A stretch of 63,385 bases of DNA. Origin: Acutalibacteraceae bacterium (GTDB lineage: Bacteria; Bacillota; Clostridia; Oscillospirales; Acutalibacteraceae). The notes under the pieces were generated by a model. The model was not told the origin of the DNA. It was given only the letters and a program-made list of their open reading frames with translations, and searched no databases. Both the position numbers and the translations under genes were made by a program. The stretch is from positions 1 through 63,385 of the forward strand of contig JAZRDY010000205.1 of NCBI GenBank assembly GCA_045660525.1. Reading direction: 5' to 3'. This document shows, piece by piece, positions 1 to 63,385 of the stretch (position 1 is its first letter; every line of letters starts with the position of its first letter).

Positions 1-1419
1 GCACAGGATGAAAGCCGTAAGACCTCTATCCGTGTAAAAAGCGGTCAGCAGACCTCAATGGAAAACGGTACCTTCTACGGTAACGGAAACATTTTAGGCT
101 ACAGAAGACATCAGGAGCTTCTGCCCGATAATAAGAAAAAGGTTGATTTCTTCATCGACCCTGAACAGGCAGAAACGGTTAAGCTCATTTATGAAATGTA
201 TCTTGCGGGTCACGGTATGAAAAAAATAAAAGATGAGCTTGAACGCCAAGGTCGTAAAACAGCAACGGGTAAAAGCAGATGGTACGAAACTGTAATCGGT
301 CATGTGCTGAAAAATTCTTTTTATTGCGGTATCATAACCTACCATAAAGAGTTTACGCCTGATTATCTTACACAGAAAAAGATAAAGAATTACGGCGACA
401 TTGAATTAGTACAGGTGAAAGGCAGACACGAGCCTATAATATCAGAAGAAGACTTTGAAAGGGTGCAATTAATTATGGCAAGTAAAACAGCAAAGCTCAA
501 AAATCTCAACACAGGCAGAAGAACAGAAACAGGCAAAAGACCGAGAACAACAGTATGGGGAAAGCTCCTTGTTTGTGAATGCGATCATAAATTCAACACA
601 AGACTTTGGGACAGAGATGACCGACAGAGAAGCTACGGATATCAGTGTTACAGTTCTGTTCGGACAGGCTCTTATGAAAGCAGAAAAAAGAGAGGACTAC
701 CTCTTGAGGGTATATGCCGAACACCGATGATACCCGAATGGAAGCTGCAGCTTATGGCAAATCACATTTTCAGAAACTACCTTGCCGACAAAGAAAAGGT
801 GTTAGCTCTTGCTAATTCAATGCTTGAGGCTCATATCAATGACACTGACGAAATCATTGATTATTCCAAAATTATTGAGGAGAAGAAACAGGAGCTTGAA
901 AAGCTTACAAGGAAGATTGATAATTATATTGAAATGAGAGCAGAGGGCGAAATCAGTAAAGAGCAGTTCACAGCCAAAACGGCAGATACCAAAGCTGCAA
1001 TATCAAAGCTCAAGGCTGAGATAAGTGAAATGGAAGCCATTACAGGAGAACAGACAGAGGTAGTGCCGGATTATAAGGAAAAACTGACGGTTCTTCAGTA
1101 CGCTCTTGAGCAATATACCAAGGCAGATGACAATGACATTCCCGAAAGTGTTATTGAAGCCTTTGTTGTGAAGATTGTGGCTAAACAGGACGGCTATGAT
1201 TGGTATCTCCGCTTTGACGGCGACCCGAATGGCCCGCTTCACCTGAAAACTGAAGGAAAAAGGAGAAAAACCACCTCTGTTGTGTCAGAAAGTGCTGTTT
1301 CTCCAACCAAGGTTGATAGCACCACAGGCAGCTATTGCAAACAAATAAGCTTATTGCTTAATGCATTTAATCCCCATCGAGAAATCGGTGGGGATTTTTG
1401 TGATGAAAATCCCTCCTGA
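1..1419 (+). CDS. Large serine recombinase, C-terminal part (5' end off-window)
   Basis: Frame 1 is open from base 1. It has a recombinase-domain and zinc-ribbon-like Cys cluster (CECDHKF...CYSSVR) and a long coiled-coil tail (EEKKQELEKLTRKIDNYIEMRAEGEISKEQF), typical of large serine recombinases. The catalytic resolvase domain is not in the window. Confidence 0.8.
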   Translation, partial: AQDESRKTSIRVKSGQQTSMENGTFYGNGNILGYRRHQELLPDNKKKVDFFIDPEQAETVKLIYEMYLAGHGMKKIKDELERQGRKTATGKSRWYETVIGHVLKNSFYCGIITYHKEFTPDYLTQKKIKNYGDIELVQVKGRHEPIISEEDFERVQLIMASKTAKLKNLNTGRRTETGKRPRTTVWGKLLVCECDHKFNTRLWDRDDRQRSYGYQCYSSVRTGSYESRKKRGLPLEGICRTPMIPEWKLQLMANHIFRNYLADKEKVLALANSMLEAHINDTDEIIDYSKIIEEKKQELEKLTRKIDNYIEMRAEGEISKEQFTAKTADTKAAISKLKAEISEMEAITGEQTEVVPDYKEKLTVLQYALEQYTKADDNDIPESVIEAFVVKIVAKQDGYDWYLRFDGDPNGPLHLKTEGKRRKTTSVVSESAVSPTKVDSTTGSYCKQISLLLNAFNPHREIGGDFCDENPS

Positions 1420-1422
1420 CAT

Positions 1423-1643
1423 TACGCCGATATCTCATAAGGAAGTATTTCTTTAAAAAGTGAACTAACATCACAATAATGCGTTATTTAGCTTTTTAAA
1501 GTGCTTCGCAGTTTCGTAAGAACTGAAAATTCCTTGTGTTGAAGCCATAAAACGCAGCAAGGCTGTCGCCTTGCGAGACTTTTGGCAAAAATACAGGGGA
1601 TTGTGTTCGAGAAACAAATACTTCCTTATGAGACTTCGGCGTA
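1423..1643. repeat. 28-bp inverted-repeat pair with a 165-bp spacer, directly 3' of the recombinase gene
   Basis: TACGCCGA-TA-TCTCATAAGGAAGTATTT at 1423-1450 is reverse-complemented at 1616-1643, matching 26 of 28 positions. Confidence 0.85.
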
Positions 1644-1698
1644 GAGGTCGGAGGGATGTAAACTTTGTTATTGAAATTCAATTGCTCTTTGTGACAGT

Positions 1699-2517
1699 TC
1701 AGATATTGTTTTGTTTGTTGCCGAGCTGATAGAATGCCACTGCGGAAGCGGCGGCAACATTCAGAGAATCTACGCCGTGATACATTGGTATTTTAACAGT
1801 GAAATCGCAATCGGATATAGTTCTGTCGGAAAGGCCGTCGCCTTCGGTTCCCATAATAACGGCAAGTTTCGGTTCGGCTGTCAACTTGGGATCGTTGATA
1901 GAAAATGAGTTATCTTTTAGTGCCATAGCTACAGTTTTAAAACCGAGGGCTTTTATTTCATCAAGACTGTCATCGGTTAAAAATGTCCATTCCATCTGAA
2001 ATACGGTGCCCATACTGACTCTTGCAGCTCGTCTGTACAGAGGATCGGAACAGCCGGGAGTAAGTATTACTGCATCCATTCCGAGTGCGGCCGCAGAACG
2101 GATTATGGCGCCTACATTGGTAGGGTTCATAACTTTGTCCAATACAACTATGCGCTGTTTATCTTTGCAGATTTCTTTCGCGTCAGGCAGCGGCTTTCGT
2201 TTCATTGCGCACAGCATACCTCGGGTCAGCTTGAAGCCTGTCAGCTGTGTCAGAATGTCAAACTCTGCACAAAAAACAGGAGTGTCTTTTATTCTATCGA
2301 GAATTGGTTTGCCTTCACCCTCTATATGCCTTTTGTCCATAAGGCACGAGACAGGCTCGTATCCTGCATCGAGAGCTCTTTCGATAACCTTAGGACTTTC
2401 CGCTATAAACAAGCCTTTTTCGGGAAACTCTCTGTTTAACAGTTGGTTTTCCGTTAACCGTGCATATATGTCCAGTTCGGGCGAAAGGAAGTCTGTTATT
2501 TCAGTAATTTTGTTCAT
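1699..2517 (-). CDS. TrmH/SpoU family RNA 2'-O-methyltransferase
   Basis: SpoU-type motifs are present: NPTNVGAIIRSAAALG, IMGTEGDGLS and SLNVAAASAVAFY. An SD (GGAGAA) lies upstream of the ATG. Confidence 0.85.
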   Translation of the reverse strand: MNKITEITDFLSPELDIYARLTENQLLNREFPEKGLFIAESPKVIERALDAGYEPVSCLMDKRHIEGEGKPILDRIKDTPVFCAEFDILTQLTGFKLTRGMLCAMKRKPLPDAKEICKDKQRIVVLDKVMNPTNVGAIIRSAAALGMDAVILTPGCSDPLYRRAARVSMGTVFQMEWTFLTDDSLDEIKALGFKTVAMALKDNSFSINDPKLTAEPKLAVIMGTEGDGLSDRTISDCDFTVKIPMYHGVDSLNVAAASAVAFYQLGNKQNNI

Positions 2518-2536
2518 GGTATTCTCCGATTTAATG

Positions 2537-3307
2537 TTATAGCTCTACGGGTTTACAGATTTCAGGAACGATGAACTCGATGTCAGGGTGATTCTTTTTT
2601 GTCATTTTTTCAAGTCTTTTTACACTGACTGTTCGTGTTACGGGCGGGAATGCATTGTCGAAATGATCAACGAAAATTTTTTTTGGTTTGTAACGGTCTA
2701 TAAAAGCTTTTGTTTTTTCGGGTACGAAAACACTGCCGCCGTTAGCGAGAATCAAAACATCGATATCGTCGGGATATACCTCGCCAGGATATTCTCGGAA
2801 AGAGCCCGTAAGGAAAATCTTTTTGCCTTCGGCTTCGATTTCATAGGCAACTATTTCACCGCCTTCAGGCATTTTACGATTCATAGAAGCCTGCCACAAC
2901 AGTCGGCGGAACATAGTGAGACTTTGGGGTACCACTGTAAGAATATAAACGGGATCAAAAACGATATGTCTGAATTTGCGGGGGCGAATGGTGAATTTTC
3001 CGATCTTGATTATATCATCAGGCTTGATTGTTTTAAATCTATCCTCGGATACACCGCACCCGATGAGAGTTTTTTTAGGTGTTTCGGTGCAGTAAACGGG
3101 AACCGTTTTATCTTTTTCAGCAAGTTCGGGGATGCTGTATATATGGTCGAAATGTCCGTGGGTGACAAAAACCGCATCAAAACCTACAAAACCCTCGATA
3201 GGGGTGGTGTCTATGCGTTTGTTCATTCGAACGAAGGGATCAAAAATCAATTTAGTTTCTCCATCATCAAGTCCGATAGTTGCTGTTCCGTACCAGGTAA
3301 TCTTCAT
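2537..3307 (-). CDS. MBL-fold metallo-hydrolase
   Basis: The HGHFDH metal-binding motif is near the N-terminus, and an SD (GGAGAGG) lies upstream. Confidence 0.8.
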   Translation of the reverse strand: MKITWYGTATIGLDDGETKLIFDPFVRMNKRIDTTPIEGFVGFDAVFVTHGHFDHIYSIPELAEKDKTVPVYCTETPKKTLIGCGVSEDRFKTIKPDDIIKIGKFTIRPRKFRHIVFDPVYILTVVPQSLTMFRRLLWQASMNRKMPEGGEIVAYEIEAEGKKIFLTGSFREYPGEVYPDDIDVLILANGGSVFVPEKTKAFIDRYKPKKIFVDHFDNAFPPVTRTVSVKRLEKMTKKNHPDIEFIVPEICKPVEL

Positions 3308-3415
3308 GCTTTTTACATCCTCTCCAAATAACTTTCAGGAAATACAGAGTATTTCTTATACTTTTATTATATATCCTGATTGTTAAAAAGTAAAGAAGCC
3401 AAAAGTCATATAAGG

Positions 3416-3444
3416 TTGATTTTACTTGCGATTTATGATACAAT
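3416..3444 (+). promoter_or_regulatory. Sigma-A-type promoter
   Basis: TTGATT, a 17-nt spacer, then TACAAT, about 30 nt upstream of the 3475 start. Confidence 0.55.
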
Positions 3445-3474
3445 TATCAAATAAAATACAAGGAGGATGACAAT

Positions 3475-5115
3475 ATGAAAAAAATAATCACAACAGTTCT
3501 TGTTATTGTTCTTATGTTCACTATGGTTACACCTGCATTTGCCGCAAACATAAGCGGTTGGGGCAGTCAGATTCCCATTGTTGAAATTTCAGGTGACGGT
3601 GAACCTCTTTATGATGGCGAGGGCAATCAGATTTTCAAAACTACCGATATTCTTTCGGGTTTAGGCGGCGGTGAAGAGGGCGAAGGTAATAATGAGCTCG
3701 TGAAGTCTGTGGCAAATGTTCTTGTACCTTTTGTTGTTGAGGGTGTTTTATTTGATGAGTGGGACGGCTACTACGAAAATCTCTATCTTGAGCTCAGTGA
3801 GCTTTTTAAGGCTTCGCATCTCAATAAAGACGGTACAGCACCCGAAGGCTCCGGACTCTCAGATGAAAGAAAAGCCGAAGTGGCAGCAAGAGTGGCAACC
3901 GATTTCAAAAAAGAAAGAGGCTGGTACGGCGACATAGATTATAAGTTCTTTTACGATTGGAGACTTGATCCTTGGGCTGTGGCTGAGGAGTTTCACAATC
4001 ATATAGAAAAGGTTAAGAAAACAACAGGTTCAAAAAAAGTCGCTATTATGGCTAAATGTCTCGGTACAAACGTTGTGCTTGCTTATGTTGCAAGATACGG
4101 AACAGACAGCATTTACGGCCTTGGCTTTGACGGCGGTACCGTTAACGGAATGGAACCGCTCAGTGATGCAATCAGCGGCAAGTTCGGTGTTGACGGAAAT
4201 GCAATTTCTCGTATACTCACAGACTGCAATTTCTATAACATTATGGATATAAGTCCGTTTATCATTCAGACTGTGGATATGGTAACTAAAACAGGTGTGC
4301 TTGACAGAGTTGTAGGCTTTACGGAGGAAATGCTTTATGCTAAATTGGTTGAGGGTATGACTTCAGCTCTTGCCCGTGCAACTGTTATGACCTGGCCGAG
4401 CTATTGGGCTGCTGTTACCGCTGAGGATTACGAAACAGCTATTAATTACGTTTTCGGTGATGAAAATGACCCCAAGAGAACAGAATATGCGGGTCTCATT
4501 GAAAAGCTTGATAATTATAACGATAATGTACGTCAGAGAATACCTAAGCTTCTTATGCAGGTTAAAAACAGTGGTGCAAACGTTGCCTTTATAGCTAAAT
4601 ACGGCTCACAGATGATTCCTACAAGCGAATCGGCAAAGCTCGTTGCAGACCAGTTTGTTTCTGTACACAGAGCATCCTTCGGTGCTACCACTTCTACTGT
4701 TTATGACACACTTTCAGATGATTACATTGCTGCCAGGAACGCAGCGGGTAAGGGAAAATATATTTCACCCGATAAGCAGATAGATGCTTCAACCTGTCTT
4801 TTCCCCGATTACACTTGGTTTATAAAAGGCAATAAGCATTCAAACTGGAGCTGGTGGGAAAACGATCTGATTTACACAGTTGTAACCGCTGACAGACAGC
4901 TTTCGATTGAAGATTTTGATTGCTCGCAGTTTGTGGTTTACAGACAAGACGGCAACTGGGCAGATAAGATGACAACTGAAAATTGTGATACTGAACAGTG
5001 GCTTGCAGAAGAAAAGCTCGACAAGCCTACAGATAAATACGGCAAGATTTTCGTTGCGGTGTCAAGCTTCCTGACATGGCTTATAAATCTTTTCAAATTG
5101 ATATTTAATAAGTGA
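3475..5115 (+). CDS. Secreted lipase/LCAT-like alpha/beta-hydrolase-fold protein with a C-terminal hydrophobic anchor
   Basis: The product has a signal peptide (MKKIITTVLVIVLMFTMVTPAFA). It carries the FFYDWRLDP motif typical of the LCAT/lipase family. The nucleophile-elbow-like segment reads IMAKCLGTN. An AAGGAGG SD lies upstream. Confidence 0.55.
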   Translation: MKKIITTVLVIVLMFTMVTPAFAANISGWGSQIPIVEISGDGEPLYDGEGNQIFKTTDILSGLGGGEEGEGNNELVKSVANVLVPFVVEGVLFDEWDGYYENLYLELSELFKASHLNKDGTAPEGSGLSDERKAEVAARVATDFKKERGWYGDIDYKFFYDWRLDPWAVAEEFHNHIEKVKKTTGSKKVAIMAKCLGTNVVLAYVARYGTDSIYGLGFDGGTVNGMEPLSDAISGKFGVDGNAISRILTDCNFYNIMDISPFIIQTVDMVTKTGVLDRVVGFTEEMLYAKLVEGMTSALARATVMTWPSYWAAVTAEDYETAINYVFGDENDPKRTEYAGLIEKLDNYNDNVRQRIPKLLMQVKNSGANVAFIAKYGSQMIPTSESAKLVADQFVSVHRASFGATTSTVYDTLSDDYIAARNAAGKGKYISPDKQIDASTCLFPDYTWFIKGNKHSNWSWWENDLIYTVVTADRQLSIEDFDCSQFVVYRQDGNWADKMTTENCDTEQWLAEEKLDKPTDKYGKIFVAVSSFLTWLINLFKLIFNK

Positions 5116-5127
5116 TAACTTTATACC

Positions 5128-5161
5128 AACCCCCGTCTAGAACAGACGGGGGGTTAATTTT
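5128..5161 (+). terminator. Intrinsic terminator
   Basis: CCCCCGTCT, loop AGAAC, AGACGGGGG hairpin followed by a T-rich tail. Confidence 0.8.
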
Positions 5162-5182
5162 TGAAAAAACTCAGCATATCTA

Positions 5183-5210
5183 TTGCAAAAATCATACTTT
5201 TTGGTAAAAT
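5183..5210 (+). promoter_or_regulatory. Sigma-A-type promoter with extended -10
   Basis: TTGCAA, a 16-nt spacer, then TGgTAAAAT. This argues against the TTG 5161 start in the ORF track. Confidence 0.55.
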
Positions 5211-5247
5211 AATAACTATAGTTCAAAACCATAGAAGGAGAGAAAAT

Positions 5248-6648
5248 ATGGATAAATTTTTTAAAATCACTGAACGCGGTTCAAATGTGAAAACAGAAAT
5301 TATTGCAGGTCTTACAACTTTCTTTGCAATGGCTTACATTATTGTTGTAAATCCTAATCAGCTTGTCGGCTTCAGCTTTGGTGTGCCCGGTGTTGACAAA
5401 ATCTGGAATGCGGTTTATATAGCATCAATTGTTGCGGCCGTATTCGGTACGCTTCTTTATGCTTTCTATGCTAAACTGCCCTTTGCTCAGGCTTGCGGTA
5501 TGGGCCTTAACTCGTTTTTCTTCACTTCGTTTGTGCTGCCTCAGATTATCAGCGGCGGTGATGTAATAAAGGGTTATCAGGCAGGTCTTGTTATTATATT
5601 TATTTCGGGTCTTGTTTTTATGATTTTGTCTGTGACAGGTGTGCGAAGCTATATTGCAAAGGCAATGCCCGACTGTATCAAAAAAGCAATTCCTGCGGGT
5701 ATCGGTTTGTTTATTGCTTTCATCGGCTTTCAGAATGTGGGTATCATTCAGGATAATCAGTATACACTGGTTCAGTTTGTAAAAATCAACGGTGCTTCAT
5801 GGAGTGATATTGCCCCTGCTATTGTTGCGCTTCTCGGTTTTGTTCTTATTGCTATACTTACAAAGCTCAACGTTAAGGGCGCGGTACTTCTCGGTATTCT
5901 TGCAACGACAGTTATTTATTATCTTGCAACCTGGCAGGTGCCTAATCTTGATATGAGTTCAGTTGCTCAGCCCTTCAAGGATTTCGCAGAAATAGGCATT
6001 ACAGGTATATTCAAGGCTGAGTCCTGGAAGAATGCATTCTCAGGTGAAATCATCGGCAGTGTATTTTCGGTAATTATGCTTATCGTTACATTCTGCCTTG
6101 TTGATATGTTTGACACAATAGGAACTCTTTACGGTGCGGCATCAGAAGCTGATATGCTTGATGAAAACGGTGACCCTGTTGATATTGACAAATCAATGAC
6201 TTGCGACTCTCTTGCTACTCTTGGCGGTTCAATCTGCGGTACATCAACGGTAACAACTTTCGTTGAATGTGCATCGGGTGTTGCGGCAGGCGGAAGAACA
6301 GGATTTGCCAGTGTTATAACAGCTGTTTGTTTTGCGGTATGCCTTTTTCTGTCACCTCTTGCGAGTATTATTCCTGCGGCAGCAACGGCTCCGGCGCTTA
6401 TCTTTGTCGGTGTGCTTATGCTTAAAAACTTCTCTAAGGTTGATATGGAAGATATGAGAAGTGCAGTGCCTGCATTCCTTACACTTGTTATGATGCCTCT
6501 TACCTATTCAATTGCCAACGGTATCGGCATCGGTGCAATGGCTTATGTTCTTATCACTGTATTCTCAGGTAAATTTACCAAAAAAGATATTGCAGTTACA
6601 ATTATCGCGATTCTCTTTGCGTGCAAGTTTGTTTTCGGCACTATGTAA
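5248..6648 (+). CDS. NCS2 family purine (adenine/guanine/hypoxanthine) permease
   Basis: The N-terminus MDKFFKITERGSNVKTEIIAGLTTFFAMAYIIVVNP is typical of AzgA/PbuG-type permeases, and the protein is multi-TM. The ATG at 5248 has an AGGAG SD. Confidence 0.85.
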   Translation: MDKFFKITERGSNVKTEIIAGLTTFFAMAYIIVVNPNQLVGFSFGVPGVDKIWNAVYIASIVAAVFGTLLYAFYAKLPFAQACGMGLNSFFFTSFVLPQIISGGDVIKGYQAGLVIIFISGLVFMILSVTGVRSYIAKAMPDCIKKAIPAGIGLFIAFIGFQNVGIIQDNQYTLVQFVKINGASWSDIAPAIVALLGFVLIAILTKLNVKGAVLLGILATTVIYYLATWQVPNLDMSSVAQPFKDFAEIGITGIFKAESWKNAFSGEIIGSVFSVIMLIVTFCLVDMFDTIGTLYGAASEADMLDENGDPVDIDKSMTCDSLATLGGSICGTSTVTTFVECASGVAAGGRTGFASVITAVCFAVCLFLSPLASIIPAAATAPALIFVGVLMLKNFSKVDMEDMRSAVPAFLTLVMMPLTYSIANGIGIGAMAYVLITVFSGKFTKKDIAVTIIAILFACKFVFGTM

Positions 6649-6752
6649 TCAAAAAAAGGTTATCCCCATCGGCAAACGGTGGGGATTTTGTATTTACAAC
6701 AGAAAGAAAATAATGTAAAATAGTATGACCATAAAAGAAAGGCGGGGAGACT

Positions 6753-7274
6753 ATGATACTGATTATATCGCAGATTATCGGACTTGCGGCAGTAGGTCTG
6801 TATCTTCTGAGTTATCAGCTGAAAAAACGGAAACAGATTGTCTGGGCTACTTGCATTTCCAATGCTTTTTATGTTTTGCAGTATGTATTACTCGGTGCAT
6901 TTTCGGGAGCGATTATGGATTTGCTTTCGGCTGCAGGCTCTTTCTTTGCGGGGAAGAAGCATTCGGCGCTTTTGAAAAAATACACCAAGTGGATTGCGGC
7001 AGCTAATCTCATTGTTATTGCGGGGGCGGGTCTTATAATTGCTGTAATGCAGCGCGACCCTATTGAACTTCTGCCTATTGCAGGTGCACTCTTTCAAACG
7101 GGTGGTCTTTGGTGCGAGAATGAGCAGACTATCCGCAAGTTCGGTTTGTGCGGTGCACCGTTCTGGCTCGTGTATAATTTTATTTCGCAGGCTTACGGAG
7201 CAGCTGTCGGCTCAGTGCTTATTATTGTGTCGGCGGTTACTGCCATGATAAGATACAGAGAAAAGAATGATTAA
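6753..7274 (+). CDS. YgjV-like inner membrane protein
   Basis: 173 aa and polytopic, with a GGGGAG SD. The family assignment is from memory of YgjV-like sequences. Confidence 0.5.
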   Translation: MILIISQIIGLAAVGLYLLSYQLKKRKQIVWATCISNAFYVLQYVLLGAFSGAIMDLLSAAGSFFAGKKHSALLKKYTKWIAAANLIVIAGAGLIIAVMQRDPIELLPIAGALFQTGGLWCENEQTIRKFGLCGAPFWLVYNFISQAYGAAVGSVLIIVSAVTAMIRYREKND

Positions 7275-7276
7275 AT

Positions 7277-7311
7277 AAAAAAGCCCACCGATTTATTCGG
7301 TGGGTTAAATT
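7277..7311. terminator. Bidirectional intrinsic terminator between convergent genes
   Basis: CCCACCG, loop ATTTATT, CGGTGGG, flanked by an A-run and a T-run. Confidence 0.75.
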
Positions 7312-7509
7312 TTAGTGTTCGCCGTAGTGTGTTACGCCGTCTTCGTGAACGTGATATTCCTGAGTTGTAGTGGTATCCTCATAATAGTGAGTTGAACCGT
7401 CTTCGTGCACGTGATAGCCGGGGTCAGTAGGACTTGTTTTACTGAGAATAACAGCAACGATAGCGAGAATTGCCACAACGATTGCGACGGGAATAAATAT
7501 TTTTTTCAT
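7312..7509 (-). CDS. Small membrane-anchored His-rich repeat protein
   Basis: 65 aa with an N-terminal TM helix. The motif YHVHEDG(S/V)THY occurs twice. A strong CGGAGGAA SD lies upstream. Confidence 0.65.
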   Translation of the reverse strand: MKKIFIPVAIVVAILAIVAVILSKTSPTDPGYHVHEDGSTHYYEDTTTTQEYHVHEDGVTHYGEH

Positions 7510-7616
7510 AATATTTCCTCCGTTTTCTCTTTTTGTGATTTTAACATTGTTTCATCTGGAAGTCAACTGCTTAATATTGGCTTGTAGCACATCTGAGCTC
7601 TGCCCAAGGTGAACAT

Positions 7617-8210
7617 TCAGACTTTAACAGCGGTTTTATCGGTGGCAACTAATTTGGTGAAATTGATGATAAACAAGAAAATTTCAAGAAGTGCAACGGG
7701 TACCATTTCCATCAGTGCGCTTTTGCCGATAAAGATAAATATGAAAAGGAAAGAGCCGAAAATGCCGAGCATACATAAGAAAAGTATACCGAAGCTCTTG
7801 TGCTTTTTACGGTTGACGAAAAAGTAAATTGCAAGTGAGCCCAGCAGGAAAATGATAAACATACCTGTTGCAACCCAGTGAGCAATTCTTTTGGGATTCC
7901 AGGAGTCAATGCTGTGTCCCAGGGTCAGAGCAACGAGAGCTACACTTATTAAAGAAAGAATGCCGAGTATGTCGTAAAGCTTGTGTTTGAAAGAAAATCT
8001 GCTGAAGAAATACTGTGAGTTGATGACGATGCTGCCTGAAGTAAGCAGACCCCATATCCAGAAATACAGTTTGCGGTCTTCACAGAGAAGTGACAATGTT
8101 CCGAGCTCGGACATCGGATTATTGCCCCAACAGAAGGGTAAAACAAGACCGTAAATAAATGCTGCAACCAACCAAAAAATACAAATGGGTTTTGATAAAA
8201 TTTTTTTCAT
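7617..8210 (-). CDS. Polytopic membrane protein, unknown function
   Basis: 197 aa with about six hydrophobic helices and a GGAGG SD. Confidence 0.6.
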   Translation of the reverse strand: MKKILSKPICIFWLVAAFIYGLVLPFCWGNNPMSELGTLSLLCEDRKLYFWIWGLLTSGSIVINSQYFFSRFSFKHKLYDILGILSLISVALVALTLGHSIDSWNPKRIAHWVATGMFIIFLLGSLAIYFFVNRKKHKSFGILFLCMLGIFGSFLFIFIFIGKSALMEMVPVALLEIFLFIINFTKLVATDKTAVKV

Positions 8211-8307
8211 TTAATATTCCTCCTATATTAACGTCTTTGATAGTATAGCATATTATTGTGTTAAAATAAATTCATTTAAGAAAAAAACAGATTTAAAGAA
8301 CAGATTT

Positions 8308-8997
8308 TATGTTGAAATAGTAGGTCTTATAGCAAAACTTGATAATTACTACAATACCGTAAGCACGAAGAAGCTTGATATTATTAAAAAGTGTCAGGCG
8401 GCGGGCGTGCATTTCGGTGCAACGGGTAAATACGGCTATCAGCTTTATCCTTTTGTAAAGAGTCAGAATGAGCTTGGCGATCAGTTTGTTGATCTTGAGC
8501 ATTCATCATTTGGTGCAACCTGTGCAGCGAATGTTAATTCAATACTTTCAGATGAATATATCAGCACCCACGACAGTAAATATATTTCACCTGATAAGAT
8601 GGTAGATGCTTCAACAAGTATTTTTAAAGACAGTCTTTGGATAATGAAAAATCTTTCACACGACAATACAACTTTAGATTATGAACTCATTGAGGTGTTC
8701 TGCAGAAACACCGGATTTACTGTTGATTCAGATCCGAGATTTCCTCAGTATATGATTCTTCTTCCTGATACAATGGAAAGAGATCCTGAAACAGGTGCTC
8801 TCGATAACAGCACAGGTACTATCGTACCTATGACAGACGAAAACTGTCATCTTACACTCTGGGATGAAATTCCTGAAGATGCAAAGGAAGAGCCTACAAT
8901 CGCTTCAAGAATTGTGGCGTTCTTCCGTTGGCCCACCGCTATGATCAAGTTTATTCTTAATATTTCAGACGAGCATCCCGGTGAAGCTCCCGTATAA
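8308..8997 (+). pseudogene. 5'-truncated paralogue of the 3475-5115 lipase-like gene (C-terminal third only)
   Basis: The frame is open from 8215. From about 8308 the translation VEIVGLIAKLDNYYNTV...DQFVDLEHSSFGAT...KYISPDKMVDASTSIF aligns with residues about 335 onward of the 546-aa protein (YAGLIEKLDNYNDNV...DQFVSVHRASFGAT...KYISPDKQIDASTCLF). The N-terminal signal peptide and hydrolase core are absent. Confidence 0.7.
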
Positions 8998-9011
8998 TAA
9001 AAAACAATCCG

Positions 9012-9045
9012 TCAGCGTACCTTTAAAGGTGCGCTGATTTTTTTT
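9012..9045 (+). terminator. Intrinsic terminator
   Basis: TCAGCGTACCTTT pairs with AAAGGTGCGCTGA, followed by a T8 run. Confidence 0.8.
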
Positions 9046-9106
9046 GTGTAGCACCGCAGATAAAAAGGCAATGACATAGCAGCGGATAAAAAATCTGATA
9101 TTTCTA

Positions 9107-9135
9107 TTGACAAAACTGCTTCTTTGCTTTAAAAT
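9107..9135 (+). promoter_or_regulatory. Sigma-A-type promoter of the T-box leader
   Basis: TTGACA, a 17-nt spacer, then TAAAAT. Confidence 0.7.
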
Positions 9136-9141
9136 GGTAAC

Positions 9142-9382
9142 AAGTTAATAATCAAACCGATGAGCAAGAGTAGTAGTATATCATCAGAACTTACAGAGAG
9201 TCGCAGTTGGTGGAAAGCGGCAGGGATGAGATTTATGAATGGACTTGTGAGGGCGGCCCGAAAATTCAGTAGGCGCCGACGGAAACTCTAACCGTTATGA
9301 TGAGAGCGCATGTTGGTGCGTGAAACCCATTAAGGTGGCTGCAGTTTATCCTGTTCCTTTATGGAGCAGGTTTTATTGTTTT
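9142..9382 (+). promoter_or_regulatory. T-box riboswitch leader, tryptophan-specific (UGG specifier)
   Basis: A GA motif (GATGAG) and an AGAGA bulge with a GGTGGAAAG distal region are present. The specifier context is GAA-TGG-A, with TGG at 9240-9242. A T-box-like AAGGTGGC (UGGC bulge) lies at about 9331-9340. A terminator follows: CCTGTTCC at 9350-9357 pairs with GGAGCAGG at 9363-9370, then a T-run. Confidence 0.75.
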
Positions 9383-9445
9383 ATAACAAATTTCCCGAAC
9401 GCAAAGCGTGAAAGGGTTCTTATTTTCAGAAAGAAGGACAGACAA

Positions 9446-10690
9446 ATGAACAATTACAGAGACTTCGACAACTATTTGAAAGAATTCCCTACAAAAGACG
9501 GCTATTTTGGTGAGTTCGGCGGTGCTTTTTTACCTCCCGAATTAGAGCCTGCATTTAAAGAGGCAGACGATGCTTATGAAGCAATCTGCCATTCAGCTCA
9601 GTTTATAAACGAGCTTCGCAGAATCAGAAAAGAGTTTCAGGGCAGACCGACTCCAGTTTATCATTGCGAAAGACTTTCAAAGCTTTTCGGTAACTGTCAG
9701 ATTTATTTAAAGAGAGAAGATCTTAACCATACAGGTGCTCATAAGCTTAATCACTGTATGGGTGAGGGCTTGCTTGCGAAATATATGGGCAAGAAAAAGC
9801 TTATTGCCGAAACAGGTGCAGGTCAGCACGGTGTTGCTATTGCGACTGCCGCTGCGTATTTCGGACTTGAGTGTGACGTATATATGGGTGAGGTTGATAT
9901 TGCAAAACAGCATCCAAATGTTATTCGTATGAAGATGCTCGGCGCAAATGTTGTGCCCGTAACACACGGTCTTAAGACTCTTAAAGAGGCAGTTGATGCC
10001 GCATTTGATGCATATCTTAAAGAATATGACCACGCAATTTATTGTATCGGCTCAGCTCTCGGCCCCCATCCCTTCCCGAAGATGGTAAGAGACTTCCAGT
10101 CAGTTATCGGTATCGAAGCTAAAGAACAGTTCCTTGAGATGACAGGTATTATGCCTGATGCTGTATGCGCTTGTGTGGGTGGCGGCTCAAACTCACTTGG
10201 TATGTTCACACCGTTCCTTTCATCACCCGTTGATATCTACGGTATTGAGCCTTTGGGCAGAGGTGAAAAAATCGGTGACCACGCAGCAACAATGAAGTTC
10301 GGCACCAAGGGTAAGCTCCACGGCTTTGAAAGCTATTTGCTTCAGGATGAAAACGGCGAGCCACTTCCTGTTTATTCAATCGCAAGCGGTCTCGACTATC
10401 CCGGTGTAGGCCCCGAACACGCATATCTCAGAGATACCGGCAGAGTCAACTATGAAACTGTATCTGACGAAGAAGCAATGGAAGCGTTCTTCCTGCTTTG
10501 CAGATATGAGGGTATTATTCCTGCTATCGAAAGTGCTCACGCTGTAGCGTACGCAATCAGATATGCAAAAGAGCATCAGAGCGGTTCAATTCTTGCTTGT
10601 CTTTCAGGCCGCGGTGATAAGGATATCGACTATGTATATGAAAACTATGGTTGCGGTGAACAGTTCAAGCTCGATTATGATGTTAAATAA
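9446..10690 (+). CDS. trpB: Tryptophan synthase beta subunit (stand-alone)
   Basis: Matches include [29 protein letters not shown] (PLP lysine) and [10 protein letters not shown]. The ATG at 9446 follows the T-box, and the track's 9320 start would overlap the leader. Confidence 0.9.
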
Positions 10691-10927
10691 TTGCTGATAT
10701 TTTCAACATTTTGCACAGCTTTTCCTCAAAGTTTTTAACACAGGAAAGGCTGTGTGTTCTTTTTGTGAAGTGTAAATTTACAGTTTGTTTTTAAGTTTTA
10801 AAATTTTCTGTGATTTAACTGTTTTATTGATTAATAATAATTTCAATCTATTGACTTATGAAATATAAAATGGTATATTTTATCTGTCCGAAAAAATAAA
10901 ATTTGTATAAACGGAGGTAAATAAGAT

Positions 10928-12679
10928 ATGAAAAAGAATTTCAAAAAGACATTATCACTCATTCTTGCAGTGCTTATGGTTATGACTGCCGTACCTTTCA
11001 GCGGTCTTGCAACTGAAGCTGAGTGGGATTGTGCAGTCGATGGTCATAAGTATGATGGCGACTTTTTTGACAGAGTATACGGTAAACATGCATATTGGTG
11101 CTCTGAGTGTAACTTAGCATATGGTTATGTAGATGAAAACAATGCTAATGTTGATAATGCTTTACAAGAATGCGATGGTGGTGAAGCTGATTGTGACAGC
11201 AAGGCTGTTTGCGATGTTTGCAACAGAGAATACGGCGATACACCTGATCACGTGTTTGATCGTGAAGTTAAGAATGCAGATTACATAAAGACTGCAGGTA
11301 ACTGCAAAACAGCAACTGTATATTTTATGAGCTGTAAGTGCGGTGAAAAGCCGGCTGAAGCAGATCAGGCAACAGCTGCAACATTTACTTTCTTAGATGA
11401 AAATGCACACGTTTGGGGCGAGTATGCATCAAACGGTGATGCTGAATGTGAAAAAGATGGCACAAAGAGCCGTACTTGTCAGGTTGCAAATTGTGGAGTA
11501 GTAGACGTAAGCGTTCCTGATGTAGGTTCCGCTCTTGATCACGACTTTACAGAAAAAACAGAAAATCCTGATTATCTTGCTGCTCCTGCTACTTGCACAA
11601 CACCTGCAAAATATTATTTCAGATGTAGCGAATGCGGTGAAAGCGCTGAGATTTTAGAAAACAAAGACGAATATGTTTATGAAAGTGAAGCCGGTCCTGT
11701 TGACCACCACTTTGTAGAGCGTGAAGGCGGTCCTTTATCATCAGCTGAAGTTAAAACAGCACGCACTTGTACAGCTCAGGCTGTTTGCTATAAGGTTTGC
11801 GATATGTGTGATAAAACTTCATATGATTTAGGTAAACCGGAAAAGGTATATTCATACGGTGAATTAGCTCCTCACGTATACGGCGAGAACACAGCAACTA
11901 ACACAAAAGTTCTTCGTGAAGCTGATTGTATTCAGGATGCAATCTATTCAATGTGCTGTAATGTTTGCGGTGCAGCTGAGGTAGTAATTCCTGATGGCCA
12001 GACAATTGCTGATATCGATGGTCTTCTTATTAAAGGATTAGATCAGGAAACAGCTGATAAGAAGTTCAACGCATTTGTAAAAGTTGGTTCAGCTCTCGGT
12101 CATAACCCTGACAAGACAGCTGCAAATGCAACTGAATATAAAGCAGCAACATGTACAGCAGACGGTCATTACGGTAAATGCTATTGCTCACGTTGCGGTT
12201 TAGAATATCGTATCGACAGCGAGGGTGATTTAGAGCTTGCTCCTGCAAATTTTGAATATAAGATCAAAGCTACCGGTCATACATATCCCGCAACACCTGA
12301 TACTCCTTATAAGCATGCTACTTGCACAGAAAACGGTGATTACGGTAAGGCTAAATGTTTAGCAAAGGATTGTGGTTATACAGCTGATCTCGGTTCAGAT
12401 AATAAGCCTCTGACAGCTGATAATGCAATCAATGAGGCTAAGAAACTCCACAAGCTTGGTCATAAATATGAAAACGGCAGCGAAGTTTGTAGCAGAATGA
12501 TTGTTAACGAAAAAGGTGAGCTTGAACGTTGCGCTGAAATCAAAGACGAGCAGAGAGACTGCACTTGTATTGCTTGTAACGGTCAAGGCATTATGTTTTT
12601 ACTCGGTGCACTTCTCAACTGGATTTGGAAGCTTATGAACAAAAACCAGTATTGCGACTGCGGCAGACAGCACTGGTAA
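10928..12679 (+). CDS. Secreted Cys-rich repeat protein with a C-terminal hydrophobic anchor
   Basis: It has a signal peptide. At least six degenerate units of about 50-60 aa follow the pattern H-x(10-20)-C-x(8-10)-C-x2-C (examples: DHVFDREV...CKTATVYFMSCKCGEKP; DHDFTEKT...CTTPAKYYFRCSECGESA). A GGAGG SD lies upstream. Confidence 0.7.
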   Translation: MKKNFKKTLSLILAVLMVMTAVPFSGLATEAEWDCAVDGHKYDGDFFDRVYGKHAYWCSECNLAYGYVDENNANVDNALQECDGGEADCDSKAVCDVCNREYGDTPDHVFDREVKNADYIKTAGNCKTATVYFMSCKCGEKPAEADQATAATFTFLDENAHVWGEYASNGDAECEKDGTKSRTCQVANCGVVDVSVPDVGSALDHDFTEKTENPDYLAAPATCTTPAKYYFRCSECGESAEILENKDEYVYESEAGPVDHHFVEREGGPLSSAEVKTARTCTAQAVCYKVCDMCDKTSYDLGKPEKVYSYGELAPHVYGENTATNTKVLREADCIQDAIYSMCCNVCGAAEVVIPDGQTIADIDGLLIKGLDQETADKKFNAFVKVGSALGHNPDKTAANATEYKAATCTADGHYGKCYCSRCGLEYRIDSEGDLELAPANFEYKIKATGHTYPATPDTPYKHATCTENGDYGKAKCLAKDCGYTADLGSDNKPLTADNAINEAKKLHKLGHKYENGSEVCSRMIVNEKGELERCAEIKDEQRDCTCIACNGQGIMFLLGALLNWIWKLMNKNQYCDCGRQHW

Positions 12680-12695
12680 TCAATAATATTAAAAT

Positions 12696-12728
12696 CAAAA
12701 AGCTACTGCATCAAGCAGTAGCTTTTTT
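12696..12728. terminator. Bidirectional intrinsic terminator
   Basis: AAAAAGCTACTGC, loop ATCA, AGCAGTAGCTTTTT. Confidence 0.8.
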
Positions 12729-12729
12729 G

Positions 12730-13926
12730 TTATCTGAGAATATTTTCGTCGATGTTTTCAATGAAAAGTTTTTGTGCAATAGGCTTGTAGTGCAGAAAGT
12801 CAATTGCATATTCTTCTTTCATTGTGTCGGGATTATTTTCGTCGAGCATAAAGTCGGTGTTTATAATTGCATCGGCGTTGCAGGATTTAATCCAATCATT
12901 TACTTCGTCAACGATATCCTGAGCCTCTTGGGTCCAGGTGAAGTCTCTAATTCCCGGTAAGAGTTTGCCGAAGCCTTTGAAGGGTGTAAGGGTGGAGACG
13001 TAGATTTTAATATCGTTGGCGTGAGCCATATCAATCACTTTCTGAAGTCCGTTGATAATATCGTTGGCAGTTGTCATTTCTCCGCCGACAGTCAGGGAGC
13101 GGGGGTGAAGCATATCGTTGATGCCCTCTTTGAAAATAATCTTCTTTACACCGGGGCAGGCGAGTATATCTTTGCCGAATCGGTTGAGCATACTCTCACC
13201 GTAAATATTAGCGAGAAGACCGTGTCCGTCTTCGAGGATGCGGTTGCCGTTGAGTGCCTGTTGCAAAACAGCAACGTTAGTGATACCCATTTTCTGAAGT
13301 CTCTCAGCAAGGTAATAAGGCTTCTCATTTGTCATAGTTGAATCACCTGCGACAACAATGGCGTAGCAATCCTCATCAGCGAGAACATCCACTCGTGTAA
13401 TAAAGGGTGCGGTCTGCAATGTTGCGAAATCTGTCTTGAAAAACAGATGCCACCAGGATGTGTACTTTTCTTTATGGGTGCAGTTGCCTGGGCTGAGATA
13501 AGTGTCACCGCCATAAAGACTTTTGGTACGCATAACGGCACGTTTGACATAAAAGCTCACTGCAATTTTTTTCAGAGCTTCAACTTTGAAGTCGAGAACA
13601 TCGGAAAGTATTTCTTCACCGGGAGCGAGTGTCAGCTCTTTTTTGCCTTTGAAGGTAACATTGACGGGCTTGTCGGTATCAGCTTTGCCGCCGACAAAAT
13701 TTGCCACTGTAGTTTCGGTGATATGAAGCGACTTCTTGTTATATCTGTTTGATATGTTTATGCGTATTTTGTCACCGCTGAGAGTGGGACAGATAACGCT
13801 TCGTGCAGTGGAATAAAAAAGACCGTTATTAAGGTGTATCAGCGGCGGTATGTGAATACCGGCAGATGCAGCACTTGAACTCCACGTGCCGACCCATTTT
13901 GTTTTTGGCGTGTTGTTTTCTTTCAT
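12730..13926 (-). CDS. SGNH/GDSL hydrolase family protein with an N-terminal beta-rich domain
   Basis: VVAGDSTMTN (the GDS block) and a C-terminal DFLHY-type block are present. I prefer the ATG at 13926 with a GGTGA SD. The track's TTG at 13959 remains an alternative. Confidence 0.7.
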   Translation of the reverse strand: MKENNTPKTKWVGTWSSSAASAGIHIPPLIHLNNGLFYSTARSVICPTLSGDKIRINISNRYNKKSLHITETTVANFVGGKADTDKPVNVTFKGKKELTLAPGEEILSDVLDFKVEALKKIAVSFYVKRAVMRTKSLYGGDTYLSPGNCTHKEKYTSWWHLFFKTDFATLQTAPFITRVDVLADEDCYAIVVAGDSTMTNEKPYYLAERLQKMGITNVAVLQQALNGNRILEDGHGLLANIYGESMLNRFGKDILACPGVKKIIFKEGINDMLHPRSLTVGGEMTTANDIINGLQKVIDMAHANDIKIYVSTLTPFKGFGKLLPGIRDFTWTQEAQDIVDEVNDWIKSCNADAIINTDFMLDENNPDTMKEEYAIDFLHYKPIAQKLFIENIDENILR

Positions 13927-14057
13927 AAATTCACCAGCTTTACCGAGTTTATAAATCAATTTTATACCAATAAGAGCGCGTTGTCAATAACTGCAAATGA
14001 CAATATAACGGCGGAATATAAATTGTAAATTTTTTTAATAAATTTTAATAAAATTGC

Positions 14058-14086
14058 TTGAAACCGCCGATTGTTGATGATATAAT
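14058..14086 (+). promoter_or_regulatory. Sigma-A-type promoter
   Basis: TTGAAA, a 17-nt spacer, then TATAAT. Confidence 0.6.
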
Positions 14087-14137
14087 AGAACGCGTATCAA
14101 GTTGACAGAGCGATAGCAAATGACGGAGGAAATAAAA

Positions 14138-14497
14138 ATGCTCATTACATCATTAAGAGTCAGAAAGATTGAAAATCCAACTAACAGACTTGTGGCAAAG
14201 TGTACCATTACTTTTGACGGTATGTTTGCTGTTAGCGACATAAAGGTGCTTTTAAAAGAAGACGGAGAATTGTATATGGGTATGCCCAGCAGAAAGACTG
14301 CTGCGGGTACTTTTAAAGACGAAGCTTATCCTGTAAACAGCGAAGTCAGGGCATCAATTGAAAAGATTGTTTTCGGTGCTGTGAAATACAGTGTTGACAA
14401 TGATGTAGCTTTGCTCAACGGTGAAATTAAAGAGGGTACAAATAAGATTTCTCTTTTACAGCAGGATATCAGCGACTATGAATTAACAAGCTTATAA
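14138..14497 (+). CDS. spoVG: SpoVG family protein
   Basis: MLITSLRVRKIENPTNRLVAKCTITFDGMFAVSDIKV...MPSRKT...FKDEAYPVNSEVR matches the SpoVG fold pattern. A GGAGG SD lies 9 nt upstream of the ATG at 14138. Confidence 0.8.
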   Translation: MLITSLRVRKIENPTNRLVAKCTITFDGMFAVSDIKVLLKEDGELYMGMPSRKTAAGTFKDEAYPVNSEVRASIEKIVFGAVKYSVDNDVALLNGEIKEGTNKISLLQQDISDYELTSL

Positions 14498-14537
14498 AAC
14501 AAGGACTACTGTATTGTGCAGTAGTCCTTGTTTTTAT
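14497..14537 (+). terminator. Intrinsic terminator
   Basis: ACAAGGACTACTG pairs with CAGTAGTCCTTGT, followed by a T-run. Confidence 0.8.
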
Positions 14538-14690
14538 GGATTTATATTATAAATTGTTTTATTATGGGGAAAATATAAGTTGGCGAATATTTACAAATAA
14601 TATTGTCAAAAACTATTGCCTTTGAAGGAAAAAATTGTTATTATGTCATTGAATCAAAAAAATTCAATTTCATTATCAGAGAGGTTTCAT

Positions 14691-16439
14691 ATGGATATTT
14701 TTGATGTATTATCCCTTGTGGGTGGTCTTGCATTATTCCTTTTCGGTATGCAGACTATGGGTAACTCACTTGAAAAAAAAGCAGGCGGTCAACTTAAAAG
14801 CGTGTTGACAAAAATGACAAACAATCCCGTAAAAGGCTTTTTACTGGGTCTTATTGTTACATCTATCATTCAGTCTTCTTCGGCGACGACTGTAATGGTT
14901 GTCGGTTTTGTCAACTCAGGTATTATGACTCTGCATCAGTCAATCGGCATCATTATGGGTGCCAATGTCGGTACTACAATCACTGCGTGGATTCTTTCAC
15001 TTATGGCGGTTGACGGCGCAGGAATAATGGCATTTTTCAAGCCGTCTTCATTTGTTCCCGTATTAGCGATAATCGGTGTTGCATTTCTTATGTTTTCCAA
15101 AAAGCAAAAGAAGAAAGATACAGCTACTATTCTTTTAGGTTTTGCGACACTTATGACCGGTATGTCAGCTATGTCCGATGCAGTTGCGGGTCTTAAAGAA
15201 GTGCCTGAATTTACAAGTATACTCACACTTTTCTCTAATCCTGTTCTCGGTGTTTTGGCAGGTGCTGTTCTCACGGCAATTATTCAGTCATCATCTGCTT
15301 CAGTTGGTATTCTGCAGGCAATCTCCACAACAGGTGCAGTTACTTTCGGTACTGCAATTCCGGTAATTATGGGTATGGGTATAGGTACCTGTATTACAGC
15401 TGTGCTTGCATCAATCGGCGCAAATAAAAATGCAAAGCGCGCTACATTGGTTCATTTGTATTTCAATGTTATCGGCACTCCTGTGGCTTTGGCACTTTTC
15501 TACGGCGCAAACACATTGTTCCAGTTTGATTTCTTCAACGATGCAGTGGGAGAAGTTGAAATTGCGATTATTAATACAGTGTTTAAGCTTTTCTGCACAA
15601 TTTTCTGGTTCCCGCTTATAAAGGTGCTCGAAAAACTTGCGACAATTTCAGTCAGAGAAACAGAAGAAAAAGAGAAATATGAAATCCTTGACGAAAGACT
15701 TTTCGCTACACCGGCTGTTGCTGTTGAGCGCTGCAAGGATGTAACTCAGACAATGGCAGAGATTTCTGTTGAAGCTATAGAAAAGTCACTTCAGATGCTT
15801 TCAGAATATAATGCTCAGGTTGGCGAAGAAATTATCAAAGCAGAGAAGAAAGCCGATAAATATGAAGATAAACTCGGCTCGTATCTTGTCAAGGTTTCAG
15901 CTCTTGAGCTTTCAGACGAAGACGGTGCAGAGACCACCAAGCTTCTTCACATTATCAGTGACTTTGAAAGAATATCAGACCATGCGGTTAATGTTCTTAA
16001 ATCTGTAGAAGAAATAGCAGAAAAGAAGCTGGCATTCTCAGAAAAGGCACAGTCTGAGCTTGCTGCTCTGACCGGTGCCGTAAGTGAAATTGTTGAGCTT
16101 GCATATAAGAGCTTTGCTGAAAATGATTTTGAAGCAGCAACTAAGGTCGAACCGCTCGAGCAGGTTGTTGACGATCTTAAAGATAAAATCAAGCTCAAGC
16201 ATATCCGCAGACTTCAGGAAGGCAGATGTACTATTGAGCTCGGTTTCGTACTCAATGATATTCTCACCGACCTTGAAAGAGTATCTGACCACTGTTCGAA
16301 TATTGCGGGCCTTGTAATTGAGATGGCTCACAGTGAAATGGATCTTCACAAATACCTCAAAAAGGTCAAGAGTGCTCCTGATAGTGAGTTCACCTCACTT
16401 TATGACGGTTACAGCAAGAAATATAACATTAATTTCTGA
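14691..16439 (+). CDS. Na/Pi cotransporter family protein with C-terminal PhoU-like repeats
   Basis: The N-terminus LVGGLALFLFGMQTMG and the duplicated QSSSA(T/S) motifs are present, and two PhoU-like helices carry ERISDH and ERVSDH. The ATG at 14691 has an AGAGAGG SD. Confidence 0.85.
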   Translation: MDIFDVLSLVGGLALFLFGMQTMGNSLEKKAGGQLKSVLTKMTNNPVKGFLLGLIVTSIIQSSSATTVMVVGFVNSGIMTLHQSIGIIMGANVGTTITAWILSLMAVDGAGIMAFFKPSSFVPVLAIIGVAFLMFSKKQKKKDTATILLGFATLMTGMSAMSDAVAGLKEVPEFTSILTLFSNPVLGVLAGAVLTAIIQSSSASVGILQAISTTGAVTFGTAIPVIMGMGIGTCITAVLASIGANKNAKRATLVHLYFNVIGTPVALALFYGANTLFQFDFFNDAVGEVEIAIINTVFKLFCTIFWFPLIKVLEKLATISVRETEEKEKYEILDERLFATPAVAVERCKDVTQTMAEISVEAIEKSLQMLSEYNAQVGEEIIKAEKKADKYEDKLGSYLVKVSALELSDEDGAETTKLLHIISDFERISDHAVNVLKSVEEIAEKKLAFSEKAQSELAALTGAVSEIVELAYKSFAENDFEAATKVEPLEQVVDDLKDKIKLKHIRRLQEGRCTIELGFVLNDILTDLERVSDHCSNIAGLVIEMAHSEMDLHKYLKKVKSAPDSEFTSLYDGYSKKYNINF

Positions 16440-16485
16440 TTTGTATTGTGAAAAAGTAAATTTTATTATGCATCAGTTACGAATG

Positions 16486-16514
16486 TTGACATTTAAATAA
16501 AATTTTGTTATCAT
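16486..16514 (+). promoter_or_regulatory. Sigma-A-type promoter for the small peptide gene
   Basis: TTGACA, a 17-nt spacer, then TATCAT. Confidence 0.6.
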
Positions 16515-16544
16515 ATAAATATATTAATAAAAGGAGGTTCCATC

Positions 16545-16655
16545 ATGGATATCGCTAAGGAAGTACTTGCTAAGATCGAAGAAATCGTTAAGCTTATCAT
16601 CGATTTCATTAAGGGTCTTATCCCTGAGACAGCTCCCGAACAGGACGCTGAATAA
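16545..16655 (+). CDS. 36-aa amphipathic peptide (absent from the ORF track)
   Basis: AAGGAGG lies 7 nt upstream of the ATG. The product is MDIAKEVLAKIEEIVKLIIDFIKGLIPETAPEQDAE. The gene has its own promoter and a strong terminator. Confidence 0.65.
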   Translation: MDIAKEVLAKIEEIVKLIIDFIKGLIPETAPEQDAE

Positions 16656-16663
16656 TTAAACGA

Positions 16664-16697
16664 AAAAAAGCAGAACCAAAACGGTTCTGCTTTTTTA
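16664..16697 (+). terminator. Intrinsic terminator
   Basis: AAAAAGCAGAACC, loop AAAA, CGGTTCTGCTTTTTT. Confidence 0.85.
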
Positions 16698-16741
16698 TCG
16701 CTATAACAAAATTATGTGCTAAGACGGTGCGAATAAATTAC

Positions 16742-16770
16742 TTGATAGTTATGACGAGATGTGGTACAAT
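16742..16770 (+). promoter_or_regulatory. Sigma-A-type promoter of trkAH
   Basis: TTGATA, a 17-nt spacer, then TACAAT, preceded by TGg. Confidence 0.6.
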
Positions 16771-16806
16771 ATAAAAAAATCCTAATGATTTTTCAGGAGA
16801 ACTAAT

Positions 16807-18171
16807 ATGAATATTATAATATCAGGTGTCGGTAAAATCGGTCTTGCTGTAATATCAACCTTGGTTAAAGAGGGGCACGATGTTACGGTTATTGATAAAG
16901 ATCCGGATATAATAACAGATGTAACAAATATATACGATGTTATGGGCGTATGCGGAAACTGTGCTGACTGTGAGGTTTTGCAGGAAGCCGGGGCAGAAAA
17001 AGCAGAGCTTTTCGTTGCTTTTACAGGTTCGGATGAAATGAATATGCTTTCTTGTTTTCTTGCTAAAAAGATGGGTGCGAAGCACACTGTGGCAAGAATA
17101 AGAAATCCGGAATATAACGATCGTTCTCTGGGTTTTATGCGTCAGCAACTTGATTTGTCAATGTCGGTTAATCCCGAGCTTCTTGTGGCTCAGGAGCTTT
17201 ATAATATATTAAAAATCCCCTCGGCTTTTAAGGTGGAATATTTTGCCAAGAGAAGCATGGAAATAATAGAAATGAAGCTTAAGGCAGATTCGCCTTTATG
17301 CGGAAAGAAGCTCAGCAAGCTTCGTGAAAAGCAGAACGTGGAATTTCTCATCGGTGCTGTTCTCAGAAACGGCGAGGTTATAATTCCCGACGGTAGCTTT
17401 GAGCTTGCAGCAGGGGATATCGTGTCAATAGCAGCTACTCCCGGTGATATGCAAAAGCTTCTCAAGGGTCTCGGCATTATTACCAAGCAGGCGAGAAGTG
17501 TAATGATTCTCGGCGGAAGCAAAACTGCCTATTATCTTTCAAAGATGCTGTTATCTTCGGGCAATGAAGTTAAAATTATTGAAAAGAACACAGGGCGCTG
17601 TGAAGAACTTTCAGATATTATTCCCAAGGCTGTTATGATCAACGGTGACGGCTCACAGCAGGAGCTTCTGCTTGAAGAGGGCCTTCGCTCATTGGATGCT
17701 TTTGTGGCTCTTACGGGTATGGATGAAGAAAATATACTCATATCCATTTTTGCCTCAAATCAGAATGTGCCTAAGGTTATATCTAAGGTCAATCGTGACG
17801 AAATGGTGAAAATGGCTGAGCAATTGGGCCTTGAGTGCATCGTTTCAACTAAGTCAATCACTTCGGATATTATTCTCAGATATACCCGAGCTCTAGAAAA
17901 CTCTATTGATAACAGCAGCATAGAATCTCTTTATAAAATTATGGACGGCAAGGTAGAAGCTCTTGAGTTTAAGGTTCACGACGGCTCAGATCTTTTCGGC
18001 AAACCCATCAAAGAACTGAAAATCAAATCAGGTGTGCTTATTGCCGCTATTACAAGAGCAAACAGAAAAACTATTATCCCCTCAGGTGATGACTGCATTA
18101 TGCAAGGAGACAGAGTTATTATACTTTCTGCCCGTTCACGTATCACTCAGCTTTCGGATATTTTGAGGTAA
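16807..18171 (+). CDS. trkA: Trk potassium uptake protein TrkA (two RCK modules)
   Basis: GVGKIG and GGSKTA Rossmann motifs show a duplicated RCK_N/RCK_C architecture. It lies adjacent to trkH. Confidence 0.9.
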   Translation: MNIIISGVGKIGLAVISTLVKEGHDVTVIDKDPDIITDVTNIYDVMGVCGNCADCEVLQEAGAEKAELFVAFTGSDEMNMLSCFLAKKMGAKHTVARIRNPEYNDRSLGFMRQQLDLSMSVNPELLVAQELYNILKIPSAFKVEYFAKRSMEIIEMKLKADSPLCGKKLSKLREKQNVEFLIGAVLRNGEVIIPDGSFELAAGDIVSIAATPGDMQKLLKGLGIITKQARSVMILGGSKTAYYLSKMLLSSGNEVKIIEKNTGRCEELSDIIPKAVMINGDGSQQELLLEEGLRSLDAFVALTGMDEENILISIFASNQNVPKVISKVNRDEMVKMAEQLGLECIVSTKSITSDIILRYTRALENSIDNSSIESLYKIMDGKVEALEFKVHDGSDLFGKPIKELKIKSGVLIAAITRANRKTIIPSGDDCIMQGDRVIILSARSRITQLSDILR

Positions 18172-18175
18172 GCTT

Positions 18176-19618
18176 ATGAACAGAAGAATGGTTTTATATG
18201 TAGTAGGCACTGTTATAAAAATAGAGGCGGCGCTGATGCTGTTGCCTCTTATAACATCGCTTATCTATAAAGAAAGTTGTGTCAGTGCGATACTGCTATC
18301 TATCGGTATTGCTTTGGTTGCAGGTTTTGCCATGACTTTGATTTTCAAGCCCGGCAGCAAGGTTATATATGCAAAAGAAGGATTTGTTATTGTGTCTCTT
18401 GCTTGGGTGGCATTGTCTGCTATCGGTGCTTTGCCTTTTTATATCAGCCGAGAGATACCATCGTTTGTTGATGCGTTTTTTGAAACCGTCAGCGGTTTTA
18501 CAACTACGGGTGCGTCTGTTGTAACAGATGTAGAAGCAATGAGCAAGGGTCTTCTTTTATGGAGAAGCTTTACACACTGGGTCGGCGGTATGGGTGTGCT
18601 TGTTTTTGTTATGGCGATACTTCCGTCGGTGTCTGACAGAAGCATACATCTGCTCAGAGCAGAAGCTCCCGGCCCTATAGTCGGCAAAATTGTGCCGAAA
18701 ATGAAGCAGACTGCAAGAATACTTTATATTATTTATATAGTAATGACTTTGATTGAATTTGCATTACTATTGGCAGGCGGTATGCCTTTGTTTGACAGTA
18801 TAGTTCATGCTGTTGGTACTGCGGGTACAGGCGGCTTTGGTATAAAGGTAGACAGCCTAGGCTCGTATTCGGCTTATATTCAGTGGGTTATAACGGTATT
18901 TATGTTGCTTTTCGGTGTGAATTTCAATCTGTATTATTTTATTGTTATTAAAAAATTCAAATCCGCAATAAAAAACGAAGAGCTTATTACCTATGGCGCC
19001 ATAGTGCTTTTTAGTATTGTAGCAATATGTGTAAACATAGCACCCTTATATGATACTCTTGCCGAAAGCATAAGACATTCTGCTTTCCAAGTTGCGGCTG
19101 TTATATCCACAACAGGTTTTGCAACGGTTGACTTTAATCAGTGGCCCGGATTTTCAAAGACAATATTGCTTCTGCTGATGTTTGTCGGCGGTTGCGCAGG
19201 TTCAACTGCGGGTGGCTTTAAGATTTCGAGAGTTATTCTTTTAGCTAAAAACATAAAGCGCGAGCTTCAGAAATTGCTTCATCCGAGAGCTGTTGCAACC
19301 ATAAAGCTTGACGGTAAAAGAGTTGACGAAAAAACCATCAGCTCTCTCGGAGCTTATCTTGCGATTTATGCATTGTTTTTATGTATTGTTGTTTTATTGC
19401 TCGGTCTTGATAAATTCGATCTTGAAACCAACATATCTGTGGCTGCATCTTGTGTCAACAATATCGGCCCCGGTTTCGGCTCGGCAGGACCTATGGACGG
19501 CTATGCTATGTATTCGCCTTTTTCAAAGGTGTTGCTGTCTTTCACAATGCTTCTCGGCAGACTTGAGATATTCCCGCTTATACTTACATTCTCTCCCTCG
19601 ACCTGGGTTAAGAAGTAA
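18176..19618 (+). CDS. trkH: TrkH/KtrB family potassium transporter
   Basis: 480 aa and polytopic, with repeated selectivity-filter-like motifs ([30 protein letters not shown]). Confidence 0.9.
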
Positions 19619-19652
19619 GTGTCAGACTTCTGTATAAAAAGAAGGTGTAACA

Positions 19653-20672
19653 ATGAAAAAGATAATGGCAACAGTTTTGGCTCTGATGATATTATTGTCG
19701 GGTTTCAGCATGGCATCTTTCGCTGTCAGCGAAAAGCAGGGTATGGATGCTCTTAAAGCTCAGTTCAGTTACGGTGAATCATATCTCGATTATGTTTACT
19801 ATTCACCTGCAACTAAAAACGATAAAACAAAATATCCTCTTGTAGTCTGGCTTCACGGTAACTCATCGGGAGATTACCCTGGACATCAGTTGGATAACTG
19901 CAATATCGCTCTCTGGTCAAGTGAAGAATATCAGAGCCGTTTCAAAGATACCGGCGGAGCTTATCTGCTTTTACCGAGATATCCTACATCGGGGCTGATA
20001 GATGTGGCTTGGGAGGGTACAACGAAAAATCTCAAGCAAACAATTGATTCTTTTTTATATCAACATATTGAAAATATTGACATAAACAGAATATATATCG
20101 GTGGCTATTCTATGGGCGGTAAAATGACCTTGAGAATGGCAATGGAATATCCGTCATATTTTGCAGCCGCTTTTCCTCTTTCGCCGGTTTATGCACCGTC
20201 AAACGCAGATCTCAATAATCTTATTGATATGCCTATCTGGTTTTTCTGGTGTAAAAATGATGATTATACATCTCTTAATGTTTTGACAGTCAATGCTAAT
20301 TGGCAATATCTTATGAGCATATCAAACTGCAAAGAAAATTGCCGTATATCTACCTTTGATACTATATATAATTCCGATTACACCGTTAAAACCGCTGACG
20401 GAAAAAAGGATATACACAATACCTGGGATGCTGCTTGTCACGATTTGTTTATGGATGACAACAAGCCTCAGAAAGATATGACAGTTAAAAACGGCAACGG
20501 AAAGACAGTTTCTCTTTCGTATCCTCAGGGGCTTATTTATTGGCTGTCTTGTCAAAGCAAAGATGATGAACATAAAGAAGAAAAGAAAAGCTCAATTCTC
20601 GATATTTTTCACTATCTGATTGAGCTTATAAAGAAAGCTTTTGTTGATCTTATAAAGACAATTGCAAACTGA
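19653..20672 (+). CDS. Secreted alpha/beta hydrolase (esterase)
   Basis: A signal peptide and the GGYSMGG nucleophile elbow are present. Confidence 0.7.
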   Translation: MKKIMATVLALMILLSGFSMASFAVSEKQGMDALKAQFSYGESYLDYVYYSPATKNDKTKYPLVVWLHGNSSGDYPGHQLDNCNIALWSSEEYQSRFKDTGGAYLLLPRYPTSGLIDVAWEGTTKNLKQTIDSFLYQHIENIDINRIYIGGYSMGGKMTLRMAMEYPSYFAAAFPLSPVYAPSNADLNNLIDMPIWFFWCKNDDYTSLNVLTVNANWQYLMSISNCKENCRISTFDTIYNSDYTVKTADGKKDIHNTWDAACHDLFMDDNKPQKDMTVKNGNGKTVSLSYPQGLIYWLSCQSKDDEHKEEKKSSILDIFHYLIELIKKAFVDLIKTIAN

Positions 20673-20817
20673 ATTGTTGCACAATTTAGATGATTTTAAT
20701 GAAAAAGTAGTTAATTTTTTGCTTGATAAGAAACTATTGTCGATAAAAGGTTGACAAAAAGTCTTATTATAATGTATATTAAAACAAAATAAAATAAAAA
20801 AATCAGGAGGAAATATT

Positions 20818-22272
20818 ATGCTTCATCCCGTATTGGCGATGGCAATCGGTATCGTTATTATGATGCTGCTTATCATCTTCACAAAAATGCACGCTTTCCC
20901 CTCACTCATTATCTCAGCTATTATTATTGCTGTGCTCGCTATGCCTTTCGGCCCTGAAGGTTCCGTGGTCGATACCCTGACAGGCTGTGTAAGCACAGTA
21001 ACAAAAGGCTTCGGTAACACAATGGCATCAATCGGTGTTGTTATCGGCTTCGGCTGTATTATGGGTATATTCCTTGAAAAGAGCGGTGCCGCTAAACGTA
21101 TGGCCCTTACAATTCTTAAGCTTGGTGGTGTTAAAAACTGCGACGTTGTTCTCGGTCTTACAGGTTTTGTTGTTTCAATTCCCGTATTCTGCGATTCAGG
21201 CTTCGTTATTCTTTCATCACTCGCTAAGGAATTTTCACGTCTTACAAAAAGATCAATGGTAGGTCTCGGCGGTATCCTTGGTATGGGTCTTTATATCACT
21301 CACTTCCTTGTACCTCCCACACCCGGCCCTCTTGCAGTTATTTCAACCTTCAATGAACACGGTGCAGCAATTGACCTTGGCTTATATATTCTTGCAGGTA
21401 TTGCTTTCTCAGTGCCCTTGTTCATTTTCTCAGTTTTCCTTTTCAGATACTTCGGTAAGAAGTACCCGAATCTCATCGTGCCTTATGAAATTGACAGAAG
21501 TAAATACACACCCGAACAGCTTAAGGTTCTCGACAGAATACACGAAAAGCACGACAACAACGAACAGCTTGTAACAAGTGACTTCGCTGATCTTCTTGCT
21601 TCAGAAAAGCTTCCTAGCGCGTTTCTTTCATTCGCAACACTTCTTGTGCCCATCGCTCTTATCTTCGCTAACACACTTGTTGGTCAGATCGATTCACTTG
21701 CAGGCACAACAGTTGCAAGCATCTTCACATTCCTCGGTCAGCCCGTAATTGCTCTTTTTGTTTCACTTTGCATGGGCGCATTCCTTCTTTGCCGTACATA
21801 TGACAAAAAGACTTGCGTTGATATGATGCAGGAAGCTTGCCGTGACGCAGGTCCTATCGTATTCATCACAGCGGCAGGTGGTGCTCTCGGTGCGGTTATC
21901 AATGCAACCGGTGCAGCAGGCATTATGGCTAACTGGATTGTTGATGCAGGTGTACCCGCAATTCTCATTCCTATCATCATCGGTGTTATTATGAGATTCC
22001 CTCAGGGCTCAGGTACCACAGCTATGATCACAGGTTCAGCTATTATCGGACCTATGCTCGCAACTCTCGGTGTAAATCCCTATCTTTGTGCTCTTGCACT
22101 TTGTCTTACAACAATGTGCCCCAGCTATCTCAACGACTCATACTTCCACGTTGTTACAAACTTCTCGGGTATGGATATCAAGACAAGCCTCAAGACCTGG
22201 TCAATCGGTTCAATTCTTATCCCGGTTTTCGGTTCGGCTATTCTTGTTGTGCTTTCACTTTTCATTCACTAA
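20818..22272 (+). CDS. GntP family permease
   Basis: 484 aa and polytopic, with GntP-like N-terminal and C-terminal patterns. An AGGAGG SD lies upstream. Confidence 0.7.
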   Translation: MLHPVLAMAIGIVIMMLLIIFTKMHAFPSLIISAIIIAVLAMPFGPEGSVVDTLTGCVSTVTKGFGNTMASIGVVIGFGCIMGIFLEKSGAAKRMALTILKLGGVKNCDVVLGLTGFVVSIPVFCDSGFVILSSLAKEFSRLTKRSMVGLGGILGMGLYITHFLVPPTPGPLAVISTFNEHGAAIDLGLYILAGIAFSVPLFIFSVFLFRYFGKKYPNLIVPYEIDRSKYTPEQLKVLDRIHEKHDNNEQLVTSDFADLLASEKLPSAFLSFATLLVPIALIFANTLVGQIDSLAGTTVASIFTFLGQPVIALFVSLCMGAFLLCRTYDKKTCVDMMQEACRDAGPIVFITAAGGALGAVINATGAAGIMANWIVDAGVPAILIPIIIGVIMRFPQGSGTTAMITGSAIIGPMLATLGVNPYLCALALCLTTMCPSYLNDSYFHVVTNFSGMDIKTSLKTWSIGSILIPVFGSAILVVLSLFIH

Positions 22273-22322
22273 AAAATCAGGCGGAGTACCACAAAGGTGC
22301 TCCGCTTCTATGTTAACTGTCA

Positions 22323-22351
22323 TTGACATCGAAAAGAAAGGGTGTTAAAAT
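22323..22351 (+). promoter_or_regulatory. Sigma-A-type promoter
   Basis: TTGACA, a 17-nt spacer, then TAAAAT. This overlaps the track's 22323 start, which I therefore reject. Confidence 0.65.
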
Positions 22352-22382
22352 ATCAATAAATCAATATGAAAAGGAGATTTTT

Positions 22383-23852
22383 ATGAAAACAATAAAAAAA
22401 GTAATAGCATTGATTTTATGTGCGATGCTTCTGGGCTCTTGCTGTGCGGTGGCTTTCGCGGCAGATGGCTCAGATGTTGCAACAATCAGTGAAAACGGCA
22501 CGTCAAAAATTAAAGCTTTTTTTGAAGAAATCATTGCAAAAATCAAAAACTTTTTCCTGCAGATAGGAGATTTATTTGTGGGTGACAGGTTTACGGGCAG
22601 TGATTATACTATACCGATGCTGGATCTGAGTGTTATGCCCGACGAAATTAAGGGCACGGAATACGAATATCTTTATGAACTGACAACTGTAGATAAGTCA
22701 AAGGATTATATGGCGCATCCTGACAGCGTACTGCTGAAAAACGGAAATATTCTTACTGTGTACCCTGCCGGTCACGGTAAAGGTGCAGTGCTTAATAAGG
22801 TGAGCACCAACGGTGGCTTGAGCTGGAGTGAAACTGTCAGCAACACTCCGAAAAGCTGGGAAGATTCTCTTGAAACTCCCACAATTTACCGACTTCAGTT
22901 TTCAGACGGCAGTCCTGATAAACTGATACTTATATCAGCAAATCCCAAGTGGCCCAATATGTCCACTCCCGGCGGTTTTGAATGCTCAATCTCAGAGGAT
23001 GAGGGTAAAACCTGGACTGAGTTTGAAAGATTTTACGGCAAAGACAGCAAAAACTCAGTGGTACCTATTGTAGCTATGGCAAGTCTTACACGTCTCAAAG
23101 AAAACGGTGAGTTTGTTGATAAGTGGATGGGTATTTTTCACGATTCTGATTTATACAATTATAAGACAATTCTCTCTTTCGATGAAGACGGTAATATGCA
23201 GTGGAGCAAACCCGAAAAATTTCTTGCAGAGTACCGCAAAATAGAAAAGAGTGCTCAGATGTGTGAAATTGAGGTTATCCGTTCTGATAAGGGTCTGGGC
23301 GATGAACTTTGTCTTATTGCAAGAAGTCAGTCGAAGACAATCAACTCAATGGTTGCGTTTTCAACTGATGAAGGTAAAACATGGAGCGAACCCAAAGAGG
23401 CTCCCTCTGCTCTTAACGGCGAAAGACATAAAGCTGAATATACTTCAGACGGCAGACTGTTTATAACCTTCCGTTCTATTGAAAGAGGACCTAAGGCTAA
23501 AGCCTATTCTAAGGATGCGACAGACAGAAAACGCGGTTGGATAAGCGAGGGCCTTGTTGCTTGGGTCGGTACATATGAAGATCTCAAAAACGGCACAGAG
23601 GGCGATTACAGAATAAAGCTCGCTCATACATATATGAACGGTCAGACTGAGCCTGAATACTATGCAAACGGTGACACAGGTTATTGTGGCAATGTAGTAT
23701 TACCTGATGACACCATAGTCACTTGCAGCTACGGTAACTTCAGTGCCACAGAAATGCAGGAAAGCGGAGAAGAGCTTAAAACATTTATTTGTTCAAAGAG
23801 AATCAACCTCAAAGATACAGATGAGCTTGTGAAGAGATTTTTCGGCGAATAA
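22383..23852 (+). CDS. BNR/Asp-box repeat sialidase-like glycoside hydrolase, secreted
   Basis: A signal peptide follows the ATG at 22383 (AAGGAG SD). Asp-boxes are STNGGLSWSE, SEDEGKTWTE and STDEGKTWSE. Confidence 0.75.
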   Translation: MKTIKKVIALILCAMLLGSCCAVAFAADGSDVATISENGTSKIKAFFEEIIAKIKNFFLQIGDLFVGDRFTGSDYTIPMLDLSVMPDEIKGTEYEYLYELTTVDKSKDYMAHPDSVLLKNGNILTVYPAGHGKGAVLNKVSTNGGLSWSETVSNTPKSWEDSLETPTIYRLQFSDGSPDKLILISANPKWPNMSTPGGFECSISEDEGKTWTEFERFYGKDSKNSVVPIVAMASLTRLKENGEFVDKWMGIFHDSDLYNYKTILSFDEDGNMQWSKPEKFLAEYRKIEKSAQMCEIEVIRSDKGLGDELCLIARSQSKTINSMVAFSTDEGKTWSEPKEAPSALNGERHKAEYTSDGRLFITFRSIERGPKAKAYSKDATDRKRGWISEGLVAWVGTYEDLKNGTEGDYRIKLAHTYMNGQTEPEYYANGDTGYCGNVVLPDDTIVTCSYGNFSATEMQESGEELKTFICSKRINLKDTDELVKRFFGE

Positions 23853-23914
23853 TATTAATTAAAACAGCACCATACTGCCTTGTTGGGTAATATGGTGCTG
23901 CTTTTTGTTGTTTG

Positions 23915-24460
23915 TTATACTGTGGCGAGGATTGTGTCTACATCGGAAATCTCAGCGCCGTAAGTTTCTTTAAGATATTTGATGCCGTGGATATAATCTT
24001 CTTCGGTAAAAGAGTCGGTTGCGTCTTTAGCCACAACGATATCATAGCCATACTGATAAGCATCGGCTGAGGTATGACGTACACACATATGAGCATGAAG
24101 ACCTGTCATAATAACGGTGTTTACACCGAGTTCTTGCAAAAGTAAATGCAGATCAGTCATAAAGAACCCGCTGTAACGACGTTTTGGAACTACATAATCT
24201 TTGTCGCAAAGATCAAGCTCGGGGATAACTTCAGCACCTTTTGTGCCTGCAATAGCATGATCGCCCCAGAATTTCAACTCGTGGTCGATACCTTTGAGAT
24301 GTGCATCATTACAGAAGATAACCGGAATGTTCTTTTCGCGACAGCCTGCAAGAAGCTCCTTTGTTTTGGGTACGATAGCAAGTCCGCGGTCGCATTTGAG
24401 TGCACCTGTTACAAAATCGTTGAGCATATCAACAACTAAAACTGCGTATTTTCTTTCCAT
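23915..24460 (-). CDS. pncA: Isochorismatase-family cysteine hydrolase, probable nicotinamidase
   Basis: VLVVDMLNDF and the catalytic Cys context TGLHAHMCV are present. It lies divergent from niaR. The ATG at 24460 has an AAGGAG SD. Confidence 0.7.
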   Translation of the reverse strand: MERKYAVLVVDMLNDFVTGALKCDRGLAIVPKTKELLAGCREKNIPVIFCNDAHLKGIDHELKFWGDHAIAGTKGAEVIPELDLCDKDYVVPKRRYSGFFMTDLHLLLQELGVNTVIMTGLHAHMCVRHTSADAYQYGYDIVVAKDATDSFTEEDYIHGIKYLKETYGAEISDVDTILATV

Positions 24461-24600
24461 TAAAATCAAACTCCTTAAATGTATATTTATATGTATATAC
24501 ATATTATAGCGAGGAAGTTTGATTTGTCAATAACTTTTTTCTTGTTTTTAAAACATTTTGGTGTTATAATGAACTGAAATAATAAAACGGAGAGATAACA

Positions 24601-25119
24601 ATGAGTGGAGAAAAAAGAAGGATTCTTATAATAGATAAACTTGAAAAATCTCAGATTCCCGTAAGTGCAGGCAGCCTTGCGGAAGAATTTGGTGTTACCA
24701 GACAGATAATAGTTGCAGATATCGCTCTGCTGAGAGCTTCGGGATATGATATACGCGCGGAGCATAAGGGTTATGTGATGGATAAACCGGACTTGTCGTC
24801 ACTGACAAAAAAGATAGCAGTAAAACACAGCAAAGAAAGTGTGACAGATGAGCTGTATGTTATAGTTGATAACGGCGGCAAGGTGCTGGATGTAATAGTA
24901 GAGCACTTGGTATACGGTAAAATATCGGCAGAGCTTAATATATCGTCAAGATATGATGCAGATAAGTTTGTTGATAAGATAAATCAGACGGGTGCAAATC
25001 CGCTGTCACTGCTTACTCACGGCTTTCATATTCACACGGTCGCTGTGGAAGATGAGGAATGTTTCGAAAGAATAAAAGAAAAACTGATAGAGCTTGGCAT
25101 ATTCATTGAAGCTATGTAA
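24601..25119 (+). CDS. niaR: NiaR (YrxA) type transcriptional repressor, HTH plus 3H domain
   Basis: An N-terminal HTH (SAGSLAEEFGVTRQIIVADIALLR) is followed by a 3H-domain pattern with conserved His residues (VEH...THG.HIHTV). Confidence 0.8.
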   Translation: MSGEKRRILIIDKLEKSQIPVSAGSLAEEFGVTRQIIVADIALLRASGYDIRAEHKGYVMDKPDLSSLTKKIAVKHSKESVTDELYVIVDNGGKVLDVIVEHLVYGKISAELNISSRYDADKFVDKINQTGANPLSLLTHGFHIHTVAVEDEECFERIKEKLIELGIFIEAM

Positions 25120-25128
25120 AAATAAAGA

Positions 25129-25154
25129 CAGCACTCCGATTGGGGTGCTGTTTT
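25129..25154 (+). terminator. Intrinsic terminator of niaR
   Basis: CAGCACTCC, loop GATT, GGGGTGCTG, then TTTT. Confidence 0.75.
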
Positions 25155-25198
25155 GGCGCGCTTGAAGGAATTCGAATCCCCGACCTTTCGCTTAGGAG
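25154..25198 (-). pseudogene. Displaced 3' half of the split tRNA-Arg(CCU) (anticodon loop to CCA)
   Basis: The reverse complement reads CTCCTAA-GCGAA-AGGTC-GGGGA-TTCGAAT-TCCTT-CAAGCGC-G-CCA. The acceptor 3' strand is complementary to GCGCTTG at 34868-34874. Confidence 0.85.
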
Positions 25199-25339
25199 AT
25201 ATATAAGCAACACTTTATGTGTTCACTTGTTTTACCCTGTGATACCTCATAAGTCCTTATATAGCAAGGATTTTTAAATGTTTTTCTCCCTTATCATCAT
25301 TTTCAATATTTCTTAGTTTTCAGTAATGTTTTACCATTT

Positions 25340-25358
25340 TGTTTGCAAAATGTTTGCA
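25340..25358 (+). repeat. Two direct copies of TGTTTGCA (putative integrase/Xis arm-type sites, left arm)
   Basis: TGTTTGCA lies at 25340-25347 and 25351-25358. The same octamer recurs three times near the other island end. Confidence 0.6.
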
Positions 25359-25397
25359 AAAATATATTATTACTAAAGTACAAATTTCGATGATTCA

Positions 25398-25433
25398 TAA
25401 AACACAGAGTTCAATTGCGAGCTCTGTGTTTTA
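25398..25433 (-). terminator. Intrinsic terminator downstream of the two-gene cassette
   Basis: AAAACACAGAG pairs with CTCTGTGTTTT, with A and T runs on both sides. Confidence 0.7.
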
Positions 25434-25457
25434 GTAAAAGAGATAACGTAATTATTG

Positions 25458-27800
25458 TTATTTATACTCTTGTAAAATCTCTTCTCTATATTTTTCAATT
25501 TCCATAAGAACATTTTGATATTTAAAAGTTTCTATATCAAGAGTATTATACATTTCACGAATATCATCAAGTTCACTACAGTCGACTTTCTTAATCCTAC
25601 AATAACATCCCTTTGCATATTTGCTCAAAGCCCAAATTGTACCTGTTGGAATATCAAGGGGGTATCTGCCTACTTCTTTATTATCAATTTCTTCTTTCAT
25701 ATGTTGTATGTGGCTATTGATCGATTGCCATTCGCTTGTATATACATTACCCGTATACTCTATTTCTTGATTCATTGCGGTTAGTGTTGCATACATTCTA
25801 ATAGCAAAGCAAATTTCAGAATTGTTTTCTTTGTCGGGATGTTCTGATATCTCTTGCAATAAACTTTCAATATATTTTGAAGGCTCTATATTCAAAATAA
25901 ACAACATACAAATGTCCGCAAAAACCTCCCTAAAAAGCGTGTCAACATCATAACTCTCATCTACAAAACTGTAATTAAAAGAAAGCTTTATATTTTCATC
26001 ATCAATAAAATCAAGATTTGCTATCGCCTCCGGATTAAAATCATCTTGCAAAAAGAGATCTCGTAAAAGATTTTCCATACTGTTAGCTACACAGATTTTA
26101 TCAGTAGTGTTATAAACAATTATTTCACGCATCTCTCTTATTGTAAGGTTTTTTTCATGTCCTAAAAAAGCACGAAATTGTTGTTCAAAATAATTTTTTA
26201 AATTTTTATTGTTAGTACCATATACTCTTTCAATTAAAAGAGCAGCCATTGCCTCCGCATAATATTTTTTTCTTTTTTTTCTATTTCTTAACGATTCACC
26301 TACATAATGTGATATCTCATGACACAGATATCTTAATATTTTCTTAGGATTGTACAGATCACTTTCTGGTATTTGTATGCATACAATGCCCGGAATTTTA
26401 TCTGTAGCGGGAAAAATCTCCTGGGCACTGGCTAATTCACAAGGATGAGGAACTAACATAACTTCAGTATGCAAATATTTTTTATCACTATCACAGTATT
26501 TAAGAATTTTAGAACATTTATTTAAAAACGCAACAATATACTCTAACATAAATACTGGTATGTCATATATAACAGGTCTAATTTCTGGATTATGGGAAAG
26601 TTGTCCCTCAATTCGCATAAGTTGTTCTGAAAAGTAAGAACATTTTTCAACAAATTCATATAGATGTTCACTATGCAACAATTCCTCTTTTTCATGCTTT
26701 TCTATTATATCCTTAATATTTAACAGAAACGCCCTAACCCCAGGAGCAATTAAATATACAACTTCATCCATTATAGGTGTTTTACTCATTCTGACAAGCG
26801 AATGGGCAACTTCAGAAATAGCATGAAACCAACCCAAATCCAAATGTTCAGATTCGATAGAGTTCAAAATATGTTTACACAAACCAGATAATTCAGAACA
26901 AATTTTAGAATTTATCAACTCATTGTCCGGAGAAAAGTCTTGATAATTAGTAGATTCTATATCTATATAAACACCTACTTTTGTAGCAGATTCGGGCTTT
27001 CTATAATTTTTGTATTCATCTGAACACAATAATTTTTTATACAAATTGACCAAACTTGCAGATGCTCTATCTTTATATATAATCATGACATCATCTATAC
27101 CGTTTGTGCAATACTCTTCTCCCGGCGTCAAGCCATCTGATTTCATACATTCTTTAATAAGTTCAATCTGTTGCTTTGTTGTTTCCGTATTGTAACCTGA
27201 AAAACGCATTAAAAAAAATGGAATTATGTCATCGGGATCTGACCACATCGCATCAGAATATATGAGTTTTGAACTAATGCCAAAATATGTATAAGTTTTG
27301 CCGATATTTATACCGCTTATTTCTCGTAACCGCAAAATTTTTTCTATAAGTGTATTCATAGTTTTAGAACGAACATCTAAAACCATGTCACTAAACTCTG
27401 TAGCATAATATAATCTATATGACAAATTGCTTTGTTTTAATTCATTAGAAATTGCTTTTTTTATATCATTGAATTGTGTAGTTAATTTTATTGATGCAGG
27501 AAAATGGATACGAACAATTGCAACAAAGTTATTGCTATAATCGTTTACATATGAATTGGAATCATCTGGAATTAGGTACAGAGGATGATAATACACACTT
27601 TCATCATTGTTCTTAAATATTTTGTCCTTATCTTTTTTTATTTTAGAAAAGAAACCATCACAACTTTCATCAATATCATAAATATACATATCATCAAAAT
27701 GACCTAGAGTAATCCAATGAGTTGATTTAGGCGGTTCCCACTGCTTTTCGTCTGCCGATTTCAGACTTTTTCTCAATAATATTACACTAATTTCCTTCAT
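25458..27800 (-). CDS. 780-aa uncharacterised protein with a zincin HExxH motif (ImmA/IrrE-like core)
   Basis: A GGAGG SD lies 6 nt upstream of the ATG at 27800. HEISH is encoded at 26307-26321, followed 15 residues later by YYAEAMAALLIE. This resembles the HExxH...E-x-AN-x-FA-x-x-LL arrangement of COG2856 peptidases. I saw no P-loop or other motif I recognise. The gene is very AT-rich. Confidence 0.8.
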   Translation of the reverse strand: MKEISVILLRKSLKSADEKQWEPPKSTHWITLGHFDDMYIYDIDESCDGFFSKIKKDKDKIFKNNDESVYYHPLYLIPDDSNSYVNDYSNNFVAIVRIHFPASIKLTTQFNDIKKAISNELKQSNLSYRLYYATEFSDMVLDVRSKTMNTLIEKILRLREISGINIGKTYTYFGISSKLIYSDAMWSDPDDIIPFFLMRFSGYNTETTKQQIELIKECMKSDGLTPGEEYCTNGIDDVMIIYKDRASASLVNLYKKLLCSDEYKNYRKPESATKVGVYIDIESTNYQDFSPDNELINSKICSELSGLCKHILNSIESEHLDLGWFHAISEVAHSLVRMSKTPIMDEVVYLIAPGVRAFLLNIKDIIEKHEKEELLHSEHLYEFVEKCSYFSEQLMRIEGQLSHNPEIRPVIYDIPVFMLEYIVAFLNKCSKILKYCDSDKKYLHTEVMLVPHPCELASAQEIFPATDKIPGIVCIQIPESDLYNPKKILRYLCHEISHYVGESLRNRKKRKKYYAEAMAALLIERVYGTNNKNLKNYFEQQFRAFLGHEKNLTIREMREIIVYNTTDKICVANSMENLLRDLFLQDDFNPEAIANLDFIDDENIKLSFNYSFVDESYDVDTLFREVFADICMLFILNIEPSKYIESLLQEISEHPDKENNSEICFAIRMYATLTAMNQEIEYTGNVYTSEWQSINSHIQHMKEEIDNKEVGRYPLDIPTGTIWALSKYAKGCYCRIKKVDCSELDDIREMYNTLDIETFKYQNVLMEIEKYREEILQEYK

Positions 27801-27803
27801 ATT

Positions 27804-28970
27804 TTAACCTCCATTCTCTTTTAATATCATATTTTTCCCAAACTCAATTGCTTGGTTAATCTTTTCCCTGTTTTTTATATAATCAGGAAACAATGTATCT
27901 ATTATTTCATCAAAAAAACGGGTATATTCTTTTTGGGGTATTTCTTCACGTAAAATAGTTGTTAACTCTATCCTTCCGTCAAAAAAATACACCCACGTTA
28001 ACAAATATATAGTAGTTTTAGCAGAATCAGAAAAAGATTCAAATAAAACTCTATTTTCACTTGAAATAGAATCTAAAGTATATATGATGTTACTAACATC
28101 CCTAAGCAATAATGTAAAATCAACGGTAATATTTACATCTGTTGATTTGCGATTAAAATCAATAATTCTATATGTTATGTAACCGCTAACAATTTGGCAA
28201 ATAATATCTTCGCTTTTTGTTGCTTTTTTTAATCCTTTAAATATACTTTTAAAAATATCTATCTCTCGTTGTCTTGTATTTAAATTTTGGTCTGAAATAT
28301 TGTTTATGTTGAGATTATCCCAAACATGTAAAATCAAATCGAATTTGTTTTCCGTTTTATCATTTTTCAAGCTTTCTATAAATAAATCAGTGAAACATTT
28401 CAAATAGCTCCCATAATATTTAGCACCAACTTCTGGTAGATTTCCAGCCAAATTCAATACATTTATTTCCAAATCTTCAACATCTTTCATTTTTTCTTGC
28501 CAAGTTAGTTTTGCTAACTCCTCGCATTTTTTTGAACTAAGTATAATTTTATAAAAAACAATTCCCTGATACAAAAAACCTAACAATGTTGCTATCAATA
28601 ACAGAATAGAGCTTTCAGAAAGACCTGCCTTTGAAACAGCAATACAAGCTAATGTTGCAAAAAAATGAAACATTGCAAACAGCCCGTATAACGGAAATTG
28701 ACTATTCAAAATTTCCGAATAAGATATTGATAGCATTTTATTATCTATTTTTGCATATATCCAACCTATAAGTATATTAGTCAAACCAATAACCTTTATA
28801 ACTTCATATATTGAACTCGCTTGCAAAAACACAGGGCATCTCATTTTGAATTCTCCACCCAAAACGCTATGTCCTTTAAAGAATTCATAGTATAAAGATA
28901 CCACAACAAATATAGTTATAATAAAAAACAGCCAAAAAAAAGTTTTCTTCGTTTTTTCTTTATTATGCAT
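27804..28970 (-). CDS. 388-aa uncharacterised membrane protein (about 4 N-terminal TM helices plus a soluble C-terminal domain)
   Basis: A GGAGG SD lies upstream. Hydrophobic segments are FFWLFFIITIFVVVSLYY, VIKVIGLTNILIGWIYA, LYGLFAMFHFFATLACIAV and ILLLIATLLGFLYQGIVFYKIIL. The stop codon is 3 nt from the ATG of the next gene. Confidence 0.8.
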   Translation of the reverse strand: MHNKEKTKKTFFWLFFIITIFVVVSLYYEFFKGHSVLGGEFKMRCPVFLQASSIYEVIKVIGLTNILIGWIYAKIDNKMLSISYSEILNSQFPLYGLFAMFHFFATLACIAVSKAGLSESSILLLIATLLGFLYQGIVFYKIILSSKKCEELAKLTWQEKMKDVEDLEINVLNLAGNLPEVGAKYYGSYLKCFTDLFIESLKNDKTENKFDLILHVWDNLNINNISDQNLNTRQREIDIFKSIFKGLKKATKSEDIICQIVSGYITYRIIDFNRKSTDVNITVDFTLLLRDVSNIIYTLDSISSENRVLFESFSDSAKTTIYLLTWVYFFDGRIELTTILREEIPQKEYTRFFDEIIDTLFPDYIKNREKINQAIEFGKNMILKENGG

Positions 28971-29008
28971 AAATTAACCTCCGTTTTTTTATTCATCTGT
29001 GAGGGAAC

Positions 29009-29050
29009 AAAAATTGCCATTACAGTTTATATCCTGTAATGGCAATTTTT
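29009..29050. terminator. Perfect 17-bp hairpin (bidirectional terminator or insulator) upstream of the cassette
   Basis: AAAAATTGCCATTACAG, loop TTTATATC, CTGTAATGGCAATTTTT. Confidence 0.7.
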
Positions 29051-29083
29051 CTGTAAAGGCAACCTCACCAAAATAATCTATTA

Positions 29084-29278
29084 TTAGAGTTTGCCTATCT
29101 CTTTTGCACGCTTCCGATACACTGGACGAGAATAAACTTTCGTAGCTGCATAATAGGTTACAATAGGATTTGTAGTTGAAGAACGCTTGGTATCTAACTC
29201 TTTTTCTCTAATAGATTCCTCTTTTGCTTTGCTGTTAGGAACAGAGTTTCGGGAAAATCCGTAATACGACTTGTTCAA
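29084..29278 (-). CDS. 64-aa protein with a C-terminal excisionase/MerR-like HTH
   Basis: A TTG start has a GAGGTG SD 9 nt upstream. The C-terminal YYAATKVYSRPVYRKRAKEIGKL resembles HTH_17 (Xis-type) helices. This is a weak, memory-based call. Confidence 0.4.
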   Translation of the reverse strand: MNKSYYGFSRNSVPNSKAKEESIREKELDTKRSSTTNPIVTYYAATKVYSRPVYRKRAKEIGKL

Positions 29279-29674
29279 AGGTTAGTTTCACCTCTATTTG
29301 TAGACTCGCTTTACACGGCGATTATATAGCATAATACTTGAGGCCGTATGAAAAGCGGAAATAAATACAGTAGCATTATATGCTAAACATGTTTTTTTGT
29401 CAAGACCTTTTTTGTTTTGAATTATATTCATATTATAACCTGAAAATTCATCTACACTCCTAATTATAATTGCCCAAATATTAGGTATAAAGTGTACGAT
29501 TTTAATAAGCTTGTGTTGATCGTTCTCAAATCCAAATCTATTTTGAATGCCTTTACATAATATATAGTTTCTAAAATTAAAAAAAGTAACACAAAAAATT
29601 ATAAAATTGTAGAATTTGACAAAAAACAGCAAAAAAAGAGTTGGTTATTATCAAATTTAACACATCTAAATCCG

Positions 29675-29705
29675 CACCCACTTAATACGAGTGGGTGTTT
29701 TTTTA
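29675..29705 (+). terminator. Plus-strand intrinsic terminator with no recognisable upstream gene
   Basis: CACCCACT, loop TAATACG, AGTGGGTG, then a T8 run. Confidence 0.6.
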
Positions 29706-29749
29706 TATTATCAGACGTTTGTGAACATTTGATGAATATTTTAATCGAA

Positions 29750-30130
29750 TGGTGTGCATTTGCCCTTTCCTAGTGGGAATAGGTGAAAGGTATTTTTTAA
29801 TCCTTTCGTATGGAGAAAAAGTCTCCAAATGCACCTTGAAAATTAAAGATACATTTCATCAGATACATTACTTGTGTCGGCTTGATGGCCGAGCTGTGCT
29901 TGTAGGTGCGCCATAACCTTTCATATGAAAACGAGCGAAAAAAACTATACAACGAAAGCCGAGTTGCTCTCGGTGGTGGCGATAACAGACACAAGGGATA
30001 ATGATACTTCCGTAAGCGGCTGGCGGAATACCCGGCAGAGGTGAGATTCCTATGGATTCGGCTAGCAACCGAACGTCTGATGATTTCCCATGGTAAGAAT
30101 TGCCGATACAGGGGGGTGTTGAGAACAAAT
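29750..30130 (+). other. ORF-free, GC-enriched, hairpin-rich region (candidate structured RNA or leading-region element)
   Basis: No ORF here has an SD. Local helices include GGTGtGCATTT/AAATGCACC, CCTTTC/GAAAGG, GGAGA/TCTCC, CCGAG/CTCGG and TTCCG/CGGAA. A GTGCGCC string lies at 29906. Confidence 0.35.
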
Positions 30131-30263
30131 ACTGTATTATTAAATTCAAAAAGGTTTAAATCAAAATATGCGAACAAGGAGGTAAAAACAATGTTCAAAA
30201 AAATCACAGGACTTTAGGTAAAGTGAAGTCACCCTCAAAAAATAATACAAGGAGGAAAAACTA

Positions 30264-30353
30264 ATGATTCACGGTTTGCTTGTCTTGCCCGGTCTTTACA
30301 CAGCAGCATTTCTCCATATCATTGCGGCGATTGCAAATTTCATCGGAGGCTAA
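30264..30353 (+). CDS. 29-aa hydrophobic peptide coupled to the ParB-like gene
   Basis: AAGGAGG lies 7 nt upstream of the ATG. The product is MIHGLLVLPGLYTAAFLHIIAAIANFIGG. Its last codons contain the GGAGG SD of the gene starting at 30357. Confidence 0.5.
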   Translation: MIHGLLVLPGLYTAAFLHIIAAIANFIGG

Positions 30354-30356
30354 TGT

Positions 30357-31232
30357 ATGGCAGAGAATGAAATGCTTACTGATGTGCCATTAACACAAAT
30401 CCGTGATTTTCTTCATCATCCCTATCTCGTTAAAGACGATGAAAGTATGGATGAGCTTGTTGAAAGCATCAAGGAAAGAGGCTTGATACAGCCGGTCATC
30501 ATAAGACCTGTTGAAAACGGAATGTTTGAAATGGTGTCAGGGCACAGACGAAAAAGAGCTTTTGAAATTGCTGGGTATGAGAAAATACCCGCAAGAGTAA
30601 AAGAAATGTCAAGAGATGAGGCGATATTATCAATGGTGGACAGTAATCTTCAAAGAGAAACGGTTTTACCCTCGGAAAAAGCAAGAGCGTACAAAATGCG
30701 ACTTGATGCTTTAAGACGCCAAGCAGGAAGACCAACAAAGAATAATTCGGACCCGACGGGACCGAATTTAACAGGCACACGCTCAAATACTGAATTGGCT
30801 GCTGAGGTAAAAGAAAGTGAAACACAGATTAAAAGATATATCCGCTTGAATTATCTTGTACCCGAAATGCTTGACCTTGTTGACGAAGGTAAAGTAGCAA
30901 TGCGACCTGCGGTTGAAATTTCATACTTACCCGAAGAAATACAATATGACCTTTTGGAAGCTATGGAGTACAACGAAGTTACCCCGTCTCACGACCAAAC
31001 CATCCGTATGCGAAAGGCATATCAGGAAGGTAATCTCACAACAGAGGTTGTAGAGGAAATTATGGAAGAGCCTAAACCAAATCAAAAAGAAAAATCACCT
31101 TTCAGAGATAAGCGCATTGAAAGTGCTATCCCGAAAGGTGTACCCAAAGATAAATACTGTGATTTTGTTATCAAGGCTATTGAATTCTATAACCGATATT
31201 TAGAAAGAGTAAAAGAAAACCGTTCAAGGTAA
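30357..31232 (+). CDS. ParB N-terminal domain (ParB/Srx-like) protein of the conjugative element
   Basis: The pattern LIQPVIIRP...VSGHRRKRAFEIAG is a ParB-box. Confidence 0.8.
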   Translation: MAENEMLTDVPLTQIRDFLHHPYLVKDDESMDELVESIKERGLIQPVIIRPVENGMFEMVSGHRRKRAFEIAGYEKIPARVKEMSRDEAILSMVDSNLQRETVLPSEKARAYKMRLDALRRQAGRPTKNNSDPTGPNLTGTRSNTELAAEVKESETQIKRYIRLNYLVPEMLDLVDEGKVAMRPAVEISYLPEEIQYDLLEAMEYNEVTPSHDQTIRMRKAYQEGNLTTEVVEEIMEEPKPNQKEKSPFRDKRIESAIPKGVPKDKYCDFVIKAIEFYNRYLERVKENRSR

Positions 31233-31278
31233 TCTTTTGCTCTTATTTTTATTTCAAAAAAGAAAGGATAATTTTTTT

Positions 31279-31560
31279 ATGAACATCAAAGTAGAAATCA
31301 AGAAAATCTTTAAAGGCGAAAGACCTGTAAAGGCTTTTGCCGATGTTGTGATTGACGGCAGTATGGTCATTCACGGTGTCGCAGTTATCGAAAAGGACGG
31401 CAATAAGCTCGTTTCCATGCCCTACAAGAAATGGAAGACCAGCGAAGGTGAGCTTCGCCGCAGTGACATTGCCCATCCCATCACAACAGAAACCCGTAAA
31501 CAGATTTCCGATGCGGTACTTGCCGCTTATGAAATCGCAACAGATGAAAAATTCAATTAA
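31279..31560 (+). CDS. SpoVG family protein (element-borne paralogue)
   Basis: MNIKVEIKKIFKGERPVKAFADVVIDGSMVIHGVAVIEK...SMPYKKW...DIAHPITTETR matches the SpoVG pattern. I prefer the ATG at 31279. Confidence 0.7.
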   Translation: MNIKVEIKKIFKGERPVKAFADVVIDGSMVIHGVAVIEKDGNKLVSMPYKKWKTSEGELRRSDIAHPITTETRKQISDAVLAAYEIATDEKFN

Positions 31561-31580
31561 ATCTCAGGAGGTATTTATTT

Positions 31581-31847
31581 ATGTTTAAGAAAATCAAGTC
31601 ATTTTTTAAAGGTGTTTCATCAAAGGCAAAGTCAGCCGCAAAGAGTACAGAGGCTGTCATCAAGGCAAAGGTCATCAAGCTCCTCGTCGGCATCCGTGCC
31701 GAGGCTTATGTCGATACAGGTGTAAAAATCCTTATCGCAGTTGTTGTCGGTGCTCTTCTTCTCGGCGGTCTTTACGCTCTGTTCAACACAACGATTATGC
31801 CCACAGTTACACAGAAGATTCAGGAACTGTTTAACTACGCAGGCTAA
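31581..31847 (+). CDS. Small membrane protein, possibly pilin-like
   Basis: 88 aa with a Lys-rich N-terminus and one TM segment (ILIAVVVGALLLGGLYALF). An AGGAGG SD lies upstream, and the gene sits upstream of a prepilin peptidase. Confidence 0.5.
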   Translation: MFKKIKSFFKGVSSKAKSAAKSTEAVIKAKVIKLLVGIRAEAYVDTGVKILIAVVVGALLLGGLYALFNTTIMPTVTQKIQELFNYAG

Positions 31848-31922
31848 CGGTACTTTAAAATTTCAGGCGGAGTAGTTTAAAAGTGGCTGCTCCGCCACTT
31901 TTTTTCAAAGGAATGAAAAACA

Positions 31923-32610
31923 ATGATAAAAACAAGCTTAATTAACCCTATGTATCCTATTCTCCCTTTAGGGAATGTACCAGGTGTTGCTTACTCGGAT
32001 AAAGAAACTTTGTTTAACTTTATTGCTTCTCTTGCATATCTGACACTTATCCATCTGGTGTTGAGATTAGCTGTTAAGAAGGTACCCGAATACAAAAAGG
32101 AAAACAAGAAGGAAATGATAGTATGCCACATCATTACGGCAGGAGTATCTCTTGCTATGCTCCTTATGTTCGGTCTGTCGGATATGCTTATAAAAGGAAC
32201 TGTGTTCTACCTTATTCTTCTTTACTCATCACTTTCAGACAACCACACAAGAACATTGAATGATGCCGCTTCGATTATGGTGGTAATTACTTCGTTTATA
32301 GGTGCAGATGTATCAGATGTTCCCAAAATGGCCTTATCTGCCCTTGTTCTCTTTGGAGTATTTACTCATATTCGCCGTTGCAACAAACGGCGGTTTAGGC
32401 GGTGCTGATATTAAATTAACGGGTGCGTGTGCATTAGTTTTAGGCTTATGGAGCGCAACCTTCGGACTCATAGTTGGTCTGTGTCTTGCTATTGCTCATA
32501 CCCTCATTAAGTACAGAGGTAAAGATAAAAACGACGACCTTGCATTTCCTTTTGTTCCCTATCTTTCAATAGGATATATGGCAGGATTTTTCTTACAAGG
32601 AGGTTTTTAA
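31923..32610 (+). pseudogene. A24 family prepilin peptidase, frameshifted
   Basis: Two overlapping frames (31923-32408 and 32302-32610) together make one peptidase. The first Asp region (SLSDNHTRTLND) is in frame A and the GGADIKL motif is in frame B. The frame switch lies near 32340-32375. Confidence 0.65.
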
Positions 32611-32611
32611 A

Positions 32612-33295
32612 ATGAAAATGAAAAACAGAACCTTAATCGGTATTGTCTGTATCGTTTTGGCTGTTGCGGTGACATTCCTTGTTTCACCTCTTGTCAACAG
32701 AATATCCGAACAGAAAACCGATGTAATCCGCTTCACAAAGGATATTTCACACGGCAGTAAGATTGCTGAAACGGATATTGAAATTGTGAAGCTCTCAAAA
32801 AACAGCGTTCCCGAAAAGGCACTCAAAACAAAGGATGCCGTAGTAGGTAAATATGCAAAGGCTGATTTGTTCAAAGGTGACCTTGCAACAGAAATAAAGA
32901 TTACAGATGATGAAAACTCCGTAGCAAATGTTTTCAGCTCTCTTAACGGAGATAAGGTTGCTATGAGTGTAACCATCAATACCTTTGCGGGCGGTCTTTC
33001 GGGTAAGCTCGAAAACGGTGACATTGTAAGTGTTTATGTAACCGATAAGGAAGGCGAAACGAAGGTCCCGTCAGAGCTTAAATATGTTAAGGTAATCACC
33101 ACTACAACATCAGGCGGTGTTGATGAAACTGAGGTTGTGGAAAATGAGGACGGCAGTTTTGAGCTTCCCTCAACGATTACACTTCTTGTCTCCTCAAAGC
33201 AGGCTATGACCGCTGAGCTTATCTTTAACATGATTGTCCTTGTCGGCACAGTCAAAATGGCTGACCGTGTTGTTAAGGAAATGATGGGACTTTAA
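32612..33295 (+). CDS. CpaB/SAF-domain Flp-pilus-assembly-like protein
   Basis: An N-terminal TM segment is followed by an SAF-like region (VIRFTKDISHGSKIAETDIEIVKL). An AGGAGG SD lies upstream. Confidence 0.6.
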   Translation: MKMKNRTLIGIVCIVLAVAVTFLVSPLVNRISEQKTDVIRFTKDISHGSKIAETDIEIVKLSKNSVPEKALKTKDAVVGKYAKADLFKGDLATEIKITDDENSVANVFSSLNGDKVAMSVTINTFAGGLSGKLENGDIVSVYVTDKEGETKVPSELKYVKVITTTTSGGVDETEVVENEDGSFELPSTITLLVSSKQAMTAELIFNMIVLVGTVKMADRVVKEMMGL

Positions 33296-33316
33296 TGACA
33301 AAGGAGCTGATGCTAT

Positions 33317-33694
33317 TTGGAAGTAAAGATAAACCGTGAAATCGGTGACTATACCGAAAGTGTCTACTTCGGTCTGTCACTTCGTCAATTTATCTTTTCC
33401 ATTCTTGCCTGCGGTGTAGCCGTAGGCTTGTACTTTTTACTCAAACCTTTATTCGGTATAGAAACCTTGAGCTGGGTGTGCATCTTGGGTGCGGCACCCT
33501 TTGCGGCAATAGGCTTTTTCAGTTGGCACGGTATGACAGCAGAAAAGGCTTTCTTTGCTTACCTTCGCTCTGAAATCCTTATGCCGAATGAACTTAAATT
33601 CAAATCAATTAATCTTTATGACGAAATAGAAAGGAGTGATAAGGATGTTCGACTTACTCGGAAAGCTGAAAAGCCTCGTAGGAATAAGCGATAA
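33317..33694 (+). CDS. PrgI/TcpE-like conjugative membrane protein
   Basis: MEVKINREIGDYTESVYFGLSLRQFIFSILACGVAVGLYF is typical of the PrgI family N-terminus. A TTG start has an AAGGAG SD. Confidence 0.6.
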   Translation: MEVKINREIGDYTESVYFGLSLRQFIFSILACGVAVGLYFLLKPLFGIETLSWVCILGAAPFAAIGFFSWHGMTAEKAFFAYLRSEILMPNELKFKSINLYDEIERSDKDVRLTRKAEKPRRNKR

Positions 33695-33911
33695 TTTCGG
33701 TGACGGTATGGCTGTTCCTAAGTCTGTGCAGGATGCAATAGATATAAGAGCAGTTTATCCCGATGGCATTTTTCTTGTCGGTAAAGACAGATATTCAAAG
33801 GTCTTTAAGTTTACCGATATTAACTATGCCGTAGCAAGTAAAGAGGATAAGGAAACAGACTTTTTTAAGTACAGTGATATTCTTAGCACTAATGTTGAAG
33901 AAAAGATATAA
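33645..33911 (+). pseudogene. N-terminal stub (about 80 codons) of a VirB4-like conjugal ATPase
   Basis: KSVQDAIDIRAVYPDGIFLVGKDRYSKVFKFTDINYAVASKEDKE resembles the N-termini of CD1110-type VirB4 ATPases (recalled from memory). The reading frame ends at 33911, where about 700 more codons would be expected. Confidence 0.5.
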
Positions 33912-34398
33912 CGATATTCAAGAACTTATAGACCTTTTTGGGGAAGAATATTATGACTATAATTTGGTGTTTTGTTCGCCCAACGGAAGACCAATGGAAA
34001 GTCAAGTTATAACAAGAGCTTTACAAAAACTTATCAAAGAAAACAATTTACCAAACATCGTTTTTCATAGTCTAAGACATTCAAGCGTCACATATAAGTT
34101 GAAGTTGAACAGTGGTGATATAAAAGCTGTCCAAGGTGATTCAGGACACTCACAAGTTAAAATGATAACGGATATTTATTCTCATATACTCGATGAAGAT
34201 AGAAAGTACAATGCAATCAAATTTGAAAATGCTTTTTATTCTAATCAATCAAACTCTTGCTCGGGAAAAAAGTCAAATGAGGAGAATTCATTATCTTCAA
34301 ATAACTCAACTGAAAATGATGTCGAAGTTCTTTTAGAGTTGATTCAAAACCCAGAAATGAAAGACTTAATAAAAATGTTAGCAAGTTCATTAAAATAA
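33835..34398 (+). pseudogene. C-terminal catalytic fragment of a tyrosine recombinase/integrase
   Basis: FHSLRHSSVTY (the R-H-x-x-R box region) and GHSQVKMITDIYSHI (the H...Y catalytic tail) are present. The frame opens only at 33835. The N-terminal SAM-like/arm-binding part is missing. Confidence 0.75.
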
Positions 34399-34399
34399 G

Positions 34400-34436
34400 A
34401 AGTGGCTGTTTCACGAAAGTGCAACAGCCACTTTTA
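34400..34436 (+). terminator. Intrinsic terminator after the integrase remnant
   Basis: AAGTGGCTGTT pairs with AACAGCCACTT, followed by Ts. Confidence 0.65.
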
Positions 34437-34496
34437 ACTAAAGCAATAATCATAAAATGTTTAAAAAACAACTTAAAAAACTTGATTTTACTATAA

Positions 34497-34567
34497 TGTT
34501 TGCAGTTTGTTTGCAAACGCCCAAAATGCACTCTATTTTCTGCTTTTTTTGCTAACATTTGTTTGCA
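34497..34567 (+). repeat. Three direct copies of TGTTTGCA (putative arm-type sites, right arm)
   Basis: Copies lie at 34497-34504, 34508-34515 and 34560-34567, in the same orientation as the two copies at the left end. Confidence 0.6.
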
Positions 34568-34695
34568 TTACCAAACACTTTTTTACGGAACACCAATCTA
34601 ATAAATTATTAAAACTCTATGTGTGTTGACGCAATGGAAACAAAAAACAAAAGTGCTAAAAAACCGTTGTATTAAAGGCTTTCAAGCACTTAGGT

Positions 34696-34770
34696 TGGCA
34701 CCCTCTACCGGAATCGAACCGATATCTAAGTCTTAGGAGGACCTTATTCTATCCGTTGAACTAAGAGGGC
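34696..34770 (-). tRNA. tRNA-Arg (anticodon CCU), element-borne
   Basis: A manual cloverleaf fits: GCCCTCT-TA-GTTC-AACGGATA-GAAT-A-AGGTC-CTCCTAA-GACTT-AGAT-ATCGG-TTCGATT-CCGGT-AGAGGGT-G-CCA. It contains several G-U pairs. Confidence 0.8.
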
Positions 34771-34834
34771 ATATTAAATTATTAAGCACATAAATCAAAC
34801 ACTTTTTGCAAAAAGGTGTTTTGTTTAACTAACC

Positions 34835-34874
34835 CTTAGGAGGCGAACGCTCTATCCGGCTGAGCTACAAGCGC
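34835..34874 (-). pseudogene. 5' half of the split chromosomal tRNA-Arg(CCU)
   Basis: The reverse complement reads GCGCTTG-TA-GCTC-AGCCGGATA-GAGC-G-TTCGC-CTCCTAA-G and then diverges into island sequence. Confidence 0.85.
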
Positions 34875-34897
34875 ATATTATTTTACTTAAGGTCTAT

Positions 34898-34926
34898 ATT
34901 TTACCACCCTTCAGGATTAAAGTCAA
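34898..34926 (-). promoter_or_regulatory. Sigma-A-type promoter of the (now split) tRNA-Arg gene
   Basis: On the minus strand: TTGACT, a 17-nt spacer, then TAAAAT, about 24 nt upstream of the tRNA 5' end. Confidence 0.6.
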
Positions 34927-35069
34927 CATTCTTCGGCAGAGTACAAAAGAAAATGGTGTATTTATTTGACAATCGGGTAAAATTGTATTATTATATAGTT
35001 TAGTTCGGATTTTTATTATGATCAATTCATAATTCATAATTCATAATTTTTCGAAAGGTAGTGTTATAT

Positions 35070-35891
35070 ATGAGTGAATGTTCAGGTAACTGTTCATCAT
35101 GTTCATCAGCTTCAGGTTGCAAAGATAAAGAAAAAGATATGCACCTTAAGCAGAATGAATACAGCAATATCAAAAAAATTTATGCTGTTGTCAGCGGTAA
35201 GGGCGGTGTTGGTAAATCATCGGTTACTTCACTTCTTGCAACTGCTATGCAGCTTCGCGGCAAACAGACTGCAGTTCTTGATGCAGACGTAACAGGCCCC
35301 TCAATTCCCAAGATGTTCGGTATTGAAGGTCAGGTTGAAACCAATAACATTGTAATGTTCCCAAGAGAGTCAAGGGGCGGCACAAGAGTTATGTCTGTCA
35401 ACCTCCTTCTTCCCTCTCAGGATGCTCCCGTTGTATGGCGCGGTCCCGTTATCAGCGGTGTAATTCAGCAGTTCTTTACAGATGTTGCGTGGGGCGATGT
35501 TGACTATATGTTTGTTGATATGCCTCCCGGCACAGGTGATGTACCCCTTACAGTTTTCCAGAGCCTTAAGGTTGACGGTATCATCGTAGTTACAACACCT
35601 CAGGATCTCGTTGGTCTTATCGTAAGCAAGGCTATGAATATGGCTGAGATGATGAATATTCCTGTTGTGGGTCTTGTTGAAAATATGAGCTATTTTGTAT
35701 GTCCTAACTGCAATGAAAAGCACAACATTTTCGGCGAAAGCAAAACCGAAGAGGTTGCAGCTAAGTTCGGTGTACCCGTTTTAGCGAAGCTTCCCATCGA
35801 CACAAGAACCCCGGCGCTTGCAGATAAGGGCGCTATCGAGCTTGCTGATACCGATCCTATTCAGGGCGTAATTGATAAATTGCTTTCGTAA
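35070..35891 (+). CDS. Mrp/NBP35 family Fe-S cluster carrier ATPase
   Basis: A GKGGVGKS deviant Walker A, a CPNC motif and a Cys-rich N-terminus are present. Confidence 0.85.
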   Translation: MSECSGNCSSCSSASGCKDKEKDMHLKQNEYSNIKKIYAVVSGKGGVGKSSVTSLLATAMQLRGKQTAVLDADVTGPSIPKMFGIEGQVETNNIVMFPRESRGGTRVMSVNLLLPSQDAPVVWRGPVISGVIQQFFTDVAWGDVDYMFVDMPPGTGDVPLTVFQSLKVDGIIVVTTPQDLVGLIVSKAMNMAEMMNIPVVGLVENMSYFVCPNCNEKHNIFGESKTEEVAAKFGVPVLAKLPIDTRTPALADKGAIELADTDPIQGVIDKLLS

Positions 35892-36027
35892 TAGTTAGTT
35901 TACAAAGCAAATAAATCCTTGCATAACTTCATTAACACAAGTTTTACAGGGAAATACTTGATTTTTACAATTAAAATCTGTAATCTTATGATTGTATGAT
36001 AATCGGTATAATTTAAGGAGTTTGGAA

Positions 36028-37101
36028 ATGAAAAAAATACTCAGAAGAATTTTTGTTTGTATACTGATCCTCGCTGTTGCAGGCGTAGGTGCGGGTGTTT
36101 ATTATTTCACCTATGACCCTGAAAAAATGGCTGAAAACAGCAATGGTTACGTAACGGATAATAAGGGCATGACTTATACAATGGTAGCTGATAAAGAAGG
36201 TTCAACTTATGTTGTTGTAACTGACGATGCCGGCAATCGTTATGCTGCTGAATTTGACGGTACGACTGTAGGCAGCACTGTGGGTGATGTCAACGGTGAG
36301 GTCGCTATTGATGATGTGCCTACAAACTTTACAGGTACTCACGTAGATGTTACAAATGATATCAATAAATTTCAGGGAGAAGTTTCCACCACTATTCCTA
36401 CAACTGTTGTCGGTGAGGATGATGTGACAACTACAGTTAAAAATCCTCAGGGTTCGTCAGATAATAAAAACGAAGATGTTACCACTACAAAGCCGGCAAA
36501 ACCGGACACCGGCAACGATAAACTCACAGCTTACAGAATTGATAAATATGAGCAGATTTTCAAAAGCGGTACATATCTTATGAAAGTCACAACCAACGAC
36601 AGCAGTATGGGTGATCAGCCTGTTACAATGGCAATCAAAAACGGCAATATGTATGTTGAAATGGCCATGGAGCTTGAAGGCACTTCAATGAATTGCGGAA
36701 TGCTTTATCTCAACGGTAAAGACACACTTTATCTTATTTTCAACGATTGGAAAAAATATTGCAAGATGCCTGAAGATATGATGGGCGAAGATATGGATAT
36801 CGGCTCAATGATGTCTGAAATGGGTGGTAATGAAACTGAAATCGGCAAGATTACAGTTTCAGAAGTTGAAATCAACGGTGAAAAACTTATTCTCGAAAGC
36901 TATAACAGCAAATCAGACGGTGTTACTGTTAACTATTATTTTGACGGAGATATGCTTGTAAGACGAGACAATGTTTATTCTGACGGTCATGTTGATTCCA
37001 CATACTTTGCTCAGATTACAACAGATGTACCCGATTCATATTTTGAAATTCCCAAGGGTTACAGCTATATCAATCTTGATTGGCTCGGACTTCTTGTGTA
37101 A
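36028..37101 (+). CDS. Membrane-anchored hypothetical protein
   Basis: An AAGGAG SD precedes the ATG at 36028. The product has an N-terminal TM anchor and a Thr/Val-rich linker. Confidence 0.6.
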   Translation: MKKILRRIFVCILILAVAGVGAGVYYFTYDPEKMAENSNGYVTDNKGMTYTMVADKEGSTYVVVTDDAGNRYAAEFDGTTVGSTVGDVNGEVAIDDVPTNFTGTHVDVTNDINKFQGEVSTTIPTTVVGEDDVTTTVKNPQGSSDNKNEDVTTTKPAKPDTGNDKLTAYRIDKYEQIFKSGTYLMKVTTNDSSMGDQPVTMAIKNGNMYVEMAMELEGTSMNCGMLYLNGKDTLYLIFNDWKKYCKMPEDMMGEDMDIGSMMSEMGGNETEIGKITVSEVEINGEKLILESYNSKSDGVTVNYYFDGDMLVRRDNVYSDGHVDSTYFAQITTDVPDSYFEIPKGYSYINLDWLGLLV

Positions 37102-37238
37102 ACGGTGATATTAAATGAGCAAGTCGGTTAGACTTGCTCATCTTTTTATTTTTATACGATGTGCATTGACTTATGTGTTTGTTTAGTATTATAATGATAA
37201 AAAGGCAAATGAAAAGTTTGTCTGAAAGGAGAGAGAAT

Positions 37239-38657
37239 ATGAAAAAACTTTATCTTGACACAAAAGAAAAAATCTACCGTGCCACAGCGATAATTTTTAT
37301 CGTTCAGCTTTTTGGTGCTCTCGGTGCAGGCTTTTTCTTTTTTGTGCAAAACATCTTTCAGTCTTATCACATTTTAGGTTGGACGGGAGCAGAAAACGAG
37401 CCTACACTCTGGTTTATTCTTTTTTGGGCAACTGATTTCTTCTTTGTTGCACTTGCTGTGATAGTGGCATATCTTATCGCGGGACTTCCTGCCCTTGCAC
37501 CTGCCATGGCGCTGTCGGTGTATTTCGCACACTTCACATCAGCACCTGCCGATGCGATAAATACATATGCCTGCTTCTTTGCAACACCTGCAAACTATGA
37601 AAAAGCAACATCTATAGGTTATATGGGTTATCTTATTATGGCGGTAATCCTCGGCCTGCTTATTAAACTTCTTTATGCAGGCTGGTCAAACCTCAAGCCT
37701 GTTATCGGTTCAAAGCTCGATAAGCTCCTCGGAAAAATCAAAGCTATCCCCGATACCGTAAAGGGTCTCGAAATTATCGAAGGCGTTGACCTTATCGTTA
37801 TGATTCTTATTCTTCCTGTAGCATCAGCTGCTATAACCTTTATGCTTACAAAATACGGTATTCAGGTGCCTTTTGCTACTCTTGCTGAAACCTTAGGCAA
37901 CACCCTTAATGCCCTCGCTGAAAACAATGTAATCGTTGCGGCTCTTGTAATGGGACTTATGGTTGGCTTTGATCTTATCGGTCCTGTATCTCTTGCGGCC
38001 TTCTCAGTGGCAACAGGCGCATATCTTGCAACCGGTAATGCTCAGCTTATTACTATTTACAGTGTTTGCTTTATCGCTACCGGATGGACATCATTCTTCG
38101 GCATTCTTCTTTGCAAAATCTTCAAAAAAGGTAAGACCGATACTGACGATATGAACTTTGCAACTTCAGGTCCTATCAATGCTATATTTGAAAACATCAA
38201 GCTGACAACTGCATTCTCAATGCCTCTTGCTTGCAGAAGTCCCTTTACTGTAATTCCAGGCCTTATGGCAGGCTCAGCTTTAGGTGGTGTGCTTACAGCT
38301 GCGTTTGGTATTGTAAACAACGCTTATATCGACGGCTCACTTCCTGCATATACATCTTCTAAATATACCTTTGCAGGTGCGGAATATACTTTCAGAGAGC
38401 TCTTTGAAATGGGCGAAATTTACATGAGCTTCACTCTTCCGCTTCGCTCGGGTGATTGGCTTACTTGCAGACTTCCTCTTGCTGCAATTATACTTGGTTG
38501 TGCAATTTTTGGTGGTTTCGTAATAATGCTTCTCAAAGAGGGCGAATACCGCTTTATGTCAAAAAGAGGTCTTTTCTTTGAAGCTAAGGGCGACTTTGTT
38601 TTAGAAATGCGCGAGCACGGCAAAAAACTTGCAAAACAGCTCAAGAGCGAAAAATAA
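37239..38657 (+). CDS. PTS EIIC-like (fructose-family-like) polytopic membrane protein
   Basis: About 10-12 TM helices. GFDLIGPVSLAAFSV resembles the GGPVNKAAY loop of fructose-type EIIC. No EIIA or EIIB gene is nearby. Confidence 0.5.
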   Translation: MKKLYLDTKEKIYRATAIIFIVQLFGALGAGFFFFVQNIFQSYHILGWTGAENEPTLWFILFWATDFFFVALAVIVAYLIAGLPALAPAMALSVYFAHFTSAPADAINTYACFFATPANYEKATSIGYMGYLIMAVILGLLIKLLYAGWSNLKPVIGSKLDKLLGKIKAIPDTVKGLEIIEGVDLIVMILILPVASAAITFMLTKYGIQVPFATLAETLGNTLNALAENNVIVAALVMGLMVGFDLIGPVSLAAFSVATGAYLATGNAQLITIYSVCFIATGWTSFFGILLCKIFKKGKTDTDDMNFATSGPINAIFENIKLTTAFSMPLACRSPFTVIPGLMAGSALGGVLTAAFGIVNNAYIDGSLPAYTSSKYTFAGAEYTFRELFEMGEIYMSFTLPLRSGDWLTCRLPLAAIILGCAIFGGFVIMLLKEGEYRFMSKRGLFFEAKGDFVLEMREHGKKLAKQLKSEK

Positions 38658-38672
38658 TATCTGCGTAAATAC

Positions 38673-38704
38673 AAAAGCTGTACCGGTTTTCCGGTACAGC
38701 TTTT
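38673..38704. terminator. Bidirectional intrinsic terminator
   Basis: AAAAGCTGTACCGG, loop TTTT, CCGGTACAGCTTTT. Confidence 0.85.
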
Positions 38705-38708
38705 AAGT

Positions 38709-39077
38709 TTATTTTATTTTGTTGAGATGTGATTTAATGGCATTGAAGCTTTCTTCTGAAAGAATATGCTCTATTTTGCAGGCATCTTCTGCGGCAGTTT
38801 CTTTTGATACCCCGAGCATTGTTAGACACTCGGTAAGAATGGTGTGTCTCATATAAAGTCCCTCGGCAATTTCTTTTCCGGGAGATAAAAGGGTGATAGT
38901 GCCGTCACCCATAACATCAATATAGCCATTTTCTCTGAGATTTTTCATTGCTATACTGACACTGGGTTTGGAAAAACCGAGTTCGTTGGCGATATCTATA
39001 GAGCGAACGGTGCCGCCTTTTTTTGAAAGCATTAATATTGTCTCGAGATAATTTTCTGCTGATTGGTGAATTTTCAT
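38709..39077 (-). CDS. DtxR/MntR family metal-dependent transcriptional regulator (short form)
   Basis: SAENYLETILML...SIDIANELGFSKPSVSIAMKNLRENGYI is a DtxR-type wHTH. Confidence 0.8.
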   Translation of the reverse strand: MKIHQSAENYLETILMLSKKGGTVRSIDIANELGFSKPSVSIAMKNLRENGYIDVMGDGTITLLSPGKEIAEGLYMRHTILTECLTMLGVSKETAAEDACKIEHILSEESFNAIKSHLNKIK

Positions 39078-39246
39078 TATAATTTCTCCTAAGTGGTTAT
39101 GGTGAAATTATAGCACAATTTGAATTGATTTTCAAGCGGTTAATCAACAACGAAAGCGAACTGTATGTTTTATCGGAACAGATAGCTTTTGAATATCAAA
39201 TAAAAAATCGCTAATACACTCGTGTATTAGCGATTTTAAGTTTAGA

Positions 39247-39543
39247 TTACTGACCTGCTAAGATGTTGCCGATGAAGCTGTATACGAAAACGCTGATAGC
39301 TCTGAGCCACACATCTAACTGAATGTAGAACTCAAGGAAAGCTTCGTGGAAACCATCGATGTAAGGTGCGAATGCATCAAGCTTAAGGAAGTCTGAGATA
39401 GCCATAAATGCATTGTTAAGCTCGTTGTTGAAATCACCTGAGCTTTCGCCTGCTATAGGCAGTGAGGTGTCTGTAGCTGATGCAACAACAGCAACTGACA
39501 TCATAAGAACAAGAACTAAAACTAAGCTTAAAATCTTTTTCAT
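39247..39543 (-). CDS. Small secreted or membrane protein, unknown function
   Basis: A signal peptide, an AAGGAG SD and a downstream terminator at 39203-39238 are present. Confidence 0.6.
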   Translation of the reverse strand: MKKILSLVLVLVLMMSVAVVASATDTSLPIAGESSGDFNNELNNAFMAISDFLKLDAFAPYIDGFHEAFLEFYIQLDVWLRAISVFVYSFIGNILAGQ

Positions 39544-39719
39544 TGTAAATTACTCCTTTACCTTTTGATAAGAAAATTATAACAAAAGTTAAAGTGATAT
39601 GCAACAGTTTTTTTATATTTTTAATCTTATCAGCTTAATTTTTATTCTTTGGTTATTTTATTAACACATACATTTCACATTTTGACTTTCATAAGGATGC
39701 GTGAGATATAATTTAAAAG

Positions 39720-39856
39720 TGTGCGTTTCCGAAGCCGCTGCGGCGGCTTCGGTATTATAGTCTGTCGCGGTATGAAAACGGCTTTTCGAGGGGATTGGCT
39801 TTCCCACCGGTAACCGCAGACAGTAAAGGGTTGTTTTACCCTTGTTTTTATTTTAT
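39720..39856 (+). ncRNA. Candidate small structured RNA or orphan riboswitch-like element with an intrinsic terminator
   Basis: A 10-bp GC hairpin is formed by CCGAAGCCGC and GCGGCTTCGG. An outer helix (GTCTG...CGGT paired with ACCGCAGAC) encloses a GGG/CCC hairpin. An AAGGGT/ACCCTT terminator with a T-run follows. I could not assign a class. Confidence 0.35.
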
Positions 39857-39990
39857 GCTGCAGACTAAACATTGACATAAAGGGATTTAATAAGATATAA
39901 TAAAAAACAAAGATTAATGTTGTTTTGTAACAGCTTTGTTTGCGAAACAAAAAATAAATGAAATATAATTAAAGGAAGGAAAATTTTACT

Positions 39991-40707
39991 ATGAATAAAA
40001 CAGTTGGTATACTTTTTGCTGACGGTATGGAGTACGGCCCATTTTTGCAATGGGCAAAAGTAAAGGGAGCATCAGAAAGTGAAAGAAGAGGCAATGCGAG
40101 CTGTAGTCTCAGCCTCGAAAAAGACGGCAGAGTACTCGATATAATCGGTGTAAGATGCGGTATCGGCAAGGTTAATGCCGCTTCTGCAACAGCTTTTTTA
40201 ATAAGCGATGATAAGGTCGATATAATTCTCAATGCCGGTCTTTCAGGTGCAGTGCAAAAGCTCAGACGCGAGGATATGATTGCCGTTGAAACTTATGTTG
40301 AGTGTGACTATGACCTTACAGCTATCGGTAAGCCTTTGGGTGTTAAGGCTGACGGTCAGAAGTATATCTATGAGGCTGACGAAAAGCTGATGGCATACGC
40401 TCTTATGAGTGACGGTATTATCAAAGCCAAGGCGGGTACCGGCGACATCTTCCTTACTGATAAAGCGAAGAAAGAGCTTTACAGAGATACTTTCGGTATC
40501 GAGTCGTTTGATATGGAAACAGCGGCTATTGCGGGCGTATGCGATAAGTGCGGTATTCCTATGTTGTCACTGAGAAAAATCAGCGACGATGCAGACGATT
40601 CATCTGTTGAAGACTACAGAGAAATGAACAACAGACAGGAAGCTTGCTTGACTGAATTGCTTGTAAATATATTTAATAGAATTATAGAAGATTCTGAACA
40701 GTGGTGA
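39991..40707 (+). CDS. mtnN: 5'-methylthioadenosine/S-adenosylhomocysteine nucleosidase
   Basis: It has the PNP_UDP_1 fold pattern, and DMETAAIAGVCDKCGIPMLSLRKISD is typical of Pfs/MtnN. Confidence 0.7.
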   Translation: MNKTVGILFADGMEYGPFLQWAKVKGASESERRGNASCSLSLEKDGRVLDIIGVRCGIGKVNAASATAFLISDDKVDIILNAGLSGAVQKLRREDMIAVETYVECDYDLTAIGKPLGVKADGQKYIYEADEKLMAYALMSDGIIKAKAGTGDIFLTDKAKKELYRDTFGIESFDMETAAIAGVCDKCGIPMLSLRKISDDADDSSVEDYREMNNRQEACLTELLVNIFNRIIEDSEQW

Positions 40708-40904
40708 ATGTAATAAAAACTTAAAAAGTTTTAAAAAAATCAAGATATTTGTATCAATTCCCCTTGAAAAAGCCTGAAAAGCAGAGTATAATAATATATG
40801 ATTTTAACATTGCGGTACTTTAACCTTTTTTAGGGTAAAATCGCAACCTGACAATTATTTATCTGTAAAAAAGGTTTATTAAAACAAAGGAATGGGGAGT
40901 TATT

Positions 40905-41780
40905 TTGAAAGCAGATTTACATTGCCACACAAAACTTTCAGACGGTACTTTGGGTATCGATGATATCATTATTCTTGCCAAAAACAGCGGTGTAACTACT
41001 CTTGCTATCACAGATCACGATAGTCTTGCCGGCACAGTCAGAGCGTCAATTATCGGCGAAAGACACGGTATCACGGTTATTCCGGCTGTCGAATTTTCTG
41101 CAACAGACAGCAAAAGACAGTCAAGAGCCCATATCCTTTGCTATCTTCCCGATAAACCGGAAAGACTCGAGGGTCTTTGCAAAAGCAATTCAGATAAAAG
41201 AAAAAGAGCCGCAAGAATTATGGTTGCGAAGGTTGCTAATAAATTCCCCGTTACTCCCGAGCTTATTATGAAGTGTGCAACGGGTTCAACAAATATCTAC
41301 AAACAGCACATTATGCAGGCGCTTATGGAATGCGGTTACACAACCACAATTTTCGGTGACTTATATAATATGCTCTTTAAAAAAGAATCAAGAATCAACG
41401 TGCTTATGGAATCTACATATCCCGAGCCCGCTGAAATTATTGAAGCTATTCACGAAGCAGGCGGTATTGCAGTATTGGCTCATCCCGGCTTCTACAACAA
41501 CTTTGAGCTTTTAGAGGAGCTTATTCCTCTCGGACTTGACGGCGTTGAAGTATGGCATCCCGAAAACACTCCCGAACAGCAGGAAATGCTTATTGCTACA
41601 GCAAAGAAGCACGACCTTCTTATGACAGGCGGCAGTGATTTCCACGGTGCTTATAATGCATATCCTATTAAGTTGGGCGAATACGGTCCTGACGAAGCTA
41701 ATGTAGCTCAGCTTCTTTCATATAAAGCTAAAAAACGAAGAAAGATGAAGAGACAGGCGGCTGCTGCAGAAGCTAAATAA
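40905..41780 (+). CDS. PHP domain metal-dependent phosphoesterase
   Basis: An N-terminal DLHCHT motif, plus ITDHD and GGSDFHG, are present. The start is TTG with a GGGGAG SD. Confidence 0.75.
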   Translation: MKADLHCHTKLSDGTLGIDDIIILAKNSGVTTLAITDHDSLAGTVRASIIGERHGITVIPAVEFSATDSKRQSRAHILCYLPDKPERLEGLCKSNSDKRKRAARIMVAKVANKFPVTPELIMKCATGSTNIYKQHIMQALMECGYTTTIFGDLYNMLFKKESRINVLMESTYPEPAEIIEAIHEAGGIAVLAHPGFYNNFELLEELIPLGLDGVEVWHPENTPEQQEMLIATAKKHDLLMTGGSDFHGAYNAYPIKLGEYGPDEANVAQLLSYKAKKRRKMKRQAAAAEAK

Positions 41781-41801
41781 ACAGACAAACGGAGTTAGAC
41801 A

Positions 41802-42389
41802 ATGAGTGAAAACGATGTAAGAATTTATGTCAGCAAAAAAGAAATGAATAAGAACGCCTCAGAATTTTTGGGTAGCTTCGATGCGGTTATGCGTCAGAAA
41901 GCCAACGGAAATATCGATAAGGCACGCAAGCTTGGTGCTGTTCTTGCGACAATTGCGCCTACAGGTGACGGCGACGGTATCTTTGTTAATCTTAAAGATC
42001 ACCTTTCACCAAAGTTTTTTGTGCAAGACATTCTTTATCAGATCAGAGTTCTTCTTGTTTTCGCTTGCGAAACTCTTCTTCAGATGGAGCTTCCTACAGA
42101 GCTTCTTTCCACAACAGCTATCGCATCTATGTATGATGCTATGGAAAAAGATATGCCGGGCTTTTATAATAACATTGCAAACGGTGCGGCATTTACATTC
42201 TATTACCTTGCCATTCAGAAAGGCGGAGATATTTCAGAGAATATCGGTGAAGCCTTTGCTATGCTCTGCGCTGTAAAAAATAAAGACAGCTTTGTGCTTG
42301 CAGGCAAAACCGTGTGGAATTTAGCTGTAGATATTATCGATAAAGAAATCGAAAAAGCTGACATAAAAGAGTCGGCGGAAACTAAATAA
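41802..42389 (+). CDS. Hypothetical protein
   Basis: 195 aa with a GGAG SD and a terminator at 42401-42430. Confidence 0.55.
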   Translation: MSENDVRIYVSKKEMNKNASEFLGSFDAVMRQKANGNIDKARKLGAVLATIAPTGDGDGIFVNLKDHLSPKFFVQDILYQIRVLLVFACETLLQMELPTELLSTTAIASMYDAMEKDMPGFYNNIANGAAFTFYYLAIQKGGDISENIGEAFAMLCAVKNKDSFVLAGKTVWNLAVDIIDKEIEKADIKESAETK

Positions 42390-42474
42390 TTCAGCAATCG
42401 AGCGGGCATTGGTATGCCCGCTTTCATATTATACAATCAACTTAAGTTAAAAGTTTTGCTTTACGGAGGACAAT

Positions 42475-42825
42475 ATGAACATTAATGACATTAAAGAAAT
42501 TCTCGGTGCAGAGGTTATCTGCAGAGCCGACTTGCTTGAAACAACTGTAAATGCTGCTTGCGGCAGCGATATGATGAGCGATGTGCTTGCTTTTGTTAAA
42601 GAACAGGCAGTACTTCTCACAGGTCTTGTTAACCCTCAGGTTGTGCGTACAGCCGAAATGATGGATATGCACTGTATAGTTTTTGTCAGAGGTAAGAGAC
42701 CTAATCTTGAAATGATTGAAATGGCTGAAGACAGAGATATGGTTATGCTTTGCACTGATCTCGAAATGTTTACATCCTGCGGTAAGCTTTACTCGGCAGG
42801 TCTGAGAGGGGGCAGCGGAAAATAA
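42475..42825 (+). CDS. DRTGG domain protein
   Basis: 116 aa. LLTGLVNPQVVRTAEMMDMHCIVFVRGKRP is a DRTGG-like pattern. Confidence 0.65.
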   Translation: MNINDIKEILGAEVICRADLLETTVNAACGSDMMSDVLAFVKEQAVLLTGLVNPQVVRTAEMMDMHCIVFVRGKRPNLEMIEMAEDRDMVMLCTDLEMFTSCGKLYSAGLRGGSGK

Positions 42826-43247
42826 TGGCTGACAGTATCAGACTTCATTACGAGGTTTCCGGTACGGATTTTACTCTTGCAGGCGCTGCTTCCGGTGATG
42901 TCAAGCGTACCCTTAAACAGCTTGGAATATCACCCGATGCCATAAGAAATGTTGCTATTGCTATGTATGAGGGCGAAATCAATATGGTTATTCATGCCGG
43001 CGGTGGTGAAATAGACGTTGAAATTACGGAAACTGATATAAATATAATTCTCGAGGATCAGGGTCCCGGTATCGAAAATGTTGAGCTTGCTATGAAAGAG
43101 GGCTATTCAACAGCGCCCGACAATATCCGTTCCTTAGGTTTCGGTGCAGGTATGGGTCTGCCCAACATCAAGAAATATACCGACGATTTCAAAATCGAAA
43201 CTCAGGTGGGTGTAGGTACTAAACTTATACTTAAGGTGAATATTTAA
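42825..43247 (+). CDS. HATPase_c (RsbW/anti-sigma-type serine kinase-like) protein
   Basis: The N-box region is EGEINMVIHA and the G-boxes are DQGPGI and GFGAGMGL. The start overlaps the upstream stop. Confidence 0.7.
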   Translation: MADSIRLHYEVSGTDFTLAGAASGDVKRTLKQLGISPDAIRNVAIAMYEGEINMVIHAGGGEIDVEITETDINIILEDQGPGIENVELAMKEGYSTAPDNIRSLGFGAGMGLPNIKKYTDDFKIETQVGVGTKLILKVNI

Positions 43248-43289
43248 CTATTACACGACATTTTATAACTCGGAGAAATAGGTGAAGAA

Positions 43290-44612
43290 ATGGCTAAGTT
43301 ATTTCATTCGGTACGCCTTGATGATGACAAATGCCAGGGGTGTACCAATTGTATAAAACGTTGCCCTACAGAGGCAATACGAGTCAGAAATAAAAAAGCA
43401 TATATCATTTCTGACAGATGCATTGATTGCGGTGAATGTATAAGAGTTTGTCCGCATCACGCAAAATATGCAGTCAGTGAAAGCTTTAACGAGCTTATCA
43501 AATATAAATACAGAATTGCTCTTCCTGCACCTGCGCTTTACGGTCAGTTCAATAATCTTGAAAATGTTGACTATGTGCTTACGGGCCTGAAAAGAATGGG
43601 CTTTGACGATGTGGTGGAGGTTTCAAAGGGCGCTGAAATTTTAAGCTCGGCAACAAGAGAAATGTTTGAAAACGGTGAACTTAAAAAGCCGGTTATATCC
43701 TCGGCTTGTCCTGCTGTTGTAAGACTTATAAGAACAAGATTTCCGAATCTCTTGGGTAATCTGCTGCCTACTTGTGCTCCTATTGACCTTGCAGCAAAAA
43801 TTGCAAGAGAAAAAGCGAAGAAAGAAACCGACTATACAGATGAAGAAATAGGTGTATTTTTCATTACACCTTGTCCTGCCAAAAGAACGGCAATCAGAAG
43901 TCCGCTTTGTCACGAAAATTACGGTATAAACGGTGCTATCGCTATAAAAGATATCTATACTGTGCTTGTGCAGACAATGGACAGACTGACTGCTGATGAG
44001 GTGGAAACCATAAACGATTCGGGTATTATCGGTGTTGGTTGGTGCAGCAGCGGCGGTGAAGCGGCAGGCCTTTTAAAAGAAAGATATCTTGCTGCAGACG
44101 GCATTGAAAATGTTATTAATGTGCTTGAAGAGCTCGAGGATGAAAAACTCAATGACCTTGATTTTATTGAGCTTAACTGTTGCACAGGCGGATGCGTCGG
44201 CGGAGTGCTGACGGTTGAAAATCCATATGTTGCAAAGGCTCGTATTCAGAGGCTTCGCAGGTTTATGCCCATATCCTGCAATAAGCTCGAGGATTATTTT
44301 ACACTTGACGAACTTGGCTGGACTATGGAGCTTACTCCGTCGCCTGCAATGAAGCTTGCGGACAATGTGATTACAGCCATGAGAATGATGTCTAAACTCA
44401 AAGAGATTGAAGGCTCACTTCCGGGGCTCGATTGCGGTATTTGCGGAGCTCCCAGCTGCAGAGCTCTTGCCGATGATATTGTTCGCGGTTATGCTCAAGA
44501 ATCGGATTGTGTGTTACATAACATAAAAATCGGCGGTGAAGATGATTGGTTACCTGCACCTTTCAGAGTGAAAGTGCAGAATGAAGATGCGGGAGAAAAA
44601 GATGAAGATTAA
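43290..44612 (+). CDS. HydS-like putative sensory [FeFe]-hydrogenase-domain protein
   Basis: Two ferredoxin motifs (CQGCTNCIKRCP and CIDCGECIRVCP) are present. H-cluster motifs are variant: L1 is SSACP (versus TSCCP), L2 is TPCPAK (versus MPCxxK), and L3 is ELNCCTGGCVGG (versus ExMxCxxGCxxG). A C-terminal Cys cluster reads CGICGAPSC. Confidence 0.75.
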   Translation: MAKLFHSVRLDDDKCQGCTNCIKRCPTEAIRVRNKKAYIISDRCIDCGECIRVCPHHAKYAVSESFNELIKYKYRIALPAPALYGQFNNLENVDYVLTGLKRMGFDDVVEVSKGAEILSSATREMFENGELKKPVISSACPAVVRLIRTRFPNLLGNLLPTCAPIDLAAKIAREKAKKETDYTDEEIGVFFITPCPAKRTAIRSPLCHENYGINGAIAIKDIYTVLVQTMDRLTADEVETINDSGIIGVGWCSSGGEAAGLLKERYLAADGIENVINVLEELEDEKLNDLDFIELNCCTGGCVGGVLTVENPYVAKARIQRLRRFMPISCNKLEDYFTLDELGWTMELTPSPAMKLADNVITAMRMMSKLKEIEGSLPGLDCGICGAPSCRALADDIVRGYAQESDCVLHNIKIGGEDDWLPAPFRVKVQNEDAGEKDED

Positions 44613-44928
44613 AGATTTTGCAGAAAAATTAGACCTTAAGGTGCTGACTTCTTATGACAGTGAAAAAGAAATTGTCGGTTGCTATTGCGGCGATCTGCTG
44701 TCGTGGGTTATGTCAAAGGCAAAAGAGGGCGACGCGTGGCTGACAGTTATGGGGAACGTTAACGCAGTTGCAGTTGCAGTGCTGACAGAGTGCGCCTGTA
44801 TAGTGCTGACAGAAAATGCTTCACTTGACGAAGCGGCTAAGCAAAAGGCTGAAATGCAGGGTGTATGCTTCTTGCAAAGCTCAAAAAACGCTTATGAATT
44901 AGCCGTGGAGATATCGAAAATAATATGA
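44602..44928 (+). CDS. DRTGG domain protein (second copy)
   Basis: The ATG at 44602 has a GGGAG SD and overlaps the upstream stop. A DRTGG-like core (LTVMGNVNAVAVAVLTECACIVLTE) is present. Confidence 0.6.
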   Translation: MKIKDFAEKLDLKVLTSYDSEKEIVGCYCGDLLSWVMSKAKEGDAWLTVMGNVNAVAVAVLTECACIVLTENASLDEAAKQKAEMQGVCFLQSSKNAYELAVEISKII

Positions 44929-45647
44929 AGCTTTATTACGATTTGCATCTTCATTCATGTCTGTCGCCTTGCGGAGATAATGAAATGACACCCTATAATC
45001 TTGTGAATCTCGCTAAGCTTTTCGACTATGATATTATAGCCCTGACAGACCATAACAGCTGTAAAAACTGTCTGAGTGCCATAAAGGCGGGCGAAAAAAT
45101 CGGCATAACTGTTGTGCCTGGTATGGAGCTTTGCACCTGCGAAGAAATCCACAATATATGCCTTTTCCCTGATATAGAAAGGGCGATGTCGTTTTCAGAC
45201 TATATAAGCTGTACTCTGCCGAAAATAAAAAACAAAGAAAAAATCTTTGGCGAGCAGCTTATTATGGACGAGTTTGACACAGTTTCAGGCAAAGAAGAGA
45301 TATTGCTGACAACGGCGAGCAGTGTTAGTATAAGTGAACTTGACGAGCTTGTTGCAAGATATGACGGGGTTTGCTATCCGGCGCATATAGACAGAGCTTC
45401 TTATAGTGTCATTTCTGCTCTGGGTGATTTTCCGCCTGAGGTGGAAGCGAGATGCTTTGAGCTTACTCCCCACGCAAGGTCAGAGGAGTATCTCGAAAAG
45501 TATCCTGCAACAAAGGGAAAGCTTATAATCAGAAGCTCTGATGCGCATTATCTTGAAAATATGCGTGAACCTGAATTTGTAATAGATTTGCCTGAAAACA
45601 GCGCTCAGGCATTAATTGATTATCTGAAAGGAAGACATATGCGATGA
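44925..45647 (+). CDS. PHP domain protein
   Basis: DLHLHS, LTDHN and SSDAH motifs are present. An ATGA start/stop overlap joins it to its neighbour. Confidence 0.75.
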   Translation: MKLYYDLHLHSCLSPCGDNEMTPYNLVNLAKLFDYDIIALTDHNSCKNCLSAIKAGEKIGITVVPGMELCTCEEIHNICLFPDIERAMSFSDYISCTLPKIKNKEKIFGEQLIMDEFDTVSGKEEILLTTASSVSISELDELVARYDGVCYPAHIDRASYSVISALGDFPPEVEARCFELTPHARSEEYLEKYPATKGKLIIRSSDAHYLENMREPEFVIDLPENSAQALIDYLKGRHMR

Positions 45648-46096
45648 GTGAAAAAGAAAGAGCCGTCGAATTGTTTCGGCAAGGCTACAATTGTTCGCAG
45701 TCGGTGTTTGTGGCTTTCTCACACCGCTTCGGTATAGATGAAGATACAGCTAAAAAAATATCGGCAGGGCTTGGCGGCGGTCTCGGACGAATGAGAGAGG
45801 TCTGCGGAGCTGTCAGCGGGGCGGCAATGGTAATTGGCAGTATCTGCGCGCCTATAGACGGAAAAGACAGTGAAAGCAAACAAAGAAATTATGAGCTTGT
45901 TCGTGAGTTTGCCGACAGATTTACACAGAAAAACGGCACTATAATCTGTCGCGAATTGCTCGGTCTGAATGTAAAAATGGAAAATACTGCCGAGCCTGAA
46001 AAGAGAACGGCAGAGTACTATAAAAAAAGACCTTGTGTTGAGCTTGTTGCAGATGCAGCAGAAATCCTGATGCAGTTGATAAATGAAAACCAATAA
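45644..46096 (+). CDS. C_GCAxxG_C_C family protein
   Basis: YNCSQSV, CGAVSGAAMVIG and a later C...C pattern are present. The start overlaps the upstream stop. Confidence 0.75.
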   Translation: MSEKERAVELFRQGYNCSQSVFVAFSHRFGIDEDTAKKISAGLGGGLGRMREVCGAVSGAAMVIGSICAPIDGKDSESKQRNYELVREFADRFTQKNGTIICRELLGLNVKMENTAEPEKRTAEYYKKRPCVELVADAAEILMQLINENQ

Positions 46097-46118
46097 TAAA
46101 AAGTAGGAGAGGGAATAT

Positions 46119-47087
46119 ATGATTACAGCTTTTATAACAAAAATATGTGCGTTTTTTATGGCGCTGACTTGTACAGTCGTACCTTTTGTAAACTATGACG
46201 TTGAGAACAAAGATGAGATTTTGCTTAATGCGGCAATTATTTCTGATATTCATATTGACGATAGATTGCCTTTGGGTAAGATCATTCTTTCAATGGGCTT
46301 GCTTGATATGGAAAGAAATTCAACTGAAAATGATGCTGTTATAGTTCCCGGAGATCTTACCAATTACGGAGACAGAGCATCGGCTGAGGCGTTCTATGAA
46401 ATCCTGGCTAAGATAAACCCTGCAAAAGAATGGATTATTGCACCGGGTAATCACGATATAGGTCATAACGAAGAAGGCTTTACTCACGATGAAGTGAGAC
46501 AGTGGCTCATTGATTACAATAATCAATATACCGGTGCTGATAATGACAAGATTTATTACAGCAAAGAGGTTAAGGGTTATACTTTTATTGTTCTTTGCGA
46601 TCAGAGTGACGACAATTGGGATAGCTGCTATATTTACGAAGATCAGATAGCTTTTCTTGACGAAGAACTTGCGAAGGCAACAGCTGACGGTAAACCTGCT
46701 TTTGTGGTTTGCCATTGGCCTTTACCTTATACAAACGGTCAGCAGGCTATTTATGAAAATTCAGGACTCAAGGGTCAGTATGCAAAGAGAGTAAGAGAGA
46801 CTCTTGAAAAATACAGAAATGTTTTCTTTATCAGCGGTCATATGCACAAGGGTGTGAATGGCGATACTTTCCAGGATATATTCGGATTTTCAAGTGTAGA
46901 AACTATCGAAGGTGTTACATATGTCAATCTGCCCTCATACGGTATTGCTAACAGATACGGTATTCCCTGGAACGGTATCGGTATGCAGATGGAGGTTTAC
47001 GAAAACGAGGTTGTATTCAGACCCAGACGTTACCTCTATTCAAAATGGTATGCCTTTATTGAATACAGAGTGCCGGTTTATAATTGA
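46119..47087 (+). CDS. Metallophosphoesterase
   Basis: SDIHID, GDLTNYG, GNHD and GHMH motifs are present. Confidence 0.8.
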   Translation: MITAFITKICAFFMALTCTVVPFVNYDVENKDEILLNAAIISDIHIDDRLPLGKIILSMGLLDMERNSTENDAVIVPGDLTNYGDRASAEAFYEILAKINPAKEWIIAPGNHDIGHNEEGFTHDEVRQWLIDYNNQYTGADNDKIYYSKEVKGYTFIVLCDQSDDNWDSCYIYEDQIAFLDEELAKATADGKPAFVVCHWPLPYTNGQQAIYENSGLKGQYAKRVRETLEKYRNVFFISGHMHKGVNGDTFQDIFGFSSVETIEGVTYVNLPSYGIANRYGIPWNGIGMQMEVYENEVVFRPRRYLYSKWYAFIEYRVPVYN

Positions 47088-47128
47088 CTAATACAAAATC
47101 CACAGGAGTAATTCCTGTGGATTTTAGC

Positions 47129-48076
47129 TTATATGTGGTCTTTATATCTTTCAGCGGTGATAATGCCGTCTTTTACGTGGAGCTTGCAGATGCGTGCGTT
47201 TCTCGCATCAAATGCACTTGCGCCCGTAGTGTTGTCATAATCTCTCGCGTGATAGATTGCGTACCACTGACCGTCGTGCTTTATCATTGAGTGGTGGCCT
47301 GTGCCCTCTTCAAAGTCGTTTGCTTTGAGCACGGGGTGGTATGTGGTGTCGTCGGGGTATTTCTCGAACTTGATTTTTGTAAGATCTGTTTCATCGGTTT
47401 TCGCTCTTGCGTAACCGATATAATATGTAGGCTGTTCGAAGCAGTTGCCTGAATACATAAGGTATTGCCAGTCGCCCTCTTTGAAATAGAATGCACCCTC
47501 AATGGTGTGCCAGTGCTGACCTTTCTTATATCTGTCACGGCAATAGATGTCTTCGTCGAGAGTGGGTTCAACAACGAGTACGGGATTTTCTGCAGGAGTG
47601 AGAGGATCAATCATCTTGTCAACATAAATGCAGGTACCGATTCTTTCGCCTTCAAATCTGTTTGCTGAATAAAAAAGGAAGAGACCTGCCTCGTTCTTGA
47701 CAATGTGTGAGTCAATTGAGAAAGGATGAAGAATTCTCTTGATGCAGGTGAAGGGGCCGAGAGGACTATCTGCAACACTGACGTGCATAGCGCCTCTGTG
47801 ACCGCCCTTGTCCGGTTTGTCATCATAGATCTCAATTGAGTTATACATATAGAATTTGCCGTCAAGCTCGATAACACTGGGGGCCCAGAATGAATCTCTT
47901 TCGGGCACTGTCATAACAATGCCGTGGTATTCCCAACCCTCAAAAAGATTATCTGAGTGATAAGCATAAACACCGTCGTGACCTGTGACATAGATATAAT
48001 ATCTGCCACCGCTTTCTAAGATATACGGGTCAGCCTGACCCTGATAGTTTGATGGATCAACTTTTAATAAATGCAT
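47129..48076 (-). CDS. Glycoside hydrolase family 43 protein
   Basis: ADPYILE near the N-terminus, FWAPSV and a five-bladed-propeller-like repeat pattern are present. Confidence 0.75.
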   Translation of the reverse strand: MHLLKVDPSNYQGQADPYILESGGRYYIYVTGHDGVYAYHSDNLFEGWEYHGIVMTVPERDSFWAPSVIELDGKFYMYNSIEIYDDKPDKGGHRGAMHVSVADSPLGPFTCIKRILHPFSIDSHIVKNEAGLFLFYSANRFEGERIGTCIYVDKMIDPLTPAENPVLVVEPTLDEDIYCRDRYKKGQHWHTIEGAFYFKEGDWQYLMYSGNCFEQPTYYIGYARAKTDETDLTKIKFEKYPDDTTYHPVLKANDFEEGTGHHSMIKHDGQWYAIYHARDYDNTTGASAFDARNARICKLHVKDGIITAERYKDHI

Positions 48077-48228
48077 ATTCTTTCTCCTTAGGTAGTCTTT
48101 TCTTGATTATATAATGTTGCGGCATAATTTGCAAGGGAAATATAAAAATTCTTAAGAGATGAATCTATATTGATTTTTGCATAAAAAGTGGTATAATGAC
48201 ATTATATAAATCTGAAAGGGGTATAAAT

Positions 48229-49356
48229 ATGAACTCGAATTTTATGGTAAAATTCACAGCAACGCTCATCAGTATGATTCTTGCATTAGGTACATTTTTC
48301 GGTGCTTATAAGGCGCCTACCACCAAGGAATCTGCTGAATATTTCGATGATAATATCAAAAATGTCATTTATCTCATCGGTGACGGTATGGGATTCAACC
48401 ATCTTGAAAAGACAAAGCTTGAAAGAAATACTGACCTTGTAATGGATGCTTTTGAAATCAGAGGCAGTGCAATGACACGCTCACTTACAAACAGTGTTAC
48501 TGACAGTGCAGCAAGCGGTACAGCTCTTGCAACAGGCTCAAGAACTTATAATAAGGCTATCGGTGTTTATCTTTTTGATAAGACTCCCAAATACTCATAT
48601 CCGAAAAATATCCGTGAGCTCTGCGCTGAAAGAGGTATGCTCACAGGTGTAGTTACCACCGATGAAACCACAGGGGCAACACCTTCGGCCTTCTCAGCTC
48701 ACTCATCTGACAGATATAACACAGAAGATATAACAAATGATCAGCTTACAAGTACAGCGGATATTATCTGGGGCACAGCCAACGGATTTGCGACAAAGAG
48801 CGAGGCTGAAGCTAACGGTTACACCTATATCACCACCTATGATGAAATGATGGCGCTCGAAGAGGGCAGCCGCAGTTACGGTCAGTTTACAAATGCTTTG
48901 TGGACTCTCGAGCAGTCAGATGCAAATACACCCAACCTTGAGCAGATGGCAATGCAGGCAATTGACTTGCTTGACGACACAGACGGGGGCTTCTTCCTTA
49001 TGATTGAGGGTGCACATATTGACAAGTATGCTCACAGCAATATCTCTGATAAGGTGACAGAGGCACTGAAAGAGTTTGACAACACAATTGAAGCAGTTCT
49101 CGAATATGCAAAGGCTGACGGTGAGACTCTCGTTGTAGTCACAGCTGACCACGAAACGGGCGGAATCACTCTGAAAAACGGCGAATATAAATTCACAAAA
49201 GACGGTCACACAAATGCTGATGTACCTTTGTTGGTATATGGCTCAGATAAAATTATAGCAAAGGGTCAGAAAATCAACAACTACGAAATTCCTATGAGAA
49301 TAGCATACACACTCGGCTTCACAGAAGAAGACTTCCCTGTGGCTGTTATAATGTGA
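48229..49356 (+). CDS. Alkaline phosphatase, secreted
   Basis: GDGMG, TDSAASGTALATG (active-site Ser region) and DHETGG are present. The ATG at 48229 follows a TGgTATAAT promoter at 48189-48197. Confidence 0.85.
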   Translation: MNSNFMVKFTATLISMILALGTFFGAYKAPTTKESAEYFDDNIKNVIYLIGDGMGFNHLEKTKLERNTDLVMDAFEIRGSAMTRSLTNSVTDSAASGTALATGSRTYNKAIGVYLFDKTPKYSYPKNIRELCAERGMLTGVVTTDETTGATPSAFSAHSSDRYNTEDITNDQLTSTADIIWGTANGFATKSEAEANGYTYITTYDEMMALEEGSRSYGQFTNALWTLEQSDANTPNLEQMAMQAIDLLDDTDGGFFLMIEGAHIDKYAHSNISDKVTEALKEFDNTIEAVLEYAKADGETLVVVTADHETGGITLKNGEYKFTKDGHTNADVPLLVYGSDKIIAKGQKINNYEIPMRIAYTLGFTEEDFPVAVIM

Positions 49357-49400
49357 CATAAGTTAAAAGTACCTTGCCAAAGCGGTAAGGTACTCTTTTT

Positions 49401-50483
49401 TTATGAGAGCATAGCTATTATTTCTTTGAACTCTGCCGAGGATTTGAATTCGTCGGAAAGAGGGTAGTTCAGTATGGTTTCTTTGCTCCAACTTTTAGCT
49501 ATAAAGGTGCTTCCGAGTACTTGTTTGTCAAAGGCCTTGCCCTCAAACAAGGTCGAGTGAAGAATTGTTGTTCTGTCGAGGTTGTCAAACTGAACGGAAA
49601 GCTCAGCGCGTCTTCTCAGATTTTGAAGAGACTTTTCTTTGTCTCCTTTTTCAAAATAAAACCAACCAAGCATACCGTAACAGCACATAACAGCTCGCCA
49701 CATTCTGCTATAATTGCCGTCATCATAAATATAGTTAAAGAAATCTATTGTTTTTTCTAATATCTCTATCTGATATTCGCGGTTAAATTTACCGGTTAAG
49801 TAATAATCGGCAAGAGAGCAATAAAGAATGTCGATCCCTTCTTCGATTGCTTCTTGGACTATCTTATCAGCGTCAGGGTGATTATGCAGTCGATAGCAGT
49901 AACAGAACATTTCTCTGCCGTCTCTCATAAGCGGCATTTCTTTTATGACATGTTCGTAATCCTCAAAGGTTACTGTAGGATTCTTTTTGCAAGCAAGGTT
50001 ACTCATAAGATCAATATAATATCTCTTGGCACAAATTCGGATGGAATCTTTTGTGCAGTTATTTTGTATGTTCTGATATATTGACATAATCTGTGGAGTG
50101 CGCTGTTCAAGGGTATCCCAATCATCGTAAAATATAAGATATCCCATCCACCTGAGTTGCACACGGAAATCCGTAGGAAATTTTTCCCTGAGGTTGGTTA
50201 TTGCTTTTAAGATGAGTTTGGTGTCAGTATAGTTGTCGTGCTCTTCGAGGAGTCTTTTTATTTCCTCCTCGTCCTGAGCCTTGCCCACACCCATAAGCTC
50301 GTCAATTGATACACCGAAAAAGCCTGCAATGGCGGGAAGAAGTGTTATGTCAGGGTAGCTTTCCCCACGTTCCCACTTACTTATGCTCTGAAAGGTAACA
50401 CCTAAAAATTCAGCTAAAGTTTCCTGAGTTATATCTTTTTCACGGCGAAGCTTCTTTATGTTTTCGCCAAGGTAAATATTCAT
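49401..50483 (-). CDS. XRE-family HTH transcriptional regulator with a helical (TPR-like) C-terminal domain
   Basis: LRREKDITQETLAEFLGVTFQSISKWERGES is present. Confidence 0.8.
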   Translation of the reverse strand: MNIYLGENIKKLRREKDITQETLAEFLGVTFQSISKWERGESYPDITLLPAIAGFFGVSIDELMGVGKAQDEEEIKRLLEEHDNYTDTKLILKAITNLREKFPTDFRVQLRWMGYLIFYDDWDTLEQRTPQIMSIYQNIQNNCTKDSIRICAKRYYIDLMSNLACKKNPTVTFEDYEHVIKEMPLMRDGREMFCYCYRLHNHPDADKIVQEAIEEGIDILYCSLADYYLTGKFNREYQIEILEKTIDFFNYIYDDGNYSRMWRAVMCCYGMLGWFYFEKGDKEKSLQNLRRRAELSVQFDNLDRTTILHSTLFEGKAFDKQVLGSTFIAKSWSKETILNYPLSDEFKSSAEFKEIIAMLS

Positions 50484-50641
50484 ATTATCACCTCTTGTTA
50501 TATTAACTGATCAGCTTGGTTATATAATAACTCATATTATGCTTAAAAACAATAACGTCTCTCTTGAAAACTTTTCAACTTATGGTTGAAAAAATTCTAA
50601 AAAAACAATCCCCCGACTAAACGAGGGATTAAAGATTGCAA

Positions 50642-51934
50642 TTAATTGTCTTTCTTCATAGGTCTTACAAAGACGAACGAGAGAATAAGTGAAACTACAT
50701 AAAGAGCAATTGTAGCATAAAGCACCGCCTGATAGCCTTCTGCTACGTTTTCTGCACCGAACTTGCCAACGATGAGACTTGCAAGGTTGTTACCTGTGAG
50801 ACCTGCGAAGCCCCAGGCTGAAAGTGTGATGCCGTGGATAGCTGAGATGTTTGACATACCGTAGTGGTCTGAAAGAAGTGTGGGCACGTTTGAGAAACCG
50901 CCACCGTAGCCTGCGTTGACTACCATAATAAGTACAACAACAAGAGCTGTGAGAAGCATATTGCCGTTGCCGTTTACGATGCCCTTAGTTGCGATAACAA
51001 GTGCTGTGCAAACGATTGAAAGAATGAAGATAACCTTGTAGATTGTGTTTCTGTCTTTACACTTGTCGCCTGCAGCGGAGAAACCGAGACGTCCGCCTGC
51101 ATTGAATACTGCTGAAATTACGGGGAACACAACAACTGAAAGACCGAGACATTTGAGTATGTATTTTTCCTGAGAGATAAGCATAAGACCGCAGGTGATG
51201 TTGAGATAGAACATCATCCAGATACCGACATAGTTGAGGATAGGTCTTGTCTTGATAACTGACATAATGCTTTTCTTTTCTGCAGCGTTTGTGGGTTCGT
51301 GCCAGTCATCAGGCTTTTTGAGAAGAAGGTGACCGATGAACATCATTACGAAGTAAACACCTGCAAGGATAAAGAACATCTTGTAGATAGCACCACCACC
51401 AAGGTTTTCTAGCATCCACTCCATAATGGGAGTAGCGATAGCCTTAGCTGCACCGAAGCCTGCAACTGCAAGACCTGTTGCAAGACCTTTATTGTCTTTA
51501 AACCAGAGCATAAGTGTCTTAACGGGTGAAAGATAACCGGTACCGAGACCCACGCCCATAATAAGACCGTAGCAAAGATAGATACCGATGAGTGATACCA
51601 TTGATCCGGGGTGGTTGCCGCCGTACCAGATAAAGAAACCTGAACCTGCCATACCGCCTGCAAAGCAGATTGAAGCGATAAGTGATGATTTGTGGATATC
51701 CTTTTCTACAATGTTGCCGAGGAATGCCGCTGACATGCCAAGGAAGAAGATTGCAAAGCTGAATGCCCATTCAACACTGCTCTTACCGAAGCCGATAAAA
51801 TCGCCGATTTTTTCACTGAAAGTTGACCAGCAGTAAACTGTACCGATGCTGCAATGAAGCAGAAGTGCGGGGAGAGCTGCACGAATCCATTTGTTTGTGC
51901 GCCAGCCGCTTTTGGTTTTAACGTCTGTACTCAT
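50642..51934 (-). CDS. MFS transporter, oxalate/formate antiporter (OFA)-like
   Basis: 430 aa with 12 TM helices and an OFA-like N-terminus (RW..L.A..L....G..Y.WS.F). A terminator lies at 50599-50631 on the minus strand. Confidence 0.7.
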   Translation of the reverse strand: MSTDVKTKSGWRTNKWIRAALPALLLHCSIGTVYCWSTFSEKIGDFIGFGKSSVEWAFSFAIFFLGMSAAFLGNIVEKDIHKSSLIASICFAGGMAGSGFFIWYGGNHPGSMVSLIGIYLCYGLIMGVGLGTGYLSPVKTLMLWFKDNKGLATGLAVAGFGAAKAIATPIMEWMLENLGGGAIYKMFFILAGVYFVMMFIGHLLLKKPDDWHEPTNAAEKKSIMSVIKTRPILNYVGIWMMFYLNITCGLMLISQEKYILKCLGLSVVVFPVISAVFNAGGRLGFSAAGDKCKDRNTIYKVIFILSIVCTALVIATKGIVNGNGNMLLTALVVVLIMVVNAGYGGGFSNVPTLLSDHYGMSNISAIHGITLSAWGFAGLTGNNLASLIVGKFGAENVAEGYQAVLYATIALYVVSLILSFVFVRPMKKDN

Positions 51935-52155
51935 AATAAAGAATCCTTTCTTTTATTGAATTTTATTTTTATGTTTTTTCCAAAACAGTATACTACTCCT
52001 ATTTTTCTGTAATTTCAAGTGTTTTCATCAAATTTTTTCATAAAGAGCATATGTAACATATTTTGCACTTTAAGTGCAACTTCAGTTGGGGATTTGTATC
52101 AAAAAAACAGCTGCAACGGGTAAGGTTGCAGCTGTCGGTTGGGCATAAGGATTAT

Positions 52156-53232
52156 TTATTCAACGGAATAAACATAAGCATTCTCGTAATCCATATCTGC
52201 ACAAAGAGCAAGTGAAGGATTAGTCAGGTCATATATTGATGACCACTGTGTCGAGTATACTCTGCCTTTTTCGTCGGGGTCAGTGCCTGTTATTCTTACA
52301 TCTCTGAGAAGATTCATACCCTCATCGGCTGTGAGTACGGATTTCTTTTCTGTAAGAGTTTTTTCGAGTATCTCGTAACGGTCGAGACCCTGTTTTTCAT
52401 ATTCAAAAGGTACCTCGTGAAGATAGAAGTTGGTTGCGGCAATGAACCCTTTTTCGCTTTCATCGGTGATAACTATCTCGTTTTCTACATAAGAAACTAC
52501 TACACTTTTGCCGGTTGCATCTGCAATCTGGAAGTGATAACAGCCTTTTGCCGCTGCGAACATATCCACACTTTCAAGGAAAGCAATAGCCTCGTCTACG
52601 GTGGCGCAGGTATCGAGCATAGCTCTGATTGCGAGGGTCGTACCTACATCGGGCTTGCCGTTATCCTGAGCGGTTGCGGGGGCCTGAAGCTGCAGTACAC
52701 CCACAGCAAGGCCTTTTTCGTTCACACCGTCAAGGGGGAAGTAGGCTGTTGCAAGAGTGTTGATTCTGTCTAAGAGATTATCGGGGGTATAGGTTTCGTT
52801 GTAGCCTAAAAAGCTCAGGTTAACAACAGATACGGACTTATAGCCGCCTTTGGGAGCAGTTCTGATAACTGCAAGGTCGGTGGTCTGATTGTCGAGATTT
52901 CTGCCGAAGATATAACCGTTTTCAGGTGTCTTGGCATAGAATGTTGAGCATGCAAGGTTGGGTATCTCATAGGGCACATTTATGGGAAGACCCTTGAGCA
53001 TAGTTTTAAGTATGTACTGAACCAACTGCTCTTCTGTTGCTGCACCGCCTGCTTCAATAAGCTCATCGAGCTTATAGTCAGCGGCGTAATTGACCTCATA
53101 CACACCTGTATCACCGTTTTCTTTTACGGAAAGCAGGGTTCTTGCTTCACCTTGGAAAACACCCAATGCCACACCGATGACAGCTAAAAGAACAACAGCG
53201 ATTGCGATAACGATTTTTTTACTTTTCTTCAT
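52156..53232 (-). CDS. Membrane-anchored linear amide C-N hydrolase (choloylglycine hydrolase family)
   Basis: An N-terminal TM anchor is present. The internal nucleophile context NLACSTFYAK...GRNLD is typical of Ntn hydrolases needing propeptide removal. Confidence 0.7.
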   Translation of the reverse strand: MKKSKKIVIAIAVVLLAVIGVALGVFQGEARTLLSVKENGDTGVYEVNYAADYKLDELIEAGGAATEEQLVQYILKTMLKGLPINVPYEIPNLACSTFYAKTPENGYIFGRNLDNQTTDLAVIRTAPKGGYKSVSVVNLSFLGYNETYTPDNLLDRINTLATAYFPLDGVNEKGLAVGVLQLQAPATAQDNGKPDVGTTLAIRAMLDTCATVDEAIAFLESVDMFAAAKGCYHFQIADATGKSVVVSYVENEIVITDESEKGFIAATNFYLHEVPFEYEKQGLDRYEILEKTLTEKKSVLTADEGMNLLRDVRITGTDPDEKGRVYSTQWSSIYDLTNPSLALCADMDYENAYVYSVE

Positions 53233-53425
53233 AATATCAACTCCTTAAATTGATAATAGAATTATAATACTTTGTTTGTATACAGGTCAACTGATTTTGT
53301 CTGTTTTAATTTATTGTTAAAGTAGTTTACGATTTGTTTTTAAATATAAAAACAAAAGCAAGAAAGAACAGTCAGATTAAGCGACAAATGCAAAAAAAGC
53401 AGCAACCTTTCAGTTACTGCTAATC

Positions 53426-53449
53426 TATGGTCGAGGCGACAGGACTTGA
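53426..53449 (-). repeat. Orphan copy of the 3' end of tRNA-Pro
   Basis: TATGGTCGAGGCGACAGGACTTGA (24 nt) is identical to 53586-53609. It is followed, in the tRNA sense direction, by a terminator whose loop (AACTGAAAGGTT) is the same as that after the intact tRNA. Confidence 0.8.
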
Positions 53450-53587
53450 CTCTCGCACTGCGGTGCTCGGTCATTCGCGGCTCTCGATGTCCACCGGACA
53501 TCGATTCACTACCGCTCCTACTTCAAGTCCTGATAAAGCTTGATATAAAGAAAAACAACTGCTAACCTTTCAGTTGCAGTTGTTCTT

Positions 53588-53664
53588 ATGGTCGAGGCGA
53601 CAGGACTTGAACCTGCGGCATCCTGCTCCCAAAGCAGGCACTCTACCAAACTGAGCTACGCCTC
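53588..53664 (-). tRNA. tRNA-Pro (anticodon UGG)
   Basis: A manual cloverleaf fits: CGAGGCG-TA-GCTC-AGTTTGGTA-GAGT-G-CCTGC-TTTGGGA-GCAGG-ATGCC-GCAGG-TTCAAGT-CCTGT-CGCCTCG-A-CCA. Confidence 0.9.
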
Positions 53665-53676
53665 GAATTGCCTTGC

Positions 53677-53705
53677 TATTATACACGCAAAGCGTATAAT
53701 TGTCA
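53677..53705 (-). promoter_or_regulatory. Sigma-A-type promoter of tRNA-Pro
   Basis: On the minus strand: TTGACA, a 17-nt spacer, then TATAAT, 12 nt upstream of the tRNA 5' end. Confidence 0.7.
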
Positions 53706-53738
53706 AGGGCTTTGTCTCATTTATTTGTGCTCTGACTT

Positions 53739-54236
53739 TTAAACGGACACCGGTAACAAATAAAACTGAGCAAGATTATTCCACGTCAGTTTATCAACCT
53801 GACCGCTTTCGGTGTGAGAGATAACTCTCTGCCATCGCTTGACCTCGCGTTCTGTATTTTCATCGAAAAGCGACTGCAAGGGCAGTGGCGTGAAGTTGTC
53901 ATATTGTTCTGCTATATTGTTGAGCATCAGGTGCAGGGTATAAACAAGAGTGTTGTCCATACCTTTTACAAGTGGTAAATCCTCATTGGTAATTCTTACA
54001 ATCTGAACAGGCTCCGAGACTGTGAATACGGCTTCGGAGTTTTTACTTTTTATGAGTTCCCAGGTTTCAAAGTTTATTATTCCGGTCTCTTCGAGTCCGT
54101 ATTTTCGCTGAAAACTTTTGACGGCATCGGTGGTCTCTGTTGCAAAAATTCCATCGGGTACCACACGGCTAATATCGTTGTCGAGTCTGCCGATGTTGCG
54201 AAGATAGCTCTGTGCTTCAAAAACTGCATCGTCCAT
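53739..54236 (-). CDS. Peptidoglycan-binding (PG_binding_1) domain protein
   Basis: AVKSFQRKYGLEETGIINFETW and a second degenerate copy (VKRWQRVISHTESGQVDKLTWN) are present. Confidence 0.7.
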   Translation of the reverse strand: MDDAVFEAQSYLRNIGRLDNDISRVVPDGIFATETTDAVKSFQRKYGLEETGIINFETWELIKSKNSEAVFTVSEPVQIVRITNEDLPLVKGMDNTLVYTLHLMLNNIAEQYDNFTPLPLQSLFDENTEREVKRWQRVISHTESGQVDKLTWNNLAQFYLLPVSV

Positions 54237-54238
54237 AT

Positions 54239-55645
54239 TTATCCCTCCTTAAGTTCTCTGCCGGGGTATTGGCCGGGTAATCTCTGTTGGCCGAGTCTCA
54301 AGGTGCGGTAAACATCGGCAATGGTGTTCCAGGTGGTTTCGTCAACCTGACCTGTTTGCGGCAGTTCAAATATACGTTGGAATTCTTTGACTGCATTTTG
54401 TGTGCGCAGGTCAAAAATATTGTTGACGGGCAGTGGCTGAGCTTCGAAAAATACTCTTCCGATATATGCGAGATATTCTTTGAAAACACGCACACTCGGT
54501 CCTACATCTCCGCGCTTGAGTACCACACCGGGATAAGGCTGAGTGGGAACGTCGAGGAGTTGGTTCTCTTTGTCGAGATAGTCGACCACGCCTTTATATG
54601 CACTGTAAAGACTCTCCCATGTTCTTTCGTCGATTTCGCCTGTGATTGGCAGACCTTTGTATCGCTGAAAAGCGGAAACTGCGTTGGCGGTTGCAGTGCC
54701 GTAAATGCCGTCTATTGATATTGCAGGTAAGAAATCCACAAATCTTGAAAGAAGGGTTAAAAAGTATTGCACTGTCACAACAGGACCACCGGTATCGCCT
54801 TGCTTAAGTGCACCTTTGAATTGCTTAGGAATATTCTCATAGCCTATGCCCTCGGAGTTCAACTCGGCAAGTCTTGTTACAGAGTCAAAAATATATACAA
54901 TTTTATACCAGGTAGCTTTGCCGATAATACCGTCGGGAGTCAGTGAGAATATGCGCTGGAAAGTTTTAACTGCGTTTTCAGTGTTTTCGTCAAAAGCTCC
55001 GTTTATGACGGGAATTTTCGGAATGGCGGGATAGTTGCCTGAGATACGGCTGAGATAAATCTGCATACGGCGTACACTTTCGTTAAGGTCGCCTTTTTTC
55101 AAAGGTGTGTCGGGATAAGACGGGATATTATCTGCAAGGGGCGCGTTAACAACAATTTCAATGTCATCACCGTAATAATATTCGAGAATATCAACATCGC
55201 TGTAGCCTTGATTTGCAAGTGTCTGTGAACCCCATTGTGAAAGTCCGTCGCAGGTGACGGTGGTACCGTTACAATAAGCGGCGAAAAAGGGGTTTACAGT
55301 ACCTTGTTTGCGAAGATAATCATTGAAAAGCTCGTCAACTATACGGCTGATGTTTTCATATATGTTTCTGCCGTTTATAAATTTCTGATCATAGTAGGTG
55401 TCATTGGTGATATCGTAATCATAACCTCTTGCAGTGTACCATTCGGTATATATGCGATTCAGCGCAAAAGATACCTGAGCGAAAATGTTGGCTCTGAGGG
55501 CGGCTTCATCCCAGGTGGAAAAAATCTCTGATGAAGCAACGTTTTTGATATAGTCGGCAAAAGGAATGGTAACCGTGGGTGCGTTGCTGCCCGGTGAACC
55601 TAAATGGACTCTTATGTTAGTCGGGATCTGAGGAATTACAGCCAT
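54239..55645 (-). CDS. Peptidoglycan-binding protein with three PG_binding_1 repeats and a conserved N-terminal domain
   Basis: Repeats are AVKTFQRIFSLTPDGIIGKATW, AVSAFQRYKGLPITGEIDERTW and AVKEFQRIFELPQTGQVDETTW. The N-terminal motif is IKNVASSEIFSTWDEAALRANIFAQVSFALNRIYTEWY. Confidence 0.75.
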   Translation of the reverse strand: MAVIPQIPTNIRVHLGSPGSNAPTVTIPFADYIKNVASSEIFSTWDEAALRANIFAQVSFALNRIYTEWYTARGYDYDITNDTYYDQKFINGRNIYENISRIVDELFNDYLRKQGTVNPFFAAYCNGTTVTCDGLSQWGSQTLANQGYSDVDILEYYYGDDIEIVVNAPLADNIPSYPDTPLKKGDLNESVRRMQIYLSRISGNYPAIPKIPVINGAFDENTENAVKTFQRIFSLTPDGIIGKATWYKIVYIFDSVTRLAELNSEGIGYENIPKQFKGALKQGDTGGPVVTVQYFLTLLSRFVDFLPAISIDGIYGTATANAVSAFQRYKGLPITGEIDERTWESLYSAYKGVVDYLDKENQLLDVPTQPYPGVVLKRGDVGPSVRVFKEYLAYIGRVFFEAQPLPVNNIFDLRTQNAVKEFQRIFELPQTGQVDETTWNTIADVYRTLRLGQQRLPGQYPGRELKEG

Positions 55646-56242
55646 TTAATCAATCCTTTCTGAAAGTGGAGTCAGTTGAACGTTCAGCAGAATATCAGAG
55701 CCGCCTACCGCACTGACGAGCAGACCTTTTCTTTCTGCAAAACCGTCTGCGTAAATGTCGGCAGAATAATCAAGGGCCTGATTGGTGCTTTCCGGGATGA
55801 AAGAGTTGGTTTCAGGGAAAGATTCGAGTTTTACTTTTTTTGTTTCACCGTTTTCGTCTGTTATGAGAAAAGAGTGAAGCTTCCCGTCAAGATAAACAGA
55901 AACCTTTGCATTGGCGATGGGATAAGCCTGATTGCCTGTGAATATTCTTGCTGAAAACATAGCGAAATTTTCAGGGTCGGATAAAGGTATATCATCTGCA
56001 GGCGAGATATTGGTGCTGTCTTCCTCGGGGACTATTGCTGTATCGTCAGGTGTATCATCCTCAGCTGATTCGTTGTCTGTTTCTGTAGCAATCGGCTCGG
56101 GTGATGTAATGTCTTCGGCCTTTTCGGTGATATCCGGGGTAATAGATTTTTCGGTTTCGATGCCCAGATTATGCCACTTCTCTTTAAGCTTTATAAGGTC
56201 GTTTGTATATTTGCTTATGAGTTCGTCAAGTTCTTTATCCAT
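55646..56242 (-). CDS. Hypothetical protein, first gene of the PG-binding operon
   Basis: An AGGAG SD is present. The product has an acidic low-complexity linker and a beta-rich C-terminus. Confidence 0.55.
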   Translation of the reverse strand: MDKELDELISKYTNDLIKLKEKWHNLGIETEKSITPDITEKAEDITSPEPIATETDNESAEDDTPDDTAIVPEEDSTNISPADDIPLSDPENFAMFSARIFTGNQAYPIANAKVSVYLDGKLHSFLITDENGETKKVKLESFPETNSFIPESTNQALDYSADIYADGFAERKGLLVSAVGGSDILLNVQLTPLSERID

Positions 56243-56379
56243 ATAAATCTCCTATCGCGTTTATTTCCATAATATGTATATTCGTACACGGAGAAAAAAT
56301 ACTACAGCAGTAAAAAATTGTGTTAATTTAAGGTATAGGTAACATAATATACCTAACAGATAAAAAAGGAGACGAAGTT

Positions 56380-57318
56380 ATGTGTACATCAGTAAGTTAT
56401 GGCAGATATTTTGGCAGGAATCTTGATCTTGAAAAAAGTTATGACGAAAGAGTGGTAGTGACTCCGAGAAATTTTAAATTTTCTATGCGTACTCTGCCAA
56501 CGATAGAAAAGCACTATGCTATGATAGGTATGGCTGCAGTGGCGGAGGATTATCCTCTTTATTATGAAGCTACAAACGAAATGGGACTCAGTATGGCGGG
56601 ACTTAACTTTCCCGGTAACGCACACTATCAAAAGTACAGTGAAAACAAGAAAAATATTGCACCGTTTGAGTTTATTCCATATATTCTCGGAGAGTGTAAA
56701 AATGTTGATGAAGCGAGGAATCTGCTGTCTGATGTCAATATTGTGAATATAAATTTCAGCGAAAGGTTGCCGCTTTCTCCTCTTCATTGGATAATAAGCG
56801 ACAAAGAAAAATCAATAACCGTTGAAAGTGTTAAAGACGGACTGAAAATCTATGACAATCCCTATGGGGTGCTGACTAATAATCCGACCTTTGATTATCA
56901 TCTGATGAATATCAATAACTATATGGGTCTTCACGAGGGCTTTGCCGAAAACAGGATATCAAAAGAAAAGACCTTTGACAATTATAGTCTCGGTATGGGT
57001 GCACTTGGTCTGCCTGGGGATTACTCCTCGGCGTCACGGTTTGTCAGAGCGGTTTTTGTAAAAGAAAAATCACCTGACTTTGACAGTGAACAAGAAAGTA
57101 TCAGCCACTTTTTTCATATTCTTGGTGCAGTGGCTATGCCAAAAGGCTGTGTTATGACTAAAGAAGGGGAGTATGAATACACACGGTATTCAAGCTGCTG
57201 TAATGCTGACAATGGGGTTTATTATTATACTACTTATGATAACAGCAGTATAACCTCAGTTGATATGCACCGATATAACCTTGACGGTGATGATATTTTT
57301 CAGATTTCTCTCTTGTGA
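56380..57318 (+). CDS. Choloylglycine hydrolase family protein (bile salt hydrolase/penicillin V acylase-like)
   Basis: MCTSVSY provides the Cys2 nucleophile. GRNLDLE and NNP motifs follow. Confidence 0.85.
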   Translation: MCTSVSYGRYFGRNLDLEKSYDERVVVTPRNFKFSMRTLPTIEKHYAMIGMAAVAEDYPLYYEATNEMGLSMAGLNFPGNAHYQKYSENKKNIAPFEFIPYILGECKNVDEARNLLSDVNIVNINFSERLPLSPLHWIISDKEKSITVESVKDGLKIYDNPYGVLTNNPTFDYHLMNINNYMGLHEGFAENRISKEKTFDNYSLGMGALGLPGDYSSASRFVRAVFVKEKSPDFDSEQESISHFFHILGAVAMPKGCVMTKEGEYEYTRYSSCCNADNGVYYYTTYDNSSITSVDMHRYNLDGDDIFQISLL

Positions 57319-57372
57319 CGGGATTGATTTTTTAACATAAAAATGATAAGATGTTGAAAAGGATGTGATATC

Positions 57373-58014
57373 ATGAAAAACAAAAAAGTTATTATATTGC
57401 TCGGTGCTGTTGCAGTTGTGGTTGCGGCCGTATTATTTATGGTTTTAAACGGCAACATTATTTTAGACAGAAGCGGAGAACGGGTTTTTGAAAACGGATT
57501 GAGATGGAAAGACAATGAGTATGTTGCCGTAGCAGGCAAATATCACGAAGGTAAGACTATAGCCAAGACAAAAGACGGACTTGATATAAACGAAGTCGAG
57601 GGTGACGATAGTCACACTTTCCTTGTTGTAAGAAGCTTTCTTGATCAATGGTTGGTTGTAAGAGATGATTATGAAATTCCAAAGTCGGGAAAAATCACAA
57701 AGGCGTATTGGTCATATCAGTTTATTGAAGATGAAGAATTTCTCAGTGCTTTGGAAGAAATGATAACCAAGGTCAGACCTGAATTTGAATATGATCTGCA
57801 AGGTAAGGGAATTTATGAACATACCGACAGACAGAACATGAAAGAGCTTTATATAGCTTTCGAAGGCTGTCCGGTGCCGACAATTTATCTCGGATATATG
57901 GGTACTATAGACGGAAAACTTTGTCTTGTAACAGGAAAGGGATATAACGATACGGTCTATTGCTATACTATTCCCGAAGAGTATGCCGAGGCTTTTGAAA
58001 ACTATTTATCATAA
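57373..58014 (+). CDS. Membrane-anchored hypothetical protein
   Basis: An SD and an N-terminal TM helix are present. Confidence 0.55.
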   Translation: MKNKKVIILLGAVAVVVAAVLFMVLNGNIILDRSGERVFENGLRWKDNEYVAVAGKYHEGKTIAKTKDGLDINEVEGDDSHTFLVVRSFLDQWLVVRDDYEIPKSGKITKAYWSYQFIEDEEFLSALEEMITKVRPEFEYDLQGKGIYEHTDRQNMKELYIAFEGCPVPTIYLGYMGTIDGKLCLVTGKGYNDTVYCYTIPEEYAEAFENYLS

Positions 58015-58060
58015 TAAAAAAGGACACAGCTCAACTGTGTCCTTAATTTTTGCAGTATGA

Positions 58061-59158
58061 TTATTTAAACAAATGACTTGAGTTAACCATAATAGTGCTG
58101 TATAAAAACAGTACATCCTGATTTGTAAACTCAATGTAGCGAGACATCATCGCAGGATTGATATATCTTGTATCAATAACGGTGATTTCACTGTAACCGC
58201 TCATAAGAAGCGGTGTGAGACTGCTGCCGAAAGAGTCGCGGAAAACAACAAGTTTTTTGTTTTCGTCACCCATAGGGTTAGTAATCTTTATGAGTGAAAC
58301 TGCACCCGAAAGATAGATGTCATAGTGATCTATTGCTTCGAGCTTTTCCATATTGTAAACGGGCACAGTTTTATTGTTTTCATAAAGATAAGCCTCGGAT
58401 GAAACTATCTGCTCATTTTCAAGGTAGATAATTTCATCGGGTTCAAGGTCGAGTGCTGACTGACCGTAATAAACACCGTAAAAATCACCTGCTGATTTTT
58501 CTGTATAGTCATTGACAGCTTCCATGCCAAACTGCTCACGGATATAGTTTGCAATATCTATGATGCTTTCCTGCTTCCAGTGAGTGTCTGTGTAATAGTA
58601 ATGATCAATAGTGAGCTTATCTTTTATAACAATTTCCTTGATGTCGTCATTCAGACCCTTATTAATCTGCGAATAAACATAGTCGTAATCATAGGTAGGG
58701 TATCCGTTTTTAGCAGAAAGGAAATAGTTTTTATCGGGTACGATAGAATAGTGAACATTGCAGTCTGAGCCTTGAATATAGTCTTCGTAAAGGGCGTTTA
58801 CCTTATCGTTAAAGAGTGCAATCTCCTCGTCGGTAATACTGCCGTCATATTCACTAGCGTAACCCTCAGCGATATATATGCCGTTGTTGTCTTTTTGATT
58901 GTAAACATTGAAAAGAACTTTTGCCTTTATTCTTCTGAAAGTATCTCTCAGCGGGAACTGATCGTTGACATAGCTTTCAAACTCTGACATAAATTTGCCG
59001 TTCATCAAAGTAGTATAAGAAAACTCGGGGAACTGCTGAAGCTTTCTTCTTTCCCATTCGGAGATTTCGCCGTCTTCTTTAGCGAAGAGCCAAAGAGATG
59101 CACCGCCGATTAGAATACAAAACACAAGAATAATAGATATAAATTTTGCTTTTTTCAT
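58061..59158 (-). CDS. DHHW family protein (AlgX/AlgJ-like partner of MBOAT)
   Basis: The TIDHYYYTDTHW motif and an N-terminal TM helix are present. The ATG at 59158 has a GGAGG SD. Confidence 0.75.
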   Translation of the reverse strand: MKKAKFISIILVFCILIGGASLWLFAKEDGEISEWERRKLQQFPEFSYTTLMNGKFMSEFESYVNDQFPLRDTFRRIKAKVLFNVYNQKDNNGIYIAEGYASEYDGSITDEEIALFNDKVNALYEDYIQGSDCNVHYSIVPDKNYFLSAKNGYPTYDYDYVYSQINKGLNDDIKEIVIKDKLTIDHYYYTDTHWKQESIIDIANYIREQFGMEAVNDYTEKSAGDFYGVYYGQSALDLEPDEIIYLENEQIVSSEAYLYENNKTVPVYNMEKLEAIDHYDIYLSGAVSLIKITNPMGDENKKLVVFRDSFGSSLTPLLMSGYSEITVIDTRYINPAMMSRYIEFTNQDVLFLYSTIMVNSSHLFK

Positions 59159-59171
59159 TGGTGTCACCTCC

Positions 59172-60563
59172 TTAGAATCTGAAGTAAAGGAACGGGTTGA
59201 ATGAGCCGTCAACAAGATATGCAGTTGAAACTACAAGAATTATAACAATAACAACGGGCTCGAGGATTGTGCTGATTTTTGTGTTTTCGATTTTTCTGCC
59301 GATGTTTCTGAAAAGGGGAGTAGCGGCAAGGAATGAAACTACAAGTAATACAGCATATGAACGAAGATTGTAAAGAGTATCGACAGAATAAAGAGGTAAA
59401 TCAGCAGCGCCGAACATAATCTTCAGATCTGAGAATGCCATTGTAAATGTATCTGCATTGAAAAGCACAAAAGATATTATTACAAGGAACACAACATAAA
59501 AATGCTGAATGAATGAGGGTGCCTTTTCAAGATATTTCTTAAGGAAGAGCTTTTCGATTATGAGAAGCACACCGAAATAAAGACCCCAGCTCATAAATGT
59601 CCAGCCTGCACCGTGCCAGAAACCGGTGAGACACCAGACAACCATAATATTGAAAATCTGACGAAGAGGCTTAACTCTGTTACCGCCCAGGGGAATATAA
59701 ACATAATCCCTGAACCAGGAACCGAGGCTGATGTGCCATCTTCTCCAGAACTCTGTGATGCTTTTTGAAATATAGGGATAGTTGAAGTTTTCAAGGAATC
59801 TGAAGCCTAAAATTTTGCCTATACCGATAGCCATATCACTGTATGCTGAGAAGTCGAAATAAATCTGCAGTGAGAATGATATTGCGTACATCCAGCTGAA
59901 AAGCACCGAGGGTTCTGCACTTTCGCGGTAAGCGGCACATAATCCGCCTAAAAGGTTTGCGATGAGTACCTTTTTGCCAAGGCCTATAACGAAACGTCTG
60001 ATGCCAAGGGCAATGTTTTCCATTGTGTGCTTGCGGGTGTTCAGATCTTCTTCTACGGTTGTGTATCTGACAATAGGACCTGCAATAAGCTGCGGGAAAA
60101 GCACAACATAGGTTGCTAGATTTATCCAGCTTTTCTGAACTTTTGCATCGCCTCTGTAAACGTCAACGACATAACTGAGTGCCTGGAAGGTATAAAAGCT
60201 GATGCCGATGGGAAGTGCAAGCTTGAGAAGAGGAATATCTGCACCGGTAAGACTGCCGACAGTACCCAGAAAAAAGTCTGTGTACTTGAAAATTCCGAGA
60301 AATAAAAGCGGAACCGCTACTGAAACATACAGCAGCGGTTTTGCAAATCGGGTATCCCGTAGTTTTTCAGTCAGCAATCCCGCGATATAACAGAAAGTGA
60401 TGGTAAAGAGCATCAGTACGGTATATTTCGGTTCGCCCCACCAATAAAAGGCAAGAGAGAAAATGAGTAATACCGTATTTTTGAACTTCCTCGGTGTGAT
60501 TAAATACACCGCCAAAACTATCGGCAAAAATACATATAAAAACGGAATTGATGAAAAAACCAT
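59172..60563 (-). CDS. MBOAT family O-acyltransferase (AlgI/DltB-like)
   Basis: 463 aa and polytopic. FWRRWHISL and the conserved His region (TGFWHGAGW) are present. Confidence 0.85.
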   Translation of the reverse strand: MVFSSIPFLYVFLPIVLAVYLITPRKFKNTVLLIFSLAFYWWGEPKYTVLMLFTITFCYIAGLLTEKLRDTRFAKPLLYVSVAVPLLFLGIFKYTDFFLGTVGSLTGADIPLLKLALPIGISFYTFQALSYVVDVYRGDAKVQKSWINLATYVVLFPQLIAGPIVRYTTVEEDLNTRKHTMENIALGIRRFVIGLGKKVLIANLLGGLCAAYRESAEPSVLFSWMYAISFSLQIYFDFSAYSDMAIGIGKILGFRFLENFNYPYISKSITEFWRRWHISLGSWFRDYVYIPLGGNRVKPLRQIFNIMVVWCLTGFWHGAGWTFMSWGLYFGVLLIIEKLFLKKYLEKAPSFIQHFYVVFLVIISFVLFNADTFTMAFSDLKIMFGAADLPLYSVDTLYNLRSYAVLLVVSFLAATPLFRNIGRKIENTKISTILEPVVIVIILVVSTAYLVDGSFNPFLYFRF

Positions 60564-60567
60564 AATC

Positions 60568-61137
60568 TTATGCTACGATGTCGCCTTCAAGAACAACTTC
60601 AACGCCTTCAAGAGCTGTAACAGTTGTCTTATAGTAATCCATAATGTCAGCAACGCCGTAAGCTGTTACGAGGTAGCTGCCTGTCTTAACAACAACGAAC
60701 TTCTCGGGGAAACCACACATCCAGCGTGTATTGTCAAGCTCTGTCTTGAAATCTGCAGCGAAAGCAGCAGCATCTGCACCGTCAACAAGTTTGTAAGCAG
60801 CGCCTGTGAAGCTGTTAGCGTTCATTGCGTGCATAGCAGTAGCAGCATCTTCGATGTTAGCGCTCTGAGAAGCGGGAAGCTTAGCAACAACACCCAGCTC
60901 GTCTGCAAGAGTATAGTCATACTTAGCGGGGCCTTCGAATGACATGTTAGCTTCGTCGCCACCTGCAACGGGGAACTTGTTTTCTTCTGCATAAGCAGCA
61001 AAGATTGTTGTGAGAACTTCAGTAGCATCTGCGTATGCAGGACCTTCGTTTGCTTCGGGAGTCTTTTCACCGCCGCAAGCTGCGAAAGCTGCAACAACTA
61101 CTACGAGTGCGAGTACGATTGCAAGAATTTTTTTCAT
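60568..61137 (-). CDS. Lipoprotein, unknown function
   Basis: MKKILAIVLALVVVVAAFAACGG contains a lipobox. I prefer the ATG at 61137 with a GGAGG SD over the track start at 61188. Confidence 0.65.
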   Translation of the reverse strand: MKKILAIVLALVVVVAAFAACGGEKTPEANEGPAYADATEVLTTIFAAYAEENKFPVAGGDEANMSFEGPAKYDYTLADELGVVAKLPASQSANIEDAATAMHAMNANSFTGAAYKLVDGADAAAFAADFKTELDNTRWMCGFPEKFVVVKTGSYLVTAYGVADIMDYYKTTVTALEGVEVVLEGDIVA

Positions 61138-61448
61138 TGGATTGATCCTCCTGATATAAAATTTTACCCTCTGTGGGGCATACCACATACTTATAGCATG
61201 AGTTTGATACGTAAGTAAAAATAATCTATTAATTTGTTGTGAATACAGGGGTTTTATTTATTACAAAATTGTCATAATTTTTGTGAAAAAGGTGTTGATT
61301 AAGCAACTATACGCCTATTTATACAAAAAATCTTTATATTTTTCTATATATATTACAATTGACAGCCATTAGTAAATATTGTATAATTAGGGAGAATAGG
61401 TGAGTAGCGACTCACTGACCTTAAAAATCATAAACAGGAGATGTAAAC

Positions 61449-62927
61449 ATGGACACAAGATTTGCTATTTCAAACTATCCCGATGCTCAGGCTGTCACCA
61501 AAAAGCTTGACCACCTCATCAGTCTTCCCATGCACTCAATCAACCCTGACGTGCTCAAGAAGTATGAAGAAGAATATTTCGATGCAAAATGCCAGAAGTC
61601 AAAGGCTATGATCGCAGAAGCTAAGGAAATTATCCCCGGCGGCGTTCAGCACAACCTTGCTTTTAACTATCCGTTCCCTCTCGTATTCACAAAGGCTGAG
61701 GGCGCTAAGCTCTATGATATTGACGGCAACGAATACTACGACTTCCTTCAGGCAGGCGGCCCCACAGTTCTCGGTTCAAATCCTCAGATCGTTCGCGATC
61801 AGGTTATCGACCTTCTTAACACTTGCGGTCCCTCAACAGGTCTTTTCCACGAATTCGAATACAAGCTCGCTAAGAAGATCGCTGATTCAGTTCCCACAGT
61901 AGATATGTTCCGTATGCTCGGTTCAGGTACTGAAGCTTGTATGGTAGCTTGCCGTGTTGCAAGACTTGCTACAAAGAAAAAGCACATCCTCAAGATGGGT
62001 GGCGCTTACCACGGTTGGTCAGATCAGCTCGGTTACGGTATCCGTGTTCCCGGCTCAAAGTTCACACAGGCTAGCGGTGTTCCCATGCGTCTTATGAGAG
62101 ACACACAGGAATTCTTCCCCAACGATCTTAACGATCTTGAAAAGAAGCTCAGAAGAAATCAGCTCAACGGCGGCACAGCTGCTGTATTTATCGAGCCCAT
62201 CGGTCCCGAAAGCGGTACACGTCCCCTCGATTTCGAATTCAACAAGGGCGTTGAAAGACTCTGCCGCAAATACCGCGCACTCCTTATCTTCGATGAGGTT
62301 GTAACAGGTTTCCGTATCGGTATGGCAGGTGCTCAGGGTTACTACGGTGTTGAACCCGACCTTACAATCTTCGGTAAAGTTATCGCAGGCGGTTATCCCG
62401 GTGCAGGCGGTATCGGCGGTAAGAAGCAGTATATGCAGTATATGGGCGCAGGTCTTGATGCAAGCGGCATGAAGATCAAGAAGGCTTTCTGCGGCGGTAC
62501 AATGGCTGCTACTCCCATCTCATGTGTTGCAGGTTACTACACACTTGAAGAAATCGACAAGCAGAACGCATGCCAGAAGGCAGGTCTTATGGGTGACAGA
62601 CTCACAGCAGGTCTTAACGCTATCATCGACAAATACAACCTTCCCTTCGTAGCATTCAACCAGGGTTCAGTATGTCATATGGAAACTGTTGCTACAATGC
62701 ACTTCTCACTTGACTGGTCCAAGCCCTGGCAGATCCCCGGCATCATCAAGGAAACAAGCAAGCGTAAGGCTGAAATGACTCACATGGGCGCAGCTTACAT
62801 GGCTGAAGGTCTTGTAACTCTTGCAGGTTCACGTCTCTACACATCAGCAGCTTACACAGAAGAAATGATCGACGATGCTCTTGCTCGTTTCGACAAAGTA
62901 TTCTCAAACATCTCAGTTGTTGAATAA
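61449..62927 (+). CDS. Class III PLP-dependent aminotransferase (glutamate-1-semialdehyde aminomutase-like)
   Basis: GSGTEA, FDEVVTGFR and FGKVIAGG (PLP Lys) motifs are present. Confidence 0.8.
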   Translation: MDTRFAISNYPDAQAVTKKLDHLISLPMHSINPDVLKKYEEEYFDAKCQKSKAMIAEAKEIIPGGVQHNLAFNYPFPLVFTKAEGAKLYDIDGNEYYDFLQAGGPTVLGSNPQIVRDQVIDLLNTCGPSTGLFHEFEYKLAKKIADSVPTVDMFRMLGSGTEACMVACRVARLATKKKHILKMGGAYHGWSDQLGYGIRVPGSKFTQASGVPMRLMRDTQEFFPNDLNDLEKKLRRNQLNGGTAAVFIEPIGPESGTRPLDFEFNKGVERLCRKYRALLIFDEVVTGFRIGMAGAQGYYGVEPDLTIFGKVIAGGYPGAGGIGGKKQYMQYMGAGLDASGMKIKKAFCGGTMAATPISCVAGYYTLEEIDKQNACQKAGLMGDRLTAGLNAIIDKYNLPFVAFNQGSVCHMETVATMHFSLDWSKPWQIPGIIKETSKRKAEMTHMGAAYMAEGLVTLAGSRLYTSAAYTEEMIDDALARFDKVFSNISVVE

Positions 62928-63004
62928 TTCTGATACATATTCACAAGGCAGACTCGTTTGTCTGCCTTGTACTACCTTATACTATATAAAAAGAGGTGTA
63001 ATAA

Positions 63005-63385
63005 ATGGACATCTTAGAAGCTAAAAAAATAGTTGTTGAAGCAGGCAAACAGCTCGTTTCAACAGGTCTTATTGCACGTACATGGGGTAACGTAAGCTGC
63101 CGTATCGACGACAAGCAGTTTGTTATCACTCCCAGCGGTAAGGCTTATGAAGGCCTTACTCCCGACGATATCGTGCTTGTAAATATGGACGACCTTTCAT
63201 ACGAAGGCGATATCAAGCCCTCGAGTGAAAAGGGCATCCATGCACAGTGCTATCCCCACAGACCCGAAATCGGTTTTGTTATCCATACACATCAGGCTAA
63301 TGCCAGTGTTGTATCAGCTCTCGGCTGCGACCTCAACGGTATCGAGGGTTACAGCAAAGACATCATCGGCGACCACATCGCTGTC
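63005..63385 (+). CDS. Class II aldolase/adducin family protein (3' end off-window)
   Basis: The ATG at 63005 has an AGAGG SD. ARTWGNVSCR, ITPSG and HTHQ motifs are present. The frame stays open to the window end. Confidence 0.75.
   Translation, partial: MDILEAKKIVVEAGKQLVSTGLIARTWGNVSCRIDDKQFVITPSGKAYEGLTPDDIVLVNMDDLSYEGDIKPSSEKGIHAQCYPHRPEIGFVIHTHQANASVVSALGCDLNGIEGYSKDIIGDHIAV

Follow-up and report, generated by a model that had tools for sequence, protein, structure and literature searches.

The window (the whole 63-kb stretch of DNA analysed here, a contig from a metagenome-assembled genome) carries at its niaR-mrp site the two separated halves of a resident, GC-rich tRNA-Arg(CCU) gene, both on the minus strand and both recognised from the sequence and with ARAGORN. 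The orphan 5' half (34835..34874), read on the minus strand from 34874 to 34835, is GCGCTTGTAGCTCAGCCGGATAGAGCGTTCGCCTCCTAAG, and the orphan 3' half (25154..25198), which extends from the anticodon loop to CCA, is CTCCTAAGCGAAAGGTCGGGGATTCGAATTCCTTCAAGCGCGCCA when read from 25198 to 25154. Each half includes one core copy of an 8-bp repeat, CTTAGGAG (at 34835-34842 and 25191-25198, respectively), and the insertion, 25199-34842, amounts to 9,644 bp. When it is removed in silico, ARAGORN accepts the product as a 77-nt tRNA-Arg(cct), in which 7/7 pairs of the acceptor stem and 5/5 pairs of the anticodon stem are Watson-Crick. In control joins, the 3' half combined with the 5' half of the window's other tRNA gives no tRNA, and 1 of 300 random joins contains one; the two GC-rich halves fit only each other. 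An earlier note on this DNA had described the split by 9,644 bp with 8-bp repeats and had proposed the 77-nt cloverleaf, and both descriptions hold. Any such tRNA would contain the repeat, which is its anticodon loop with one stem base added, and taken alone the repeat is therefore not independent evidence of target duplication; the evidence for insertion is the fit of the two tRNA halves rather than the repeat.

The 3' half adjoins the niaR terminator with a gap of 4 nt, and a sigma-70-type host promoter (34898..34926, minus strand; TTGACT, 17 nt, TAAAAT, TG-extended) lies 24 nt upstream of the 5' stub; the same promoter is kept in relatives upstream of their own tRNA. The split tRNA has an unusual T-arm pair, A53-U61, compared with G53-C61 in 11/11 other tRNAs. 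The earlier note took the odd T-arm as a possible sign of decay; as both sides of the pair have changed and pairing is retained, it is better explained by selection than by random decay. With the T-stem left free, the rejoined tRNA has 0 exact matches in 185,579 species representatives, and no intact GC-rich allele was found in the closest relatives either. Minimum-free-energy folds of the tRNAs gave z-scores near 0. Trans-splicing of a split tRNA was considered and rejected: the flanks of the half-genes are complementary over only about 5 nt by inspection, and the host is bacterial.

A complete tRNA gene and the attachment-site arms

An intact, AT-rich tRNA-Arg(CCU) gene with encoded CCA (34696..34770, minus strand; ARAGORN, Rfam tRNA 55.9 bits, and alignment with other tRNAs) sits 64 bp inside the right junction, and was not mentioned in the earlier note. 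It shares isotype and anticodon with the disrupted gene, contains a third copy of CTTAGGAG (34732-34739), and stands next to a truncated tyrosine integrase in convergent orientation; it is the only complete tRNA-Arg(CCU) to be seen in the 63-kb window. Judged by its sequence context this tRNA is assigned to the inserted element. The earlier claim that the tRNA is broken is thus right for the host gene, which is split, but the cell probably still has the tRNA in the form of the complete element copy, which would probably supply AGG decoding despite the broken host gene. We infer that the element tRNA is expressed, and that it makes good the loss of the split gene. tRNA-Arg(CCU) is dispensable in some bacteria, and dependence on the element copy therefore cannot be taken as given.

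A conserved spacer (34771..34834, minus strand) separates the element tRNA from the crossover core and aligns with its counterparts in L002, L012, L022, L023 and L024 (L numbers denote loci in other genomes). A consensus promoter was looked for in it and not found, and the spacer motif has 0 matches in viral contigs. A possible conserved spacer hairpin (-1.4 kcal/mol) has no convincing covariation support. The P arm of the former attP (34399..34695, minus strand) extends from the integrase stop to the element tRNA and carries candidate arm-type integrase sites, TGCAAACA, at 34497-34504, 34508-34515 and 34560-34567; the P' arm, at the other element end (25199..25457, minus strand; homologous end in L039), carries two more in tandem, at 25340-25347 and 25351-25358. 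These account for five of the eight TGCAAACA copies in the 63-kb window, a count in the two arms that 0 of 20,000 shuffles reach, and each arm has a pair spaced by 11 bp. The paired repeats argue that both element ends belong to one lambda-type attP, and as candidate sites they would bind the integrase.

Identity between element and target is limited to 8 bp, beside which the element contributes the spacer at one junction and the P' arm at the other, with a tRNA half at neither. Since attP and target have just the core in common, neither junction rebuilds the tRNA gene. This agrees with the earlier note, which held that the junction next to the 5' half does not restore the gene, and which had also proposed a site-specific insertion of tyrosine-integrase type in the anticodon loop, a proposal that the present data support. 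The cores at the two junctions are identical, and pairs of arm sites are found on both arms and are also kept in L039. The decayed element may be a cis-mobilisable remnant, with att sites kept and recombinase lost, that could still be excised in trans. The possibility that the element supplies a new 5' half was rejected, as no tRNA 5' half precedes the left core and the halves of the intact tRNA co-vary.

Gene content of the insertion

Next to the P' arm are two cargo genes on the minus strand. The first (25458..27800) encodes a 780-aa protein with an HExxH motif, of which H494, E495 and H498 are invariant across about 115 homologues; its structure model is confident (pLDDT 87), and no fold match in the PDB was found at E<0.001. 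In L039 a 784-aa homologue occupies the same position, in a region about 81 % identical at the DNA level. The second gene (27804..28970; 388 aa) is paired with the first, and a 388-aa gene is present at the homologous L039 position. The N-terminus of the 388-aa protein is apparently hydrophobic, as judged by eye from the translation. The cargo proteins have no match in Pfam, NCBIfam, PADLOC, PHROGs or PDB sequences.

The remaining genes, all on the plus strand, have the content of a conjugative element. A pemK RNA motif (29998..30055; Rfam RF02913, 70.7 bits compared with a gathering score of 34.8) lies close to where the conserved conjugative backbone begins, upstream of a ParB-like gene (30357..31232; ParB_N 3.6e-19). 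This gene shows 90-94 % DNA identity to the backbone of L031-L040. Profile matches identify next a SpoVG-like gene together with a single DUF6133 gene (31237..31847), the latter present in one copy in the window versus 3-5 tandem copies in intact relatives. The prepilin peptidase (A24) gene appears as two overlapping ORFs (31923..32610) in place of the one 228-aa gene of relatives, and is probably a frameshifted pseudogene. In the RcpC/CpaB pilus-assembly gene (32612..33295) homology to intact relatives ends at ~33206; this position is read as an internal deletion junction, with removal of a Tad-type ATPase and the genes downstream of it. A PrgI-family type IV secretion component follows (33317..33694; PrgI 3.2e-27), identical to a protein present on 156 contigs, and then the remnant of a VirB4-like conjugation ATPase of the CD1110 family (33636..33883), which matches positions 1-54 of 752 in profile NF045971 and thus keeps the N-terminal 54 residues, cut at about 33884. 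Homology to an integrase relative begins at this same position: the 174-aa ORF at 33884..34398 is the C-terminal fragment of a tyrosine integrase, which covers positions 87-170 only of the Phage_integrase profile, aligns to residues 294-461 of the full-length, 466-aa L023 integrase (48 % identity), and lacks about 290 N-terminal residues. Intact copies in L031-L040 match the backbone at 90-97 % identity, and homology stops at 33206 and 33884.

Profile scans found neither a relaxase nor a coupling protein in the island. With a VirB4 of 54 residues and a truncated integrase it is not a functional integrative and conjugative element; nor is the carrier a temperate phage, as the genes (PrgI, VirB4, ParB, RcpC) are those of conjugation. 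The integrase is the sole PHROGs match among the proteins scanned, and megablast of the island against plasmid and phage records gave no match. This gene content argues that the insertion is a decayed conjugative element.

The same architecture in other genomes

The succession of stub, core, spacer and complete tRNA recurs in seven independent loci (L002/L003, L012, L022, L023, L024, L025). In all of them insertion is at the identical anticodon-loop sequence. The crossover falls within the anticodon loop, as in classical islands, and in loci of the family the complete tRNA lies at a fixed distance after the core. At L002, too, a tRNA is rebuilt when the insertion is excised in silico. A single element 5' half with its spacer, identical each time, is found behind three different host stubs, L023 has an array of three 5' stubs, and the complete tRNA is identical between L012 and L024. 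In L039 a homologous P' arm, again accompanied by the two cargo genes, is fused at CTTAGGAG to the 3' half of another host tRNA, one of the AT type, and the arm-site pair is conserved at 21/21 positions. From this recurrence the architecture is taken to be a family trait of conjugative elements of gut Clostridia.

Full-length integrases occupy the same convergent position in L023 and L025. A reading of the SSV type was rejected, namely a 'suicidal' integrase with attP inside int, which integration would split at one fixed site. It had been suggested by many integrase C-termini fused to unrelated N-termini; the breakpoints of the many truncated homologues vary, and full-length integrases lie beside the tRNA in integrated copies.

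Discussion

We consider it probable that a conjugative element split the GC-rich tRNA-Arg(CCU) at the core, brought its own complete copy inside attP, and then decayed. In the proposed history, an element of gut Clostridia would integrate by a tyrosine-recombinase crossover within the 8-bp core CTCCTAAG, that is, the anticodon loop and one stem base of the resident GC-rich tRNA-Arg(CCU) between mrp and niaR. Its attP would comprise, in order, the P' arm with arm sites, the core, the 64-bp spacer, the tRNA, the P arm with arm sites, and the convergent integrase. Integration would leave the host 5' half as a stub behind the host promoter, with the element tRNA just downstream of the stub and presumed to assume AGG decoding. 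Later losses would have taken the greater part of the integrase, nearly the whole of VirB4, and the genes for the Tad pilus and for transfer, giving an immobile 9.6-kb remnant that retains both att sites.

Relatives bear on this history in two ways. L016, L018 and L020 have an AT-rich tRNA-Arg(CCU) at exactly this site, behind the same host promoter and with no stub. The empty-site allele anticipated in the earlier note was in part found, since niaR-tRNA-mrp is free of the island in L016 and L020, but their tRNA is AT-rich and not of the split GC-rich type. The D-arm, T-arm and loops of the L016 and L018 tRNAs are identical to those of the element tRNA, which differs from these two by compensatory stem changes only; L020 differs at several positions. 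A NiaR-based locus search of 185,579 species representatives found no relative, exact NiaR and Mrp look-ups matched no record, and for the NiaR proteins most similar to that of the window (86 %, L028-L030) the available sequence beyond the niaR terminator contains no tRNA. The alternative that these relatives suggest is that the AT-rich tRNA at 34696-34770 is the native gene, and that the GC halves, spacer and island are debris of two or more earlier, partly deleted elements: the window copy is most similar to those of relatives at the site, and the three-stub array of L023 shows that serial integration is real in the family. We nevertheless regard it as unlikely. The AT-rich tRNA is nested between two cognate GC halves that are placed exactly as a gene would be, with 24 nt between them and the host -10 on one side and 4 nt between them and the niaR terminator on the other; the flanks of the AT-rich tRNA are element sequence (family spacer upstream, arm sites downstream); homology between window and relatives at the site spans the tRNA alone; and the alternative calls for several deletions, each of which must stop exactly where a tRNA half does.

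A classical, tRNA-restoring element whose restoring 3' half was later deleted or mutated is very improbable. The island is indeed heavily deleted, and related elements do have classical ends with core and 3' half (e.g. L002 11839-11883); what follows the core, however, is not a degraded 3' half but the family spacer, found at five other loci, and in all of those a complete tRNA follows at a fixed distance. Eight base pairs is a common length of target duplication. An assembly chimera or a transposon with an 8-bp target-site duplication is scarcely credible even for a contig from a metagenome-assembled genome with a repeat of suitable length, as the same junction architecture occurs in independent assemblies from other samples, an 8-bp overlap should be unable to drive a k-mer misjoin, the repeat is always the same anticodon-loop sequence, and Pfam and NCBIfam detect no transposase domain in the larger ORFs of the island (a few ORFs of 60-108 aa lay outside the scan). 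Integration of a conjugative element carrying its own tRNA thus remains the preferred history.

The principle of such integration is already established for phages (Guerrero-Bustamante & Hatfull 2024, PMC10865867), some of which are the carriers described so far; here the carriers would be a family of conjugative elements. In tRNA-dependent lysogeny of actinobacteriophages (Fionnbharth; Cluster K4/L) attB lies in a tRNA gene, the common core is about 10 bp, and an element tRNA of the same isotype compensates (PMC10865867); the Lj965 prophage of Lactobacillus johnsonii is cited there as well. The present locus shares the tyrosine integrase, attB in a tRNA gene, short core, failure to rebuild the tRNA, and same-isotype element tRNA. 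Unlike in the phages, the carrier is a conjugative element and the target tRNA-Arg(CCU) in Clostridia, the element tRNA forms part of attP instead of lying elsewhere in the genome, and is placed between core and arm sites at a distance of 64 bp from the former, and repeated invasions leave arrays of 5' stubs. Phage integrants depend on the element tRNA by definition; at the present locus such dependence would be putative. ICEMh1 and ICEPmu1 of Pasteurellaceae resemble the present element in being conjugative and in having a direct repeat, of 11 bp, that is the anticodon loop of a tRNA, in their case tRNA-Leu(UUG) (PMC6861422, which mentions that upstream of the full-length tRNA there is another copy, a disrupted one); ICEMh1 however supplies the displaced part and has one complete tRNA at a junction, the classical mode, and differs in integrase lineage, host phylum and tRNA. 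Classical anticodon-loop islands bring along a replacement for the tRNA fragment that they displace, by which the gene is regenerated (Islander database, PMC4383910; Williams 2002). They share with our element a crossover in the 7-nt loop flanked by a symmetric stem, and an integrase beside att, but the element here does not supply the displaced fragment and its target is not regenerated.

More tentatively, and with somewhat more doubt than confidence, tRNA-Arg(CCU) may be turned over horizontally in gut Clostridia: every invader of this family would split the gene in residence and put in its place a copy brought within attP, the copy of each invader becoming the target of the next. If so, arrays of 5' stubs such as the three in L023 would record past invasions in the manner of fossils, one after another, close relatives would differ considerably in tRNA-Arg(CCU) at one locus (compare GC-rich and AT-rich types at niaR-mrp), and remnants consisting of a tRNA and the adjacent 3' end of an integrase would persist because they are no longer safely deletable.

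Annotation of such loci can easily go wrong over the 5' tRNA stubs and the tRNAs that elements carry, and island mappers that rely on a regenerated tRNA together with a 3' fragment will overlook or misplace elements of this kind. Integration that depends on a tRNA was demonstrated by experiment in mycobacteriophages in 2024, and the finding would extend it to conjugative elements of gut Clostridia, which are abundant. The module of int, tRNA and attP is compact, as its tRNA gene lies within the attachment site itself. Should the remnant be difficult to lose because of its tRNA, this would be a simple means of self-anchoring for a mobile element. Species might also exchange a core translation gene by this route.

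Split gene and the element's own tRNA

In the window, the tRNA-Arg(CCU) gene between niaR and mrp lies in two minus-strand pieces, the 5' half at 34874->34835 and the 3' half, whose CCA is encoded, at 25198->25154; the 8-bp anticodon-loop core CTCCTAAG is present in both. When the intervening 9,644 bp (25199-34842) are deleted in silico, ARAGORN calls a tRNA-Arg(cct) of 77 nt whose acceptor and anticodon stems are perfectly paired, which bears out the earlier note's account of a gene split by an insertion; no tRNA is called when the 3' half is joined to the 5' half of the window's other tRNA, and a tRNA was present in only 1 of 300 random joins. The split is real and recent relative to species divergence, and its cause is a conjugative element that inserts site-specifically and today survives as a remnant.

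The rejoined gene is alone among twelve tRNAs compared in having A53-U61, where the others have G53-C61. The same note had suspected T-arm decay after disruption, but both sides have changed and the pair is retained, which instead suggests a probable pre-existing functional variant. The two G-U pairs of the T-stem could be later C-to-T changes.

On the plus strand the core (CTTAGGAG) occurs in three copies, the third (at 34732) lying within an intact, element-borne tRNA-Arg(cct) gene at 34696-34770 (Rfam, 55.9 bits; also called by ARAGORN), which had previously gone unmentioned, is AT-rich and is unlike the split GC-rich gene in sequence. The AT-rich tRNA-Arg(CCU) class (75 nt with CCA, short D-loop, conserved G1-U72 wobble pair) includes host genes as well as genes carried by elements; it is present at window 34696-34770, in loci L016, L018, L020 and L023, and as 5' stubs in L022, L023 and L025. 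The host promoter (TTGACT, 17 nt, TAAAAT; 34926-34898) now reads toward the stub, followed by the spacer and the element tRNA; read-through from it is a plausible source of element tRNA transcription, given that the spacer yielded no consensus promoter.

Attachment site

The motif TGCAAACA has 8 copies in the 63-kb window, five of them on the minus strand within the island's arms: two pairs, at 25340/25351 and 34497/34508, each with 11-bp spacing, and a single copy at 34560. Five copies were reached in 0 of 20,000 arm shuffles, and any 8-mer reached five copies in 9 of 2,000. As read from the sequence, the layout is that of the arm-type sites of lambda-like integrases; full-length relatives of the integrase have matching N-terminal SAM-like domains, and the repeats probably bind integrase. 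The island's two ends belong to one attachment site. A circular form of the element would read P' arm, core, 64-bp spacer, tRNA, P arm, integrase, which would place the tRNA gene inside attP.

The same two cargo genes are found at locus L039 (GCA_054297585.1), along with a homologous element end; there the end meets, at CTTAGGAG, the 3' half of a different tRNA-Arg(CCU), one of AT type, and the genomic context is another. To the left of the core, the window and L039 have unrelated tRNA halves, whereas right of it they are homologous; the core is thus the element boundary, and the anticodon loop of tRNA-Arg(CCU) genes is the target of site-specific insertion. The two loci agree at 21 of 21 positions of the arm-site pair TTGTTTGCAAAATGTTTGCAA, in a region that is otherwise ~70% identical.

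Right-hand architecture in homologous loci

The layout of stub, core, spacer and complete tRNA recurs in L002/L003, L012, L022, L023, L024 and L025, with spacers that align with that of the window. In L012, L024 and L022 an identical element 5' half (GTCCCTGTAGCTCAGCTGGATAGAGCGACCGC) and spacer follow three different stubs, so the element brings both spacer and tRNA with it, and the stubs are what is left of host genes; L012 and L024 share an identical complete tRNA, and the L022 copy is itself reduced to a stub. Excision in silico at L002 turns the distal orphan 3' half and the stub into a tRNA. A full-length integrase lies ~200 bp past the tRNA in L023 and L025, in convergent orientation as in the window. 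L023 also contains, at 12174-12537, three successive tRNA-Arg(CCU) 5' stubs (one AT-type, two GC-type), each followed by a spacer, in an array that ends in a complete AT-type tRNA and the full-length integrase. The simplest reading of this arrangement would be serial invasions, each into the tRNA of the previous element. Two of the L023 spacers hold a shortened pseudo-3' half with a T-loop-like TTCGAATCC.

The window retains only the last 174 residues of the tyrosine integrase, aligning to residues 294-461 of a 466-aa full-length relative. All 120 of the 120 best homologues of this fragment are 109-305 aa long, and many consist of the same integrase C-terminus joined to unrelated N-termini (PemK, ParA/Mrp, MobA/L, ABC ATPase, AbiEii, Bro-N) at a point that varies. 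Such C-terminal fragments would fit trimming deletions that must spare the tRNA and the adjoining integrase end. In gut metagenomes, truncated ends of integrases from this family are very common.

Gene content and decay of the island

The island begins at its left with 259 bp of non-coding sequence, followed by two minus-strand genes (780 and 388 aa) that match no family and lie where the GC content is 28-31%; this gene pair is conserved next to the element end (window 25458-28970, minus strand; L039 3292-6815). The 780-aa protein, in which no Pfam domain was found, has ~115 homologues, 770-800 aa long, from Oscillospiraceae and Eubacteriales, and its H494-E495-x-x-H498 motif is invariant. Its structure model is confident (pLDDT 87, pTM 0.88) and gave no PDB fold match at E<0.001; the modeled N-terminal third bears only a weak resemblance to repeated ferredoxin-like folds. 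The N-terminus of the 388-aa partner appears hydrophobic.

A pemK RNA motif (Rfam RF02913; 29998-30055, plus strand, 70.7 bits) precedes genes for, in order, ParB-like protein, SpoVG, DUF6133, prepilin peptidase (two ORFs), RcpC/CpaB and PrgI, after which the first 54 residues of a CD1110-family VirB4 ATPase directly abut the integrase fragment. In intact relatives a 29-aa ORF lies between the pemK-motif region and ParB. The intact backbone, read from ten loci having the identical DUF6133 protein, comprises ParB, SpoVG, 3-5 DUF6133, a 228-aa peptidase, a 247-aa RcpC, a Tad-type ATPase, pilus genes and a 1,500-aa adhesin. Because the window matches this backbone at 90-97% identity, from ~29,556-30,163 to a stop at 33,206 inside RcpC, the island is a single conjugative element that has undergone two or more large internal deletions (at ~33,206 and ~33,884). 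It has also lost DUF6133 copies, its peptidase gene is probably frameshifted, and it is unable to move by itself. The peptidase gene (31923-32610) appears as two overlapping ORFs in place of the single 228-aa gene of relatives, which could be a frameshift or could stem from a sequencing error in the assembly.

Across the backbone loci L031-L040 the DUF6133 copy number ranges from 1 to 5, and identical DUF6133 and PrgI proteins occur on >150 contigs. In other genomes the backbone is inserted next to tRNA-Gln or downstream of the lysyl-tRNA synthetase gene, and is thus paired with different integration modules.

The niaR-mrp locus in relatives

Three relatives (L016, L018 and L020; NiaR 77-84% identical) keep the niaR...mrp neighborhood and have no island. 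The empty-site check that the earlier note had proposed gave a mixed result: island-free alleles exist in relatives, but the tRNA behind the shared host promoter is AT-rich there, and no intact GC-rich tRNA-Arg(CCU) allele was found anywhere searched, closest relatives included. The L016 and L018 tRNAs are identical to the element-borne tRNA in D-arm, T-arm and loops, and 9 of 9 differences are compensatory stem changes; that of L020 differs at several more positions. Homology between the window and these relatives is limited to the tRNA itself. Either the relatives' AT-rich gene would descend from an earlier element, or the window's element would have taken its tRNA from the clade of these relatives. 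We argue that the GC-rich gene was resident when the window's element arrived, given the topology, the position of the GC-rich halves relative to promoter and terminator, and the presence of element sequence on both sides of the AT-rich tRNA.

In L020 (760-1016) the last 22 nt of the native tRNA-Arg(CCU) (TCGATTCCCGCAGGGGGTGCCA) are repeated ~150 bp downstream. The repeat was left at this gene by a separate integration of the T-loop type, which makes the niaR-mrp tRNA site a general hotspot. Between the genes for GntP permease and isochorismatase lies a BNR-repeat (sialidase-like) gene (window 22323-23852) that L017, L018 and L019 share and L016 lacks.

Relation to known systems

The element carries its own tRNA gene of the same anticodon; the host tRNA is not rebuilt because recombination is confined to the 8-bp core. 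This logic appears to match that of mycobacteriophage tRNA-dependent lysogeny, in which the core is 10 bp, the tRNA is not reconstructed and lysogeny requires a phage-encoded tRNA of matching isotype (PMC10865867); the same paper cites the Lj965 prophage as a probable additional example. The difference is that the window's element is not a temperate phage. Classical anticodon-loop conjugative elements, ICEMh1 among them, regenerate their target tRNA (PMC6861422), whereas the window's element leaves the host tRNA unrestored. No conjugative element with a tRNA-dependent strategy was found in the literature searched on tRNA-dependent lysogeny or more widely, coverage of which is incomplete.

The earlier note was right that the junction does not restore the gene, and its description of the chromosomal tRNA as broken holds for the gene but probably not for its function: because the element supplies a replacement, tRNA-Arg(CCU) function has probably not been lost.

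Follow-up and report, generated by a model that had tools for sequence, protein, structure and literature searches.

A low-G+C cassette of three genes, S, A and B, lies on the minus strand of the 63,385-nt stretch of DNA analyzed here (hereafter, the window), and it is a self-contained accessory operon that mobile elements of gut Clostridia carry as cargo. The three protein families are unannotated and travel together on mobile DNA of these bacteria. We consider that the cassette is probably a toxin-antitoxin (TA) or phage-defence type module. The specific reading that we prefer, with a rough probability of 0.4, is drawn from the sequences: a membrane-tethered protease may be checked by the small protein S, in a TA-like or abortive-infection-like manner.

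Gene Content and Composition of the Cassette

The initial annotation described a cassette of two genes. Both of its open reading frames (ORFs) are real genes, A at 27804–28970 (388 aa) and B at 25458–27800 (780 aa), both on the minus strand; chance cannot account for ORFs of these lengths in DNA of 30% G+C that have about 1300 homologous clusters. However, the gene count has to be corrected: a small ORF, S, lies upstream with its own promoter and structured leader, and the unit reaches to about position 29403. At about 15 distinct loci, S, A and B were found adjacent in the same order, A and B being separated by −4 to 23 nt, and the layout of promoter, leader, S, terminator and A is kept across loci. 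A and S are fast-evolving.

In the window, the stop codon of gene A (TAA, 27804–27806) and the start codon of gene B (ATG, 27800) are 3 nt apart, in line with the translational coupling described earlier. Canonical GGAGG Shine-Dalgarno (SD) sequences are indeed present upstream of both A and B, and that of gene B sits within the 3′ end of gene A. The operon ends after gene B with a terminator-like stem-loop and T-run (25398–25433, minus strand), at the place where a terminator had been noted. The block had been judged by eye to be richer in AT than its surroundings; the computed G+C content is 0.301 for the cassette, against 0.410 elsewhere in the window. The G+C content of the cassette was below that of its flanks in every case compared.

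Genomic Context and Distribution

The cassette occupies the very tip of a conjugative element, now decayed, that is integrated at a tRNA-Arg gene; this agrees with the earlier proposals of a decayed integrative element and of a separately acquired cargo. The decay is seen in a truncated integrase C-terminus (33874–34398) and a split prepilin peptidase. The tRNA-Arg(CCT) gene (34696–34770, minus strand) adjoins the truncated integrase and forms the proximal attachment site. A sequence that resembles the 3′ end of a tRNA (25150–25200, minus strand) is the probable distal att repeat, that is, the end of the element; it matches in position a related element (locus L001), in which 45 nt of the tRNA-Arg 3′ end are repeated at the equivalent place.

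The conservation of the pair as neighbors and its association with mobile elements, both of which the initial annotation had named as checks, were examined in the homologues and were found in each case. A and B are neighbors, and in two clades (P0058, P0143, P0150) they are fused into one polypeptide; gene A matches the N-terminus of P0058 with E = 5e-14. In a clade whose B is about 20% identical to that of the window, B and an A-like ORF overlap by 4 nt. Uncultured Clostridia of the gut and rumen carry the cassettes on conjugative or transposon-like elements or in chromosomal islands, and the cassettes have a lower G+C content than their flanks. Our census recovered just 10 loci among 185,579 species representatives, all of them Clostridia metagenome-assembled genomes (MAGs), and the distribution is patchy and horizontally transferred. 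The cassette was absent from sequenced phages and from the plasmids of PLSDB.

We also inspected the flanking genes. ToxN/AbiQ is the immediate neighbor of the cassette at L004, a PDC-S27 candidate defence ATPase lies near it at L010 and L027, and a PD-T4-6/mad6-like kinase at L012. A known or candidate defence gene was thus present in just 3–4 of about 10 distinct neighborhoods, which is not clearly above mobile-element cargo regions generally. HTH genes are merely sporadic in the flanks, no conserved regulator or target gene stands beside the cassette, and the contexts are mutually unrelated.

Membrane Protein A

Gene A encodes a membrane protein with four N-terminal transmembrane (TM) helices followed by a helical-repeat domain of about 240 aa. 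The four hydrophobic segments and the all-helical domain after them, seen in hydropathy analysis and in the AlphaFold model (pLDDT 79), bear out the topology suggested earlier. Both termini are predicted to be cytoplasmic, and the extracytoplasmic loops are very short. The family has a conserved motif, GWIYAxLD...LGLxYSEIL. Neither a sensor domain nor features of a transporter, ABC or peptidase-C39 protein were detected in A, and searches with Foldseek and against PDB sequences returned no significant match. The nearest fold neighbors of its helical-repeat domain, all of them non-significant, were PlcR, 14-3-3 and designed repeats.

Protein B and Its Zinc-Protease Motif

Gene B, coupled to A, encodes a cytoplasmic protein whose AlphaFold model is of high confidence (pLDDT 89, pTM 0.89). 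In this model, residues 1–280 form tandem ferredoxin-like beta-alpha units, residues 290–435 are helical, residues 445–500 comprise a three-strand sheet and the HExxH helix, and residues 500–780 are again helical. An exhaustive search showed that the B superfamily contains 1303 clusters. Searches of Pfam, NCBIfam, PADLOC, PHROGs and PDB gave no significant match for B; as the initial annotation had supposed, both A and B are uncharacterised by these databases and by Foldseek, which found no significant structural neighbor for the confident models of the two proteins. PADLOC-DB v2.0.0 likewise gave no match, whether the queries were S, A and B of the window, 59 divergent B members or nine S and A variants. 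Overall, no toxin, effector or defence protein was significantly similar to A, B or S in sequence or structure.

The motif HEISH (H494, E495, H498) is present at residues 494–498, as reported earlier (26307–26321, minus strand), and it is a putative zinc-binding and catalytic motif. HExxH was found in all of the 164 full-length B members (164/164), down to 17% identity. The strands at 445–478 precede the helix at 485–496, with a local pLDDT of about 83–93, and this zincin-like arrangement of strand and helix is confidently modelled. By sequence and model, B has the invariant HExxH on an alpha-helix after the edge strand of a beta-sheet that marks the zincin/gluzincin superfamily. A candidate third zinc ligand of the gluzincin ExxxD type is provided by E625-V-Y-A-D629 (25914–25928, minus strand), which lies within the long helix 601–636 of the model; it is at least 95% conserved over the 164 members, and alignments A1 and A6 show no variation in it. 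Other residues conserved among these members, down to 17% identity, are G501, R505, R507 and R510.

Weak but recurrent Pfam matches fell on the HExxH region, namely MPTase-PolyVal in 12 of 47 members and Peptidase_M48 in 4 of 47. The best of them came from single members (E = 0.0034 and E = 1e-4, respectively) and stayed under the curated cut-offs. The MPTase-PolyVal matches span the strand and the HExxH helix, and the B protein of the window scored 13 bits with this profile against a cut-off of 27.5. No curated peptidase family matched B significantly, and neither the PDB profile search nor Foldseek found a peptidase at E ≤ 1e-3.

The initial annotation had compared B with ImmA/IrrE (COG2856) on account of an ExAN-FA-LL core. 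The results do not support this analogy. The cited segment, YYAEAMAALLIE (residues 512–523), lies outside the conserved columns of the 164 members, there is no HTH partner, and the Peptidase_M78/DUF955 profile matched neither B of the window nor any of the 47 members, even at E ≤ 1.

Gene S, Its Promoter and the Internal Terminator

Gene S (29084–29278, minus strand) encodes a basic (pI 10.1), hydrophilic protein of 64 aa. Its start codon is TTG, 9 nt after the SD sequence GAGGTG. The ORF and its motif, [ST][YF]YA[NS]..[IVL]F[SC] ... GKL, were found upstream of A at nearly all loci with enough upstream sequence (13 clades aligned); S was not found at L033. The S variants have GRAVY values of −0.4 to −1.2 and a maximum 15-residue hydropathy below 0.9, and S is cytosolic by sequence analysis. 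It has no family match, no HTH, DNA-binding or anti-sigma signature, no hydrophobic segment resembling a signal or leader peptide, and no conserved Cys.

The operon is driven by a consensus sigma-70 promoter (29375–29403, minus strand; TTGACA-17 nt-TATAAT, 12/12 positions), and the TTGACA/TATAAT pair aligns upstream of S at nearly all loci. Between S and A there is a hairpin with a 17-bp stem and a T-run that resembles an intrinsic terminator (29003–29050, minus strand; stem core GCCATTACAG/CTGTAATGGC). The initial annotation recognized this perfect 17-bp hairpin (29009–29050) and was right about its existence; it does not bracket the cassette, but is internal, followed by the T-run and placed between S and A at all loci. 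The distance from the T-run to the start of gene A is 38 nt. The stem sequence is kept at loci whose B proteins share just 32–50% identity, with compensatory changes at L004 and L010. We propose that this hairpin acts as an attenuator that sets the ratio of S to A-B.

The Leader RNA of S

The 5′ leader of S (29292–29370, minus strand) is a structured RNA, as judged from an Rfam alignment and covariance models; it folds into stems P1-P2-P3 and carries a GCGAGU tail and an internal loop with the conserved sequence YNAAG. With the Rfam model of the ribosomal L21 leader (RF00559), the leader of the window scored 28.5 bits over model positions 1–77 of 77; the consensus secondary structure and conserved nucleotides are present in the alignment, with two non-canonical pairs. 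This score, and that of the L012 leader (22.4 bits), did not reach the gathering score of 36, and the L026 leader had no RF00559 match. Purpose-built covariance models returned the leader as the top match upstream of S at L017, L010, L026 and L019. In the joint alignment, 96.5% of cells were paired and 10 of the 17 pairs were compensatory, which none of 500 shuffles equaled. Covariation among the S leaders thus independently supports the structure seen in the RF00559 alignment.

The leader differs from that of L036 by 1 in 142 nt (0.7% divergence) and the hairpin by 1 in 113 nt; the two elements are islands of conservation amid surroundings that are 5–10% divergent. Both the S leader and the L21 leader have CCGC, a GG/CC stem, an AAG internal loop, an apical hairpin and GCGAGUCU, and both stand directly upstream of an SD. 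However, the L21 leader belongs to the 5′ UTR of rplU, whereas the S leader precedes a mobile-element gene. The ligand of the L21 leader itself is merely presumed (PMC1913097). We regard the sub-threshold likeness as an intriguing lead, a candidate link that is unproven and suggested by sequence.

Comparison with Known Systems

In its putative active site, B resembles the gluzincins of the MA clan (thermolysin M4, neprilysin M13, M48 Ste24/HtpX and M56 BlaR1), which share the HExxH helix after a small beta-sheet and the downstream E-x-x-x-D on another helix, the classical ligand pattern. B differs from them in having no significant profile or fold match, an HExxH-ExxxD spacing of 127 residues, and two parts that match no family, an N-terminal module of tandem ferredoxin-like units (about 280 aa) and a helical C-terminal half. 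In addition, B would be anchored in the membrane by a 4-TM protein, either separate or fused to it, and not by a part of the peptidase domain. ImmA/IrrE (Peptidase_M78) is also an HExxH protease on mobile elements, but B has five times its size and a membrane protein as partner; ImmA/IrrE is paired with an Xre-type repressor, whereas the conserved partners of B are S and A, with no adjacent HTH substrate gene.

In ToxIN (AbiQ, type III TA), a strong promoter is followed by the antitoxin, an intrinsic terminator and the toxin, and the protective component is made in excess. The cassette has an equivalent terminator between the upstream element and the downstream genes. However, its upstream element encodes a protein behind a structured leader instead of a repeated antitoxin RNA, and what lies downstream is not an endoribonuclease gene but genes for a membrane protein and a protease-like protein. 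The Lit protease of prophage e14 is a membrane-associated HExxH zinc protease encoded by a mobile genetic element, and it acts as an abortive-infection effector through Gol-activated cleavage of EF-Tu. Lit and B share no sequence similarity (no Pfam match), and Lit, with about 300 aa, consists of one protein without an S or A partner.

Proposed Function and Alternative Explanations

Under the preferred reading, a membrane-tethered protease checked by S, B would be an active gluzincin-type zinc protease held by A at the inner face of the membrane. The terminator would make S far more abundant than A-B, and S would keep the A-B complex in check as a labile inhibitor or antitoxin, or as its decoy substrate. 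Should S run short, or be displaced by a trigger (a phage taking over host expression, or the element being lost), the freed protease may cleave essential proteins of the host or the invader, and/or A may perturb the membrane. The outcome would be growth arrest, that is, abortive infection and/or stabilization of the element. This reading draws on the conserved S-A-B order and operon layout, the A-B fusions, the conserved residues, zincin-like model and weak zincin matches of B, the conservation of leader and hairpin, the cytosolic, basic and fast-evolving nature of S, the low-G+C mobile setting, the defence-gene neighbors at L004, L010 and L027, and the precedents of ToxIN and Lit; the small share of contexts with such neighbors and the lack of significant similarity to known toxins, effectors or defence proteins speak against it. 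The intact state of the cassette in a decayed element fits selection for host benefit, and equally an addiction module or another useful function.

A-B may instead be a membrane-anchored signaling protease on the model of BlaR1/MecR1 and site-1/site-2 systems, which would sense an envelope or membrane cue through A, cleave S or another regulator, and switch host or element expression without killing. The architecture of a membrane-tethered zincin, the A-B fusions, the Peptidase_M48-type weak matches, the elaborate control at the RNA level and the likeness of the cytoplasmic domain of A to a peptide-binding scaffold speak for this explanation. However, A has hardly any extracytoplasmic sequence and no sensor domain, S has no DNA-binding or anti-sigma signature, no regulator or target gene is conserved in the unrelated contexts, and the distribution is patchy, horizontally transferred and low in G+C; we consider it rather unlikely. 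Still less probable is the maturation and export of a peptide, in which S would be a precursor made in excess, B would process it and A would release a signal or bacteriocin. In lantibiotic and other RiPP operons, the precursor is transcribed in excess thanks to a terminator, and the order of small gene, leaky terminator and larger genes, the short and strongly conserved core motif of S and the protease signature of B are in keeping with such an operon. Against this, S is hydrophilic and basic and lacks both a hydrophobic leader-like segment and a conserved Cys, A has just 4 TM helices and shows no sign of a transporter, ABC or peptidase-C39 protein, B is cytoplasmic without a recognizable modification enzyme domain, and the cassette holds no immunity or receptor gene. 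The features expected of a RiPP, bacteriocin or secreted-peptide operon, a precursor with a leader or signal and a hydrophobic or Cys-rich core and a dedicated exporter or modification enzyme, were not found in S, A and B.

We give a similarly low probability to B being an ArdC-like zincin of conjugative elements, which would protect or process incoming DNA or host factors during transfer. Most of the weak zincin matches are to MPTase-PolyVal, the peptidase domain of ArdC and polyvalent proteins (12/47 members, the most frequent match), the setting is likewise one of mobile elements, and several loci adjoin 'leading region' genes (ParB, SSB, DUF3846, PcfM, Rad52-type). However, these matches are sub-threshold, B has no ssDNA-binding domain, the membrane tethering and the logic of S and terminator are foreign to ArdC, and the plasmids of PLSDB do not contain the cassette, which occurs also outside conjugative elements, in chromosomal islands without conjugation genes (L005, L033, L012). 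An ordinary housekeeping protease for membrane-protein quality control (HtpX/FtsH-like), on the island by chance, would also be associated with the membrane, carry HExxH and be weakly similar to M48. The rarity of the cassette and its restriction to Clostridia MAGs, its always atypical G+C content, its linkage to mobile elements, the fast evolution of A and S and the lack of real M48 membership make this explanation extremely improbable.

The likeness to the L21 leader inspires a more speculative extension of the membrane-tethered protease checked by S, which we think has only a slim chance of being correct. The cassette would be a new mobile conflict module in which an RNA that mimics the L21 leader, placed over the sentinel S, reads the state of ribosome assembly or translation in the host; phage shutdown of host expression would then cause the supply of S to collapse and unleash a membrane-tethered gluzincin of a previously undescribed superfamily. 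If so, the tandem ferredoxin-like N-terminal module of B may be the sensor, or may bind the conserved RNA hairpin of the operon.

Organization of the Cassette

We found that the cassette is a conserved operon on the minus strand, in the order promoter, leader, S, terminator, A and B. Gene A (27804-28970, 388 aa) and gene B (25458-27800, 780 aa) are exactly the two ORFs of the initial annotation, which was also right about their close spacing: the TAA stop of A lies at 27804-27806 and the ATG of B at 27800, 3 nt apart. Both have a Shine-Dalgarno sequence; the GGAGG for B falls within the last codons of A, and A has a GGAGG of its own. The AT-richness that had been judged by eye was borne out by computation (G+C 0.301 in the cassette vs 0.410 in the remaining window). 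However, the unit does not end with A and B, since a small gene, S (29084-29278), and two RNA elements also belong to it. A perfect 17-bp hairpin (29009-29050) and a stem-loop with a T-run beyond B (25398-25433) had been described as bracketing the pair. Both are present, but the hairpin, which has a T-run behind it, stands between S and A and so does not bracket the unit.

Where the upstream sequence suffices, an S ORF (64-75 aa) precedes A in all examined loci but L033, in which no such ORF was found upstream of A. The copies have in common the motif [ST][YF]YA[NS]..[IVL]F[SC], usually with a ...GKL tail. In the window, S starts with TTG, 9 nt past GAGGTG, and an in-frame TAA before it leaves no other possible start. 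S is preceded by a perfect TTGACA-17-TATAAT promoter (29403-29375, minus strand), which can be aligned upstream in nearly all other loci. The S protein is basic, with a pI of 9.3-10.5 in 9 of 11 copies, and hydrophilic, and it has neither a hydrophobic segment nor a conserved Cys. It evolves fast: identity between the window and the related locus L001 is 50% for S, 61% for A and 73% for B. Pfam and PADLOC scans gave no match for S, and a sequence-profile search against the PDB returned nothing.

Conserved RNA Elements

We compared the window with its closest relative, L036. Nucleotide differences were 10.2% in B, 8.6% in A and 4.1% in S, with 1 difference in the 142 nt of promoter and leader and 1 in the 113 nt of the S-A spacer. 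In a sliding profile, the leader and the hairpin were local minima (0.7%) between flanks that were 5-10% divergent. This pattern argues for constraint on both RNA elements and not for a mosaic boundary. A separate patch inside ParB (30600-30900) was 14-23% divergent from L036, compared with 1-5% elsewhere; it is a local hypervariable stretch of a partition/KorB-like protein.

The leader, a structured RNA, occupies some 65-80 nt between the promoter and the ribosome-binding site of S. In Rfam, it gave a full-length but sub-threshold match to the ribosomal L21 leader (28.5 bits vs a gathering score of 36; E = 0.012 for a 5.5-kb scan). The match was 22.4 bits in L012 and absent in L026. Covariance models seeded with the window, L001 and L012 leaders, with L017 added afterwards, recovered the leaders of L017, L010, L026 and L019, and each time the top match lay directly upstream of S. 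In the resulting alignment, which was fitted to the covariance model and has a reverse-strand near-palindrome as one row, 96.5% of cells pair and double-sided changes are seen in 10 of the 17 pairs. No shuffle out of 500 reached this level, and slid controls paired at 32-46%. RNAalifold on a MAFFT alignment gave the outer stem only, with the variable apical hairpin mis-registered, and the covariance-model alignment was used instead. The model detected no leader in L018, L020, L027, L004, L005, L022, L028 and L033; therefore, the leader is clade-restricted. Autoregulation by the L21 leader is itself only putative (PMC1913097), and thus the resemblance is a lead rather than a mechanism. If the leader is a true mimic of a ribosomal-protein leader, there is a real possibility that the cassette is something more unusual.

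The terminator-like hairpin occupies its position between S and A in all loci. Its stem sequence, GCCATTACAG/CTGTAATGGC, is kept among loci with B proteins of only 32-50% identity, and compensatory changes in the stem occur in L004 and L010. In more distant clades, the equivalent position is taken by an unrelated GC-rich terminator. Because only 38 nt separate the T-run from the start of A, we infer that A and B must be transcribed by read-through. Just upstream of the hairpin, at 29051-29060 (minus strand), lies a near-copy of its 5' arm, GCCTTTACAG, and L001 has one too. Together with the hairpin it makes two direct half-sites and one inverted half-site; it could be a weaker alternative pairing or a binding site.

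Gene B

A word-indexed search retrieved 48 full-length relatives of B. The exhaustive profile search reached 1303 clusters at E ≤ 1e-3, of which 330 remained at E ≤ 1e-30; almost all are 770-900 aa long and alike in architecture. Neither B nor A had anything significant in Pfam, NCBIfam, PADLOC or PHROGs, PADLOC was also negative for 59 divergent B members, and profile searches against PDB sequences returned nothing for either protein. No component of the cassette falls in any curated family searched.

HExxH (HEISH in the window, residues 494-498, 26307-26321) was found in 100% of 164 members, down to 17% identity. G501, R505, R507, R510, E625, A628 and D629 are at least 95% conserved, as are D138, G234 and D237 in the N-terminal module. 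HExxH...ExxxD is the ligand pattern of gluzincins such as thermolysin and neprilysin. Weak Pfam matches recur on the HExxH region (MPTase-PolyVal in 12 of 47 members, Peptidase_M48 in 4 of 47). The likeness to ImmA/IrrE that had been proposed for B fails, because YYAEAMAALLIE is not conserved and no member matches Peptidase_M78.

The AlphaFold model of B is confident (pLDDT 89, pTM 0.89). It shows repeated beta-alpha-beta-beta-alpha-beta units at residues 1-280 and helices at 290-435. A three-strand sheet (445-478) then runs into the HExxH helix (485-496), and the C-terminal half is made up of helices. In Foldseek, nothing in PDB or BFVD matched at E ≤ 1e-3. The N-terminal ~215 residues weakly resemble tandem ferredoxin-like barrels of the chlorite-dismutase/coproheme-decarboxylase type (E ~ 0.01, TM ~ 0.5), a similarity that we take as a hint of fold class only. 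Conserved Gly/Asp positions of the N-terminal module, 33-36 (GHFD), 137-138 (SD) and 234-237 (GxDD), correspond approximately to 27693-27704, 27387-27392 and 27090-27101 in the window, and each of them falls on a beta-hairpin turn within the ferredoxin-like units. We rejected a reading of the GxDD and SD hairpins as a palm/cyclase-type metal site, which is reminiscent in topology and has no fold or profile support.

Gene A and the A-B Pair

Gene A has the four hydrophobic segments noticed earlier (6-33, 57-75, 92-117 and 119-144), followed by an all-helical domain. It diverges fast, and only about 10 relatives were retrieved. Its model is moderately confident (pLDDT 79) and has no structural neighbour in Foldseek. 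With its four TM helices and Lys-rich ends, A is predicted to have both its N- and its C-terminus in the cytoplasm, which would place B at the inner face of the membrane.

A-B gaps range from -4 to 23 nt across loci. One clade, whose B has about 20% identity to that of the window, carries an A-like ORF with a 4-nt overlap with B. Fusions of A and B were found in the homologous proteins P0058, P0143 and P0150 (1174-1236 aa), which come from two different clades of the B superfamily and from one metagenome contig apiece; gene A aligns with the N-terminus of P0058 at E = 5e-14. Coupled or fused as they are, A and B probably work together.

Distribution and Genomic Context

Named sources are all gut or rumen Clostridia MAGs (Oscillospiraceae, Eubacteriales, Fimenecus, Faecousia), and the B superfamily is gut-microbiome-specific and entirely unannotated. 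A metagenome scan with a narrower alignment gave one locus. B had no tblastn match in INPHARED phages or PLSDB plasmids, nor did a pattern scan of IMG/VR give one; therefore, the cassette is not phage- or plasmid-borne in these collections.

The cassette lies within conjugative elements with T4CP, MobL, RepA_N or PcfM in L004, L010 and L027, adjoins serine recombinases or IS elements in L026 and L028-32, and is found in chromosomal islands in L005, L012 and L033. In L033 (7380-17750), the conserved ribosomal operon region rpsP-KH ... rimM-trmD is broken up by the cassette together with a few further genes. Its G+C is 3-12 points under that of the flanks in 14 of 14 loci, in hosts of 35% to 67% G+C.

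In L005 (3695-4180) and L033, a tadA-like deaminase gene is found upstream at a distance of a few kb or less, which may mark a recurrent chromosomal insertion neighbourhood. In L012, a Gut-1 RNA (RF01706, 59 bits; 16490-16567, minus strand) follows the cassette at a distance of about 4 kb downstream, and a group II intron with an RT-HNH ORF directly follows B in L010 (13332-13419, minus strand).

Proposed Function

The initial annotation, largely right in its observations and incomplete, took the pair for a defence or abortive-infection module, a plausible and unproven interpretation. Our sequence comparisons show an invariant zincin signature in B and a cassette carried as mobile-element cargo. 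We tentatively propose, with a probability of about 0.4, that S restrains a membrane-tethered protease and that growth is arrested when S fails. The terminator would keep S in excess over A and B, and S would restrain the protease or be turned over by it. Were the supply of S to fail, or a trigger to act, proteolysis would be released and growth arrested, with abortive infection and/or addiction to the element as the outcome. Defence-type neighbours, counted without a background control, are suggestive: ToxN/AbiQ is adjacent in L004, L010 and L027 have a PDC-S27 candidate ATPase, and L012 has a PD-T4-6/mad6-like kinase.

A non-lethal sensor acting by regulated proteolysis is a less likely reading of the same cassette. 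Peptide maturation and export is improbable, and the properties of S speak against it. We would give just as little weight to an ArdC-like conjugation or anti-defence factor, against which speak both the non-ICE contexts and the membrane tether. A housekeeping role seems very remote.

Precedents do exist for the catalytic motif and the operon logic. Gluzincins provide the former for B, and the antitoxin-terminator-toxin layout of ToxIN the latter. Lit is the classic precedent, among few, for a membrane-tethered zinc protease effector. We found no usable literature on a zincin-plus-membrane defence system. Should the cassette prove to be a module of defence or addiction, a large superfamily (~1300 clusters at 50% identity) would join the catalogue of bacterial conflict systems, and its effector type would be a membrane-tethered zinc protease with a novel N-terminal module, for which precedents are few. 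For an uncharacterised system, the regulatory design is unusually well defined, with a consensus promoter, a covarying leader like that of a ribosomal protein, a small fast-evolving protein and a sequence-conserved attenuator. Cloning the A-B pair without S and the leader would probably be toxic or uninformative.

The Element Remnant in the Window

In the window, the cassette forms the extreme end of a ~9.6-kb element remnant, followed by ParB, SpoVG-like, DUF6133, a split prepilin peptidase, CpaB, TcpE-like, a C-terminal integrase fragment and tRNA-Arg. The conjugative element is decayed, as seen at 31923-34398, and no VirB4, coupling protein or relaxase is left in it. The prepilin-peptidase-like gene is broken into overlapping ORFs (31923-32408 and 32302-32610). 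The integrase ORF (33874-34398) covers only positions 87-170 of the 172-position Phage_integrase model and is abutted by a 91-aa fragment (33636-33911).

L001 and L003 have about 82% nucleotide identity in common from DUF6133 through B, and both carry a 45-nt copy of the tRNA-Arg 3' end downstream of B (7025-7069 in L001). In the equivalent place, just past the B terminator, the window has a tRNA-3'-end-like fragment (25150-25200, minus strand), which in a within-window comparison is not clearly a direct duplicate of the window's tRNA-Arg. It is a probable distal att repeat, and the element would then span ~25150-34770. The chromosomal left flank (23915-25119) encodes an isochorismatase/nicotinamidase-like protein and a NiaR-type (HTH_11 + 3H) regulator; both genes are ordinary ones of the host and show which side of the junction is chromosomal.

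We found no usable literature on the pemK RNA motif (RF02913), which Rfam placed at 29998-30055 on the plus strand with 70.7 bits vs a gathering score of 34.8. The site lies in the ~1-kb non-coding stretch from the S promoter to the divergent ParB gene (30357), about 300 nt upstream of ParB.
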